From the NCBI RefSeq assembly GCF_045037415.1, contig NZ_CP173438.1: a DNA stretch of 64,000 nt. One strand, given 5' to 3'. The notes below the pieces were generated by a model. That model was not told the DNA's origin and did no database searches. It worked only from the letters and a program-made list of their open reading frames with translations. Both the position numbers and the translations under genes were made by a program. This document shows positions 1-64,000 of the stretch, piece by piece (within the stretch, counting starts at the first letter, position 1; each line of letters starts with the position of its first letter). The stretch is from Escherichia coli. GTDB lineage: Bacteria; Pseudomonadota; Gammaproteobacteria; Enterobacterales; Enterobacteriaceae.

Positions 1-261
1 GATCACCTGGCGGATATCACAGAGAAAACCAATCCGCTCAGCCCAATAACCGCCCAGACCAACACCACAAATGAGCGGGCGCTCGTCGACGTTCAGTTGC
101 AACATTTTGTCCACTTCTTTGAGCAAATGCTGCATATCATGTTTTGGATGCCGCGTACTGTAGCTTATTAGCCGTACATCCGGGTCAATAAACTGCAATT
201 GTAAGACTTTCTCGTGGTTACCCGGACTGTTAGAGTCAAAACCGTGCAAATAGATAATCAT
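1..261 (-). CDS. ycfP: UPF0227 family putative esterase YcfP, N-terminal part (gene runs off the left edge)
   Basis: Reverse-complement translation from ATG at 259-261 reads [47 protein letters not shown]... with no stop before position 1; sits downstream of nagZ as in E. coli. Confidence 0.8.
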
Positions 262-283
262 CGCTTCCTCACATAAGCCAGGG

Positions 284-2124
<1,841 letters not shown>

Positions 2125-2144
<20 letters not shown>

Positions 2145-2766
2145 CTTTACCTGACCAGATAATTTCGCCCGTCTGCACCAGCATCAGCTGCATTTGTAGG
2201 GTCGGAGCGTTAACGTTGCCAGAGGCGCTGGAGTACAGCACGTAATGAGCGCCAACATTGCGGGCAATGCCTATGGCTTTACTACGGGTGCCTAAACTGT
2301 CCTGCGGCGACAAACCTAATTGTTGCTTAGCCATCGACAGCTGCTGGGCGGAAACCAGGGTAAATTTACCGTTATTAGCCAGCGCATTTCGCAGCGTTTC
2401 GGTCGCTTCTGCGGCATTCAACGAACCGTTAGTACGGTTGTTAACGCTATCAACCAGCAGGACGCTACCCGCAGTCACGCCATCAGCCCCAAGCATCTTA
2501 CTGACCATCGGCTGCATTGCGCCATTCCAGTCATAATGGCGAATATGCGGCGCAGGCGGTGCAGTTTGATCTTCGTGCTCAATTGGGCCTGGCTGCTGCG
2601 GTATCGTCGGCACCGATGGCACTGTGGGGACAGGCTGTTGTGGCTCGGTTGGTTGTTCCGGCGCTGGTTTCACTTCTTCTACCGGTGCAGGTTCACGTTG
2701 CCCCACACACCCGGCAAGAAACATCGCCAGCGCGGTAATCAAGGCGTAGCGACTCATTTTTGTCAT
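2125..2766 (-). CDS. lpoB: outer-membrane lipoprotein activator of PBP1B
   Basis: [24 protein letters not shown]... with lipobox LAGC and Pro/Gln-rich linker; start taken at second Met to give 213 aa (start uncertain by one codon). Confidence 0.9.
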
Positions 2767-2779
2767 CAAGATTCACCCC

Positions 2780-3157
2780 TTACAAATATAGATAAAGTCT
2801 GACTTTGTGCGCCCCCAGAAAATTGGCGCTGCCGTACAGCGTGACCGCCGAATGTGCGGGAATGGTAACGCTGCGTGGCCTTTCCAGAGGATGCATCTCC
2901 AGCCCTCTGGCGTCATACCAGTAAAAACGATAATGAACGGTAACGGGTTCTTGCCTTTCGTTATAAAGCGTTGAGGATGCTGAAGGTTGAATATCAGATG
3001 TCGAAAGGACGGGCTTTTCTGCACTGATGCCCGCAGCCAATAAAGATGACTCCATCACCAGCGATTGCTCATCATTCACCGGAATTTCCGGATGTGAACG
3101 ACAGCCCACCAGCACTAACAACGCCAGAGACACCAGCCCAAAGCATCCTTTTCTCAT
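2780..3157 (-). CDS. ycfL: lipoprotein YcfL
   Basis: 125 aa ORF MRKGCFGLVSLALLVLVGC... with lipobox; synteny between lpoB and hinT. Confidence 0.85.
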   Translation of the reverse strand: MRKGCFGLVSLALLVLVGCRSHPEIPVNDEQSLVMESSLLAAGISAEKPVLSTSDIQPSASSTLYNERQEPVTVHYRFYWYDARGLEMHPLERPRSVTIPAHSAVTLYGSANFLGAHKVRLYLYL

Positions 3158-3159
3158 CG

Positions 3160-3519
3160 TTACAGACCTTTATGCGCCAGCATTGGTCCCAGCGGACGGC
3201 CACCCAACAAGTGCATATGGATGTGGTAAACCTCTTGTCCGCCATGGCGGTTGGTGTTCATGATCAGACGATAGCCATCTTCGGCAATACCTTCTTGCTC
3301 AGCAATTTTTGCCGCTACGGTGATCATGCGTCCCAGCGCCTGCTCATGCTCAGCTGACACGTCGTTCACAGTCGGAATGAGGATATTCGGAATGATCAGA
3401 ATATGCGTTGGCGCTTGCGGCGAAATATCGCGAAACGCCGTTACCAGATCATCCTGGTAGACGATATCGGAGGGGATCTCACGACGAATAATTTTGCTGA
3501 ATATAGTTTCTTCTGCCAC
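3160..3519 (-). CDS. hinT: HIT-family purine nucleoside phosphoramidase
   Basis: ORF contains HIT motif HIHMHLLGG; ORF track begins at a TTG at 3535-3537; I place the start at GTG 3517-3519 ([16 protein letters not shown], 119 aa). Confidence 0.85.
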
Positions 3520-3730
3520 GACATTTTCCTTTTTCAAATAGCCATGCGTTGCGCCATGCTACGCCGCGCCACACTGCGAGTATAGAGTATGGTCGAGTTA
3601 AACCTGCTCTTTCAACCTTAACTCACGATTTCTTAAGCAAAAAACCGTTTTGCTGCCGTATATATCGCCATTATTCCCATTTCTGCCTGCGAATGCGCTG
3701 AAAAGACATTTTCTGTTTGGTTTACACACC

Positions 3731-3770
3731 AAATATGAATGCGTATATTTCTCATTTGCATTTACATACA
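3731..3770 (+). promoter_or_regulatory. candidate Fur operator / promoter region of fhuE
   Basis: AT-rich segment ...atgaatgcgtatatttctcatttgcatttac... about 90-120 bp upstream of the fhuE ATG; partial match to the GATAATGATAATCATTATC iron box; fhuE is a known Fur-repressed gene. Confidence 0.4.
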
Positions 3771-3852
3771 AAATTATTCGCACACTAAATATAACCGCTC
3801 ATCACCCTGCTCCGGCATGAGCCTGACGCCAACATAAACCAAGAGATTTCAA

Positions 3853-6042
3853 ATGCTTTCGACACAATTTAACAGGGATAATCAACATCAAGCCATCATC
3901 AAACCGTCACTCCTTGCCGGTTGCATAGCACTGGCACTATTACCTTCCGCCGCTTTTGCTGCACCAGCCACTGAAGAAACGGTGATTGTTGAGGGTTCAG
4001 CCACAGCCCCAGATGATGGCGAAAATGATTACAACGTAACGTCTACCTCTGCGGGTACAAAAATGCAGATGACTCAACGTGATATTCCTCAGTCGGTCAC
4101 TATTGTTAGCCAGCAGCGGATGGAAGATCAGCAGTTACAAACGCTGGGCGAAGTGATGGAAAACACGCTGGGGATCAGCAAAAGTCAGGCGGATTCCGAT
4201 CGTGCTCTTTATTATTCCCGCGGATTCCAGATCGATAACTATATGGTTGATGGTATCCCCACCTATTTTGAATCGCGCTGGAATCTGGGCGACGCACTTT
4301 CTGATATGGCACTGTTTGAACGCGTAGAAGTAGTGCGTGGCGCGACAGGCCTCATGACCGGGACGGGTAATCCATCTGCGGCAATTAATATGGTTCGAAA
4401 ACACGCGACCAGTCGTGAATTTAAAGGCGATGTCTCGGCGGAATACGGTAGCTGGAACAAAGAACGGTATGTGGCGGATTTACAAAGCCCACTCACCGAA
4501 GACGGTAAAATCCGCGCACGAATTGTCGGCGGCTACCAGAATAACGACTCATGGCTGGACCGCTACAACAGTGAAAAGACCTTCTTCTCCGGCATTGTCG
4601 ATGCTGATTTAGGCGATCTTACGATGCTTTCAGCCGGTTACGAATATCAGCGTATTGATGTTAATAGCCCAACCTGGGGCGGTTTACCGCGCTGGAATAC
4701 TGATGGCAGCAGCAACAGTTACGATCGCGCACGCAGTACCGCACCTGACTGGGCGTACAACGATAAAGAGATCAACAAGGTCTTTATGACCCTGAAGCAG
4801 CGGTTTGCTGATACCTGGCAAGCGACGCTGAATGCCACCCACTCTGAAGTCGAATTTGACAGCAAAATGATGTATGTCGATGCCTATGTAAACAAAGCGG
4901 ATGGTATGCTGGTTGGGCCATACAGTAATTATGGCCCTGGTTTTGATTATGTCGGAGGCACCGGTTGGAACAGCGGCAAACGTAAAGTTGATGCGCTGGA
5001 TCTGTTCGCTGACGGTAGTTATGAATTGTTTGGTCGTCAGCACAATTTAATGTTTGGTGGCAGTTACAGCAAACAAAACAATCGTTACTTCAGTTCATGG
5101 GCCAACATTTTCCCGGATGAAATTGGCAGTTTCTACAACTTTAATGGCAATTTCCCACAAACCGACAGGTCACCACAGAGTCTGGCGCAGGACGATACCA
5201 CACATATGAAATCGTTATATGCTGCCACTCGTGTCACCCTTGCCGATCCGCTGCATCTGATCCTCGGCGCACGTTATACCAAGTGGCGGGTTGATACGCT
5301 GACTTACAGCATGGAGAAAAACCACACCACGCCTTATGCTGGACTGGTGTTTGACATCAATGATAACTGGTCGACCTACGCCAGCTATACCTCTATTTTT
5401 CAGCCGCAAAATGATCGTGACAGTTCAGGCAAATATCTGGCACCAATCACCGGTAACAACTACGAGCTGGGTCTGAAATCGGACTGGATGAATAGCCGTC
5501 TGACCACCACGTTAGCCATCTTCCGTATTGAGCAGGATAATGTCGCTCAGTCCACCGGTACACCTATCCCCGGCAGCAACGGCGAAACCGCCTATAAAGC
5601 GGTGGATGGGACAGTCAGTAAAGGTGTGGAATTTGAACTCAACGGCGCAATTACCGACAACTGGCAGCTGACGTTTGGCGCAACGCGCTATATTGCAGAG
5701 GATAACGAAGGAAACGCCGTTAATCCTAATCTGCCACGCACCACGGTTAAAATGTTCACCAGCTATCGGTTGCCTGTCATGCCAGAGTTGACGGTCGGCG
5801 GTGGTGTTAACTGGCAAAATCGCGTGTATACCGACACCGTGACACCGTATGGCACCTTCCGCGCCGAGCAAGGTAGCTACGCGCTGGTGGATCTCTTCAC
5901 CCGCTACCAGGTGACGAAAAACTTCTCGTTACAGGGGAACGTCAATAACCTGTTCGACAAAACCTACGATACCAACGTGGAAGGTTCTATTGTCTACGGC
6001 GCACCGCGTAATTTAAGCATTACCGGCACGTATCAATTCTGA
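3853..6042 (+). CDS. fhuE: TonB-dependent outer-membrane receptor for ferric coprogen / rhodotorulic acid
   Basis: 729 aa ORF with signal peptide, TonB box-like N-terminus and C-terminal aromatic residue (…TGTYQF) typical of TonB-dependent receptors. Confidence 0.95.
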   Translation: MLSTQFNRDNQHQAIIKPSLLAGCIALALLPSAAFAAPATEETVIVEGSATAPDDGENDYNVTSTSAGTKMQMTQRDIPQSVTIVSQQRMEDQQLQTLGEVMENTLGISKSQADSDRALYYSRGFQIDNYMVDGIPTYFESRWNLGDALSDMALFERVEVVRGATGLMTGTGNPSAAINMVRKHATSREFKGDVSAEYGSWNKERYVADLQSPLTEDGKIRARIVGGYQNNDSWLDRYNSEKTFFSGIVDADLGDLTMLSAGYEYQRIDVNSPTWGGLPRWNTDGSSNSYDRARSTAPDWAYNDKEINKVFMTLKQRFADTWQATLNATHSEVEFDSKMMYVDAYVNKADGMLVGPYSNYGPGFDYVGGTGWNSGKRKVDALDLFADGSYELFGRQHNLMFGGSYSKQNNRYFSSWANIFPDEIGSFYNFNGNFPQTDRSPQSLAQDDTTHMKSLYAATRVTLADPLHLILGARYTKWRVDTLTYSMEKNHTTPYAGLVFDINDNWSTYASYTSIFQPQNDRDSSGKYLAPITGNNYELGLKSDWMNSRLTTTLAIFRIEQDNVAQSTGTPIPGSNGETAYKAVDGTVSKGVEFELNGAITDNWQLTFGATRYIAEDNEGNAVNPNLPRTTVKMFTSYRLPVMPELTVGGGVNWQNRVYTDTVTPYGTFRAEQGSYALVDLFTRYQVTKNFSLQGNVNNLFDKTYDTNVEGSIVYGAPRNLSITGTYQF

Positions 6043-6052
6043 ATAACGCCTG

Positions 6053-6079
6053 TAAAAAAGGCAGCCATCTGGCTGCCTT
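6053..6079 (-). terminator. rho-independent terminator downstream of ptsG
   Basis: Stem aaggcagcc/ggctgcctt (6058-6079) preceded on the plus strand by an A-run, i.e. hairpin followed by U-run on the ptsG (minus) transcript. Confidence 0.7.
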
Positions 6080-6101
6080 AGTCTCCCCAACGTCTTACGG
6101 A

Positions 6102-7535
6102 TTAGTGGTTACGGATGTACTCATCCATCTCGGTTTTCAGGTTATCGGATTTAGTACCGAAAATCGCCTGAACACCAGAACCAGCAACCACTACGCCCGC
6201 TGCGCCCAGTTTCTTCAGGCCAGCCTGATCCACTTTAGACACATCAGCAACGCTGACGCGCAGACGGGTAATACATGCGTCGAGGTTAGTAATGTTTTCT
6301 TTACCACCAAATGCAGCAACCAGAGCCGGTGCCATTTCGCTGGTACCTGTCGCTTTTGCGTCTTCAGTCGCGTCTTCACGACCCGGCGTTTTCAGATCCA
6401 GTGCTTTAATCAGCACGCGGAAGATGGTGTAGTAAACAATGGCATAACCGATACCGACGATCGGGAACAGCCACAGTTTGCTGCTGTTACCAGACAGAAC
6501 GATGAAGTCGATCAGACCGTGCGAGAACGACGTACCGTCACGCATCCCCAGAAGAATACAGATTGGGAATGCCAGGCCTGCCAGAATCGCGTGGATGATG
6601 TACAGGATCGGCGCAACGAACATGAAGGAGAACTCGATCGGCTCGGTGATACCGGTCAGGAACGAGGTCAGCGCCGCGGAGATCATAATACCGCCCACTT
6701 TCGCGCGGTTTTCTGGTTTAGCAGAGTGCCAGATAGCAATTGCGGCAGCTGGCAGACCGTACATTTTGAACAGGAAGCCACCAGACAGTTTACCCGCAGT
6801 CGGGTCACCCGCCATATAACGCGGAATGTCGCCGTGGAAAACCTGACCTGCTGCGTTGGTGTATTCACCAATCTGCATCTGGAAAGGTACGTTCCAGATG
6901 TGGTGCAGACCAAACGGTACCAGGCAACGTTCGATGAAACCGTAAATGCCAAACGCAACTACCGGGTTCTGGTAAGCAGCCCACTGAGAGAAGGTCTGGA
7001 TTGCAGAGCCAATAGGCGGCCAAATGAAGGACAGCACAACGCCAGTAAAGATGGCAGTCAGGCCTGAAATGATCGGCACAAAGCGTTTACCGGCAAAGAA
7101 GCCAAGATACTCAGGCAGCTTAATACGGTAGAAACGGTTAAACATGTACGCTGCGATCGCACCGGAGATAATCCCCCCGAGTACGCCAGTATCCGCCAGG
7201 TGTTTAGAGGCGATTTCTTCAGCAGGTAAATGCAGTACCAGTGGCGCAACCACGGCCATGGTTTTAACCATGATGCCATAGGCAACAACTGCGGCCAGCG
7301 CGGATACGCCATCGTTATTGGTAAAGCCGAGGGCGACACCGATCGCAAAAATCAGTGGCATGTTTGCAAAGACGGAACCGCCTGCTTCTGCCATAACATG
7401 CGATACAACGGCGGGCAGCCAGCTGAAATTCGCGGAACCGACGCCCAGCAGAATACCTGCGATAGGCAGTACGGATACCGGCAGCATCAGCGATTTACCG
7501 ACCTTTTGCAGGTTAGCAAATGCATTCTTAAACAT
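6102..7535 (-). CDS. ptsG: glucose-specific PTS enzyme IICB
   Basis: 477 aa [36 protein letters not shown]... with EIIC membrane domain and C-terminal EIIB (…[11 protein letters not shown]…). Confidence 0.97.
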
Positions 7536-7640
7536 AATTGAGAGTGCTCCTGAGTATGGGTGCTTTTTTTACGTTCTCACGCGTGGCAAGGGGGGAGTGC
7601 CTCGCCGTGTACAGGGCATCTAAGCGCCCTTTATTTATTA
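7536..7640 (-). promoter_or_regulatory. ptsG 5' UTR including the ribosome-binding region targeted by sRNA SgrS
   Basis: Reverse complement reads ...AAAGCACCCATACTCAGGAGCACTCTCAATT-ATG, the ptsG leader known to pair with SgrS. Confidence 0.7.
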
Positions 7641-7655
7641 CACAGAGTAAAATAA
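7631..7655 (-). promoter_or_regulatory. candidate Mlc (NagC-family) operator of the ptsG promoter
   Basis: Near-palindrome TTATTTATTACACAGAGTAAAATAA with TTATTT...AAATAA arms, located about 100 bp upstream of the ptsG ATG. Confidence 0.5.
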
Positions 7656-7829
7656 TTCAGTGCCGATTTGTTTGACGGCTATCACGTTTCAACTTCAGAT
7701 CATTGGAGAAGTTGCACATTTTGACAAAACATATGTCACAATATTTCAAACGTGGTTATTCACCGCCCGATTTTCGGCGGTGAACTTTACTCGTTTTAGC
7801 CATTAATTACGAGCTTTAAAAAAACTCAT

Positions 7830-8627
7830 TCAACGGATGGATTGAAGGCGGGAAGCATCGATGTGAAACAGACGGGCGAAGTTATCGGTGGTTACCTGCG
7901 CCAGTTCTTCAACGGCAACACCTTTCAACACAGCCATGTATTCTGCAACGTCACGAACCATCGCAGGTTGATTCTCTTTTCCTCGATGCGGTACTGGCGC
8001 AAGGTAAGGTGAGTCAGTTTCCACCAGTAACCGATCCAGGGGGACATAACGCGCAGCATCGCGCAGTTGCTCCGCATTACGGAAGGTCACAATGCCGGAA
8101 AAGGAGATGTAAAATCCGAGATCCAGTAATTTACCCGCCGTTTCTCTGTCCTCTGTAAAACAGTGTAGTACGCCACCGCAATCCGTCACTTTTTCTTCGC
8201 GCAGAATTGCCAGCGTATCGGCGCGGGCGTCACGGGTGTGGACGATAACCGGCTTGTTCAGTTCACGACCAATCTGGATATGATGGATGAAGGACTCTTG
8301 CTGACGTACTTTAGTTTCCGGCGTGTAATAATAATCCAGCCCGGTTTCACCCAGCGCTACAACGCCCTCTTCTGCCGCCAGACGACGTAAATCTTCTACA
8401 TCGTAGGGATCATTCTGGTTGAGTGGATGCACGCCACAAGAAAATACGACGTTGTCGCGTTCGCCTACCAGATCCCGCATGTGTAAATAACCCGGTAATG
8501 TTGTGGCGACTGCCAGACAAAATTTCACATCGCGTGCGGCGGCTTTCGCCAGAACGTCATCCACGTCCTTATGCAAAGATTCATAATCCAGACCATCGAG
8601 ATGGCAGTGTGAGTCGACTAAAAACAT
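7830..8627 (-). CDS. ycfH: TatD-family metal-dependent DNase
   Basis: ORF with [11 protein letters not shown]... start (ATG at 8625-8627, 265 aa); the upstream extension in the ORF track is not supported. Confidence 0.9.
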
Positions 8628-8637
8628 GATGTCTCTC

Positions 8638-9642
8638 TTAAAGATGAGGAACCGGTAGCACAACGCCCGGTTGCAGGTAATGCTCAATACGCAGTAAAAG
8701 ATCGGTGATGAGAAGCTCGCGGTTGATACCTGTGACAGACATTAACTGTTCACGAATGTGGCAAACATCCCCCAGTATAGCCTGCAGGCGCGAGGGAGAA
8801 AGATGGTTTGCCAGTTCGACGACCAGCCCCGGCACATCAACATTGGTCACGTGCGCAGCGCCATAATGGCGTTTTAGCGCATCCATCAGCAACGTTGCCA
8901 GCCAGTGTAAACGCGCCGGAGCTTGTTCATTATTAAGGGCCGCTAGCAGCGAATACCAGTCGCCCGATTGCACGCCATATGCCAGCGCCTGACACAATGT
9001 TTCACGAGCCTGCCAGTTATCTCCCTGAAACAACGCCAGTGCCGCCCCAGGCGAACCGGCGCTTAAGCGCAATGCGGCAAGTAGTGCATCCTGTGACATT
9101 GTCACTTCGCGTGAAAGCCAGGTCACGGCGTACTGTTCCGGCGGCGGCGCAAGGTAATGTAACCGACAACGACTACGTAATGTTGCCAGTAAACGTTCTG
9201 GCTCGCGGGTAGCAAGGAAAAACCACGTCTCTGCTGGTGGCTCTTCAAGCGTTTTCAGCAATGCGTTAGCCGCGGCGTCGGTTAGTAAGGCAGCATCGGT
9301 TACCCAGACAACTTTCGCACCACCTAAGCGTGCGTGCTCATTCAGCTTTTCGGTGACCTCACGTACCGCATCAATGCCCAGCGCATTTTTCCCTTTTTCG
9401 GGAGCCAGGGTGTAGTAATCGGGATGTGTGCCAGCCTGCATCAACTGACATCCACGACAGTGACCGCAACTTTTGTGGCCCTGCGGTTGTTGGCAGAGTA
9501 AATAACGGCTCAGGGCGTAGATTAAAGCATCATCGCCCATGCCCGGTAACGCCTGAATGAGTAGCGCATGGTGACCTCTTCCGGCCTGATAGCTGGCTAC
9601 CAGTTTTTCGAAATCAGGTCGTAACCATGGATACCATCTCAT
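8638..9642 (-). CDS. holB: DNA polymerase III delta-prime subunit
   Basis: [40 protein letters not shown]...; clamp-loader AAA+ fold with Cys-rich zinc module (CGHCRGC); start ATG overlaps tmk stop (ATGA). Confidence 0.95.
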
Positions 9643-10280
9643 GCGTCCAACTCCTTCACCCAATTGGTCACGGTAGTGCGGATTGCATCCATCACGGCCT
9701 CCAGCGGCTGGGTGGCATCAATGGTATGAATGCTTTTATCTTGTGCTGCCAGTTCCAGATAGCGGGCGCGGGTGCGATTAAAGAAATCGAATGACTCTTG
9801 CTCAATACGATCCAGCTCACCACGGGCGCGAGCACGTTTTAAGCCGACCTCTGGGGTGACATCAAGATAAAGCGTTAAGTCAGGGCGAAAATCCCCGAGA
9901 ACAGCATCACGCAGTGTTGCCAGCATATGTTGGTCAATACCACGTCCTCCACCCTGATAGGCTTGAGTGGAGAGATCGTGGCGATCGCCAATCACCCAGG
10001 TGCCGTTAGCCAGCGCAGGTTTGATGACCGTTTCTACCAGTTGAACGCGCGCGGCATAAAACATCAAAACTTCGGCTTTATCGGTAATGACTTCATCGCC
10101 TACCGATTTGATATCCAGCACCAGGCTTCTTAACTTTTCGGCAAGTTGCGTACCGCCAGGTTCCCGAGTGAAAACCATGTCGCGGATACCCAGTTGCTCA
10201 AGCGTCTCAACCACCACGTTACGCGCGGTAGTTTTGCCTGCGCCTTCCAGCCCCTCAATGACGATATACTTACTGCGCAT
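9639..10280 (-). CDS. tmk: thymidylate kinase
   Basis: 213 aa [21 protein letters not shown]... with P-loop. Confidence 0.97.
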
Positions 10281-11292
10281 TTTTTTCCTTAAGCACTTTC
10301 AGATAATCCTGCACAGACTTGTTATGACTGGCAAGATTGGTATTAAACGTGTGACCACCTTTACCATCGGCCACAAAATAGAGATACGGCGTTTTTGCCG
10401 GATGCGCAGCAGCCTTCAGCGAATCCGCCCCCGGCGTCGCTATCGCACCTGGCGGCAGACCGGTAATGGTATAGGTGTTATACGCTGTCGGCGTTTCCAG
10501 GTCTGCACGAGAAAGTTTGCCATTATAACGCTCTCCCATCCCGTAAATCACGGTCGGGTCGGTCTGCAGGCGCATACCAATGCGTAAACGGTTGATAAAT
10601 ACTGAGGCAACCTGATCGCGTTCACTGGCAACGGCGGTTTCTTTTTCGATAATTGATGCCATCGTCACCAACTGGTTTTTATCTTTATAAGGCAGACCGT
10701 CCGCACGCCCTTCCCAGGCGCTATCGACCGCTTTCACCATTTTCTTGTGCGCTCGTTTGAGTAACGCGACATCGGTGGTATTGGCGGTATACATCCAGGT
10801 GTCTGGCCAGAACCAACCTTCAATCCACTCCGGGTTTTCCAGTTCAAGTGCCTGCGCTACGGTGGCGTACTTATCGTCGCTCAGCGTGTGCTTGATATAC
10901 GGAGCCTCACGCAATTGCTTGAGGTAGTCGCTCAGACGCATCCCTTCTACCAGTCGCAGCGGGAACTGTGCTTCTTTACCGCTTTCCAACAATTTCAGCA
11001 TCTCGCGCACGGTCATCTGCGGTGTAAAGCGGTAAGTCCCGGCTTTAAAGTGAGAAAGATCCGGTTCGATACGCAGCAGCCATTGGAAAACCCGTGGGCG
11101 ATTGATGATCTTATCGGCATAAAGCTGTTCACCGAGCGCCAGACGTCCGGTCCCTGGCTTCAGGGTAAATATCGTCTCTTCTTTGATAAGCAATTTGCTG
11201 TCGGCAAGATGGCGAACCTTCCAGACGCCCACACCAGCGGCGATACCCAGTACCACCAGCAATAACAAGATTATCAATAACACTTTTTTCAT
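10270..11292 (-). CDS. mltG: endolytic murein transglycosylase (YceG/MltG family)
   Basis: 340 aa ORF with N-terminal transmembrane helix [20 protein letters not shown]... and YceG-like domain. Confidence 0.92.
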
Positions 11293-11294
11293 GA

Positions 11295-12104
11295 CTAATT
11301 CGGGCGCTCACAAAGTGGGGCTAAATATTCATATAACGTTGCTGACGAAAAGGAGACATCGCCACAGGCACGTACGGGCATCACTGGCATTAACGCATTA
11401 CAAATAACCATCTCATCTGCCTGCAACGCCTCTTCCAGAGAGGCTTGCACTTCGACAAGCTGATAAGAGGATTGTGCCAGCAAACGGATACAGAATTGTC
11501 GCATAATGCCGTTAACACCTGCCTGATCCAGTCGCGGCGTATAAACTACGTTGCCCTTCCGCCAGAACAAATTAGCCGCACAGCATTCCGTAACCCACCC
11601 TTCGCTGTCAAGGACCAGCGCCTCATCAGCGTTTGTCTGCTCAAGATGAGAGCGGATCAATACTTGCTCAAGCCGATTAAGATGTTTAATACCTGCAAGA
11701 TGAGGATTGCGCCCCAGCCGCACCGGGCTTAGCGCCAACGTCATCCCTTCGTTACGCAAACGGTCGTAATGTGCAGGATAAGCCGTAACGGAGAGAATCC
11801 GCGTTGCCGGTCCACTGTTCAATGTGCTGTACCCTCGCCCGCCACTACCGCGACTGATCACGACTTTCAGTACACCATTTTGCTGTTCTGCTGCCAGCGT
11901 TTTCATCTCTTGTTCAAGCTGAGGCCAGAAGTCACAGGAAATCATCAACCGCTGACAAGCATCCTGTAGTCGCTGGATATGCGCCGATAACAAACTGACT
12001 TTACCGTCGATAACTCTGGCGGTGGTAAAACAACCATCACCAAACTGCGTTGCCCGATCGCTTACTGCCAGCGATTCCTGCTTATGACCGTTAATTAAGA
12101 ACAT
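11295..12104 (-). CDS. pabC: aminodeoxychorismate lyase
   Basis: 269 aa [31 protein letters not shown]...; class IV aminotransferase fold; synteny. Confidence 0.92.
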
Positions 12105-12223
12105 ACCGGCTCCTTATCAGAGAATTGTTAGTGTGGCAGCATGTTCACTACGGAACAAGTCGGAATAAAAGCTAAGAAAAAAGGCCCGCAAGCGGACCTT
12201 TTATAAGGGTGGAAAATGACAAT

Positions 12224-13495
<1,272 letters not shown>

Positions 13496-13502
13496 CTAGT
13501 GG

Positions 13503-13540
13503 GACAAAAAGATAAAACTCAGGCGGTCGAACGACCGCCT
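13503..13540 (-). terminator. hairpin with U-run between acpP and fabF (partial terminator / attenuator)
   Basis: Stem aggcggtcg/cgaccgcct (13521-13540) followed on the minus strand by a U-rich run (plus-strand A-run 13505-13520). Confidence 0.6.
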
Positions 13541-13552
13541 GGAGATGTTCAC

Positions 13553-13789
13553 TTACGCCTGGTGGCCGTTGATGTAATCAATGGCAGCCTGAACGGTGGT
13601 GATTTTCTCAGCTTCTTCGTCCGGAATCTCAGTATCAAACTCTTCTTCCAGAGCCATTACCAGCTCAACGGTGTCAAGAGAATCCGCGCCCAGGTCTTCA
13701 ACGAAAGAAGCATTGTTGGTAACTTCTTCCTGCTTAACGCCCAGCTGTTCGCCGATAATTTTCTTAACGCGTTCTTCGATAGTGCTCAT
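13553..13789 (-). CDS. acpP: acyl carrier protein
   Basis: 78 aa [54 protein letters not shown]... with DSLD phosphopantetheine attachment site. Confidence 0.99.
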
Positions 13790-13999
13790 ACTCTTAAATT
13801 TCCTATCAAAACTCGCTTTCGCGATGGTTTTCGTAGTGTATAAAATGTTGAAAAATTTGCAACTAAATCCCGGCAGGTCTTACCACGATTTTACGTTATT
13901 TTGAGGCCTTACCCCCCAATAACGCAAATCATTTTGCACTAATTATTACTCATAACCACGCAGACTGCGCGCAACATGAGCATTTTGTGCAAATCGCGG

Positions 14000-25381: not shown

Positions 25382-27025
25382 TTAGCGAATGTTAATCAGC
25401 GCATCAAAAATCGCGTTTGCCGTCTGCAGAACCTGCGCATTCGCGAGGTAATACTGCTGAAAACGTTGCAGATTTCCGTACTCCTCATCGAGATTGACAC
25501 CGGAAATCGACTGCTGCTGATTGGAAAGCTGCGTCACCACATTACCTTGAGTGGTGCTACTGGTTTTCAACGTCGCGGTTTTATTACCGATATCACTCAC
25601 TAACGAGGCATAAGCGTCGTTAAAGGATTTCGCACCGCCCACCGTTTTACTGTTGCTTTGCAGATCGAGCAGGGCCTGACCGTTGCGGTTGTCGCTATCA
25701 CCCGCATCTTCTGCGCTCGCCATGGCGATTTTCGCTTCGTCGGTGATTAATACATCCATGTTGACGATGGCGTCACTTACCGGTTTCAGCGTGAAGCTGT
25801 CGTTAACGGCAGGCGTTCCTGTAAACGTCAACTCCAGACCATCAAATGCCACTTTACCGTTGGCATCCGGCGTCACCGTAAAAGTGGTATTGCTGGCAAG
25901 GCGGGTGACCTGCCACTGATTATTATCGAACGAGATTTTGTAATCTGTCGCCAGTACCGCGGAGGTATCAGTTACCGTTGCACCGATCGCAACGTCACCT
26001 TTGTTTTTCGTGTTTTGCAGAACCGCGGGCTTACCGATAGCAAAGAAATCTTCACCGGCATCGCCGTTAGCATCAAATCCGGCTTTGTGTTGGGTGTTGA
26101 AAGCCTCGGCAAATGCCAGCGCCAGTTGTCCAAGCGTATTACGCGTCTGGTCCAGATCCTGAGAACGGAATGTCAGAATGCCGCCCAGCGACCCGGTATT
26201 CAGTAATTTCTCCGGGATCTCAATATTGCCTGCCGTCCCATCAACATAAGCGACAGTCGTACGAGAAGGGTCGGCGCTGGAAGGAACTGCCGCAAGTTGC
26301 CGCGCCGTACTTCCCTGAACCAGTGAGTAGCCATTGGCCATCGTGATGTTATAAGTGCCACCATCCTGAACACTGACTTCTACGCCAACAATCTGGTTTA
26401 ATTCGCTCACCAGTTGATCGCGTTGATCCAGCAGATTGTTAGGTGACGCCCCTGCCCCCACGCCTGTCAGGCGGGAGATCTGATCGTTCAGGCTGGCGAT
26501 TTGTTTAGCGTAATTGTTGATCTGATCAACACTGGCACCTATCGCGATATTGACCTGTTTGTCCTGGTCGCGCAGATATTGATCGGTGGTTTTAAACTGA
26601 TTCACCAACCCTTCTGATTTCCCAATCAGCGCCTGGCGCGCTGCCGGATCTTCCGCGTTACTCACCAGCGTTTGCAGGCTGGTGAAGAAATCCTGCATCT
26701 GTGTTGCCAGCGAAGAGGTACTGGTGGAGAGCATATTGTCGATTTTCGACATCTGCTCATAGCGGGCAGTCAGGCCGCTACTTTGCGTCTGCGCCGCACG
26801 TAACTGGTTGGTAATAAACGCATCATACTCACGCTGCACACCAGAAACGTAGACGCCATTGCCAACCCAGCCGCCAGCGCCCAACGTGCTATTGGCCTGC
26901 GCCATAATAGTGGTTTGGCGGGTATATCCGGCAACGTTATAGCTGGAGATATTATTACTTGCCGTATTTAACGCCGCCTGGGCCGCGTTCAGTCCGCTCA
27001 TGGCGTTATTGATCAAGCTGGACAT
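25382..27025 (-). CDS. flgK: flagellar hook-filament junction protein 1
   Basis: 547 aa ORF MSSLINNAMSGLNAAQAALNTASNNISSYNVAGYTRQ... Confidence 0.95.
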   Translation of the reverse strand: MSSLINNAMSGLNAAQAALNTASNNISSYNVAGYTRQTTIMAQANSTLGAGGWVGNGVYVSGVQREYDAFITNQLRAAQTQSSGLTARYEQMSKIDNMLSTSTSSLATQMQDFFTSLQTLVSNAEDPAARQALIGKSEGLVNQFKTTDQYLRDQDKQVNIAIGASVDQINNYAKQIASLNDQISRLTGVGAGASPNNLLDQRDQLVSELNQIVGVEVSVQDGGTYNITMANGYSLVQGSTARQLAAVPSSADPSRTTVAYVDGTAGNIEIPEKLLNTGSLGGILTFRSQDLDQTRNTLGQLALAFAEAFNTQHKAGFDANGDAGEDFFAIGKPAVLQNTKNKGDVAIGATVTDTSAVLATDYKISFDNNQWQVTRLASNTTFTVTPDANGKVAFDGLELTFTGTPAVNDSFTLKPVSDAIVNMDVLITDEAKIAMASAEDAGDSDNRNGQALLDLQSNSKTVGGAKSFNDAYASLVSDIGNKTATLKTSSTTQGNVVTQLSNQQQSISGVNLDEEYGNLQRFQQYYLANAQVLQTANAIFDALINIR

Positions 27026-27039
27026 GGAGGTTCCTTATA

Positions 27040-27080
27040 AGCCTTCAATTACAGAGTATTATCGGCAGCGACCCGCCGGA
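27040..27080 (-). promoter_or_regulatory. candidate sigma-28 (class 3) promoter of flgKL
   Basis: GCCGATAA -10 element on the minus strand (plus-strand ttatcggc at 27049-27056) just upstream of flgK; the -35 match is weaker. Confidence 0.45.
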
Positions 27081-27090
27081 CTTGAGTTAT

Positions 27091-28032
27091 TCAGAACAGA
27101 TTATCAATGTTCATGCTGTAGGTTTTGCTCACCTTGTCGCTTATCGATTTCATCTGCTGAATCATGTTGGTGAGTTTGCGGGCATAGTGAGGATCGGTGG
27201 CATAGCCCGCGTCCTGTAGGGCCTGCGCCCCCTGCTCCGCACTCGCGGCGGTCGTCACGGCGGCGTAGCGCGGGTTACGCGTTAACAGCCCAACGTAATC
27301 CGACAATGCTTCCAGATACGAGCTGTAGACCCGAAACTTCGCTTTTACTTTCTTCGCTTCGCCATTTTCATATTCAGTCGTGGTGATTTCAGTGACTGGC
27401 CCTTTCCAGTTGCCAGAGGCTTTGACACCAAACAGGTTATAGCTCGGCTCGCCGTTTTCACGGCGGATTTGCCGTTGTCCCCAGCCAGATTCCAGCGCCG
27501 CCTGAGCGAGGATCAAATGATGTGGCACACCACTTTGCTGGCTTGCCAGTTGGGCGGGCAGCGAGAGTTGCGCGAGGAATGCTTTACTGTCACCCGGCAG
27601 CGAATCATCGTAGTTACGTGGTACGGCCTTTTGCACCAGCTGCGAAAGCGTCTGATTTTGATAACGCACCACGGTTTCGAGCGGGAATTTTATCGGTGCT
27701 GCTGGCGTGGACTCCTCTGGCAATGGTTGTTCTGGCGTCATCTGTTTAACCATCATCTCTGCCAGCCCCAGACCTTTGCCCGCCGTCATCTGTTGGGCAA
27801 TCTGCTGGTCATACATACTGGTATACAGGCGAGTGTGCTCGCTGCTGAACAGGCCATCTTTTGGTAAAGCGTCGCGCATGCTTTTCAACATCATCTGCAC
27901 GAACATCCCTTCCACCTGGCGGGCCACCGGACGGATATTTGCCGCTGGATCTTCGCCCGCTTTCGCCTTTAGTTCGTTGAGTGATTGCGCATCCCAGGCC
28001 GCACTTGCCAGTAGTTTGCTGTCGCTGATCAT
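27091..28032 (-). CDS. flgJ: flagellar rod-assembly protein / peptidoglycan hydrolase
   Basis: ORF with [26 protein letters not shown]... start (ATG 28030-28032, 313 aa) and C-terminal glucosaminidase domain. Confidence 0.93.
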   Translation of the reverse strand: MISDSKLLASAAWDAQSLNELKAKAGEDPAANIRPVARQVEGMFVQMMLKSMRDALPKDGLFSSEHTRLYTSMYDQQIAQQMTAGKGLGLAEMMVKQMTPEQPLPEESTPAAPIKFPLETVVRYQNQTLSQLVQKAVPRNYDDSLPGDSKAFLAQLSLPAQLASQQSGVPHHLILAQAALESGWGQRQIRRENGEPSYNLFGVKASGNWKGPVTEITTTEYENGEAKKVKAKFRVYSSYLEALSDYVGLLTRNPRYAAVTTAASAEQGAQALQDAGYATDPHYARKLTNMIQQMKSISDKVSKTYSMNIDNLF

Positions 28033-29129
28033 CAGATGATTTCCAGTTTTGCCCGCAGACATCCCGCACTTTGCATTGATTGCAGTATGGACATCAGATC
28101 CATCGGCGTAGCGCCCAGCGCATTGAGCGCACGCACCACGTTATTGAGGCTGGCGCTGGAACGTACGCTTTGCAGCGAACCGCCGCTCTGGCGTAAATCG
28201 ATCTGCGTTTGTGGAGTAACCACAGTCTGCCCACCACCAAACGGTGTATCTGGCTGGCTGACATTGGCCTGACGATTAACTGTTACTGAGAGATTCCCCT
28301 GCGCTACCGCGCAGCTGTCGAGGGTCACTTCGCGATTCATCACCACCGAACCAGTGCGCGAGTTAATCACTACTTTAGCGTCCTGCGGGGTGACATTAAC
28401 CTGCATATTCTGGATATCGGCAAGGAAACGGACCTGGGAACTGTTGCCACTTGGTACGCGCACCTGAATAGTCCGCGCATCTAACGCGGTGGCGCTGCCA
28501 TATCCACGCACGCGGTTGATGGTGTCAGCGATTTGCTGCGCCATACTGAAATCTTCGTCGTTAAGTTGCAAATTAAGGGTATTCCCGACGCCAAACTGGC
28601 TGGGCAATTCACGTTCAATAACCGCACCATTGGTGATCCGTCCACCGTTCAGTTGATTCACCTGAACACTGCTACCGCCAGCGGAGGCCCCTGCGCCGCC
28701 AACCAGAATATTGCCCTGCGCCAGCGCATACACCTGACTGTCAACGCCCTTAAGCGGTGTCATCAATAACGTACCGCCACGCAGACTTTTGGCATTTCCC
28801 ATGGAAGAAACCACCACGTCAATGGTTTGCCCCTGACGTCCAAACGGTGGAAGTGACGCTGTCACCATAACCGCAGCGACGTTTTTTAGCTGCATATTAG
28901 TGCCCGTCGGAACGGTAATTCCCAGCTGTGAGAGCATGTTATTAAGCGTTTGTGTGGTAAACGGCGTCTGAGTTGTCTGGTCACCTGTACCATCAAGCCC
29001 CACCACCAGGCCATAGCCAATCAGTGAGTTTTGCCTTACCCCCTGAACACTGGTGAGATCGCGAATACGCTCAGCCTGAGCCGCCGTGGTAACCAGTAAA
29101 AGAATTAATGCAGAGAGAAATTTAATCAC
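28032..29129 (-). CDS. flgI: flagellar P-ring protein
   Basis: ORF (M)[24 protein letters not shown]...; first codons are GTG GTG, start assigned to the second GTG (365 aa). Confidence 0.93.
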
Positions 29130-29140
29130 CACAGCCTCAC

Positions 29141-29839
29141 TTACATTGGCGACAGGTTAAGGAAGAAACGCTGCAACCAGCCCATATTTTGCGCTTCGTT
29201 AATGTAGCCATTGCCTACGTATTCAATGCGCGCATCTGCCACCTGAGTAGACGGTACGGTATTGCTGCCGCTGATAGTGCGTGGATTAACCACCCCAGAG
29301 AAGCGAATAAATTCGGTACCCTGATTAATGGCGATCTGTTTTTCACCCACCACATGCAGGTTGCCGTTGACCAGTACCTGGTCAACCGTCACCGTCAACG
29401 TACCGCTAAAGGTATTGCTGGCATTGGCCCCGCCTTTTCCGTTGAACGTGTTACCACCGGAGGCTTCGACATCGGCACGAGCGTTACCAAACAACCCCTG
29501 CAAATAGCGCGGCACAGTATCAAAGCCAAAATTAGTTTTACCGTCACGGCTGGCATTCGCAGAGGAGCTTTTGCTGGCGCTGACGTTCTCCTGCAACACG
29601 ATAGTCAGCGTATCGCCAATATTGCGTGGTCGACGATCTTCAAACAGCGGTTGATAGCCATAGTTAATCGGCTGAGCAGACTGGAAAATAGACCCGTTGG
29701 CGACGGGCGTCGGACCGGGAACCGGTTGTGCACTGGTCGCCCCCTGTACCAGCGGCGTGGAGGGTATCCAGGCGCAGCCGGTTAGTGAAAGCGCCAACAA
29801 GCTGGAAATGGCATAAGTATGCGCAGCGTTTTTTTGCAT
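29141..29839 (-). CDS. flgH: flagellar L-ring lipoprotein
   Basis: ORF with [22 protein letters not shown]... (lipobox LTGC), 232 aa from ATG 29837-29839. Confidence 0.93.
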
Positions 29840-29892
29840 GGCTATCATCTTCAAAAATCAGTAAACCGGTGAACCTGCCCACCGGTTAAGCC

Positions 29893-30693
<801 letters not shown>

Positions 30694-30720
30694 TTAGTGA
30701 CAAAGTGCATATGTCTTCTT

Positions 30721-30755
<35 letters not shown>

Positions 30756-30846
30756 AGAGCTCGCAAAATCGATAAATTGCGATTGCCCCCATAGACCCGA
30801 TAAACTTGCGCATAGGGCAACTTATACTTGTCATGTATCCTTTCAA

Positions 30847-31602
30847 TTAACTCATCGACAGCAGTTGGTTGGCACGGCCTGCGTTATCATCGACGCTGCT
30901 GATCACCTTCATCTGCATTTCAAAACGCCGTGCGCTGGCAATCATGTCGCTCATTGCCGCAACGGCATTGACGTTACTGCCTTCCAGAACCCCCGACATC
31001 ACACGCAAGGTTGGATCTGCCTGCAGTACCGGCCCACGCGTAGCCTGGCTTTCTGCGCTTAAACGAAAAATGCCATCGTCACCGCGCTGGACTTCGCTGC
31101 CCGTGGCTTTCACCAGCTTCAGACGCCCCACTGGCGCAACCGTATTTGCCGGATCGCCCGGATTCAGCGCCGAGATTGTGCCATCGGCAGCAATAGTGAT
31201 TTCCGCCCCTTCCGGCACAGCAATTGGCCCCGCCTCGCCTACCACCGGATGTCCCTGAATTGTCAGTTGCCCGGTGGGATCAACCTGAATGCTGCCATTA
31301 CGCGTATACCCTTCACTGCCGTCAGCGGTCTGCACGACCAGCCAACCATCCTGCTGCAACGCAACGTCCAGCGGGCGCGAGGTGTAATCCATCTTGCCGG
31401 GCGTCATGTCTGCACCCGGTGTTGACGCCGTTACCAGCGTGCGCGTGGGCAGTGAAAGCCCTTCCACCGGCACTGCGCGCAAGGCGTTTAACTGCGCGCG
31501 AAAACCGGGCGTAGAGGCATTGGCCAGATTACTGGCGGTTACCGCCTGTTGATTCAGCGTCTGGCTGGCTGCTCCCATCGCGGTATAAATTGCGTGATCC
31601 AT
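30847..31602 (-). CDS. flgF: flagellar proximal rod protein
   Basis: 251 aa ORF MDHAIYTAMGAASQTLNQQAVTASNLANASTPGFRAQ... Confidence 0.96.
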   Translation of the reverse strand: MDHAIYTAMGAASQTLNQQAVTASNLANASTPGFRAQLNALRAVPVEGLSLPTRTLVTASTPGADMTPGKMDYTSRPLDVALQQDGWLVVQTADGSEGYTRNGSIQVDPTGQLTIQGHPVVGEAGPIAVPEGAEITIAADGTISALNPGDPANTVAPVGRLKLVKATGSEVQRGDDGIFRLSAESQATRGPVLQADPTLRVMSGVLEGSNVNAVAAMSDMIASARRFEMQMKVISSVDDNAGRANQLLSMS

Positions 31603-31621
31603 TGAGCTATCCCGTCAGCGA

Positions 31622-32827
31622 TTAGCGTAAGTTAACCAGCGTATTGAGGATCTGGTCCTGGGTTTTGATGGTCTGGGCGTTAGACTGATAGTTACGCTGG
31701 GCAACGATCATATTGACCAGTTCTTTACTGAGATCGACGTTGGACGCTTCCAGCGCACCGTTGGTCAGGGTGCCAAAGTTGCCCGTCCCGGCTGTCCCCA
31801 ACAGCGCCACGCCAGAAGATTGCGTAGCGGACCAGACGTTGTCGCCTTCGGATGCCAGACCTTCGTTGTTGGCAAAGTTCGCCAGTACAATCTGCCCCAG
31901 CAGTTGGGTTTGTTCGTTGGAATAGTTGCCGACAACCGTACCGTCATCATTGATTTGATAACTCACCAGATCGCCCGGTTTGTAGCCGTTCTGGGTGGTT
32001 GCCACAATGTTGTTAGCGCCGGTATTTTGCTGCATGGAGTTGAGGAAGCTCAGGCTAAACGTGGCGGGATCTGCGCCGTTAATTGCGCCGGTGGTAATAT
32101 CCTTTGTTGGATCTGAGGTCAGAACGCCATTGGCATTAAACACCAGCGTCGTTGCAGGGTTAGCTGTGCCTGTTGGATCACTGCTATCCAGGGTGTAAAC
32201 ATCCCAGTTATTATCCCCGGTCTTCACAAAGTAGACGCTCATGTCATGAGCATTACCCTGACTATCGAAAACAGTCACCGAACCTTTTTTGTTATAGCTA
32301 TCCGCATTGCTGGCATCAAATGCGTTAACAGAGGGAAGCGAATCACTGGAATTCAGGTTGATCTGCATCGACGCCGTGGTGGTAGTTTTCGCTGCCATCA
32401 GGGTATTCGGAATCGAAATATTGGTCGGATTCGCCCCTTGCTGAATAGTCGGCGGCGTACCGGTTGCCGGGTAACCCGTCAGCTGTAAACCTTGCATATT
32501 CACCAGGTTACGGTTTTCATCCAGCTTAAATTGTCCGTTACGGCTGTAGAATACCGAACCATTGCTGTCTACCAGACGGAAAAAACCGTTCTGGCTGATA
32601 GCAACGTCCAGACCACGCCCGGTGTTGGTGGTCGTGCCATCGGTAAAGTCCTGAGTGATACCAGCAACTTTTACCCCCAGTCCCACTTTCGAACCGGCAA
32701 ACATATCGGCAAAAGAGGCCGTGCCTGATTTAAAGCCGTAGGTGGCGGAGTTGGCGATATTGTTGCCAATAACATCGAGGTTGGTGGCGGCAGCGTTTAA
32801 TCCGCTAACCGCTTGAGAAAAGGCCAT
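31622..32827 (-). CDS. flgE: flagellar hook protein
   Basis: 401 aa ORF MAFSQAVSGLNAAATNLDVIGNNIANSATYGFKSG... with conserved termini and variable central domain. Confidence 0.96.
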   Translation of the reverse strand: MAFSQAVSGLNAAATNLDVIGNNIANSATYGFKSGTASFADMFAGSKVGLGVKVAGITQDFTDGTTTNTGRGLDVAISQNGFFRLVDSNGSVFYSRNGQFKLDENRNLVNMQGLQLTGYPATGTPPTIQQGANPTNISIPNTLMAAKTTTTASMQINLNSSDSLPSVNAFDASNADSYNKKGSVTVFDSQGNAHDMSVYFVKTGDNNWDVYTLDSSDPTGTANPATTLVFNANGVLTSDPTKDITTGAINGADPATFSLSFLNSMQQNTGANNIVATTQNGYKPGDLVSYQINDDGTVVGNYSNEQTQLLGQIVLANFANNEGLASEGDNVWSATQSSGVALLGTAGTGNFGTLTNGALEASNVDLSKELVNMIVAQRNYQSNAQTIKTQDQILNTLVNLR

Positions 32828-32851
32828 GACTGACTCCTGAAATGTGAAGGC

Positions 32852-33547
32852 TTAAATTATCTGCCGTACTTCGTCGAGGGTAGTGGTGCCGTAAGTGCCA
32901 AGATCCAGCGTATTACCGTTGTTGCCGCGGATCACCCCCTGCACCAGAGCAAACTGCAGCGGTTGGGCAACCAGTTGTGTACCACCGTTACTGGCGCTAA
33001 TCGCTACATTGTAAGAACCGTTCGGCGCAGTGCTGCCGTCAGTCAACGTACCGTCCCAGGTGAAACTGTGGACTCCGGCAGTCAGTTCACCGATATCAAT
33101 GGTACGGACGACCGCGCCGTTTTTATCGGTGATGGTGGCCGTCACTTTGTCTGCTGCCTGTTGCAACTCAACACCAAACGGCGTGGTCGTGGTCACAGCC
33201 CCTTCTTCACTGCCGGTTCCCGCAAGAACTGTGGTACCGGGGATCATCACGCCGTGACCGATAAGGTTACTGGCCTGTAACGACTGACTGTTATCAATCT
33301 GTCCGGAAATAGATCCGAGCGTGGTATTGAGTTTTTCAATCCCACTGACCGTGCTGATTTGTGCCAATTGCGACGTCAGCTCGTTGTTTTCCATTGGATT
33401 GGTCGGGTCCTGGTTTTTCAGCTGCGCCACCAACAAAGTCAGAAAACTGCTTTGTAAATCTGCGGCGTTGCTGCCCGTGAGCGAACTACTGCTGGTGGTA
33501 CTGACGCCGGTATTCGTCGGATCGGTGGTGGTTACCGCAATAGACAT
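32852..33547 (-). CDS. flgD: flagellar hook-capping (scaffold) protein
   Basis: 231 aa ORF MSIAVTTTDPTNTGVSTTSSSSLTGSNAADLQSSFLTLLVAQLKNQDPTNP... Confidence 0.95.
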   Translation of the reverse strand: MSIAVTTTDPTNTGVSTTSSSSLTGSNAADLQSSFLTLLVAQLKNQDPTNPMENNELTSQLAQISTVSGIEKLNTTLGSISGQIDNSQSLQASNLIGHGVMIPGTTVLAGTGSEEGAVTTTTPFGVELQQAADKVTATITDKNGAVVRTIDIGELTAGVHSFTWDGTLTDGSTAPNGSYNVAISASNGGTQLVAQPLQFALVQGVIRGNNGNTLDLGTYGTTTLDEVRQII

Positions 33548-33558
33548 AGCTTTCTCCT

Positions 33559-33963
33559 TTATTGACCGAGCGTAAGGGTTTTCAGCATCATGCTTTTCAC
33601 CGTGTTGAGCACTTCAACATTGGCCTGATAACTGCGTGACGCCGACATGGTGTTAACCATCTCCCCGACGACATCAACGTTTGGCATTTTCACGTAGCCC
33701 TTTGCATCCGCCAGCGGATTACCCGGTTCATAAACCAGTTTGTCCGGGGCCTGACTTTCTATAACATCGGCAACCTTTACGCCGCCTGTCGCAGCACCTG
33801 GTGCAGCGTTAACCTGGAATACCACCTGTTTTGCCCGATATGGCTGTCCATCGGGACCGGTCACGCTATCAGCATTCGCCAGATTACTGGCCGCCACGTT
33901 CAGACGCTGGGACTGGGCAGTTAACGCCGACCCGGCGATATCAAAAATATTCAGCAGTGCCAT
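33559..33963 (-). CDS. flgC: flagellar proximal rod protein
   Basis: 134 aa [37 protein letters not shown]... Confidence 0.96.
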
Positions 33964-33966
33964 CCG

Positions 33967-34383
33967 TTAATTTCCGCTCTGTAAAACGTTCATCATGCCT
34001 TTAATTTGCCCGCTCAACGCGCTAAGGCTCATCTGGTATTGCAGGCTGTTATCGGCAAACTGGGTGCGTTCGCGATCCATATCGACAGTATTACCGTCAA
34101 GCGAAGGCTGGTCCGGAATACGGTATTGCAGTTCTGCGGAAGGAGGCGTCAGCGCCTGCGCCGGAATGTGTTGCGTTGAGGTCATCGTCAGAGCAACCAC
34201 ACTGGTTGCATCCCGTCCACGTTGCATGACTTTTTTAAGTTCACTGGCAAAATCGATATCGCGCGCCTGATAACCAGGGGTATCGGCATTGGCGATGTTT
34301 GCTGCCAGCACTTCCTGACGCTGGGCGCGCAGATTGAGCGCCTCTTGTTGAAAACGTAAGGCGGCGTCGAGCTTATCGAGCAT
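33967..34383 (-). CDS. flgB: flagellar proximal rod protein
   Basis: 138 aa [48 protein letters not shown]... Confidence 0.96.
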
Positions 34384-34537
34384 ATCTCCTCCGCAGGTAT
34401 CAAAATTCTGCCATCAGCTTAAATGCCTTTACGCGCGCGTTATCGGCGGAATAAACGCAAAATGGGTCGCTATTTATGCCGTTGATGGTCATTGCGGACA
34501 GGTACAATTCACGTTGTAGAAATGGCTGGGGGCGAAA
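34384..34537. promoter_or_regulatory. divergent flgB / flgA promoter region (FlhDC-dependent class 2 promoters expected)
   Basis: 154 bp gap between divergently oriented flgB and flgA; contains a GCCGATAA-like element reading toward flgB (plus-strand ttatcggc near 34440). Confidence 0.6.
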
Positions 34538-35197
34538 ATGCTGACAATAAAACGTAGCGTGGCGATCATCGCGATACTCTTCAGTCCGTTAAGTACGGCG
34601 AGCAATCTCACATCGCAATTGCACAACTTTTTTAGCGCCCAACTCGCGGGGGTAAGTGATGAGGTTCGTGTTTCTATTCGTACAGCGCCCAATCTGCTAC
34701 CGCCGTGCGAGCAGCCATTGCTTTCGATGAGCAATAATTCCCGCCTGTGGGGCAATGTGAATGTGTTGGCACGCTGCGGTAACGACAAACGATATTTACA
34801 GGTTAATGTACAGGCCACAGGAAATTATGTGGTTGCCGCGATGCCCATTGTGCGTGGAGGAAAGCTGGAAGCTGGCAATGTCAAACTGAAACGCGGACGG
34901 CTGGATACCTTGCCACCGCGTACGGTGCTGGATATCAATCAACTTGTTGATGCCGTTAGCCTGCGCGATCTATCACCCGATCAACCTATCCAGTTAACCC
35001 ACTTTCGCCAGGCATGGCGGGTAAAAGCGGGACAACGCGTCAACGTTATCGCCAGCGGTGATGGGTTTAGCGCCAACGCAGAAGGTCAGGCGCTGAACAA
35101 TGCAGCCGTCGCACAGAATGCGCGGGTGCGCATGATATCGGGACAAGTGGTCAGCGGCGTTGTTGATGCAGATGGGAATATTCTTATAAACCTGTAA
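34538..35197 (+). CDS. flgA: flagellar P-ring assembly chaperone
   Basis: 219 aa ORF MLTIKRSVAIIAILFSPLSTASNLTSQ... with signal peptide. Confidence 0.93.
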   Translation: MLTIKRSVAIIAILFSPLSTASNLTSQLHNFFSAQLAGVSDEVRVSIRTAPNLLPPCEQPLLSMSNNSRLWGNVNVLARCGNDKRYLQVNVQATGNYVVAAMPIVRGGKLEAGNVKLKRGRLDTLPPRTVLDINQLVDAVSLRDLSPDQPIQLTHFRQAWRVKAGQRVNVIASGDGFSANAEGQALNNAAVAQNARVRMISGQVVSGVVDADGNILINL

Positions 35198-35202
35198 GCT
35201 GT

Positions 35203-35229
35203 TAAAGATTACCCGTCCCTTGCCGATAA
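35203..35229 (+). promoter_or_regulatory. sigma-28 (class 3) promoter of flgMN
   Basis: TAAAGATT (35203-35210) - 11 nt - GCCGATAA (35222-35229): near-perfect match to TAAAGTTT-N11-GCCGATAA, about 45 bp upstream of flgM. Confidence 0.8.
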
Positions 35230-35272
35230 ATAAGCAACACATGATAAAAGCGCCCTCAATGAGGAATAAACC

Positions 35273-35566
35273 ATGAGTATTGATCGCACTTCGCCTCTGA
35301 AGCCAGTAAGCACCGTTCAACCGCGCGAAACCACTGACGCGCCGGTAACAAACACCCGAGCGGCAAAAACAACAGCCTCCACCAGCACCAGTGTGACGTT
35401 AAGCGACGCGCAAGCAAAACTGATGCAACCCGGCAGCAGTGATATCAATCTTGAACGTGTCGAAGCGTTAAAGCTGGCGATTCGTAACGGTGAACTAAAA
35501 ATGGACACTGGCAAAATTGCCGATGCGCTGATCAACGAAGCGCAGCAAGACTTGCAGAGTAATTGA
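35273..35566 (+). CDS. flgM: anti-sigma-28 factor
   Basis: 97 aa [39 protein letters not shown]... Confidence 0.96.
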
Positions 35567-35570
35567 TCGT

Positions 35571-35987
35571 ATGACGCGTCTTGCAGAGATCCTCGACCAG
35601 ATGTCCGCTGTGCTTAACGATCTCAAAACGGTAATGGATCAAGAGCAGCAACATCTCTCTATGGGGCAGATCAACGGCAGCCAGTTGCAATGGATTACAG
35701 AACAAAAAAGCTCACTGCTGGCGACGCTGGATTACCTCGAACAGTTACGCAGGAAAGAACCCAATACAGCAAATAGCGTTGATATTAGTCAACGCTGGCA
35801 GGAAATTGCTGTGAAAACGCAGCAACTACGCCAAATGAATCAACATAACGGCTGGTTACTGGAAGGACAGATTGAGCGCAATCAACAGGCGCTGGAAATG
35901 TTGAAACCGCATCAGGAACCGACGCTGTATGGGGCGAACGGTCAGACCTCAACCCCCTATCGCGGCAGTAAAAAGATTTCGATCTGA
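35571..35987 (+). CDS. flgN: flagellar export chaperone for FlgK/FlgL
   Basis: 138 aa ORF MTRLAEILDQMSAVLNDLKTVMDQEQQHLSMGQ... Confidence 0.95.
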   Translation: MTRLAEILDQMSAVLNDLKTVMDQEQQHLSMGQINGSQLQWITEQKSSLLATLDYLEQLRRKEPNTANSVDISQRWQEIAVKTQQLRQMNQHNGWLLEGQIERNQQALEMLKPHQEPTLYGANGQTSTPYRGSKKISI

Positions 35988-35997
35988 AGATTATCTC

Positions 35998-36018
35998 CGG
36001 CCTGCACTGCAGGCCGGA
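35998..36018. terminator. inverted repeat between convergent flgN and murJ
   Basis: ccggcctgcactgcaggccgg, a perfect GC-rich palindrome in a 39 bp convergent gap; no clear U-run. Confidence 0.55.
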
Positions 36019-36026
36019 ATGTATCG

Positions 36027-37649
<1,623 letters not shown>

Positions 37650-37671
37650 CTACCGCCAGATGTTACAGGGT

Positions 37672-38595
37672 TTATTCACTCATCGCATCGCGCCAGATCT
37701 TGTCAACGATACGTTGCGCCAGCACGGCCTGTTCGCCGGCTGTTTGCGGAACTGTCTGATTTTGCACGCATTCAATGAAGTGCCGCGCACAGTCGACAAA
37801 TCCACGTTGCTCAAGCGTACTCTGCCAACCAGGAATCGGTTTATGCACTACGCCCTGCCCGCGCTCCTCACGCCATTCGCGCATATCCGTAATGTCGATC
37901 AGCGCACCATCAGTCACGGCCTGCACGGTTTCACGCTGACTTCCGGCCCGGCGATGCATACAGGTGGTGATCTGCAAAGGACCAGCCGAAAAATGGTGCT
38001 CGGCAAACAGCATTTCGCCGGACTCATTGGTCAGCAACGTACCGCTTTCGAGAGTTGCATTGCCGCCAGACAACCACAGCGCGGTATCAACCACATGCAA
38101 ATAATCATCCAGCAATGTGAAATAAAGATCGTGTGGCCCGACGCTATTGGTACGATGTTTATCCATTCTTAGCGAGGACGCGGTGGCGAGTTGCGTTTTT
38201 AACTCACCGTAGAGTGGTGCGAAACGACGGTTAAAACCGACCATCAACGTCAGTTTTTTCCGCGCCGCCAGTTCCACCAGCCGTTCAGCATCGCGCAGAT
38301 TTTCTGCCAGCGGTTTATCGACACAGACATGTACCCCCGCATTGAGTAACGTACTGACCACGCCAAAGTGGCTGGCGGTGCTGGAATGCACAAAAACCGC
38401 ATCGCAACTGGCGGCAAGGCTGGATAACGAATCAGCATAAGGAATGCGCCAGCTGTCACAAATTGGCAGGGCTTTGGCGCGCGTAGGCGACCAGGCACCT
38501 TGTAACGTCCAGTCAGACGCTGCCGCCAGCACCGGTAACCACGCTTTTTGCGCGATGCCGCCTAACCCCACTACGCCGATACGTAATTTTTTCAC
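37672..38595 (-). CDS. mviM: Gfo/Idh/MocA-family oxidoreductase
   Basis: ORF with (M)KKLRIGVVGLGGIAQKAW... Rossmann motif; start assigned to GTG 38593-38595 (307 aa). Confidence 0.88.
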   Translation of the reverse strand: MKKLRIGVVGLGGIAQKAWLPVLAAASDWTLQGAWSPTRAKALPICDSWRIPYADSLSSLAASCDAVFVHSSTASHFGVVSTLLNAGVHVCVDKPLAENLRDAERLVELAARKKLTLMVGFNRRFAPLYGELKTQLATASSLRMDKHRTNSVGPHDLYFTLLDDYLHVVDTALWLSGGNATLESGTLLTNESGEMLFAEHHFSAGPLQITTCMHRRAGSQRETVQAVTDGALIDITDMREWREERGQGVVHKPIPGWQSTLEQRGFVDCARHFIECVQNQTVPQTAGEQAVLAQRIVDKIWRDAMSE

Positions 38596-38596
38596 T

Positions 38597-39839
<1,243 letters not shown>

Positions 39840-40074
39840 TCTATACCTACTCCTTCCCGTAACGTCTTTAATACGCTGTAAGTATTACTATACCTGCGCA
39901 ACCAGACCCTGTGAAAAGTCCAGAATGCCATTTTCTGCATTATTCACATATTTGATAAAAACTCTCTATCAAAGCGACGTTTTGATAAAAAAATATTGTC
40001 CCCGAAGTGATGGGAAAAGTCTTAGCGGCAATGCAGAATAGAAAGTGCTCATCTTTTATTTCCCGGGAGGGGAA

Positions 40075-41283
40075 ATGTCCCGCGTGTCGCAGGCGAGGAA
40101 CCTGGGTAAATATTTCCTGCTCATCGATAATATGCTGGTCGTGCTGGGGTTCTTTGTTGTCTTCCCGCTGATCTCTATCCGCTTCGTTGATCAAATGGGC
40201 TGGGCCGCCGTCATGGTCGGTATTGCCCTCGGTCTACGCCAGTTTATTCAGCAAGGTCTGGGTATTTTCGGCGGCGCAATTGCCGACCGCTTTGGTGCCA
40301 AACCGATGATTGTCACCGGTATGCTGATGCGTGCCGCCGGATTCGCCACAATGGGTATCGCCCACGAACCGTGGCTACTGTGGTTTTCATGCCTGCTTTC
40401 GGGACTCGGCGGCACGTTGTTTGATCCTCCGCGTTCGGCGCTGGTGGTGAAACTAATCCGTCCACAACAGCGTGGTCGTTTTTTCTCGCTGTTGATGATG
40501 CAGGACAGTGCCGGTGCGGTCATTGGCGCATTGTTGGGGAGCTGGCTGTTGCAATACGACTTTCGCCTGGTCTGCGCCACAGGGGCAGTTTTGTTTGTGC
40601 TGTGTGCGGCGTTCAATGCGTGGTTGTTACCAGCATGGAAACTCTCCACCGTACGCACGCCCGTTCGCGAAGGCATGACCCGCGTGATGCGCGACAAGCG
40701 TTTTGTCACCTATGTCCTGACGCTGGCGGGTTACTACATGCTGGCTGTACAAGTGATGCTGATGCTGCCAATTATGGTCAACGACGTGGCTGGCGCGCCC
40801 TCTGCCGTTAAATGGATGTATGCCATTGAAGCGTGTCTGTCGTTAACGTTGCTCTACCCTATCGCCCGCTGGAGTGAAAAGCATTTTCGTCTGGAACACC
40901 GGTTAATGGCTGGGCTGTTGATAATGTCATTAAGCATGATGCCAGTGGGCATGGTCAGCGGCCTGCAACAACTTTTCACCCTGATTTGTCTGTTTTATAT
41001 CGGGTCGATCATTGCCGAGCCTGCGCGTGAAACCTTAAGTGCTTCGCTGGCAGACGCAAGAGCTCGCGGCAGCTATATGGGATTTAGCCGTCTGGGTCTG
41101 GCGATTGGCGGCGCTATTGGTTATATCGGTGGCGGCTGGCTGTTTGACCTGGGCAAATCGGCGCACCAGCCAGAGCTTCCGTGGATGATGCTGGGCATTA
41201 TTGGCATCTTCACTTTCCTTGCGCTGGGTTGGCAGTTTAGCCAGAAACGCGCCGCGCGTCGTTTGCTTGAACGCGACGCCTGA
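40075..41283 (+). CDS. mdtH: MFS multidrug efflux transporter
   Basis: ORF with [27 protein letters not shown]... start at ATG 40075 (402 aa); 12-TM MFS profile. Confidence 0.92.
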
Positions 41284-41346
41284 TTTGATACTCCCCCCTG
41301 ACTCCTCCATACTGAAAGAGAACTGACAGCCAAATGGAGGAGTCAC

Positions 41347-41994
41347 GTGAAGCTATACATTTACGATCACTGCCCTTACTGCCTCAAAGCCCGCATGATT
41401 TTCGGCCTGAAAAATATCCCCGTCGAATTACATGTTCTGCTCAACGACGACGCAGAAACACCCACCCGGATGGTCGGTCAAAAACAGGTTCCCATTCTGC
41501 AAAAAGATGACAGCCGCTATATGCCAGAAAGCATGGACATCGTTCACTATGTCGATAAACTCGACGGCAAACCGTTACTGACCGGCAAACGTTCCCCTGC
41601 CATTGAAGAGTGGCTGCGCAAGGTCAATGGCTACGCCAACAAACTGCTGTTGCCGCGTTTTGCCAAATCGGCATTTGATGAGTTTTCTACTCCTGCCGCG
41701 CGCAAATATTTCGTCGACAAGAAAGAGGCCAGCGCGGGTAATTTTGCCGACCTGCTGGCCCACTCTGACGGTCTGATTAAGAATATCAGCGATGATTTAC
41801 GTGCGCTGGACAAACTGATCGTCAAACCGAACGCCGTGAATGGCGAACTTTCGGAAGATGATATTCAGCTATTTCCGCTCCTGCGTAATCTGACGCTAGT
41901 AGCCGGAATCAACTGGCCAAGCCGCGTTGCTGATTACCGCGATAATATGGCGAAACAGACACAAATCAATTTGTTATCATCAATGGCGATTTAA
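41347..41994 (+). CDS. grxB: glutaredoxin 2
   Basis: 215 aa ORF (GTG start) MKLYIYDHCPYCLKARMIFG... with CPYC active site. Confidence 0.95.
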   Translation: MKLYIYDHCPYCLKARMIFGLKNIPVELHVLLNDDAETPTRMVGQKQVPILQKDDSRYMPESMDIVHYVDKLDGKPLLTGKRSPAIEEWLRKVNGYANKLLLPRFAKSAFDEFSTPAARKYFVDKKEASAGNFADLLAHSDGLIKNISDDLRALDKLIVKPNAVNGELSEDDIQLFPLLRNLTLVAGINWPSRVADYRDNMAKQTQINLLSSMAI

Positions 41995-42004
41995 TCCTGA
42001 CCCG

Positions 42005-42050
42005 TCGCGGCAGCCTGTATTCGCGGGTTGCCGCCGTTTTCAGTTTTTTC
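42005..42050 (+). terminator. probable terminator after grxB
   Basis: Imperfect GC-rich stem (cggcagcc...ggttgccg) followed by two T-runs (42037-42050). Confidence 0.5.
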
Positions 42051-42126
42051 TGCTGGCGCGTTATCGCTGGTGACACATGCTGCGTTGTGTCAGGATATTG
42101 ACGCAGATTTCATGTCGAGGACTACC

Positions 42127-42687
42127 ATGAACAAGTTTTTATTTGCCGCTGCATTGATCGTCAGTGGCCTGCTCGTTGGCTGTAATCAACTCACCCAATA
42201 CACCATCACCGAACAAGAAATTAACCAGTCGCTTGCGAAACATAATAATTTCTCAAAAGATATCGGTTTACCCGGCGTGGCTGACGCCCATATCGTTCTG
42301 ACAAACCTGACCAGCCAAATTGGTCGCGAAGAGCCGAATAAGGTTACCCTAACCGGAGACGCCAATCTGGACATGAACTCCCTGTTCGGTAGCCAGAAAG
42401 CGACCATGAAACTGAAGCTGAAAGCGCTGCCCGTGTTTGATAAAGAAAAAGGCGCGATCTTCCTGAAAGAGATGGAAGTGGTCGATGCGACGGTACAACC
42501 GGAAAAAATGCAAACGGTGATGCAAACGTTGCTTCCCTATTTAAACCAGGCATTACGCAATTACTTTAACCAGCAACCTGCTTACGTCCTGCGCGAAGAT
42601 GGCAGCCAGGGCGAAGCAATGGCGAAGAAACTGGCGAAAGGCATTGAAGTGAAGCCAGGCGAAATTGTCATTCCGTTTACTGATTAA
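42127..42687 (+). CDS. yceB: lipoprotein YceB (DUF1439)
   Basis: ORF with MNKFLFAAALIVSGLLVGC... start at ATG 42127 (186 aa); lipobox LVGC. Confidence 0.9.
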   Translation: MNKFLFAAALIVSGLLVGCNQLTQYTITEQEINQSLAKHNNFSKDIGLPGVADAHIVLTNLTSQIGREEPNKVTLTGDANLDMNSLFGSQKATMKLKLKALPVFDKEKGAIFLKEMEVVDATVQPEKMQTVMQTLLPYLNQALRNYFNQQPAYVLREDGSQGEAMAKKLAKGIEVKPGEIVIPFTD

Positions 42688-42692
42688 TCACG

Positions 42693-42718
42693 AGGGCGCA
42701 TTCGCGCCCTTTATTTTT
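42693..42718 (+). terminator. rho-independent terminator of yceB
   Basis: Stem agggcgc/gcgccct with 4-nt loop followed by TTTATTTTT. Confidence 0.85.
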
Positions 42719-42724
42719 CGTGCA

Positions 42725-42741
42725 AAGGAAAACGTTTCCGC
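42725..42741 (+). promoter_or_regulatory. candidate PurR operator upstream of pyrC
   Basis: Palindrome aGGAAAACGTTTCCgc centred on AAACGTTT, about 60 bp upstream of the pyrC ATG; pyrC is a known PurR-regulated gene. Confidence 0.6.
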
Positions 42742-42792
42742 TTATCCTTTGTGTCCGGCAAAAACATCCCTTCAGCCGGAGCATAGAGATTA

Positions 42793-43836
42793 ATGACTGC
42801 ACCATCCCAGGTTTTAAAGATCCGCCGCCCAGACGACTGGCACCTTCACCTCCGCGATGGCGACATGTTAAAAACTGTCGTGCCGTATACCAGCGAAATT
42901 TATGGACGGGCTATCGTAATGCCCAATCTGGCTCCGCCCGTGACCACCGTAGAGGCTGCCGTGGCGTATCGCCAGCGTATTCTTGACGCCGTACCTGCCG
43001 GGCACGATTTCACCCCGCTGATGACCTGTTATTTAACAGATTCGCTGGATCCTAATGAGCTGGAGCGCGGATTTAACGAAGGCGTGTTCACCGCTGCAAA
43101 ACTTTATCCGGCAAATGCAACCACTAACTCCAGCCACGGCGTTACGTCAGTTGACGCAATCATGCCGGTACTTGAGCGCATGGAAAAAATCGGTATGCCG
43201 CTACTGGTGCATGGTGAAGTAACACATGCAGATATCGACATTTTTGATCGTGAAGCGCGCTTTATAGAAAGCGTGATGGAACCGCTGCGCCAGCGCCTGA
43301 CCGCGCTGAAAGTCGTTTTTGAGCATATCACCACCAAAGACGCTGCCGACTATGTCCGTGACGGAAATGAACGGCTGGCTGCCACCATCACTCCGCAGCA
43401 TCTGATGTTTAACCGCAACCATATGCTGGTTGGTGGTGTGCGTCCGCACCTGTATTGTCTACCCATCCTCAAACGCAATATCCACCAACAGGCATTGCGT
43501 GAACTGGTCGCCAGCGGTTTTAATCGTGTATTCCTCGGAACGGATTCTGCGCCACATGCACGTCATCGCAAAGAGAGCAGCTGCGGCTGCGCGGGCTGTT
43601 TCAACGCCCCAACCGCGCTGGGCAGTTACGCTACCGTCTTTGAAGAGATGAATGCTTTGCAGCACTTTGAAGCATTCTGTTCTGTAAACGGCCCGCAGTT
43701 CTATGGCTTGCCGGTCAACGACACATTCATCGAACTGGTACGTGAAGAGCAACAGGTTGCTGAAAGCATCGCACTGACTGATGACACGCTGGTGCCATTC
43801 CTCGCCGGAGAAACGGTACGCTGGTCCGTTAAATAA
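42793..43836 (+). CDS. pyrC: dihydroorotase
   Basis: 347 aa [38 protein letters not shown]... with metal-binding HxH motif. Confidence 0.97.
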
Positions 43837-43873
43837 TAAAAATCGTAGCTTCCTGTTGTCATTAGGTTATTTT

Positions 43874-43893
43874 ACCTGTATAAATAACCAGTA
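43874..43893 (+). promoter_or_regulatory. LexA (SOS) box of dinI
   Basis: ACCTGTATAAATAACCAGTA: CTGT-N8-CCAG, close to the LexA consensus CTGT-N8-ACAG, 20 bp upstream of the dinI ATG. Confidence 0.85.
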
Positions 43894-43912
43894 TATTCAA
43901 CAGGGGGCTATT

Positions 43913-44158
43913 ATGCGAATTGAAGTCACCATAGCGAAAACTTCTCCATTGCCAGCTGGGGCTATTGACGCCCTGGCTGGCGAACTTTCCCGCCGTATTC
44001 AGTATGCGTTTCCTGATAATGAAGGCCACGTATCGGTACGTTATGCCGCAGCAAATAATTTATCGGTTATTGGCGCGACAAAAGAAGATAAACAGCGCAT
44101 TAGCGAAATTCTCCAGGAGACGTGGGAAAGCGCCGATGACTGGTTTGTCAGCGAATAA
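43913..44158 (+). CDS. dinI: DNA damage-inducible protein I
   Basis: 81 aa ORF MRIEVTIAKTSPLPAGAIDALAGELSRRIQYAFPDNEGHVSVRYAAANN... from ATG 43913; the upstream extension in the ORF track is not supported. Confidence 0.95.
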   Translation: MRIEVTIAKTSPLPAGAIDALAGELSRRIQYAFPDNEGHVSVRYAAANNLSVIGATKEDKQRISEILQETWESADDWFVSE

Positions 44159-44179
44159 TATGCAGTGATTTTTGTTTTT

Positions 44180-44205
44180 GCCGGGTCGCCCCGGCTTTTT
44201 TATTT
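44180..44205 (+). terminator. rho-independent terminator of dinI
   Basis: Stem gccggg/cccggc around tcgc loop followed by TTTTTTATTTT. Confidence 0.85.
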
Positions 44206-44446
44206 TACTTGCGAATTGTGAGTACAAAATTTCTACACTTACTCAAAATAATTGCACAATATGCTAAAAAAATATGAATGACATGCTGTTTTATTGTTCA
44301 TATAAATCTTAAAAGCAGAAATTTATCTGTTCCCCCTTTAAAAATTCGGTGAATACCCTTACTTATTGGTATACTGAAGTTGCTTCAGATAAAAACGCAT
44401 TGAACCTCGAATAACGTTGTCTAGTAACACGAATTAGGGGGCCATG

Positions 44447-44701
44447 ATGGAAAAAAATAATGAAGTCATTCAGACTCATCCGCTCGTAGGGTGGGACATC
44501 AGCACCGTTGATAGCTATGATGCGCTGATGTTGCGTTTGCACTACCAGACCCCAAATAAGTCCGAGCAGGAAGGGACTGAAGTTGGTCAGACGCTCTGGT
44601 TAACCACTGATGTTGCCAGACAATTTATTTCGATATTAGAAGCAGGAATCGCCAAAATTGAATCCGGTGATTTCCAGGTAAACGAGTATCGGCGTCATTA
44701 A
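44447..44701 (+). CDS. bssS: biofilm regulator BssS
   Basis: ORF (M)MEKNNEVIQTHPLVGWDISTVDSYDALMLRLHYQ...; start taken at second ATG (84 aa), could be 44444. Confidence 0.88.
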   Translation: MEKNNEVIQTHPLVGWDISTVDSYDALMLRLHYQTPNKSEQEGTEVGQTLWLTTDVARQFISILEAGIAKIESGDFQVNEYRRH

Positions 44702-44815
44702 CATGACATGACCATCCACCCAAAAGGCACCTCACCGGTGCCTTTACCATTTCTGGGTTGTATATCTGCATTCAGTTAATTACTCTGCTTAAACCATGAG
44801 AGCAGAGAGAAAAAA

Positions 44816-45934
44816 ATGAAATACGATCTCATCATTATTGGCAGCGGTTCCGTAGGCGCTGCCGCCGGGTATTATGCAACCCGCGCCGGTTTAAACGTGC
44901 TAATGACCGACGCCCATATGCCACCGCATCAACACGGCAGCCACCACGGCGATACGCGATTAATTCGCCATGCTTATGGTGAAGGCGAAAAGTATGTCCC
45001 GCTGGTCCTCCACGCGCAAATGCTGTGGGATGAACTTTCCCGCCACAACGAAGATGATCCCATTTTTGTACGCTCTGGTGTCATTAACCTCGGTCCGGCT
45101 GACTCCGCATTTCTCGCCAACGTCGCCCACAGCGCCGACCAGTGGCAACTCAACGTTGAAAAGCTCGACGCGCAAGGGATTATGGCCCGCTGGCCAGAAA
45201 TACGCGTCCCGGACAACTACATCGGTTTATTTGAAACTGATTCCGGTTTTTTGCGCAGCGAACTGGCGATTAAAACCTGGATCCAACTGGCGAAGGAAGC
45301 GGGCTGTGCGCAGCTGTTCAACTGCCCGGTCACCGCAATTCGTCATGACGATGATGGCGTAACTATTGAAACGGCAGACGGTGAGTATCAGGCGAAAAAA
45401 GCGATTGTCTGCGCGGGAACATGGGTAAAAGACCTACTCCCGGAGCTGCCTGTCCAGCCCGTACGCAAAGTATTTGCCTGGTATCAGGCCGATGGCCGCT
45501 ATAGCGTGAAGAATAAATTCCCGGCATTTACCGGTGAGCTGCCCAATGGCGATCAATATTATGGTTTTCCGGCAGAAAACGACGCGTTGAAGATTGGCAA
45601 ACATAACGGAGGCCAGGTTATCCATTCAGCGGATGAACGTGTTCCGTTTGCGGAAGTGGCCAGCGATGGTTCGGAAGCCTTCCCGTTCTTGCGCAATGTG
45701 TTGCCGGGTATCGGTTGCTGCCTGTACGGCGCTGCCTGCACCTATGATAATTCGCCTGACGAAGATTTTATTATCGATACCCTACCCGGCCACGATAATA
45801 CACTGCTCATTACCGGCCTGAGTGGGCACGGTTTTAAATTTGCGTCAGTTTTAGGGGAAATAGCTGCCGATTTTGCGCAAGACAAAAAAAGCGATTTTGA
45901 TTTGACGCCATTCAGGCTTTCCCGCTTCCAATAA
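44816..45934 (+). CDS. solA: N-methyl-L-tryptophan oxidase
   Basis: 372 aa [28 protein letters not shown]... with FAD-binding GxGxxG and covalent-flavin Cys region. Confidence 0.95.
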
Positions 45935-45943
45935 TCATCATTA

Positions 45944-45969
45944 CGGCCTCCAGAATGAGGCCGTTTTTA
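45944..45969 (+). terminator. rho-independent terminator of solA
   Basis: Stem cggcctc/gaggccg followed by TTTTT. Confidence 0.75.
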
Positions 45970-45981
45970 CAGGAGTATTTA

Positions 45982-46095
45982 ATGCGTCGACTGTTGCACT
46001 ATCTCATCAATAATATTCGCGAGCATCTGATGCTTTATCTTTTTCTCTGGGGATTGTTGGCAATTATGGATCTGATCTATGTGTTTTATTTTTAG
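45982..46095 (+). CDS. yceO: small hydrophobic protein (YceO-like)
   Basis: 37-codon [40 protein letters not shown] preceded by aggag; not in ORF track (too short); position matches yceO in E. coli. Confidence 0.6.
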
Positions 46096-46355
46096 TTTTC
46101 CGCACTGACATAAACTGACAAATATTTAATCTCCCTTTCATTTAGCGTGAAAAATTGAATGAGATTCTTCCTGCCTCTACAGCACTCACTAGACCTTCCA
46201 GATGCTTAACCCACTAAACTTATGAAGATTCTTTCATTATTAATTCAAAATTATTGAAATAAAAATAAATATCATTCAATTTGTTATTTTTGTGTTGCAA
46301 TTCATTCTCCGACACGCCATTTTCTTTCTCTCGCAAATTCGTTTTGGATGTACTT

Positions 46356-46922
46356 ATGTCATTCACAAATACCCCTGAACGCTATGGTGTTATATCTGCG
46401 GCCTTACATTGGCTAAGCGCAATTATTGTCTACGGCATGTTTGCTTTAGGTCTGTGGATGGTCACGCTCAGTTATTACGATGGCTGGTATCACAAAGCAC
46501 CCGAACTGCATAAAAGCATCGGTATTTTGTTAATGATGGGGCTGGTTATTCGCGTTCTGTGGCGTGTCATATCTCCACCGCCGGGTCCGCTGCCGAGTTA
46601 TTCGCCCATGACTCGTCTTGCAGCAAAAGCTGGACATCTCGCATTGTACCTATTGCTGTTCGCCATCGGCATCAGCGGCTATCTGATCTCAACTGCCGAT
46701 GGTAAACCGATCAGCGTTTTTGGCTGGTTTGACGTCCCCGCGACCCTCTCCGACGCTGGCGCACAGGCTGACTTTGCCGGTGCCCTGCATTTTTGGCTCG
46801 CGTGGAGCGTTGTAGTACTGTCCGTTATGCACGGATTTATGGCCCTGAAGCATCATTTCATCGATAAAGACGACACTCTGAAGCGCATGCTGGGAAAGTC
46901 GTCATCTGACTATGGAGTATAA
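46356..46922 (+). CDS. yceJ: cytochrome b561 family protein
   Basis: ORF with MSFTNTPERYGVISAALHWLSAIIVYGMFALG... start at ATG 46356 (188 aa); four TM helices with conserved His. Confidence 0.9.
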   Translation: MSFTNTPERYGVISAALHWLSAIIVYGMFALGLWMVTLSYYDGWYHKAPELHKSIGILLMMGLVIRVLWRVISPPPGPLPSYSPMTRLAAKAGHLALYLLLFAIGISGYLISTADGKPISVFGWFDVPATLSDAGAQADFAGALHFWLAWSVVVLSVMHGFMALKHHFIDKDDTLKRMLGKSSSDYGV

Positions 46923-46925
46923 AAA

Positions 46926-47501
46926 ATGAAAAAAAGCCTGCTTGGTTTAACCTTCGCTTCCTTGATGTTCTCTGCCGGTTCAGCGGTTGCCGCCGATTAC
47001 AAAATTGACAAAGAAGGTCAGCACGCCTTTGTTAACTTCCGAATCCAGCATCTTGGCTATAGCTGGTTATATGGCACCTTCAAAGATTTCGACGGTACTT
47101 TTACCTTTGATGAAAAAAATCCAGCTGCCGATAAAGTGAATGTGACAATTAACACCACCAGCGTCGATACTAATCACGCCGAACGCGATAAACATCTTCG
47201 CAGTGCGGATTTCCTCAATACCGCAAAATATCCACAGGCAACATTCACCTCCACCAGCGTGAAGAAAGACGGTGACGAACTGGATATTACCGGCAATCTG
47301 ACGCTGAATGGTGTAACCAAGCCCGTCACACTGGAAGCGAAATTAATTGGTCAGGGTGACGACCCGTGGGGCGGTAAACGTGCAGGCTTTGAGGCCGAAG
47401 GCAAAATTAAGCTCAAAGACTTCAATATCAAGACAGATTTAGGTCCAGCGTCTCAGGAAGTGGATCTGATTATTTCAGTGGAAGGCGTACAGCAGAAGTA
47501 A
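46926..47501 (+). CDS. yceI: periplasmic YceI-family polyisoprenoid-binding protein
   Basis: 191 aa [41 protein letters not shown]... with signal peptide. Confidence 0.93.
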
Positions 47502-47511
47502 GAGTGAAATG

Positions 47512-47536
47512 TTGCCGGATGGCACGCATCCGGCAA
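47512..47536. terminator. palindrome between convergent yceI and yceA (REP-like, likely bidirectional terminator)
   Basis: ttgccggatg-gcacg-catccggcaa perfect 10-bp arms. Confidence 0.7.
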
Positions 47537-47542
47537 TGATAT

Positions 47543-48595
47543 TTATTCTGTTGGATCAGGAATGCCCAGTGTTGTATTCAGACGTCCACGAGACTTATTA
47601 AAGATCTTATTGCCATTTTCACGTCCTGCCCGACGGCGTCGCTGTTCCTCTGGCGGTAACGCGCTTTCTTCGCAGCAAATCTCACTACAACAACCTTTGT
47701 ATTTTTCCGCACATACTGGACACTGAATAAACAGCAGATGGCAGCCATCATTTTTACAGTTGGTATGGCTGTCGCACGGCGCACCGCACTGGTGGCAGTG
47801 CGCGATAATCTCATCAGATATACGTTCGCCCATCCGCTCGTCAAAAACAAAATTTTTGCCAATAAAACGCACCGGCAAGCCCTGCTCGCGCGCCTTACGG
47901 GCGTATTCAATAATTCCGCCCTCGATATGCCAGACTTTGTTGAATCCGTTATGTTTCATCCAGGCACTGGCCTTTTCACAACGAATGCCGCCGGTGCAGT
48001 ACATGACGATTTTTTTATCTTTATGTGCCTGCATCATCTCAACTGCTTTTGGCAGCTGCTCACGGAAGGTATCTGCCGGTATTTCCAGCGCGTTTTCAAA
48101 GTGCCCCACTTCATACTCATAGTGGTTACGCATGTCGATAAACAATGCATCGGGATCGTCAAGCATGGCGTTCACTTCCGCCGCTTGCAGATACTCACCA
48201 ACATTGCTGGCATCAAAGTGAGGATCGTCAATACCGTCGGCAACAATGCGATCGCGTACCTTCATACGCAGTACCCAGAAGGATTTCCCGTCATCATCCA
48301 ACGCGATATTCAGGCGTAAACCCTCTAAAGCCGGATCGAAGGCATAGAGCTGTGCGCGAAATGTTTCAACATTGCTCGCAGGTACGCTGATTTGCGCGTT
48401 AATGCCCTCATGCGCCAGATACACTCGCCCAAAAACATTCAGCGCGGTAAACAGTTGATATAAAGCGTCACGGGTCACCTTAGGATCGGCAATGTGGAAA
48501 TACTTATAAAACGAAATGGTGGTTCGCGGTTCGCTCTCAGCCAACATTTTGGCTTTTAACGCGTCGTTGGAAATGCGGTTGTGTAACACTGGCAT
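47543..48595 (-). CDS. yceA: rhodanese-domain tRNA uridine(34) hydroxylase
   Basis: ORF with [33 protein letters not shown]... start (ATG 48593-48595, 350 aa); rhodanese CTGGIRC motif and Cys-rich C-terminus. Confidence 0.9.
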
Positions 48596-48819
48596 GGTGT
48601 ACGGTTCCTGCGAGATGGGAAAGTAAAAATCCGCGGCATGATATAGCAATTATCGATAATTAACATCCACACATTTTACGCTACATTTTAGCATTAAAAA
48701 TTATTTGTTATTTACAAGCGCGGCAATTTCGCCCAGTCTTCAGTCACAAATTTTGGTTGCGGACGAAAAAATGCGACAATACATACAATTGCCCGTATAG
48801 GTTGAAAAACAGGATTGAT

Positions 48820-49740
48820 ATGACGAATCTACCCAAGTTCTCCACCGCACTGCTTCATCCGCGTTATTGGTTAACCTGGTTGGGTATTGGCGTACTTTGG
48901 TTGGTCGTGCAATTGCCCTACCCGGTTATCTACCGCCTCGGTTGTGGATTAGGAAAACTGGCGTTACGTTTTATGAAACGACGCGCAAAAATTGTGCATC
49001 GCAACCTGGAACTGTGCTTCCCGGAAATGAGCGAACAAGAACGCCGTAAAATGGTGGTGAAGAATTTCGAATCCGTTGGCATGGGCCTGATGGAAACCGG
49101 CATGGCGTGGTTCTGGCCGGACCGCCGAATCGCCCGCTGGACGGAAGTGATCGGCATGGAACACATTCGTGACGTGCAGGCGCAAAAACGCGGCATCCTG
49201 TTAGTTGGCATCCATTTTCTGACACTGGAGCTGGGTGCGCGGCAGTTTGGTATGCAGGAACCGGGGATTGGCGTTTACCGCCCGAACGATAATCCACTGA
49301 TTGACTGGCTACAAACCTGGGGCCGTTTGCGCTCAAATAAATCGATGCTCGACCGCAAAGATTTAAAAGGCATGATTAAAGCCCTGAAAAAAGGCGAAGT
49401 GGTCTGGTACGCACCGGATCATGATTACGGCCCGCGCTCAAGCGTTTTCGTCCCGTTGTTTGCCGTTGAGCAGGCTGCGACCACGACCGGAACCTGGATG
49501 CTGGCACGGATGTCCGGCGCATGTCTGGTGCCCTTCGTTCCACGCCGTAAGCCAGATGGCAAAGGGTATCAGTTGATTATACTGCCGCCAGAGTGTTCTC
49601 CGCCGCTGGATGATGCCGAAACTACCGCCGCGTGGATGAACAAAGTGGTCGAAAAATGCATCATGATGGCACCAGAGCAGTATATGTGGTTACACCGTCG
49701 CTTTAAAACACGCCCGGAAGGCGTTCCTTCACGCTATTAA
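48820..49740 (+). CDS. lpxL: lipid A lauroyl acyltransferase
   Basis: ORF with [34 protein letters not shown]... start at ATG 48820 (306 aa). Confidence 0.93.
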
Positions 49741-49911
49741 ATCTTCCATGCTGGATGCTTCAGAATGGCATCCGGCATTACCACAGAAAATCCCCCTGAT
49801 TTAGCGATAAAAGCTCTCTGGATTGCGCCCCCTGGAAGTCGGGCGCATAATTAGTGTGCTTATCTTTTCTTCTTATGTTCACCGCGCCTGGCGCACCAAC
49901 AGCGGATTGCT

Positions 49912-51138
49912 ATGTCACCCTGTGAAAATGACACCCCTATAAACTGGAAACGAAACCTGATCGTCGCCTGGCTAGGCTGTTTTCTTACCGGTGCCGCCTT
50001 CAGCCTGGTAATGCCCTTCTTACCCCTCTACGTTGAGCAGCTTGGCGTTACCGGCCACTCCGCCCTGAATATGTGGTCCGGTATTGTCTTCAGCATTACA
50101 TTTTTATTTTCGGCCATCGCCTCACCGTTTTGGGGTGGACTCGCCGATCGTAAAGGCCGAAAACTCATGCTATTACGCTCTGCTCTCGGCATGGGCATCG
50201 TGATGGTGTTGATGGGACTGGCACAAAATATCTGGCAGTTTTTGATCCTGCGGGCGCTTCTTGGTTTACTTGGCGGATTTGTCCCCAACGCTAATGCTCT
50301 TATCGCCACACAAGTACCGCGTAATAAAAGCGGCTGGGCGCTGGGTACGCTCTCCACAGGCGGCGTTAGCGGCGCGTTGCTCGGCCCAATGGCTGGCGGT
50401 TTGCTCGCCGATAGCTACGGCTTACGTCCGGTATTCTTTATTACCGCCAGTGTGCTCATACTCTGCTTTTTCGTCACCCTGTTTTGCATCAGAGAAAAAT
50501 TCCAGCCGGTCAGCAAAAAAGAGATGCTGCACATGCGGGAAGTGGTGACATCACTTAAAAACCCGAAACTGGTACTCAGCCTGTTTGTCACCACGTTAAT
50601 CATCCAGGTGGCGACGGGCTCAATTGCCCCCATTCTGACGCTGTATGTCCGCGAACTGGCGGGTAACGTCAGTAACGTCGCCTTTATCAGTGGCATGATC
50701 GCCTCGGTGCCAGGCGTGGCGGCTCTGCTAAGTGCACCACGACTCGGCAAACTTGGCGATCGAATCGGACCCGAAAAGATCCTGATTACGGCGCTGATCT
50801 TTTCTGTACTGCTGTTGATCCCAATGTCTTACGTTCAGACGCCATTGCAACTTGGGATTTTACGTTTTTTGCTCGGTGCCGCCGATGGTGCACTACTCCC
50901 CGCCGTACAGACACTATTAGTTTATAACTCGAGCAACCAGATCGCCGGGCGTATCTTCAGCTATAACCAATCGTTTCGTGATATTGGCAACGTTACCGGA
51001 CCATTGATGGGAGCAGCGATTTCAGCGAACTACGGTTTTAGGGCGGTATTTCTCGTCACCGCTGGCGTAGTGTTATTCAACGCAGTCTATTCATGGAACA
51101 GTCTACGTCGTCGTCGAATCCCCCAGATATCGAACTGA
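49912..51138 (+). CDS. mdtG: MFS multidrug efflux transporter
   Basis: 408 aa [44 protein letters not shown]... Confidence 0.93.
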
Positions 51139-51220
51139 TTTTTCGCCTTTCATACTTGCAAAAGCGGAGAATCAGCTATCCTTTTCCCTGAAACCTCATC
51201 AACTCAAAGGGAGAATCGTG

Positions 51221-51595
51221 ATGACCATGTACGCAACGCTTGAAGAAGCCATTGACGCTGCACGCGAAGAATTTCTTGCAGACAACCCCGGCATCGACGC
51301 CGAAAACGCGAATGTGCAACAGTTCAATGCCCAAAAATACGTTTTGCAGGACGGCGACATCATGTGGCAAGTTGAGTTTTTTGCCGACGAAGGGGAAGAA
51401 GGTGAATGTTTACCCATGCTTAGCGGTGAAGCTGCGCAAAGTGTCTTTGACGGCGACTATGATGAGATAGAGATCCGCCAGGAGTGGCAAGATGAGAATA
51501 CATTACATGAATGGGACGAGGGGGAATTTCAGCTTGAGCCACCGCTGGATACCGAGGAAGGACGCACAGCAGCTGATGAGTGGGATGAACGTTAA
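51221..51595 (+). CDS. msyB: acidic protein MsyB
   Basis: ORF (M)MTMYATLEEAIDAAREEFLADNPGID..., extremely acidic; start taken at ATG 51221 (124 aa). Confidence 0.9.
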   Translation: MTMYATLEEAIDAAREEFLADNPGIDAENANVQQFNAQKYVLQDGDIMWQVEFFADEGEEGECLPMLSGEAAQSVFDGDYDEIEIRQEWQDENTLHEWDEGEFQLEPPLDTEEGRTAADEWDER

Positions 51596-51823
51596 TCACT
51601 CATACGGGCCATGATGAATGTCGATCGGCAGCAGTAAGGTATCGAAAACCAGGGAGAATGGCAGATCAAGGATCGTGACGTAACGCCAGGCGGAGTCACG
51701 CACGTCCCATTGCACACCGGGATAATATTGGTTGCCATGCCCCTGCCCCGGTATAGTGCGACTAATGATGCTGCCACAGCCACTCAGCAAGGTCACCATT
51801 ATGCTCACCACAATTAAACGCAT
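51596..51823 (-). CDS. yceK: lipoprotein YceK
   Basis: ORF with MRLIVVSIMVTLLSGC... (lipobox LSGC), 75 aa; longer upstream extension in ORF track not supported. Confidence 0.85.
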   Translation of the reverse strand: MRLIVVSIMVTLLSGCGSIISRTIPGQGHGNQYYPGVQWDVRDSAWRYVTILDLPFSLVFDTLLLPIDIHHGPYE

Positions 51824-51840
51824 TTGATACCTCTTCCGTA

Positions 51841-51870
51841 AAAAATACCGGCATAACGCCGGTATTTTTA
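51841..51870. terminator. bidirectional rho-independent terminator (ends opgGH transcript)
   Basis: aaaaataccggc-ataac-gccggtattttta: stem flanked by A-run and T-run. Confidence 0.8.
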
Positions 51871-51884
51871 TTGGCTCGTTGTTT

Positions 51885-51990
51885 TTGCCGGATGCGGCGT
51901 GAACGCCTTGCCAGACCCACAAAATCTTGCAAAATCAATAAATTGCAGGAACGATGTAGGCCTGATAAGCGTAGCGCATCAGGCAACTAC
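51885..51990. repeat. REP / BIME cluster downstream of opgH
   Basis: gccggatgcggcgtgaacgcc... and gtaggcctgataagcgtagcgcatcaggc, typical REP palindromes. Confidence 0.8.
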
Positions 51991-51994
51991 GTTT

Positions 51995-56177
<4,183 letters not shown>

Positions 56178-56459
56178 TCAGCACACTGGCTCATGGATTA
56201 AGCACCTGATTGCAACCGTTTTCACTTTCCGTGCTTCTCCTAAAGACAGAAGCATCGACTTCGTGTAGGGTTTGCCAGCAAATTTATTTATCAACCGTCT
56301 TACAGACGCTTCCATTCTGGTTAGTGGTAGCGATGATGCTATGCATAAAAACCTTGAAGCCTGCGCCTGGCGCGGTCAGGTCGGTGTCACTATGGCAACA
56401 AGCCTAAAGGCATAACCCGACAGGGATAAGACGAAAAATCTGAGATCAGTTAACCATAT

Positions 56460-57617
56460 ATGAATCCAGTACCCGCGCAACGTGAATATTTCCTCGACTC
56501 CATCCGCGCCTGGCTGATGTTGTTAGGGATCCCTTTTCATATTTCTTTAATCTATTCGAGCCATACATGGCATGTGAATAGCGCCGAGCCGTCATTGTGG
56601 CTGACCCTTTTTAATGACTTCATCCACTCGTTCCGCATGCAGGTGTTTTTCGTTATATCCGGGTACTTTTCCTACATGCTTTTTTTACGCTATCCCTTGA
56701 AAAAATGGTGGAAAGTACGTGTCGAACGTGTAGGTATCCCGATGTTAACAGCCATCCCCTTACTGACATTGCCGCAATTTATTATGCTGCAATACGTCAA
56801 AGGCAAAGCGGAAAGTTGGCCTGGGCTGTCATTGTATGACAAATATAATACGTTGGCCTGGGAATTAATATCACACCTGTGGTTTTTACTGGTGTTAGTG
56901 GTCATGACGACGCTGTGCGTATGGATATTTAAACGCATCAGAAATAATTTAGAAAATTCTGATAAAACGAATAAAAAATTCTCGATGGTAAAATTATCGG
57001 TGATTTTTTTGTGCCTCGGCATCGGTTATGCGGTAATAAGAAGAACGATTTTTATTGTGTATCCACCCATTCTGAGTAACGGCATGTTCAATTTTATTGT
57101 CATGCAAACGTTATTTTATTTGCCGTTCTTTATCCTCGGCGCACTGGCTTTCATTTTCCCTCATCTTAAAGCCTTGTTTACCACGCCTTCTCGTGGCTGT
57201 ACCCTTGCAGCAGCATTGGCGTTTGTCGCTTATTTACTCAACCTGCGCTATGGCAGTGGCGATGCCTGGATGTATGAAACCGAGTCGGTGATCACCATGG
57301 TCCTCGGTCTGTGGATGGTGAATGTGGTCTTCTCCTTTGGCCACCGTTTGCTTAACTTCCAGTCAGCGCGGGTGACTTATTTTGTTAACGCATCGCTGTT
57401 TATCTATCTGGTTCACCACCCGTTAACGCTGTTTTTCGGCGCATACATTACACCACACATCACCTCCAACTGGCTTGGTTTTCTCTGTGGCCTGATATTC
57501 GTAGTAGGGATTGCGATAATTCTGTATGAAATTCATTTACGCATCCCATTATTGAAGTTTTTGTTCTCTGGTAAACCGGTTGTTAAGCGTGAGAACGATA
57601 AAGCACCTGCCCGTTAA
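56460..57617 (+). CDS. opgC: OPG succinyltransferase (acyltransferase-3 family membrane protein)
   Basis: 385 aa polytopic [36 protein letters not shown]... Confidence 0.92.
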
Positions 57618-57624
57618 GCCGCGT

Positions 57625-59115
57625 TTACAATAACCATTCCACGGGCAATATCGACGCCAGTTTGACCATAACCCGCTTCCAGAAACTGGTGGCGGGTTCT
57701 TTTTTGAGAATAATCTCTTTCTTTGCATGACGATCAACCCAGTTGATCCGTCCCCACCTGTCCAGACGGAGCTGCCAGGCCGCATCATACTGGCTCTGAA
57801 TAAAGCGTTTATCAATTAACTGTGCCAGCGTTTCGCTCTCTATCACGAAGCCCATTTCAGTATTGAGCAATGTTGAACGCGGATCGAAATTGAAAGAGCC
57901 AATAAACACCGTTTTACCATCGATGCTAAAGGTTTTAGCATGCAGGCTGGCACCGGAATTACCGGTTATACCGCGATCGTGTAATGTACTACTTTGTTCA
58001 CGCGTCGGCTTGAGTTCATATAATTCCACCCCATAGCGAAGCAATTTTTTGCGCCAGCGCGCGTATCCGGCATGGACGACAGCAACATCGTTAGCGGCAA
58101 GAGAATTGGTTAGGATCGCAATCTTTACCCCTTTTCTCACCATCCGTAAGAGTTGCGCCACACCTGCACGTGTCGGTACAAAATAGGAAGAGATAATATC
58201 GATGCGTTCACTGGGTGAGCCCATGATATCGAACAGGCGCTGCGGTAACAGTGAATGCCGTTTTGCCTTGCCCTCCCCTTTCGCCGGATCATCACTTAAT
58301 AAACATGTTTTCGCCCAGATAAGCGGCAACGTTCCATCAACCAGATGATGTATAAACGGACTGGATTCCATTTTGCGTAAGTAACGATGCGTCATGACAT
58401 CGTTATGCCAGGAGGCGGGTAACTCGATGTGATCCGCCATTTCACCTTCCGGGACATCCAGCACCTGCTGTAAGGGGGAAACCGATTTGCAATACCAGTA
58501 GCGGGCGAAATCATCGGCAACGTCCTCTACCACGGGTCCTATTGCCATGACATCTAAATCCGAAAAAAGTGGCTCTTCCCCTGCCCCAAAATAGGCATCA
58601 CCAATATTTCGTCCTCCCACCAGCGTCACCACGCCATCGACAGTGAAACTTTTATTGTGCATACGGCGATTGAGACGGGAAAAGTCGGTGATATAACCAA
58701 GCGGACGTAGCAAACGAAACGAGAAAGGATTAAAAAGCCGGACTTCAATGCGTGGATGGCTGTCAAGCAAGCGTAAAATGTCATCAAGTCCGGGCGTATT
58801 GTTGTCGTCCAGCAACAAACGGACGCGAACGCCACGCTTTGCTGCGGCTAACAGGGCGGAAAACAGTAACCGACCCGACATATCGTCCTGCCAGATGTAA
58901 TACTGAACATCCAGCGTATGCTCTGCCATTTCAGCCAGACGATACCGGGCGGCAAACGCATCCAGACTTTTCTCCAGAGGAAAAAGTCCACACTGACCGG
59001 GATGTTGCGAACACAGTGGCAGCACCGCGCTCGCCAGCCGAGGCAAATCATTCATCTCCTTGTTGGGTAAGGAGTCTTTCGTAGAGGTGGGCGTTTTCTT
59101 CATCATAACAGACAA
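57625..59115 (-). CDS. clsC: cardiolipin synthase C (PLD superfamily); start codon uncertain
   Basis: ORF with two HxK(x)4D-type PLD motifs (…[11 protein letters not shown]… and …HAKTFSIDG…); maximal ORF given; a start at ATG 59053-59055 ([11 protein letters not shown]...) is an alternative. Confidence 0.88.
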
Positions 59116-59581
59116 AGTATACCTGTTCGGGTAAAGCGTGACGGGTAATAAATTCTGAAACGGTTTTTACTGCGATTTCAGCCGCTGCCGCACGGGGATA
59201 ACCATAAACCCCAGTACTGATTGCAGGAAAAGCCACTGACGTATAGCTGTTTGCCGCCACCAGTCGTAGGCTATTGAGATAGGCATCCTGCAAAAGCTGG
59301 TCTTCGTTTTGTTCACCACCACGCCAGACTGGCCCGACGGTGTGCACTACGGCTTTAGCGGGAAGATCGCCTGCAAGCGTAATAACGGCATGCCCCGTAG
59401 GGCAATCGCCCTGCTGCTGCCTGACTTTTAAACAGGCATCCAGCAGGGCCGGACCCGCTGCGCGATGAATGGCCCCATCGACGCCGCCGCCTCCCATTAA
59501 TGACGGATTAGCCGCATTCACAATCACATCAACGGCCAGTTTGGTAATATCACCCTGCACAACATGAATACGCGTTTTCAT
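59048..59581 (-). CDS. ymdB: macrodomain O-acetyl-ADP-ribose deacetylase
   Basis: 177 aa [46 protein letters not shown]... macro domain. Confidence 0.93.
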
Positions 59582-59675
59582 AACGCCTCCTTACACCTTC
59601 TTGTTTCCTAAGTGTACAGCAGGCTTTTTAGTTAAATCGCATTTTTCTGCTTAGCAACGTGAGTTGTTCAGAAAC

Positions 59676-60078
<403 letters not shown>

Positions 60079-60079
60079 G

Positions 60080-60440
<361 letters not shown>

Positions 60441-60499
60441 ATTCTTCTCCCGAAAAAAAAACAGGGCTTACGCCCTGTTTCTTTCATACAGATGATGTA

Positions 60500-60958
60500 T
60501 TAGTACTGATGAGCGGTCGCGTTGTTACCAAAGCCAACCTGAGTGACGTTAACGCTGGAGTTAGATGCAGTCTGGTCAACAGCAGCACCGTTACCGCCAC
60601 CGAACTGTTTAACAGTCATAGTAGAATCTTTACCATTCCACTGATCAAGAGTAGCGCTGTTGCCGAAACCACGCTGAGTCAGATCGATTGAGCTGTCATC
60701 AGAACCTTGGCCAACATCTGCACCATTACCGCCGCCGTGCTGGGTAATGGTCAGATCAGAGTTGCGGGCGTCAGCTTGCAGAGCAAGAGCAGAGTTACCG
60801 CCACCGTACTGGTAAATATTCAGCTCTGAATTCGGGCCGCTGTTATTACCGCCACCACCGTGGTTGCCGCCACCGCCGCCGTACTGAGGAACAACACCTG
60901 CCAGAGCGCTACCGGAGAATACGATTGCTGCAATTGCTGCTACTTTTAAAAGTTTCAT
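60500..60958 (-). CDS. csgA: major curlin subunit
   Basis: 152 aa ORF with signal peptide and five imperfect repeats of the S-x5-Q-x-G-x-G-N-x-A-x3-Q type. Confidence 0.97.
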   Translation of the reverse strand: MKLLKVAAIAAIVFSGSALAGVVPQYGGGGGNHGGGGNNSGPNSELNIYQYGGGNSALALQADARNSDLTITQHGGGNGADVGQGSDDSSIDLTQRGFGNSATLDQWNGKDSTMTVKQFGGGNGAAVDQTASNSSVNVTQVGFGNNATAHQY

Positions 60959-60998
60959 GTAAAACCCCCATCGGATTGATTTAAAAGTCGAATGGAAA

Positions 60999-61454
60999 TT
61001 AACGTTGTGTCACGCGAATAGCCATTTGCGACTGTCTCTGCACTACAATTGCCGTTTTTTGAGTACCATACTGTGTAATATTTGCTTTATTACCAGAACC
61101 TTTCTGGATAATCATCGCAGTATTACCATAAGCACCTTGCGAAATACTGGCATCGTTGGCACTGCCCGCCTGATCAATATATGCAAGGTTATAATCTCCT
61201 GTCTGGTCAATCTTTGCCCGGTTGCTACTACCTTCTTGCGCAACAACCGCCAAAAGTTTTGAGCCTCCCTGCCGTAACTGAGCACTATTATTAGTCCCAG
61301 CTTGACCAATTATGGCTGCCTGATTAAATGAAGACTTACTCAATTCATTTACCGCAAAGTTATATTCTGAATTAGCTAAATCATAACCTGCTGCGGCTGC
61401 AATCCCAGGCGCACCCAGTATTGTTAACATCATAAATAACAATTTGTTTTTCAT
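60999..61454 (-). CDS. csgB: minor curlin subunit / nucleator
   Basis: ORF with MKNKLLFMMLTILGAPGIAAA... start (ATG 61452-61454, 151 aa) and curlin repeats. Confidence 0.95.
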   Translation of the reverse strand: MKNKLLFMMLTILGAPGIAAAAGYDLANSEYNFAVNELSKSSFNQAAIIGQAGTNNSAQLRQGGSKLLAVVAQEGSSNRAKIDQTGDYNLAYIDQAGSANDASISQGAYGNTAMIIQKGSGNKANITQYGTQKTAIVVQRQSQMAIRVTQR

Positions 61455-62206
61455 GTTGTCACCCTGGACCTGGTCGTACATTTAAGAAATTAAATCATTT
61501 CAACTTGGTTGTTAACGCAACCCGTATTTTGTTAACGCTGCGTTACGATGGAAAGTATGTCTGCGGAAATATTTTTAATAACTCACCCGCGCGTTGTATT
61601 TTTCTTTTTTTGTTCATACCAAAGTATTAAAACCCACGTAAATACGCTGTTATCTACGCAAAAAATATTTTGTTTTCTTTTAAATCTCCGTTTTCCGCTA
61701 TCAAAAATCACCAGACAGTCATTCTTCTTGCCCGTCGCTGATTGCTGCGATATGTCTTGCGCACAAGCCGTGACAAACCTCGTCTTTTTGCAGTAAAAAA
61801 TTGTCCACGGTGGTATGGAGAAAAAACAAGAACGTTTTACATGACGAAAGGACTACAGCGAAATATTTTTTATATGCATTATTAGTAAGTTAGCACCATT
61901 TGTATGATTTTTTAAAATTGTGCAATAAAAACCAAATGTACAACTTTTCTATCATTTCTAAACTTAATAAAACCTTAAGATTAACATTTTAATATAACGA
62001 GTTACATTTAGTTACATGTTTAACACTTGATTTAAGATTTGTAATGGCTAGATTGAAATCAGATGTAATCCATTAGTTTTATATTTTACCCATTTAGGGC
62101 TGATTTATTACTACACACAGCAGTGCAACATCTGTCAGTACTTCTGGTGCTTCTATTTTAGAGGCAGCTGTCAGGTGTGCGAACAATAAAAAAGCGGGGT
62201 TTCATC
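61455..62206. promoter_or_regulatory. csgBAC / csgDEFG divergent intergenic regulatory region
   Basis: 752 bp strongly AT-rich non-coding gap between divergent csgB and csgD; in E. coli it is known to hold the csgB and csgD promoters, many regulator binding sites and the long csgD 5' UTR. Confidence 0.85.
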
Positions 62207-62857
<651 letters not shown>

Positions 62858-62861
62858 AGCC

Positions 62862-63251
62862 ATGAAACGTTATTTACGCTGGATTGTGGCGGCAGAATTT
62901 CTGTTCGCCGCAGGGAATCTTCATGCCGTTGAGGTAGAAGTCCCGGGATTGTTAACTGACCATACTGTTTCATCTATTGGCCATGATTTTTACCGAGCCT
63001 TTAGTGATAAATGGGAAAGTGACTATACGGGTAACTTAACGATTAATGAAAGGCCCAGTGCACGATGGGGAAGTTGGATCACTATAACGGTCAATCAGGA
63101 CGTTATTTTCCAGACTTTTTTATTTCCGTTGAAAAGAGACTTCGAGAAAACTGTCGTCTTTGCACTGATTCAAACTGAAGAAGCACTAAATCGTCGCCAG
63201 ATAAACCAGGCGTTATTAAGTACGGGCGATTTGGCGCATGATGAATTTTAA
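62862..63251 (+). CDS. csgE: curli secretion specificity factor
   Basis: 129 aa [47 protein letters not shown]... Confidence 0.95.
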
Positions 63252-63275
63252 ATAATAAATTGTTCGGAGGCTGCA

Positions 63276-63692
63276 ATGCGTGTCAAACATGCAGTAGTTC
63301 TACTCATGCTTATTTCGCCATTAAGTTGGGCTGGATCCATGACTTTCCAGTTCCGTAATCCAAACTTTGGTGGTAACCCAAATAATGGCGCTTTTTTGTT
63401 AAATAGCGCTCAGGCACAAAACTCTTATAAAGATCCGAGCTATAACGATGACTTTGGTATTGAAACGCCATCAGCGTTAGATAACTTTACTCAGGCCATC
63501 CAGTCACAAATTTTGGGTGGGCTACTGTCGAATATTAATACCGGTAAACCGGGCCGCATGGTGACCAACGATTATATTGTTGATATTGCTAACCGCGATG
63601 GTCAATTGCAGTTGAACGTGACAGATCGTAAAACCGGACAAACCTCGACCATCCAGGTTTCGGGTTTACAAAATAACTCAACCGATTTTTAA
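63276..63692 (+). CDS. csgF: curli assembly component
   Basis: 138 aa [46 protein letters not shown]... Confidence 0.95.
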
Positions 63693-63718
63693 GCCCCAGC
63701 TTCATAAGGAAAATAATC

Positions 63719-64000
63719 ATGCAGCGCTTATTTCTTTTGGTTGCCGTCATGTTACTGAGCGGATGCTTAACCGCCCCGCCTAAAGAAGCCGCCAGACCGA
63801 CATTAATGCCTCGTGCTCAGAGCTACAAAGATTTGACCCATCTGCCAGCGCCGACGGGTAAGATCTTTGTTTCGGTATACAACATTCAGGACGAAACCGG
63901 ACAATTTAAACCCTACCCGGCAAGTAACTTCTCCACTGCTGTTCCGCAAAGCGCCACGGCAATGCTGGTCACGGCACTGAAAGATTCTCGCTGGTTTATA
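63719..64000 (+). CDS. csgG: curli secretion channel lipoprotein, N-terminal part (gene runs off the right edge)
   Basis: ATG at 63719 then MQRLFLLVAVMLLSGCLTAPPKEAARPTLMPRAQSYKDLTHLPAPTGKIFVSVYNIQDETGQF... (lipobox LSGC); no stop before window end. Confidence 0.93.
   Translation, partial: MQRLFLLVAVMLLSGCLTAPPKEAARPTLMPRAQSYKDLTHLPAPTGKIFVSVYNIQDETGQFKPYPASNFSTAVPQSATAMLVTALKDSRWFI

Follow-up and report, generated by a model that had tools for sequence, protein, structure and literature searches.

What ends transcription of the opgGH operon of Escherichia coli, and what kind of sequence fills the gap between opgH (also named mdoH) and the gene that follows it, yceK, are questions raised by a short intergenic region in the 64,000-nucleotide stretch of DNA analysed here (hereafter the window). 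On the minus strand opgH (ORF 54568-51995, with its TAA stop at 51997-51995; taken from the list of open reading frames and a RefSeq match) is followed after 171 nt by yceK (51596-51837 including its SD, GGAAGAGG, at 51837-51830; ATG at 51823-51821, ORF 51823-51596), and the convergent plus-strand gene msyB (51218-51595) adjoins the yceK stop. The original prediction placed a bidirectional terminator and a cluster of BIMEs between opgH and yceK, and the gene identities that it gave agree with the RefSeq annotation of the matched genomes, in which mdoH/opgH, yceK and msyB are named beneath the matching region. Over the 501 bases around the locus, identity is 100% with several complete genomes and 97.2% with K-12; of 5426 genomes, 5388 contain at least 80% of the queried stretch.

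We favour an account, to which we give a probability of roughly 0.85, in which the opgGH 3′ untranslated region carries an ancient two-way terminator together with one inserted BIME-1. On the minus strand, the hairpin would end opgGH transcripts in a U-tract just before the yceK ribosome-binding site; on the plus strand, it would also end mdtG-msyB transcripts running antisense through yceK; and the BIME-1 (z1 + L with an IHF site + y), whose y side is decaying, would have entered the space separating the opgH stop from the terminator in the Escherichia lineage. Both of the predicted elements are thus present, but the order given for them, hairpin and then REPs, needs correction: along the direction of transcription the order is opgH, BIME, hairpin and yceK, all on the minus strand. 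In full, that strand reads from the opgH TAA through 10 nt, the z1 REP, L, the y REP, 17 nt, the hairpin and ACGGAAGAGGTATCAA to the yceK ATG, with the U-tract of the hairpin ending 16 nt upstream of this ATG.

The hairpin (51840-51872) was described beforehand as symmetric and flanked by A- and T-runs, and this description is accurate: a repeat finder reports two arms of 12 nt each (51841-51852 and 51858-51869) that are 100% complementary and enclose a 5-nt loop (51853-51857), with an A-run at 51840-51845 and a T-run at 51865-51869 followed by ATT. The core, UACCGGC/GCCGGUA, is G+C-rich, with five of its seven pairs being G-C, and folding of the RNA gives -17.9 kcal/mol for the plus strand (z = -4.7) and -18.9 kcal/mol for the minus strand (z = -4.4); none of 200 shuffled sequences folded as stably. 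Because the A-run and the T-run flank the G+C core, each strand reads as a hairpin followed by a U-tract – UUUUUU on the minus strand (51845-51840) and UUUUUAUU on the plus strand (51865-51872). A consensus terminator scan did not call the hairpin and reported an odd neighbouring stem (51858-51875) instead, since the A-T pairs count as stem, which places the T-run inside the stem, and the scan's rule wants a T-run after it; the call made here rests on the repeat finder and on folding rather than on that scan.

Comparison among species shows how strongly this structure is maintained. A YceK-based scan with one genome per species returned 80 loci, from genera including Escherichia, Citrobacter, Enterobacter, Leclercia, Lelliottia, Kosakonia, Phytobacter, Kluyvera, Buttiauxella, Atlantibacter and Salmonella, and about 75 of 78 Enterobacteriaceae species, spanning more than 15 genera, keep the hairpin just upstream of the yceK ribosome-binding site. 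Its stem, written as ATACCGGC/GCCGGTAT or as AAAATACCGGC/GCCGGTATTTT, is almost invariant among the scanned loci. The loops comprise 50 different sequences of 3-6 nt, and paired changes of the stem occur in Atlantibacter (AAGCCGGCC/GGCCGGCTT) and Buttiauxella (ATGCCGGCC/GGTCGGCAT and TGCCGACC/GGTCGGCA). RNAalifold applied to 60 distinct sequences gives nine pairs; four of them show compensatory double changes, and the seven core pairs are intact in every sequence; the covariation term is small (-0.28), most pairs being invariant. Essentially every species also retains the A-run that supplies the U-tract of the plus strand.

So well conserved a palindrome could also act as double-stranded DNA, as an operator at which a dimeric protein regulates yceK or opgGH, with ATACCGGC and GCCGGTAT as its half-sites; in favour of such a site, these sequences are unusually well conserved across genera. 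However, half-sites separated by anything from 3 to 6 nt and by 50 different loops fit poorly to a fixed dimer footprint, the compensatory changes keep the pairing and not the sequence, and RNA 3′ ends map to the tails of the hairpin. A spacing that varies while pairing is kept points to a folded single strand rather than to a site bound by protein as duplex DNA; we regard an operator as extremely improbable and rejected it on the variable spacing between its half-sites. The hairpin is an intrinsic (Rho-independent) terminator.

Published maps of RNA 3′ ends, all of them from K-12, bear directly on the prediction that the hairpin marks the 3′ boundary of opgGH; between K-12 and the window strain, the U-tract differs by a single T and the y REP by three bases. 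The K-12 hairpin has its arms at 1113532-1113543 and 1113549-1113560 and its opgH-strand U-tract at 1113556-1113562. In a TRS re-analysis of RNA 3′ ends from K-12 (PMC10687069, Suppl. Data 2-4), opgH has a ‘Primary’ terminus at 1113557-1113568 (+), with peaks at 1113560, 1113562 and 1113565; it is printed with the same hairpin and implies a 3′ untranslated region of 160 nt; the TRS statistic there is 0.92-0.99, which we read as a strong stop. The same tables contain a minus-strand terminus at 1113527-1113535, labelled yceK.opgH.IGR, in one data set and with p = 1 in one replicate. Given the arm positions, each tail of the hairpin holds one of these termini, which correspond to about 51837-51842 (minus) and 51866-51874 (plus) in the window. 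Adams et al. 2021 (PMC7815308), in their curated Term-seq table, give no 3′ end at the hairpin on either strand, probably as a result of expression thresholds, and TERMITe returned no match for experimental 3′ ends at the hairpin. The predicted boundary is supported by the ‘Primary’ opgH terminus in the K-12 U-tract, and mapping of 3′ ends, proposed beforehand as a check, finds ends at the hairpin in the TRS tables and none in the Adams et al. list. The opgH terminus is already in published tables, and in this sense the terminator is already known.

The second direction of termination concerns msyB. In 77 of 78 loci msyB is convergent with yceK, the two genes lying 0-8 nt apart (0 nt in 52 loci), and the pair is listed among convergent overlapping pairs, as an excludon, by ExcludonFinder (PMC12288877). 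Because the two stops (51595 and 51596 in the window) abut or nearly so, the transcript of each gene must end inside or beyond the other. The hairpin lies about 246 nt downstream of msyB, the intervening plus-strand transcript is antisense to all of yceK, and the consensus scan found no other terminator-like site on the plus strand between msyB and the hairpin. Given so narrow a gap and no such site, msyB transcripts must cross all of yceK in the antisense direction and meet the hairpin first. The symmetry of the hairpin, flanked by an A-run and a T-run, suggests that it would also end plus-strand transcripts, and msyB is their likely source, although we infer the assignment of the K-12 opposite-strand ends to msyB.

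Alternatively, the hairpin might terminate opgGH only, the plus-strand tail being a by-product of symmetry and msyB transcripts ending elsewhere, for example through Rho within antisense yceK. The opposite-strand terminus does occur in one TRS data set only and is labelled as intergenic rather than as msyB, the Adams et al. table has no entry there, and the plus-strand T-run is shorter and interrupted (TTTTTATT). Termination on one strand would not need the A-run, however, which essentially all species conserve, and the narrow msyB-yceK gap without another plus-strand terminator-like site leaves the hairpin as the first such site that msyB transcripts reach; we consider one-way termination unlikely, if far from fanciful. 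The prediction of a bidirectional terminator is probably right, in view of the symmetry, the opposite-strand K-12 terminus (in one data set, with one replicate at p = 1) and the convergence of msyB with no intervening terminator. The hairpin resembles the bidirectional intrinsic terminators of E. coli in its G+C-rich stem, its short loop, a U-tract for each strand supplied by symmetric A- and T-runs, its location where opposing transcription units meet, and the RNA 3′ ends mapped to its tails. It differs from them in that all of yceK separates msyB from the hairpin, so that the two units that converge are not neighbours, and in that on the minus strand it stands directly against the ribosome-binding site of the next gene.

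No promoter-like site for yceK was found on the yceK strand in 51000-52400, and in species with 56-nt spacers the hairpin is all that lies between opgH and the yceK ribosome-binding site. Since such spacers leave no room for a promoter after the hairpin, yceK mRNA probably passes through it, and probably arises either from terminator read-through or from a promoter upstream of the hairpin. Adams et al. 2021 (PMC7815308) report a Rho-dependent termination region at K-12 1114048 (+), antisense within msyB. This position, at about 51354 (minus) in the window, lies some 240 nt past the yceK stop and probably marks the end of yceK-sense transcripts; since it is downstream of yceK, some transcription must cross the gene. 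The view that the hairpin separates opgGH from yceK is thus right for most transcripts, but not in full, with a U-tract 16 nt before the ATG and a yceK mRNA that probably passes through the hairpin.

A further reading would make the hairpin a leaky attenuator within an opgGH-yceK co-transcript, with a promoterless yceK fed by read-through and a fixed, low ratio of yceK to opgGH. The closeness of the U-tract to the yceK ATG, the 56-60-nt spacers of some genera that the hairpin nearly fills between the opgH stop and the yceK SD, the lack of a yceK-strand promoter-like site in 51000-52400, and the Rho-dependent region past yceK, which implies that some transcription crosses it, are all consistent with such an attenuator. 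It is possible but doubtful, however, given a TRS statistic at the opgH terminus that reads as a strong stop, and a promoter could instead lie inside the 3′ coding region of opgH or in the BIME. More elaborately, the hairpin could be a conserved dual switch that passes a small, possibly regulated fraction of opgGH transcription into the promoterless yceK and also ends antisense msyB transcripts. We think this improbable; if it were true, expression of the lipoprotein YceK and of the acidic MsyB would be mutually exclusive and tied to osmoregulated glucan synthesis.

The second component of the spacer is a repeat. Upstream of the hairpin in the direction of opgH transcription are two REPs in opposed orientation: a z1-type REP (51956-51984, plus strand) that is intact, and a decayed y-type REP (51887-51920, minus strand), separated by a long linker, L (51921-51955), of 35 nt between the REP feet. 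The z1 REP is an exact match to the short z-type REP consensus (0 expected by chance), has its GTAG foot at 51956-51959 (+), folds at -13.2 kcal/mol on the minus strand (z = -2.7), and begins 10 nt past the opgH stop on the opgH mRNA strand. The linker contains AATCAATAAATTG at 51933-51945 (+), which fits the IHF pattern WATCAANNNNTTR, a pattern that is not rare by itself (7 found, 2.7 expected). BIME-1 elements are described (PMC3333891) as single-copy elements in which a z1 and a y REP stand in inverse orientation around a long conserved linker, L, often containing a site for IHF, and the BIMEs of the K-12 REPtron as y + z2 (PMC3333891). In the flanks of rayT, in the K-12 REPtron, y REPs are paired with a long z form, GCCTGATGCGACGCTGGCGCGTCTTATCATGCCTAC; this long form is z2, and the short form in the window is therefore z1.

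The y REP is recognisable but altered. Its minus-strand reading, GTGG-GTCTGGCAAGGCGTTCACGCCGCATCCGGC, matches the y consensus at 29 of 34 positions, and with five mismatches it was missed by a search for that consensus allowing up to three; it folds no better than shuffles (z = -0.6 and -1.25). In contrast to the z1 REP it lacks the GTAG foot, having GTGG in both the window strain and K-12, and three further stem changes are specific to the lineage of the window strain, in which the outer stem is mutated; the K-12 copy is closer to consensus. By published requirements (PMC3333891) the GTGG foot and the stem changes should make the y REP no longer a substrate of the REP transposase. The loss of the foot is decay of one half of the element and leaves its assignment to the BIME-1 family unchanged. 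A near-consensus y REP, with one mismatch, is present elsewhere in the window at 30721-30754.

From its sequence, we identify the REP pair as one BIME-1 (RIP/RIB: y + L + z1) that is half decayed. It resembles the elements described as BIME-1, RIP or RIB (Gilson, Bachellier, Boccard & Prentki, Oppenheim; PMC3333891) in having y and z1 opposed foot to foot across an L of about 35 nt with WATCAANNNNTTR, and in being single-copy, extragenic, and located at the 3′ end of a transcription unit, and is unlike them in the GTGG foot and three further stem substitutions of its y REP. Within the 171-nt spacer the unit is single and not in tandem, so that what had been called a BIME cluster is one BIME-1 unit; the expectation of REP palindromes after the hairpin was correct, and the REP consensus alignment suggested as a check gives an exact z1 and a y at 29/34. 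The element is a common one, the BIME part of the query having a median of 16 recurrences per E. coli genome. The K-12 RefSeq annotation carries CDS features only at the opgH-yceK locus, and in the copy of the K-12 annotation that we used there is no repeat feature at yaaX-yaaA either, despite a REP pair there; the absence of a repeat annotation at opgH-yceK is for this reason uninformative. The yaaX-yaaA pair is presumably one that is annotated as a RIP element. It combines an L linker with z2 instead of z1, and by the published scheme would be a chimeric (‘atypical’) BIME.

The linker also matches an Rfam model of a small RNA, RF02751 (ES036, or CssrF), at 51921-51963 with 47.9 bits against a gathering score of 37.6, and it could on this ground be an independent sRNA gene expressed from the plus strand. 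A sigma-70-like match at 51908-51935 (+), inside the y REP and linker and pointing into antisense opgH, would provide a weak promoter; it is the sole such match in 51000-52400, where shuffled sequences have 1.6 on average against the one observed, so that the promoter count is not above chance. Against such a gene, the ES036 model also matches the linker of the unrelated yaaX-yaaA REP pair in K-12 (L003:566-670) as well as orthologous copies of the BIME-1, and because of these matches we take it to recognise a linker family and not a gene. A literature search on ES036/CssrF found nothing relevant, and Shinhara et al. use different names. The window copy agrees with the ES036 (CssrF) family in its full-length match above the gathering score. 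Since the model also scores at the other K-12 REP pair, what it represents seems to be the linker of BIME-1 together with the z REP foot. An independent sRNA gene is very improbable, and we rejected it as the main reading on the ground that the model detects a repeat family. Other Rfam matches at gathering level in the window are SraB (18647-18815, -), the rne 5′ UTR (20676-21012, +), the PyrC leader (42743-42792, +) and ES056 (62061-62152, +), all of which are expected for this part of an E. coli chromosome.

The two components of the spacer differ in age. In most genera the spacer is 56-90 nt long and has no BIME, and in Escherichia it is 147-172 nt. An intact z1-L-y is present in three other Escherichia species (L007, L010 and L011), and only these reach the ES036 threshold; one locus (L006) has lost z1, another (L009) has lost most of L, and the copy in E. 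albertii (L013) is heavily mutated. Other genera have at the same position nothing, or unrelated REP pairs or single REPs of their own. By this distribution, the BIME-1 is an insertion of the Escherichia lineage, and the hairpin, being shared across genera while the BIME-1 is confined to that lineage, is ancestral; the terminator thus predates the repeat by far. REPs have landed recurrently just upstream of the terminator, independently in several genera.

Two further observations concern REPs around the opgH stop. In one Enterobacteriaceae species (MGYG-HGUT-00110), 5.8 tandem copies of a 129-nt unit of y-like and z-like REPs (L054:648-1388) stand between the opgH stop and the conserved hairpin, in a spacer of 886 nt that contains a spurious repetitive ORF of 190 aa. 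In Escherichia, the OpgH C-terminus has extra codons (the last six codons are at 51998-52015, minus), where other genera end in LALRKK or LALKAK followed by the stop. These codons contain an 11-mer of the y-REP arm, CCGGATGCGGC, found elsewhere in the 64-kb window only in the true y REPs at 30722 and 51888, and the end of the opgH coding sequence may have taken up a third y REP in truncated form. A sub-threshold naRNA4 match at 51959-52026 spans the same 11-mer.

The BIME-1 may have effects of its own, for which its family offers analogies. IHF would likely bind the linker L of the opgH-yceK copy, a putative property taken from the family, and the REP stem-loops would likely protect the 3′ end of opgGH mRNA. 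The z1 REP would also be likely, by comparison with other stop-proximal REPs, to lower opgH translation, since its stem begins 10 nt after the opgH stop; REPs less than 16 nt from a stop codon are reported to reduce how well the preceding gene is translated (Liang, Rudd and Deutscher, cited in PMC12306157). The z1 stem falls inside this limit, and distance is what the opgH case shares with these translation-lowering REPs and with the REPs that stabilise mRNA. It is just as possible that the BIME-1 is a neutral passenger, which its decay in several lineages would suggest.

The stretch between opgH and yceK is ordinary, consisting of a probable two-way terminator and one common repeat, both of kinds already described, and beyond annotation its significance is small: it fixes the 3′ end of opgGH, names the repeat as one BIME-1, half decayed, and dates the terminator before the repeat. 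The presence of yceK directly behind an efficient terminator, with no visible promoter, poses an expression question that is easily tested. The site between the opgH stop and the terminator, which REPs have colonised independently in several genera, offers a clean natural example of REPs landing upstream of terminators.

Follow-up and report, generated by a model that had tools for sequence, protein, structure and literature searches.

The csgA Gene of an ST131-like Escherichia coli Chromosome Segment Is a Catalogued Natural Allele That Differs from K-12 within a Sharply Bounded Block

Does the csgA gene carried on a 64-kb stretch of Escherichia coli DNA (referred to as the window) encode the K-12 form of the major curlin subunit, and if it does not, what do the differences signify? 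CsgA is exported through the Sec pathway and kept soluble in the periplasm; the CsgG channel then recognises the very start of the N-terminal segment, and the protein is secreted. On the cell surface, CsgB templates it into a stacked β-solenoid amyloid made of five curlin repeats. An initial annotation had pointed to an extra glycine in the N-terminal segment and to altered residues in the repeats. The gene was compared with K-12 and other alleles from within and outside the species.

The csgA coding sequence occupies 60500..60958 on the minus strand and consists of an ATG start, 152 codons and a TAA stop, as given by the list of open reading frames. Its translation is 152 residues long (MKLLKVAAIAAIVFSGSALAGVVPQYGGGGGNHGGGGNN...QADARN...GKDSTMTV...AHQY). 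A Sec signal peptide, residues 1-20 (MKLLKVAAIAAIVFSGSALA; 60899..60958, minus strand), is identified from the alignments and is identical in DNA to that of K-12; the cleavage site follows the established domain layout of K-12 CsgA (PMC6957492). The N-terminal targeting segment, residues 21-43 (GVVPQYGGGGGNHGGGGNNSGPN; 60830..60898, minus strand), corresponds to the "N22" segment of K-12 plus one glycine and contains a run of five glycine codons, GGC GGC GGT GGC GGC, at 60866..60880 on the minus strand, as aligned with K-12. The remainder of the gene (60503..60829, minus strand) codes for the amyloid core, where five curlin repeats were delimited by reading the translation against the curlin motif (PMC10192328) and by the Pfam Curlin_rpt model. 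On the minus strand these are R1, residues 44-66 (60761-60829); R2, residues 67-88 (60695-60760); R3, residues 89-111 (60626-60694); R4, residues 112-133 (60560-60625); and R5, residues 134-152 (60503-60559).

On every feature that can be tested from sequence, the product belongs to the CsgA family. At 238 bits, the match to the NCBIfam CsgA equivalog model NF007470 exceeds the cut-off of 160 and covers residues 1-152, while the CsgB model, at 34.5 bits, stays far below its cut-off of 165. Pfam PF07012 (Curlin_rpt) scores 97.4 bits, with a cut-off of 20.7. The pattern S/N-x-h-x-h-x-Q ... G-x-G-N-x-h-x-h-x-Q is readable in all five repeats, and its conserved core positions are all as in K-12. 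The Sec signal is followed by the Gly-rich segment that opens with the CsgG-binding GVVPQYG, and residues 1-26 are the same as in K-12. Among known structures, the fibrils 8ENQ and 8ENR, which are of the K-12 type, align to residues 21-152 of the window protein, and PDB 6L7C is the 22-residue N22 peptide of K-12.

The genetic surroundings are those of K-12. csgB, which encodes the minor curlin and nucleator and is the first gene of csgBAC, lies upstream at 60999..61454 (minus strand) with one synonymous difference from K-12, and csgC, encoding the periplasmic curli chaperone, lies at 60108..60440 (minus strand). The divergent csgDEFG operon is represented on the plus strand by csgD (62207-62857), csgE (62862-63251) and csgF (63276-63692), with csgG crossing the end of the window; the arrangement of csgBAC and csgDEF(G) is collinear with K-12. 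A terminator-like hairpin, CAGGGC-GUAA-GCCCUG followed by nine U, is found at 60453..60477 on the minus strand, beginning 22 nt past the csgA stop. It folds as RNA at -24 kcal/mol (z = -6.1); a consensus terminator scan did not list it, though RNA folding shows the hairpin clearly. Its stem is the same as in K-12, the sole substitution (mismatch at 60470) falls in the loop, and the U-run of nine compares with eight in K-12 because of a 1-bp indel at 60453.

Protein and DNA were aligned with csgA of K-12 MG1655 (NC_000913 1104447-1104902, NP_415560.1, b1042). The K-12 product is 151 residues long, as the initial annotation had it, and the pairwise alignment did not return the exact identity that would have overturned the initial annotation. 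Instead, 148 of the 151 aligned residues are the same, and the window protein has one additional glycine and three substitutions, T to A at 62, N to D at 111 and E to T at 113. The five-glycine run replaces four glycines in K-12 (GGC GGC GGC GGT), QADARN stands for QTDARN and GKDSTMTV for GKNSEMTV. The proposal that the changes fall within the amyloid repeats or beside them is borne out as well: the glycine falls in N22, T62A in R1, N111D at the end of R3 and E113T in R4, while R2 and R5 are identical to K-12. Codon 62 (60773..60775, minus strand) is GCT (Ala) rather than ACT (Thr) through a mismatch at 60775 and specifies the first arc 2 residue of R1. Codon 111 (60626..60628, minus strand) is GAT (Asp) rather than AAT (Asn) through a mismatch at 60628 and specifies the last arc 2 residue of R3. 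Codon 113 (60620..60622, minus strand) is ACT (Thr) rather than GAA (Glu), with mismatches at 60620-60622, and specifies the second residue of R4. In DNA, 35 substitutions and a 3-bp insertion, which aligns at 60870-60872, were counted over 456 aligned bases, and about 30 of the substitutions are synonymous.

The whole window forms one collinear alignment to K-12 1,101,403-1,165,403 in reverse orientation, and since its identity is only 98.13%, it is not from K-12, in agreement with the earlier suggestion of a non-K-12 strain or variant allele. Elsewhere in this comparison, pyrC (42793-43836) was flagged for a possible frame or stop defect, but the flag reflects only an earlier stop that makes the product one residue shorter (347 aa) than that of K-12 (348 aa). 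ymdA (59676-59987) ranks third in the window by dN (0.017) and is annotated as frameshifted in two sampled genomes; its naming varies among records between "type 1 fimbrial protein" and "protein YmdA."

The window csgA is a catalogued, ST131-type natural allele and is already known. Its 459-bp DNA matches annotated csgA at 100% in many complete genomes of E. coli in RefSeq, and its product is WP_000771429.1, the RefSeq name for the coding sequence in SK1144, ZLWT and MINF_7C. Among 5,382 matching genomes, identity is at least 99% in 566, 95-99% in 1,147, 90-95% in 3,648 and 80-90% in 21; the allele is thus present at ≥99% identity in about 10% of these complete genomes. In the same search, 44 of 5,426 genomes gave no match, the 21 genomes in the lowest class reached only 80-90% identity, and five matches were on records typed as plasmids. 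Over the 25 kb from position 39001 to 64000, the window matches a set of genomes at 100.0% identity, among them JJ1887, 81009 and the Ecol_ series. JJ1887 is an ST131 H30Rx strain (PMC4866839), and this match to ST131 genomes identifies an ST131-like B2 chromosome as the source of the window. In a sample evenly spaced down the identity ranking of complete genomes, 16 of 59 full-length matches (~27%), O157:H7-type alleles included, had the 459-bp length, which places the extra glycine in roughly one quarter of complete genomes. The A62/D111/T113 type, judged by DNA class, occurs in about one third of complete E. coli genomes.

What would these changes do to the protein? CsgG contacts V2-G7 of the mature N-terminus, with the first six residues enough for binding (PMC6957492), and N22 is disordered and lies outside the amyloid core (PMC10192328). 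The extra glycine is located downstream of the CsgG-binding VVPQYG, within the flexible glycine run, and would be tolerated in this disordered, Gly-rich linker. In each curlin repeat, strand motifs a and b are followed by arc 1 (x-G-x-G) and arc 2, respectively; every second strand residue points outward, and conservation of arc 2 is poor (PMC10192328). By this scheme, T62A and N111D would sit in weakly conserved arc 2 loops, and T113 occupies the outward-facing position 2 of motif a in R4. None of the core-facing S/N, hydrophobic, Q and arc 1 Gly positions is altered relative to K-12. The change from N..E to D..T shifts the acidic side chain two positions along and retains exactly one, so this pair of substitutions would relocate the charge and keep its net value; mature CsgA has a net charge of -6 in all variants compared. 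A single acidic residue, at either 111 or 113, was found in every Escherichia, Citrobacter and Salmonella sequence compared. From these positions we infer that the four protein differences from K-12 are neutral or nearly so.

A modest effect of the substitutions on kinetics is nevertheless possible. Acidic surface residues can tune CsgA nucleation, and in engineered CsgA, surface Asp and neighbouring Arg or Lys modulate it (PMC11414021, PMC9900396). In the window protein, A62 lies three residues ahead of Arg65, and D111 adjoins Lys110. Judged by eye from the sequences, Arg65 and Lys110 look like equivalents of R62 and K107, the basic gatekeepers in the CsgA of C. youngae. Because the polymorphic residues are found beside these two positions, a small kinetic effect is conceivable.

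The silent differences are far more numerous. The synonymous divergence of csgA from K-12 (dS 0.33) is ∼5-fold that of neighbouring genes, against a median of 0.062 over 69 genes of the window and a next-highest value of 0.18 (tmk), and dN/dS is 0.058. Divergence per 500 bp reaches 7.6% and 6.6% in the csgA windows, compared with a mean of about 1.86%; these two rank third and fourth in the 64 kb, with only central flgE higher. Most of the difference between the K-12 and window csgA is synonymous and is confined to a sharply bounded block of 440 bp. The list of differing positions, in 100-bp bins, places this block at 60434..60872, covering the csgA-csgC spacer and the coding sequence of mature CsgA, with 43 listed differing positions in ∼440 bp (about 1.87% windowwide). 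Beyond its edge, from 60873 to 61355 (483 bp), there is no difference from K-12 across the signal-peptide codons and most of csgB.

Other genes of the window are also divergent. The most divergent stretch relative to K-12 is in flgE (31622-32827), peaking at ∼31750-32500 with 11.8% per 500 bp; this gene has the highest dN in the window, 0.033, and a 3-bp deletion at ∼32107, and its central part looks like a variable surface-exposed domain. Raised dS values (0.15-0.18) in tmk (9639-10280), yceI (46926-47501), flgF (30847-31602) and flgD (32852-33547) suggest further recombined segments in the region.

Sampling of 11 further E. coli genomes spread over the identity range resolved csgA into at least three classes, 27-40 substitutions apart. 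The window type comprises the window, SK1144, ZLWT, MINF_7C, CLSC36, W13-16 and M00057, with 0-11 substitutions inside the class. The K-12 type comprises K-12, 05-3629, 07-4299, MRE162 and 2014C-3338, with 2-10 substitutions. The O157:H7 type is represented in this sample by NE92, 27-40 substitutions from members of both other classes. Over all genomes, csgA identities to the window fall into two modes separated by a gap from 97.2% down to 92.4%.

To place these classes, csg loci were retrieved by a scan of species representatives from E. albertii, E. whittamii, Escherichia sp. MOD1-EC7003, sp. E1V33, E69 and SCPM-O-B-8794; the scan returned neither E. fergusonii nor the species representative of E. 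coli, and the comparison is made without them. For csgA, dS is 0.24-0.44 between E. coli classes and 0.2-0.55 between species, and the window allele is nearer to E. albertii (0.21) than to K-12. For csgC, csgD, csgE, csgF, ymdA, ymdB and clsC, dS is 0.01-0.12 among E. coli and 0.3-1.25 to other species. The ratio of within-species to between-species dS is therefore ∼1 for csgA and about 0.1 for flanking genes. When within- and between-species synonymous counts of csgA were set against those of the pooled flanks, Fisher odds ratios of 7-8 were obtained (p = 1e-7 to 1e-12), in what amounts to a rough pairwise version of the HKA test based on single sequence pairs rather than population samples. 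The protein states are likewise spread across species in varying combinations of A/T62, D..T or N..E, and four or five glycines: A62 with D..T in E. albertii, A62 with N..E and five glycines in E. whittamii, and T62 with D..T in MOD1-EC7003.

Two further observations came from this comparison. Between species, dS of csgB is low, 0.11-0.19 for E. albertii, E. whittamii and sp. E1V33 versus 0.4-1.1 for csgC, csgD, csgE and csgF (p = 3e-6 for E. albertii and 1.5e-9 for E. whittamii); this could be due to strong synonymous or RNA-level constraint or to recent spread across species. In addition, two records titled E. coli, CP089930.1 (E69) and NZ_JAATUR010000009.1 (SCPM-O-B-8794), show flanking-gene dS of 0.3-1.25 from E. 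coli and at most flanking genes are nearer to E. whittamii or sp. E1V33, as judged from csgC, csgD, csgE, csgF, ymdA, ymdB and clsC for E69 and from csgC, ymdA, ymdB and clsC for SCPM-O-B-8794. They appear to be other Escherichia species or cryptic clades.

The table of variable csgA sites is visibly mosaic. For 12 E. coli csgA alleles, the Hudson-Kaplan Rmin is at least 8, and near sites are more compatible than far ones, the observed value being reached in none of 2000 permutations of site order. The csgA of MOD1-EC7003 is a clear mosaic: to the left of alignment column 327 it agrees with K-12 at 19 of the 22 discriminating sites, and on the right all 14 carry the window state (p = 2e-7). 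The best-supported account, drawn from 18 Escherichia alleles with ∼110 synonymous sites each, treats the csgA alleles as old lineages among which recombination has occurred again and again, both inside Escherichia species and from one species to another. Shuffling of these old lineages by homologous recombination would then explain the large distance in DNA from K-12, with crossovers probably located in csgC on one side and, on the other, in the highly conserved DNA of csgB and the signal peptide. A single introgression behind the difference between K-12 and the window was considered and rejected, as there are at least three classes and several breakpoints, and no outgroup matches a whole class. 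Taken together with the intact reading frame and conserved core, and with the curli made by UTI89, whose CsgA lacks only the extra glycine, as an indirect indication of function, the evidence argues strongly that the window csgA is an intact and probably functional natural allele whose DNA divergence stems from old, recombining allele lineages.

Three other explanations bear on parts of this account. Short tandem runs of GGC and GGT are prone to length mistakes, and the additional codon could in principle be an error of sequencing or assembly. Such an origin is barely credible and was discarded: many complete genomes sequenced independently of one another contain exactly these 459 bp, the inserted bases make up one full codon and leave the frame intact, and the five-glycine length recurs in further lineages, O157:H7 and E. 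whittamii among them. A higher local mutation rate, owing to repetitive G+C-rich sequence or to transcription in stationary phase, would account for the high dS in another way. It is in keeping with the internal repetition of csgA, with the near equidistance of the three classes and with the several codon arrangements of the glycine run, which suggest slippage or recurrent change. Local hypermutation fits poorly, however, because the divergence of csgA between species is below that of its neighbours, and not above it. Moreover, the differences occur in shared blocks with clear breakpoints, and compatibility is greater among near sites than among far ones, to a degree that none of the 2000 permutations reached; the block spans the non-coding spacer and ends abruptly inside csgA, and the co-transcribed csgB is nearly free of differences. 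It is thus unlikely, and we give it very little credence as the source of the csgA dS.

Selection is harder to set aside. The classes might be functionally distinct and kept by balancing or frequency-dependent selection on A/T62, on D..T versus N..E at 111/113 and on glycine number, the synonymous divergence being linked hitch-hiking; amyloid nucleation kinetics, surface adhesion and recognition by host or phage are candidate traits. The recurrence of the same amino-acid states across species in different combinations, the excess of within-species over between-species synonymous differences and the constant retention of one acidic residue, at 111 or 113, are as expected under such selection, and the modulation of nucleation by surface Asp and nearby Arg or Lys in engineered CsgA (PMC11414021, PMC9900396) offers a route for it. 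Yet dN/dS is just 0.058, only three or four residues vary, and recombination between species can by itself yield the same polymorphism-to-divergence signal. The frequency of CsgA variants differs between haemolytic and non-haemolytic E. coli, but this may merely track phylogroup, and the survey that reports it states that natural CsgA variation has no demonstrated functional effect (PMC8767327). Curli of the K-12 type (MC4100) and of the UTI89 type are also alike in standard assays (PMC6117054). Maintenance of the classes by selection is therefore doubtful in our estimation. The same holds for the stronger proposition that csgA is a trans-species polymorphism, in which A/T62 and the pair at 111/113 (D..T against N..E or D..H), near Arg65 and Lys110, together with the length of the glycine run would define types that differ in amyloid nucleation or interactions and are held by balancing selection and passed between species; this we consider improbable. 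Old lineages shuffled by recombination remain the preferred reading. A literature search on csgA allele classes, recombination and selection in E. coli found no description of this deep mosaic structure, which may be described elsewhere; the nearest work was the survey of variants in haemolytic and non-haemolytic strains (PMC8767327).

The allele itself carries little weight beyond marking the window as ST131-like B2. The mosaic nature of csgA, with alleles common to several Escherichia species, could be of relevance to bacterial population genetics and to curli research, and it makes the gene unsafe as a phylogenetic or typing marker. The allele also shows that K-12 CsgA, the protein behind almost every structural and kinetic study, is but one natural form among several. 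If the trans-species polymorphism were true, ST131 and K-12 would make curli with measurably different behaviour. Were the variants to differ in nucleation kinetics, this would bear on work on gut curli and the seeding of host amyloids, in which the precise sequence of CsgA is considered important (PMC9253359, PMC12042535).

Compared with known relatives, the window gene has the same position, operon and signal peptide as csgA of K-12 MG1655, the source of the 8ENQ/8ENR sequence, but the K-12 protein has one glycine fewer and T62, N111 and E113, and the genes are separated by 35 nucleotide substitutions, with a dS of 0.33. UTI89, a uropathogenic strain that produces csgA-dependent curli (PMC6117054), has a CsgA (WP_000771435.1) of the same allele class, with A62, D111 and T113 and 8-10 nucleotide differences in the gene; its protein is 151 residues long, with four glycines, and is otherwise the same as that of the window. 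The UTI89-type allele was also found in CLSC36, W13-16 and M00057. In O157:H7, CsgA (WP_000771428.1) shares the length of 152 residues, the five-glycine run, A62 and D111 with the window protein but differs in having H113 and T in place of S at 135, and its gene belongs to the third DNA class, 36 substitutions away. Five glycines are found outside O157:H7 too, in E. whittamii and others. The CsgA of E. albertii NBRC 107761 resembles that of the window in A62 and D..T, with a csgA dS of 0.21 from the window allele, while the flanking genes of E. albertii are at dS 0.4-0.6 from E. coli; it departs from the window protein in its four glycines and in SI for VV past the cleavage site.

Follow-up and report, generated by a model that had tools for sequence, protein, structure and literature searches.

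The interval between positions 61455 and 62206 of the E. coli DNA analysed here (a stretch of 64 kb, referred to as the window) separates csgB from csgD, which are divergently transcribed according to both their open reading frames (ORFs) and the RefSeq annotation of E. coli SK1144. The start codon of csgB occupies 61454-61452 of the minus strand, with a protein beginning MKNKLLFMMLTILG, and the csgD ATG is at 62207 on the plus strand, so that the ORFs and their translations leave a gap of 752 bp between the two genes. The window is collinear with SK1144 at 99.989% identity, and in that genome, where the interval is identical, csgB and csgD are annotated at exactly both edges with nothing between them.

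61455-62206, no strand: the whole csgB-csgD intergenic region, 752 bp, 34.4% G+C

A previous reading of this DNA from its letters alone (the sequence-only reading) had described a non-coding, AT-rich interval of 752 bp between the divergent curli operons. Its edges were found to be exact, and its G+C content was well below the 50.7% of the window. Only 0.7% of all 752-bp windows had a lower G+C content, each of them overlapping the csgB-csgD region, and among all 250-bp stretches of the 64-kb window, 61861-62110 had the lowest G+C content (22.8%). The same reading had called the interval the largest non-coding stretch of the window, and this was also the case when the annotation of SK1144 was transferred, the next gaps in size being rluC-rne (572 bp) and mdoG-mdoC (393 bp). 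The rluC-rne gap, at approximately 20464-21035, presumably houses the long autoregulatory rne leader.

For the comparison between species, a degenerate DNA pattern for the helix-turn-helix of csgD was used to identify 101 loci in species-representative genomes, from which 69 complete csgB-csgD intergenic regions of Enterobacteriaceae were extracted and aligned. The region was 725-802 bp long with a G+C content of 32-41% in 68 of the 69 species. Hafnia alvei was the sole outlier in length, with a region of 848 bp and a central spacer of 399 bp. Conserved blocks over the 69 species were found at the end of the csgB leader, at 61505-61632 (csgB promoter), 61890-62060 (MlrA and OmpR sites, -35 and -10 elements) and 62110-62178 (middle of the csgD leader, with SL1), and in the Shine-Dalgarno (SD) region of csgD.

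On the csgB side, the following features were identified:

61455-61520, minus strand: csgB leader and ribosome-binding region, with 61455-61474 conserved across the 69 species
61505-61632, minus strand: conserved csgBAC promoter block, mean pairwise identity 0.68 over the 69 species
61579-61589, minus strand: predicted CsgD box, CGGGTGAGTTA, an exact match to the consensus

A promoter-like TTTCCA-17-CAAAAT on the minus strand would place the start site of csgB near 61519-61520. The CsgD box was matched to CGGGKGAKNKA, which we take to be its consensus; there was one match in the region and 1 in the other 63 kb, and the conservation of its columns was 0.88. A direct repeat of 15 nt, GAAATATTTTT(A/T)ATA, was observed at 61566-61580 and 61860-61874, 294 bp apart. 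The copy at 61566 abuts the CsgD box, while the copy at 61860 corresponds to -200 to -186 of csgD. As the alignment of species shows no conservation of the second copy, the repeat probably occurs by chance in AT-rich DNA.

On the csgD side, predicted sites could be placed together with footprints that have been published for this promoter:

62060, plus strand: csgD start site P1, transferred from the K-12 literature
62027-62032 and 62049-62054, plus strand: core promoter of P1 (TTGATT, 16-bp spacer, TAGATT), read from the sequence
62001-62016 (-59 to -44), plus strand: predicted OmpR tandem site, GTTACATTTAGTTACA, an exact match to the motif GTTACA-N4-GTTACA
61914-61947 (-146 to -113), plus strand: predicted MlrA palindrome, AAAATTGTGCA-N12-TGTACAACTTT, with 2 mismatches to what we take to be its consensus
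61859-62087 (-201 to +28): published H-NS footprint, coordinates transferred (PMC12388358)
62029-62113 (-31 to +54): published RcsB footprint, coordinates transferred
61752-61868 (-308 to -192): published RcdA initial footprint, coordinates transferred (PMC3535384)

The position of P1 was obtained by two routes that agreed with each other, namely the length of 148 nt published for the leader (PMC4152358) and a primer end at +67 (PMC12388358). The core promoter has the same sequence as in K-12, and its columns were 0.9-1.0 conserved in the 69 species. It was missed by a generic scan of the region for sigma-70 promoters and terminators, which returned 4 promoter-like sites compared to 4.0 in shuffles. 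This can be explained by P1 being a weak match, with only 8 of 12 consensus positions.

The OmpR tandem site and the MlrA palindrome each occurred only once in the 64-kb window, with a conservation of 0.83 and 0.72, respectively. The spacing between the OmpR site and the -10 element was 45 bp in 68 of the 69 species, and that between the MlrA and OmpR sites was fixed at 65 +/- 1 bp in all 69. Both sites are at the published distances from the csgD start site, and a high-affinity OmpR site, D1, has been described at approximately -51 (PMC13304067). The span of the H-NS footprint coincides with the most AT-rich zone, which had a G+C content of 16-25% in 69/69 species.

A matrix scan, which had been suggested as a check, was informative in part. 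It found the OmpR site at -59 to -44; the loose scans for IHF, CpxR, CRP, RcsAB, H-NS and sigma-S -10 elements gave densities like, or a few-fold above, those in the rest of the window, and for none of these six were the matches counted as evidence. The RcdA box TTGTNNACA had no exact matches in the motif scan. The presence and conservation of OmpR, MlrA and CsgD-box sequences would fit the view in the sequence-only reading of a regulatory region with many factor inputs. The number of real inputs to this 'hub' may be overstated, as deletion of BasR, RcdA, RstA, CpxR, BtsR or MqsR, all six of which are claimed binders, left the expression of csgBA unchanged (PMC12713406).

The csgD mRNA would begin with a long untranslated leader, in which a stem-loop and candidate pairing sites for small RNAs (sRNAs) were identified:

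62060-62206, plus strand: csgD 5' untranslated leader, 147 nt (148 nt in K-12)
62128-62178, plus strand: stem-loop SL1, from the minimum-free-energy and centroid folds
62110-62147, plus strand: sRNA seed block, columns 0.8-1.0 conserved in the 69 species
62110-62124, plus strand: predicted RprA seed, 15-nt run, reached by 0/200 shuffles
62112-62127, plus strand: predicted McaS seed, 16-nt run, 1/200 shuffles
62115-62132, plus strand: predicted GcvB seed, 18-nt run, 0/200 shuffles
62129-62147, plus strand: predicted OmrB seed, 19-nt run, 0/200 shuffles
62134-62147, plus strand: predicted OmrA seed, 14-nt run, 0/200 shuffles
62183-62199, plus strand: linker and Shine-Dalgarno region, with the SD GCGGGG at 62194-62199

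The fold of the whole leader was modestly better than that of shuffled sequences (z = -1.8). With RNAalifold on 68 leaders, the apex of SL1 and part of SL2 were recovered and nothing more, therefore the pairs of the single-sequence structure were counted instead. In these counts, over 68 distinct leaders, SL1 was paired in most of the 68 species, with compensatory changes. The covarying pairs included 62152/62162 (CG in 31 leaders, UA in 30), 62153/62161 (CG in 31, UA in 22), 62134/62172 (GC in 48, AU in 13) and 62128/62178 (AU in 31, GC in 16).

To assess the sRNAs, the longest contiguous run of pairing with the leader was compared with that of 200 shuffled sRNAs, with the sRNA sequences taken from the annotation of K-12. 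For RydC, this simple test gave no significant run in the csgD leader. Full-length duplexfold was also applied to the sRNAs and the leader, and its energies were no better than those of shuffled sRNAs; this was uninformative, as the method makes the molecules pair over their whole length, and the contiguous-seed test was used in its place. Published pairing sites are located within the 5' half of SL1 for OmrA/B and immediately upstream of this stem-loop for McaS and RprA (PMC4152358), and the positions of our seeds for these sRNAs are consistent with them. Together with the length of the leader and the covariation in SL1, the runs of 14-19 nt argue for a long csgD 5' UTR with several sRNA targets, which had been proposed from the letters alone.

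The leader also contains a strong match to an sRNA family in Rfam:

62061-62152, plus strand: match to Rfam RF02752 (ES056 sRNA), 119.7 bits compared to a gathering score of 43, E = 9.8e-23

This match is full-length on the model and covers nt 2-93 of the csgD leader, its 5' two-thirds. One reading of such a score is that 62061-62152 is an independent small-RNA gene, ES056, and more than a 5' portion of the leader. The match ends at 62152, in the apical hairpin of SL1 and within its 5' arm, which could reflect a stable 5' fragment formed by processing or premature termination. However, the match begins 1 nt past P1 on the same strand, ES056 has no promoter of its own, the generic terminator scan found no terminator-like site after 62152, and the literature reads the ES056 sequence as the csgD 5' UTR (PMC4152358). 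A separate gene is therefore improbable, and RF02752 appears to describe a fragment of the csgD leader. In the literature search, no functional characterisation of ES056 was found, the term occurring in one RNA-seq study of E. coli sRNAs.

Between the two promoter blocks of the csgB-csgD region lies a stretch in which the sequence has changed a great deal among species:

61633-61889, no strand: central spacer, mean pairwise identity 0.34 compared to 0.68-0.69 in the two promoter blocks
61769-61775 (-291 to -285): conserved GTSACA of an island within the spacer, with a T-run at 61785-61790, from the 69-species alignment

The length of this stretch has been kept. The anchor-to-anchor distance across the spacer was 307-331 bp in 68 of the 69 species, with an SD of 6.2 bp and a CV of 1.9%, without correction for kinship between the species. 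This SD is smaller than those of two much shorter segments, one of 77 bp in the 5' part of the csgD leader (7.0 bp) and one of 125 bp at the csgB leader (9.4 bp). The species also shared a constant G+C profile, again without such a correction, at approximately 48-49% over 61700-61780 and then 16-25% over 61860-62060, and the middle of the spacer was richer in G+C than the zone upstream of csgD in 69/69 species. In many genera, the conserved island reads TTTCTTAAG, with the T-run about 10 bp past GTSACA, and it lies inside the published initial footprint of RcdA (PMC3535384).

It is possible, if somewhat unlikely, that the central ~250 bp are not filler but a spacer whose geometry and composition are under constraint. 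If this is true, there could be selection on the distance or the DNA architecture between the promoters, for example for an H-NS/IHF bridge or loop, or for insulation, and the GTSACA island would imply a further operator in the spacer. The constraint on length and composition is a small lead for research on promoter architecture and not a result.

The sequence-only reading had also expected curved DNA bound by nucleoid proteins. A/T-tracts of at least 4 bases were found at 57 per kb in the region compared to 19 per kb in the window, a count reached by none of 1000 mononucleotide shuffles and by 17 of 1000 dinucleotide shuffles. Helical phasing of AA/TT, at 9-12.5 bp, gave no significant signal in the AT-rich zones, and only the middle with its normal G+C content gave a signal, at 12 bp, to which we attach no meaning. 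From the sequence, the expectation was therefore borne out only in part; in the literature, intrinsic curvature and the binding of H-NS and IHF are stated for this region (PMC12713406, PMC13304067).

The same architecture is present in the csgD-csgB (agfD-agfB) region of Salmonella enterica, which has a nearly equal length (760 bp in subsp. diarizonae). The csgB promoter, the zone with the MlrA and OmpR sites and the -10 element, and SL1 are conserved between Salmonella and the window, whereas divergence is seen in the central spacer and over the initial ~50 nt of the leader. The effects of H-NS, RcsB and cAMP-CRP are reported to be opposite between E. coli and Salmonella (PMC12713406, PMC12388358, PMC7409106). 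For the length of the Salmonella region, 754 bp (PMC13304067) or 582 bp (PMC7409106) can be found in papers, and the different values presumably reflect different end points. A length of 521 bp for Salmonella was not borne out by the 760 bp of subsp. diarizonae.

Within E. coli, the region was matched in 5371 of 5426 complete genomes, with at least 95% identity except in 17 records. An identity of at least 99% was found in 628 records, many of them at 100%, with known ST131-type strains among them. The characterised csgD promoter of K-12, to which an alignment had been called for, is in the same position and orientation in MG1655 (b1040-b1041, 754 bp), where the region is 98.5% identical to that in the window. 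The two alleles differ by 9 substitutions and by two single-base deletions in the window (A7 to A6), and by nothing else (from the alignment, with the window state given first):

61523 C/T, 61611 T/A, 61708 T/G: substitutions on the csgB side
61811 T/A, 61815 A/G, 61858 G/C, 61893 G/T: further substitutions
61980 A/G (-80), 62183 A/T (+124): substitutions in regulatory parts
~61660 and 62188-62193: contractions from A7 to A6 compared to K-12, the second also in a regulatory part

The core sites were unchanged. The window is identical to K-12 throughout -79 to +123 of csgD P1, which includes the OmpR site, the -35 and -10 elements, the start site, SL1 and the sRNA seed block, and there is also no change in the MlrA palindrome or the CsgD box. 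None of the 11 differences hits a deeply conserved column of the 69-species alignment. The difference at -80 (61980; A in the window and G in K-12) turns CTTAAGGTT into CTTAAGATT, and A is the majority state at this position (37/69 species). On the csgB side (61523, 61611, ~61660 and 61708), the window has the same state as E. albertii and other Escherichia relatives. As the window state is common to other Escherichia species, the K-12 allele is the derived one on this side, and this includes the extra A at ~61660 that contributes to its length of 754 bp. The A at 62183 (+124) is, on the other hand, derived in the lineage of the window, because all Escherichia relatives have T. SL1 and the SD are joined by a single-stranded linker, where conservation within the leader is lowest, and both differences in the leader, 62183 and the A6 run at 62188-62193 (A7 in K-12), fall there.

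A conserved ORF or an insertion sequence (IS) fragment occupying most of the interval would have spoken against the sequence-only reading, and both were looked for and not found. The longest ORF of the region, encoding 82 aa (61548-61796, plus strand), is present in the window allele, and a longer version of 122 aa exists in one Escherichia relative (L034), so an unannotated protein gene could be suspected here. In K-12, however, the 1-bp indel in the A-run at ~61660 breaks the frame and leaves an ORF of 64 aa, and there is no ORF of at least 40 aa at this position in E. albertii, Salmonella, Citrobacter, Enterobacter, Buttiauxella or Hafnia. The ORF also lies over the stretch of the region with the lowest conservation, has no NCBIfam match and has nothing annotated at its position in RefSeq, which makes a hidden gene extremely unlikely.

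It is just as hard to credit that part of the region is a mobile-element remnant or a strain-specific indel that alters curli expression: such events are known in other strains, including S1-CAM-01-A, and among the 5426 complete genomes, 42 have a match over less than 80% of the region and 55 have none, but the window allele is collinear with K-12 over its full length apart from two deletions of 1 bp, has no inverted repeats within the region, and at 752 bp is in the middle of the range of 725-802 bp seen in 68/69 species. The check for IS insertions or deletions that had been proposed was therefore negative for the window allele and positive for some other strains. In S1-CAM-01-A (NZ_CP145714.1, L111 4001-5323), most of the region has been replaced, along with csgD and the beginning of csgE, by an IS5-family (ISKpn26-like) element. 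This strain also has IS903B, another IS, between csgA and csgC.

We consider the region to be, almost certainly, the shared control region of the divergent csgBAC and csgDEFG operons, in an intact natural E. coli allele, and none of the observations spoke against this. The identification as the E. coli csgB-csgD regulatory region, made previously from the letters, is upheld by the identity of 98.5% with K-12 and by sites at the published distances. The observations made here are those of position, composition, identity with K-12, the presence and conservation of the sites, covariation in SL1 and complementarity to sRNAs. For factor binding, the use of sigma factors, the start site and the regulatory outcomes, we infer from experiments in K-12 and Salmonella what would apply to this strain. 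The supporting literature is PMC4152358, PMC12388358, PMC3535384, PMC12713406, PMC13304067 and bioRxiv 10.64898/2026.04.22.719398.

On the csgD side, approximately 200 bp of very AT-rich DNA lies upstream of the weak promoter P1, which would depend on sigma-S and also use sigma-70. The OmpR activator site at about -50 and the MlrA site at about -130 would act from upstream of P1, and sites for IHF, H-NS, CpxR, RstA, RcsB, RcdA and others would overlap near P1. With an activator and overlapping factor sites upstream of P1, many signals could converge on the transcription of csgD. After transcription, SL1 and the adjoining upstream part of the leader may pair with the Hfq-dependent sRNAs OmrA/B, McaS, RprA and GcvB, and this pairing would lower csgD translation or the level of its mRNA. 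On the csgB side, the CsgD protein would turn on the curli subunit genes via the CsgD box, with the ~250-bp spacer of low sequence conservation parting the two promoter blocks.

This region decides the production of curli and, through CsgD, of cellulose. Biofilm formation, persistence in the environment and some interactions with the host are therefore under its control, and it ranks among the most complex bacterial promoters known. The region is textbook material and already known, and the allele is an ordinary one, common to many ST131-like strains. The practical value of the analysis is therefore one of confirmation, namely that the control region is intact, with all its core elements unchanged, in an ST131-type strain. 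Its differences from K-12 are few and outside deeply conserved positions, and the finding itself brings no new biology.

Next to the control region, the csgA gene of the window (60500-60958, minus strand) is 459 nt long, with 152 codons, compared to 456 nt in K-12. The extra codon is located in the N-terminal glycine run.
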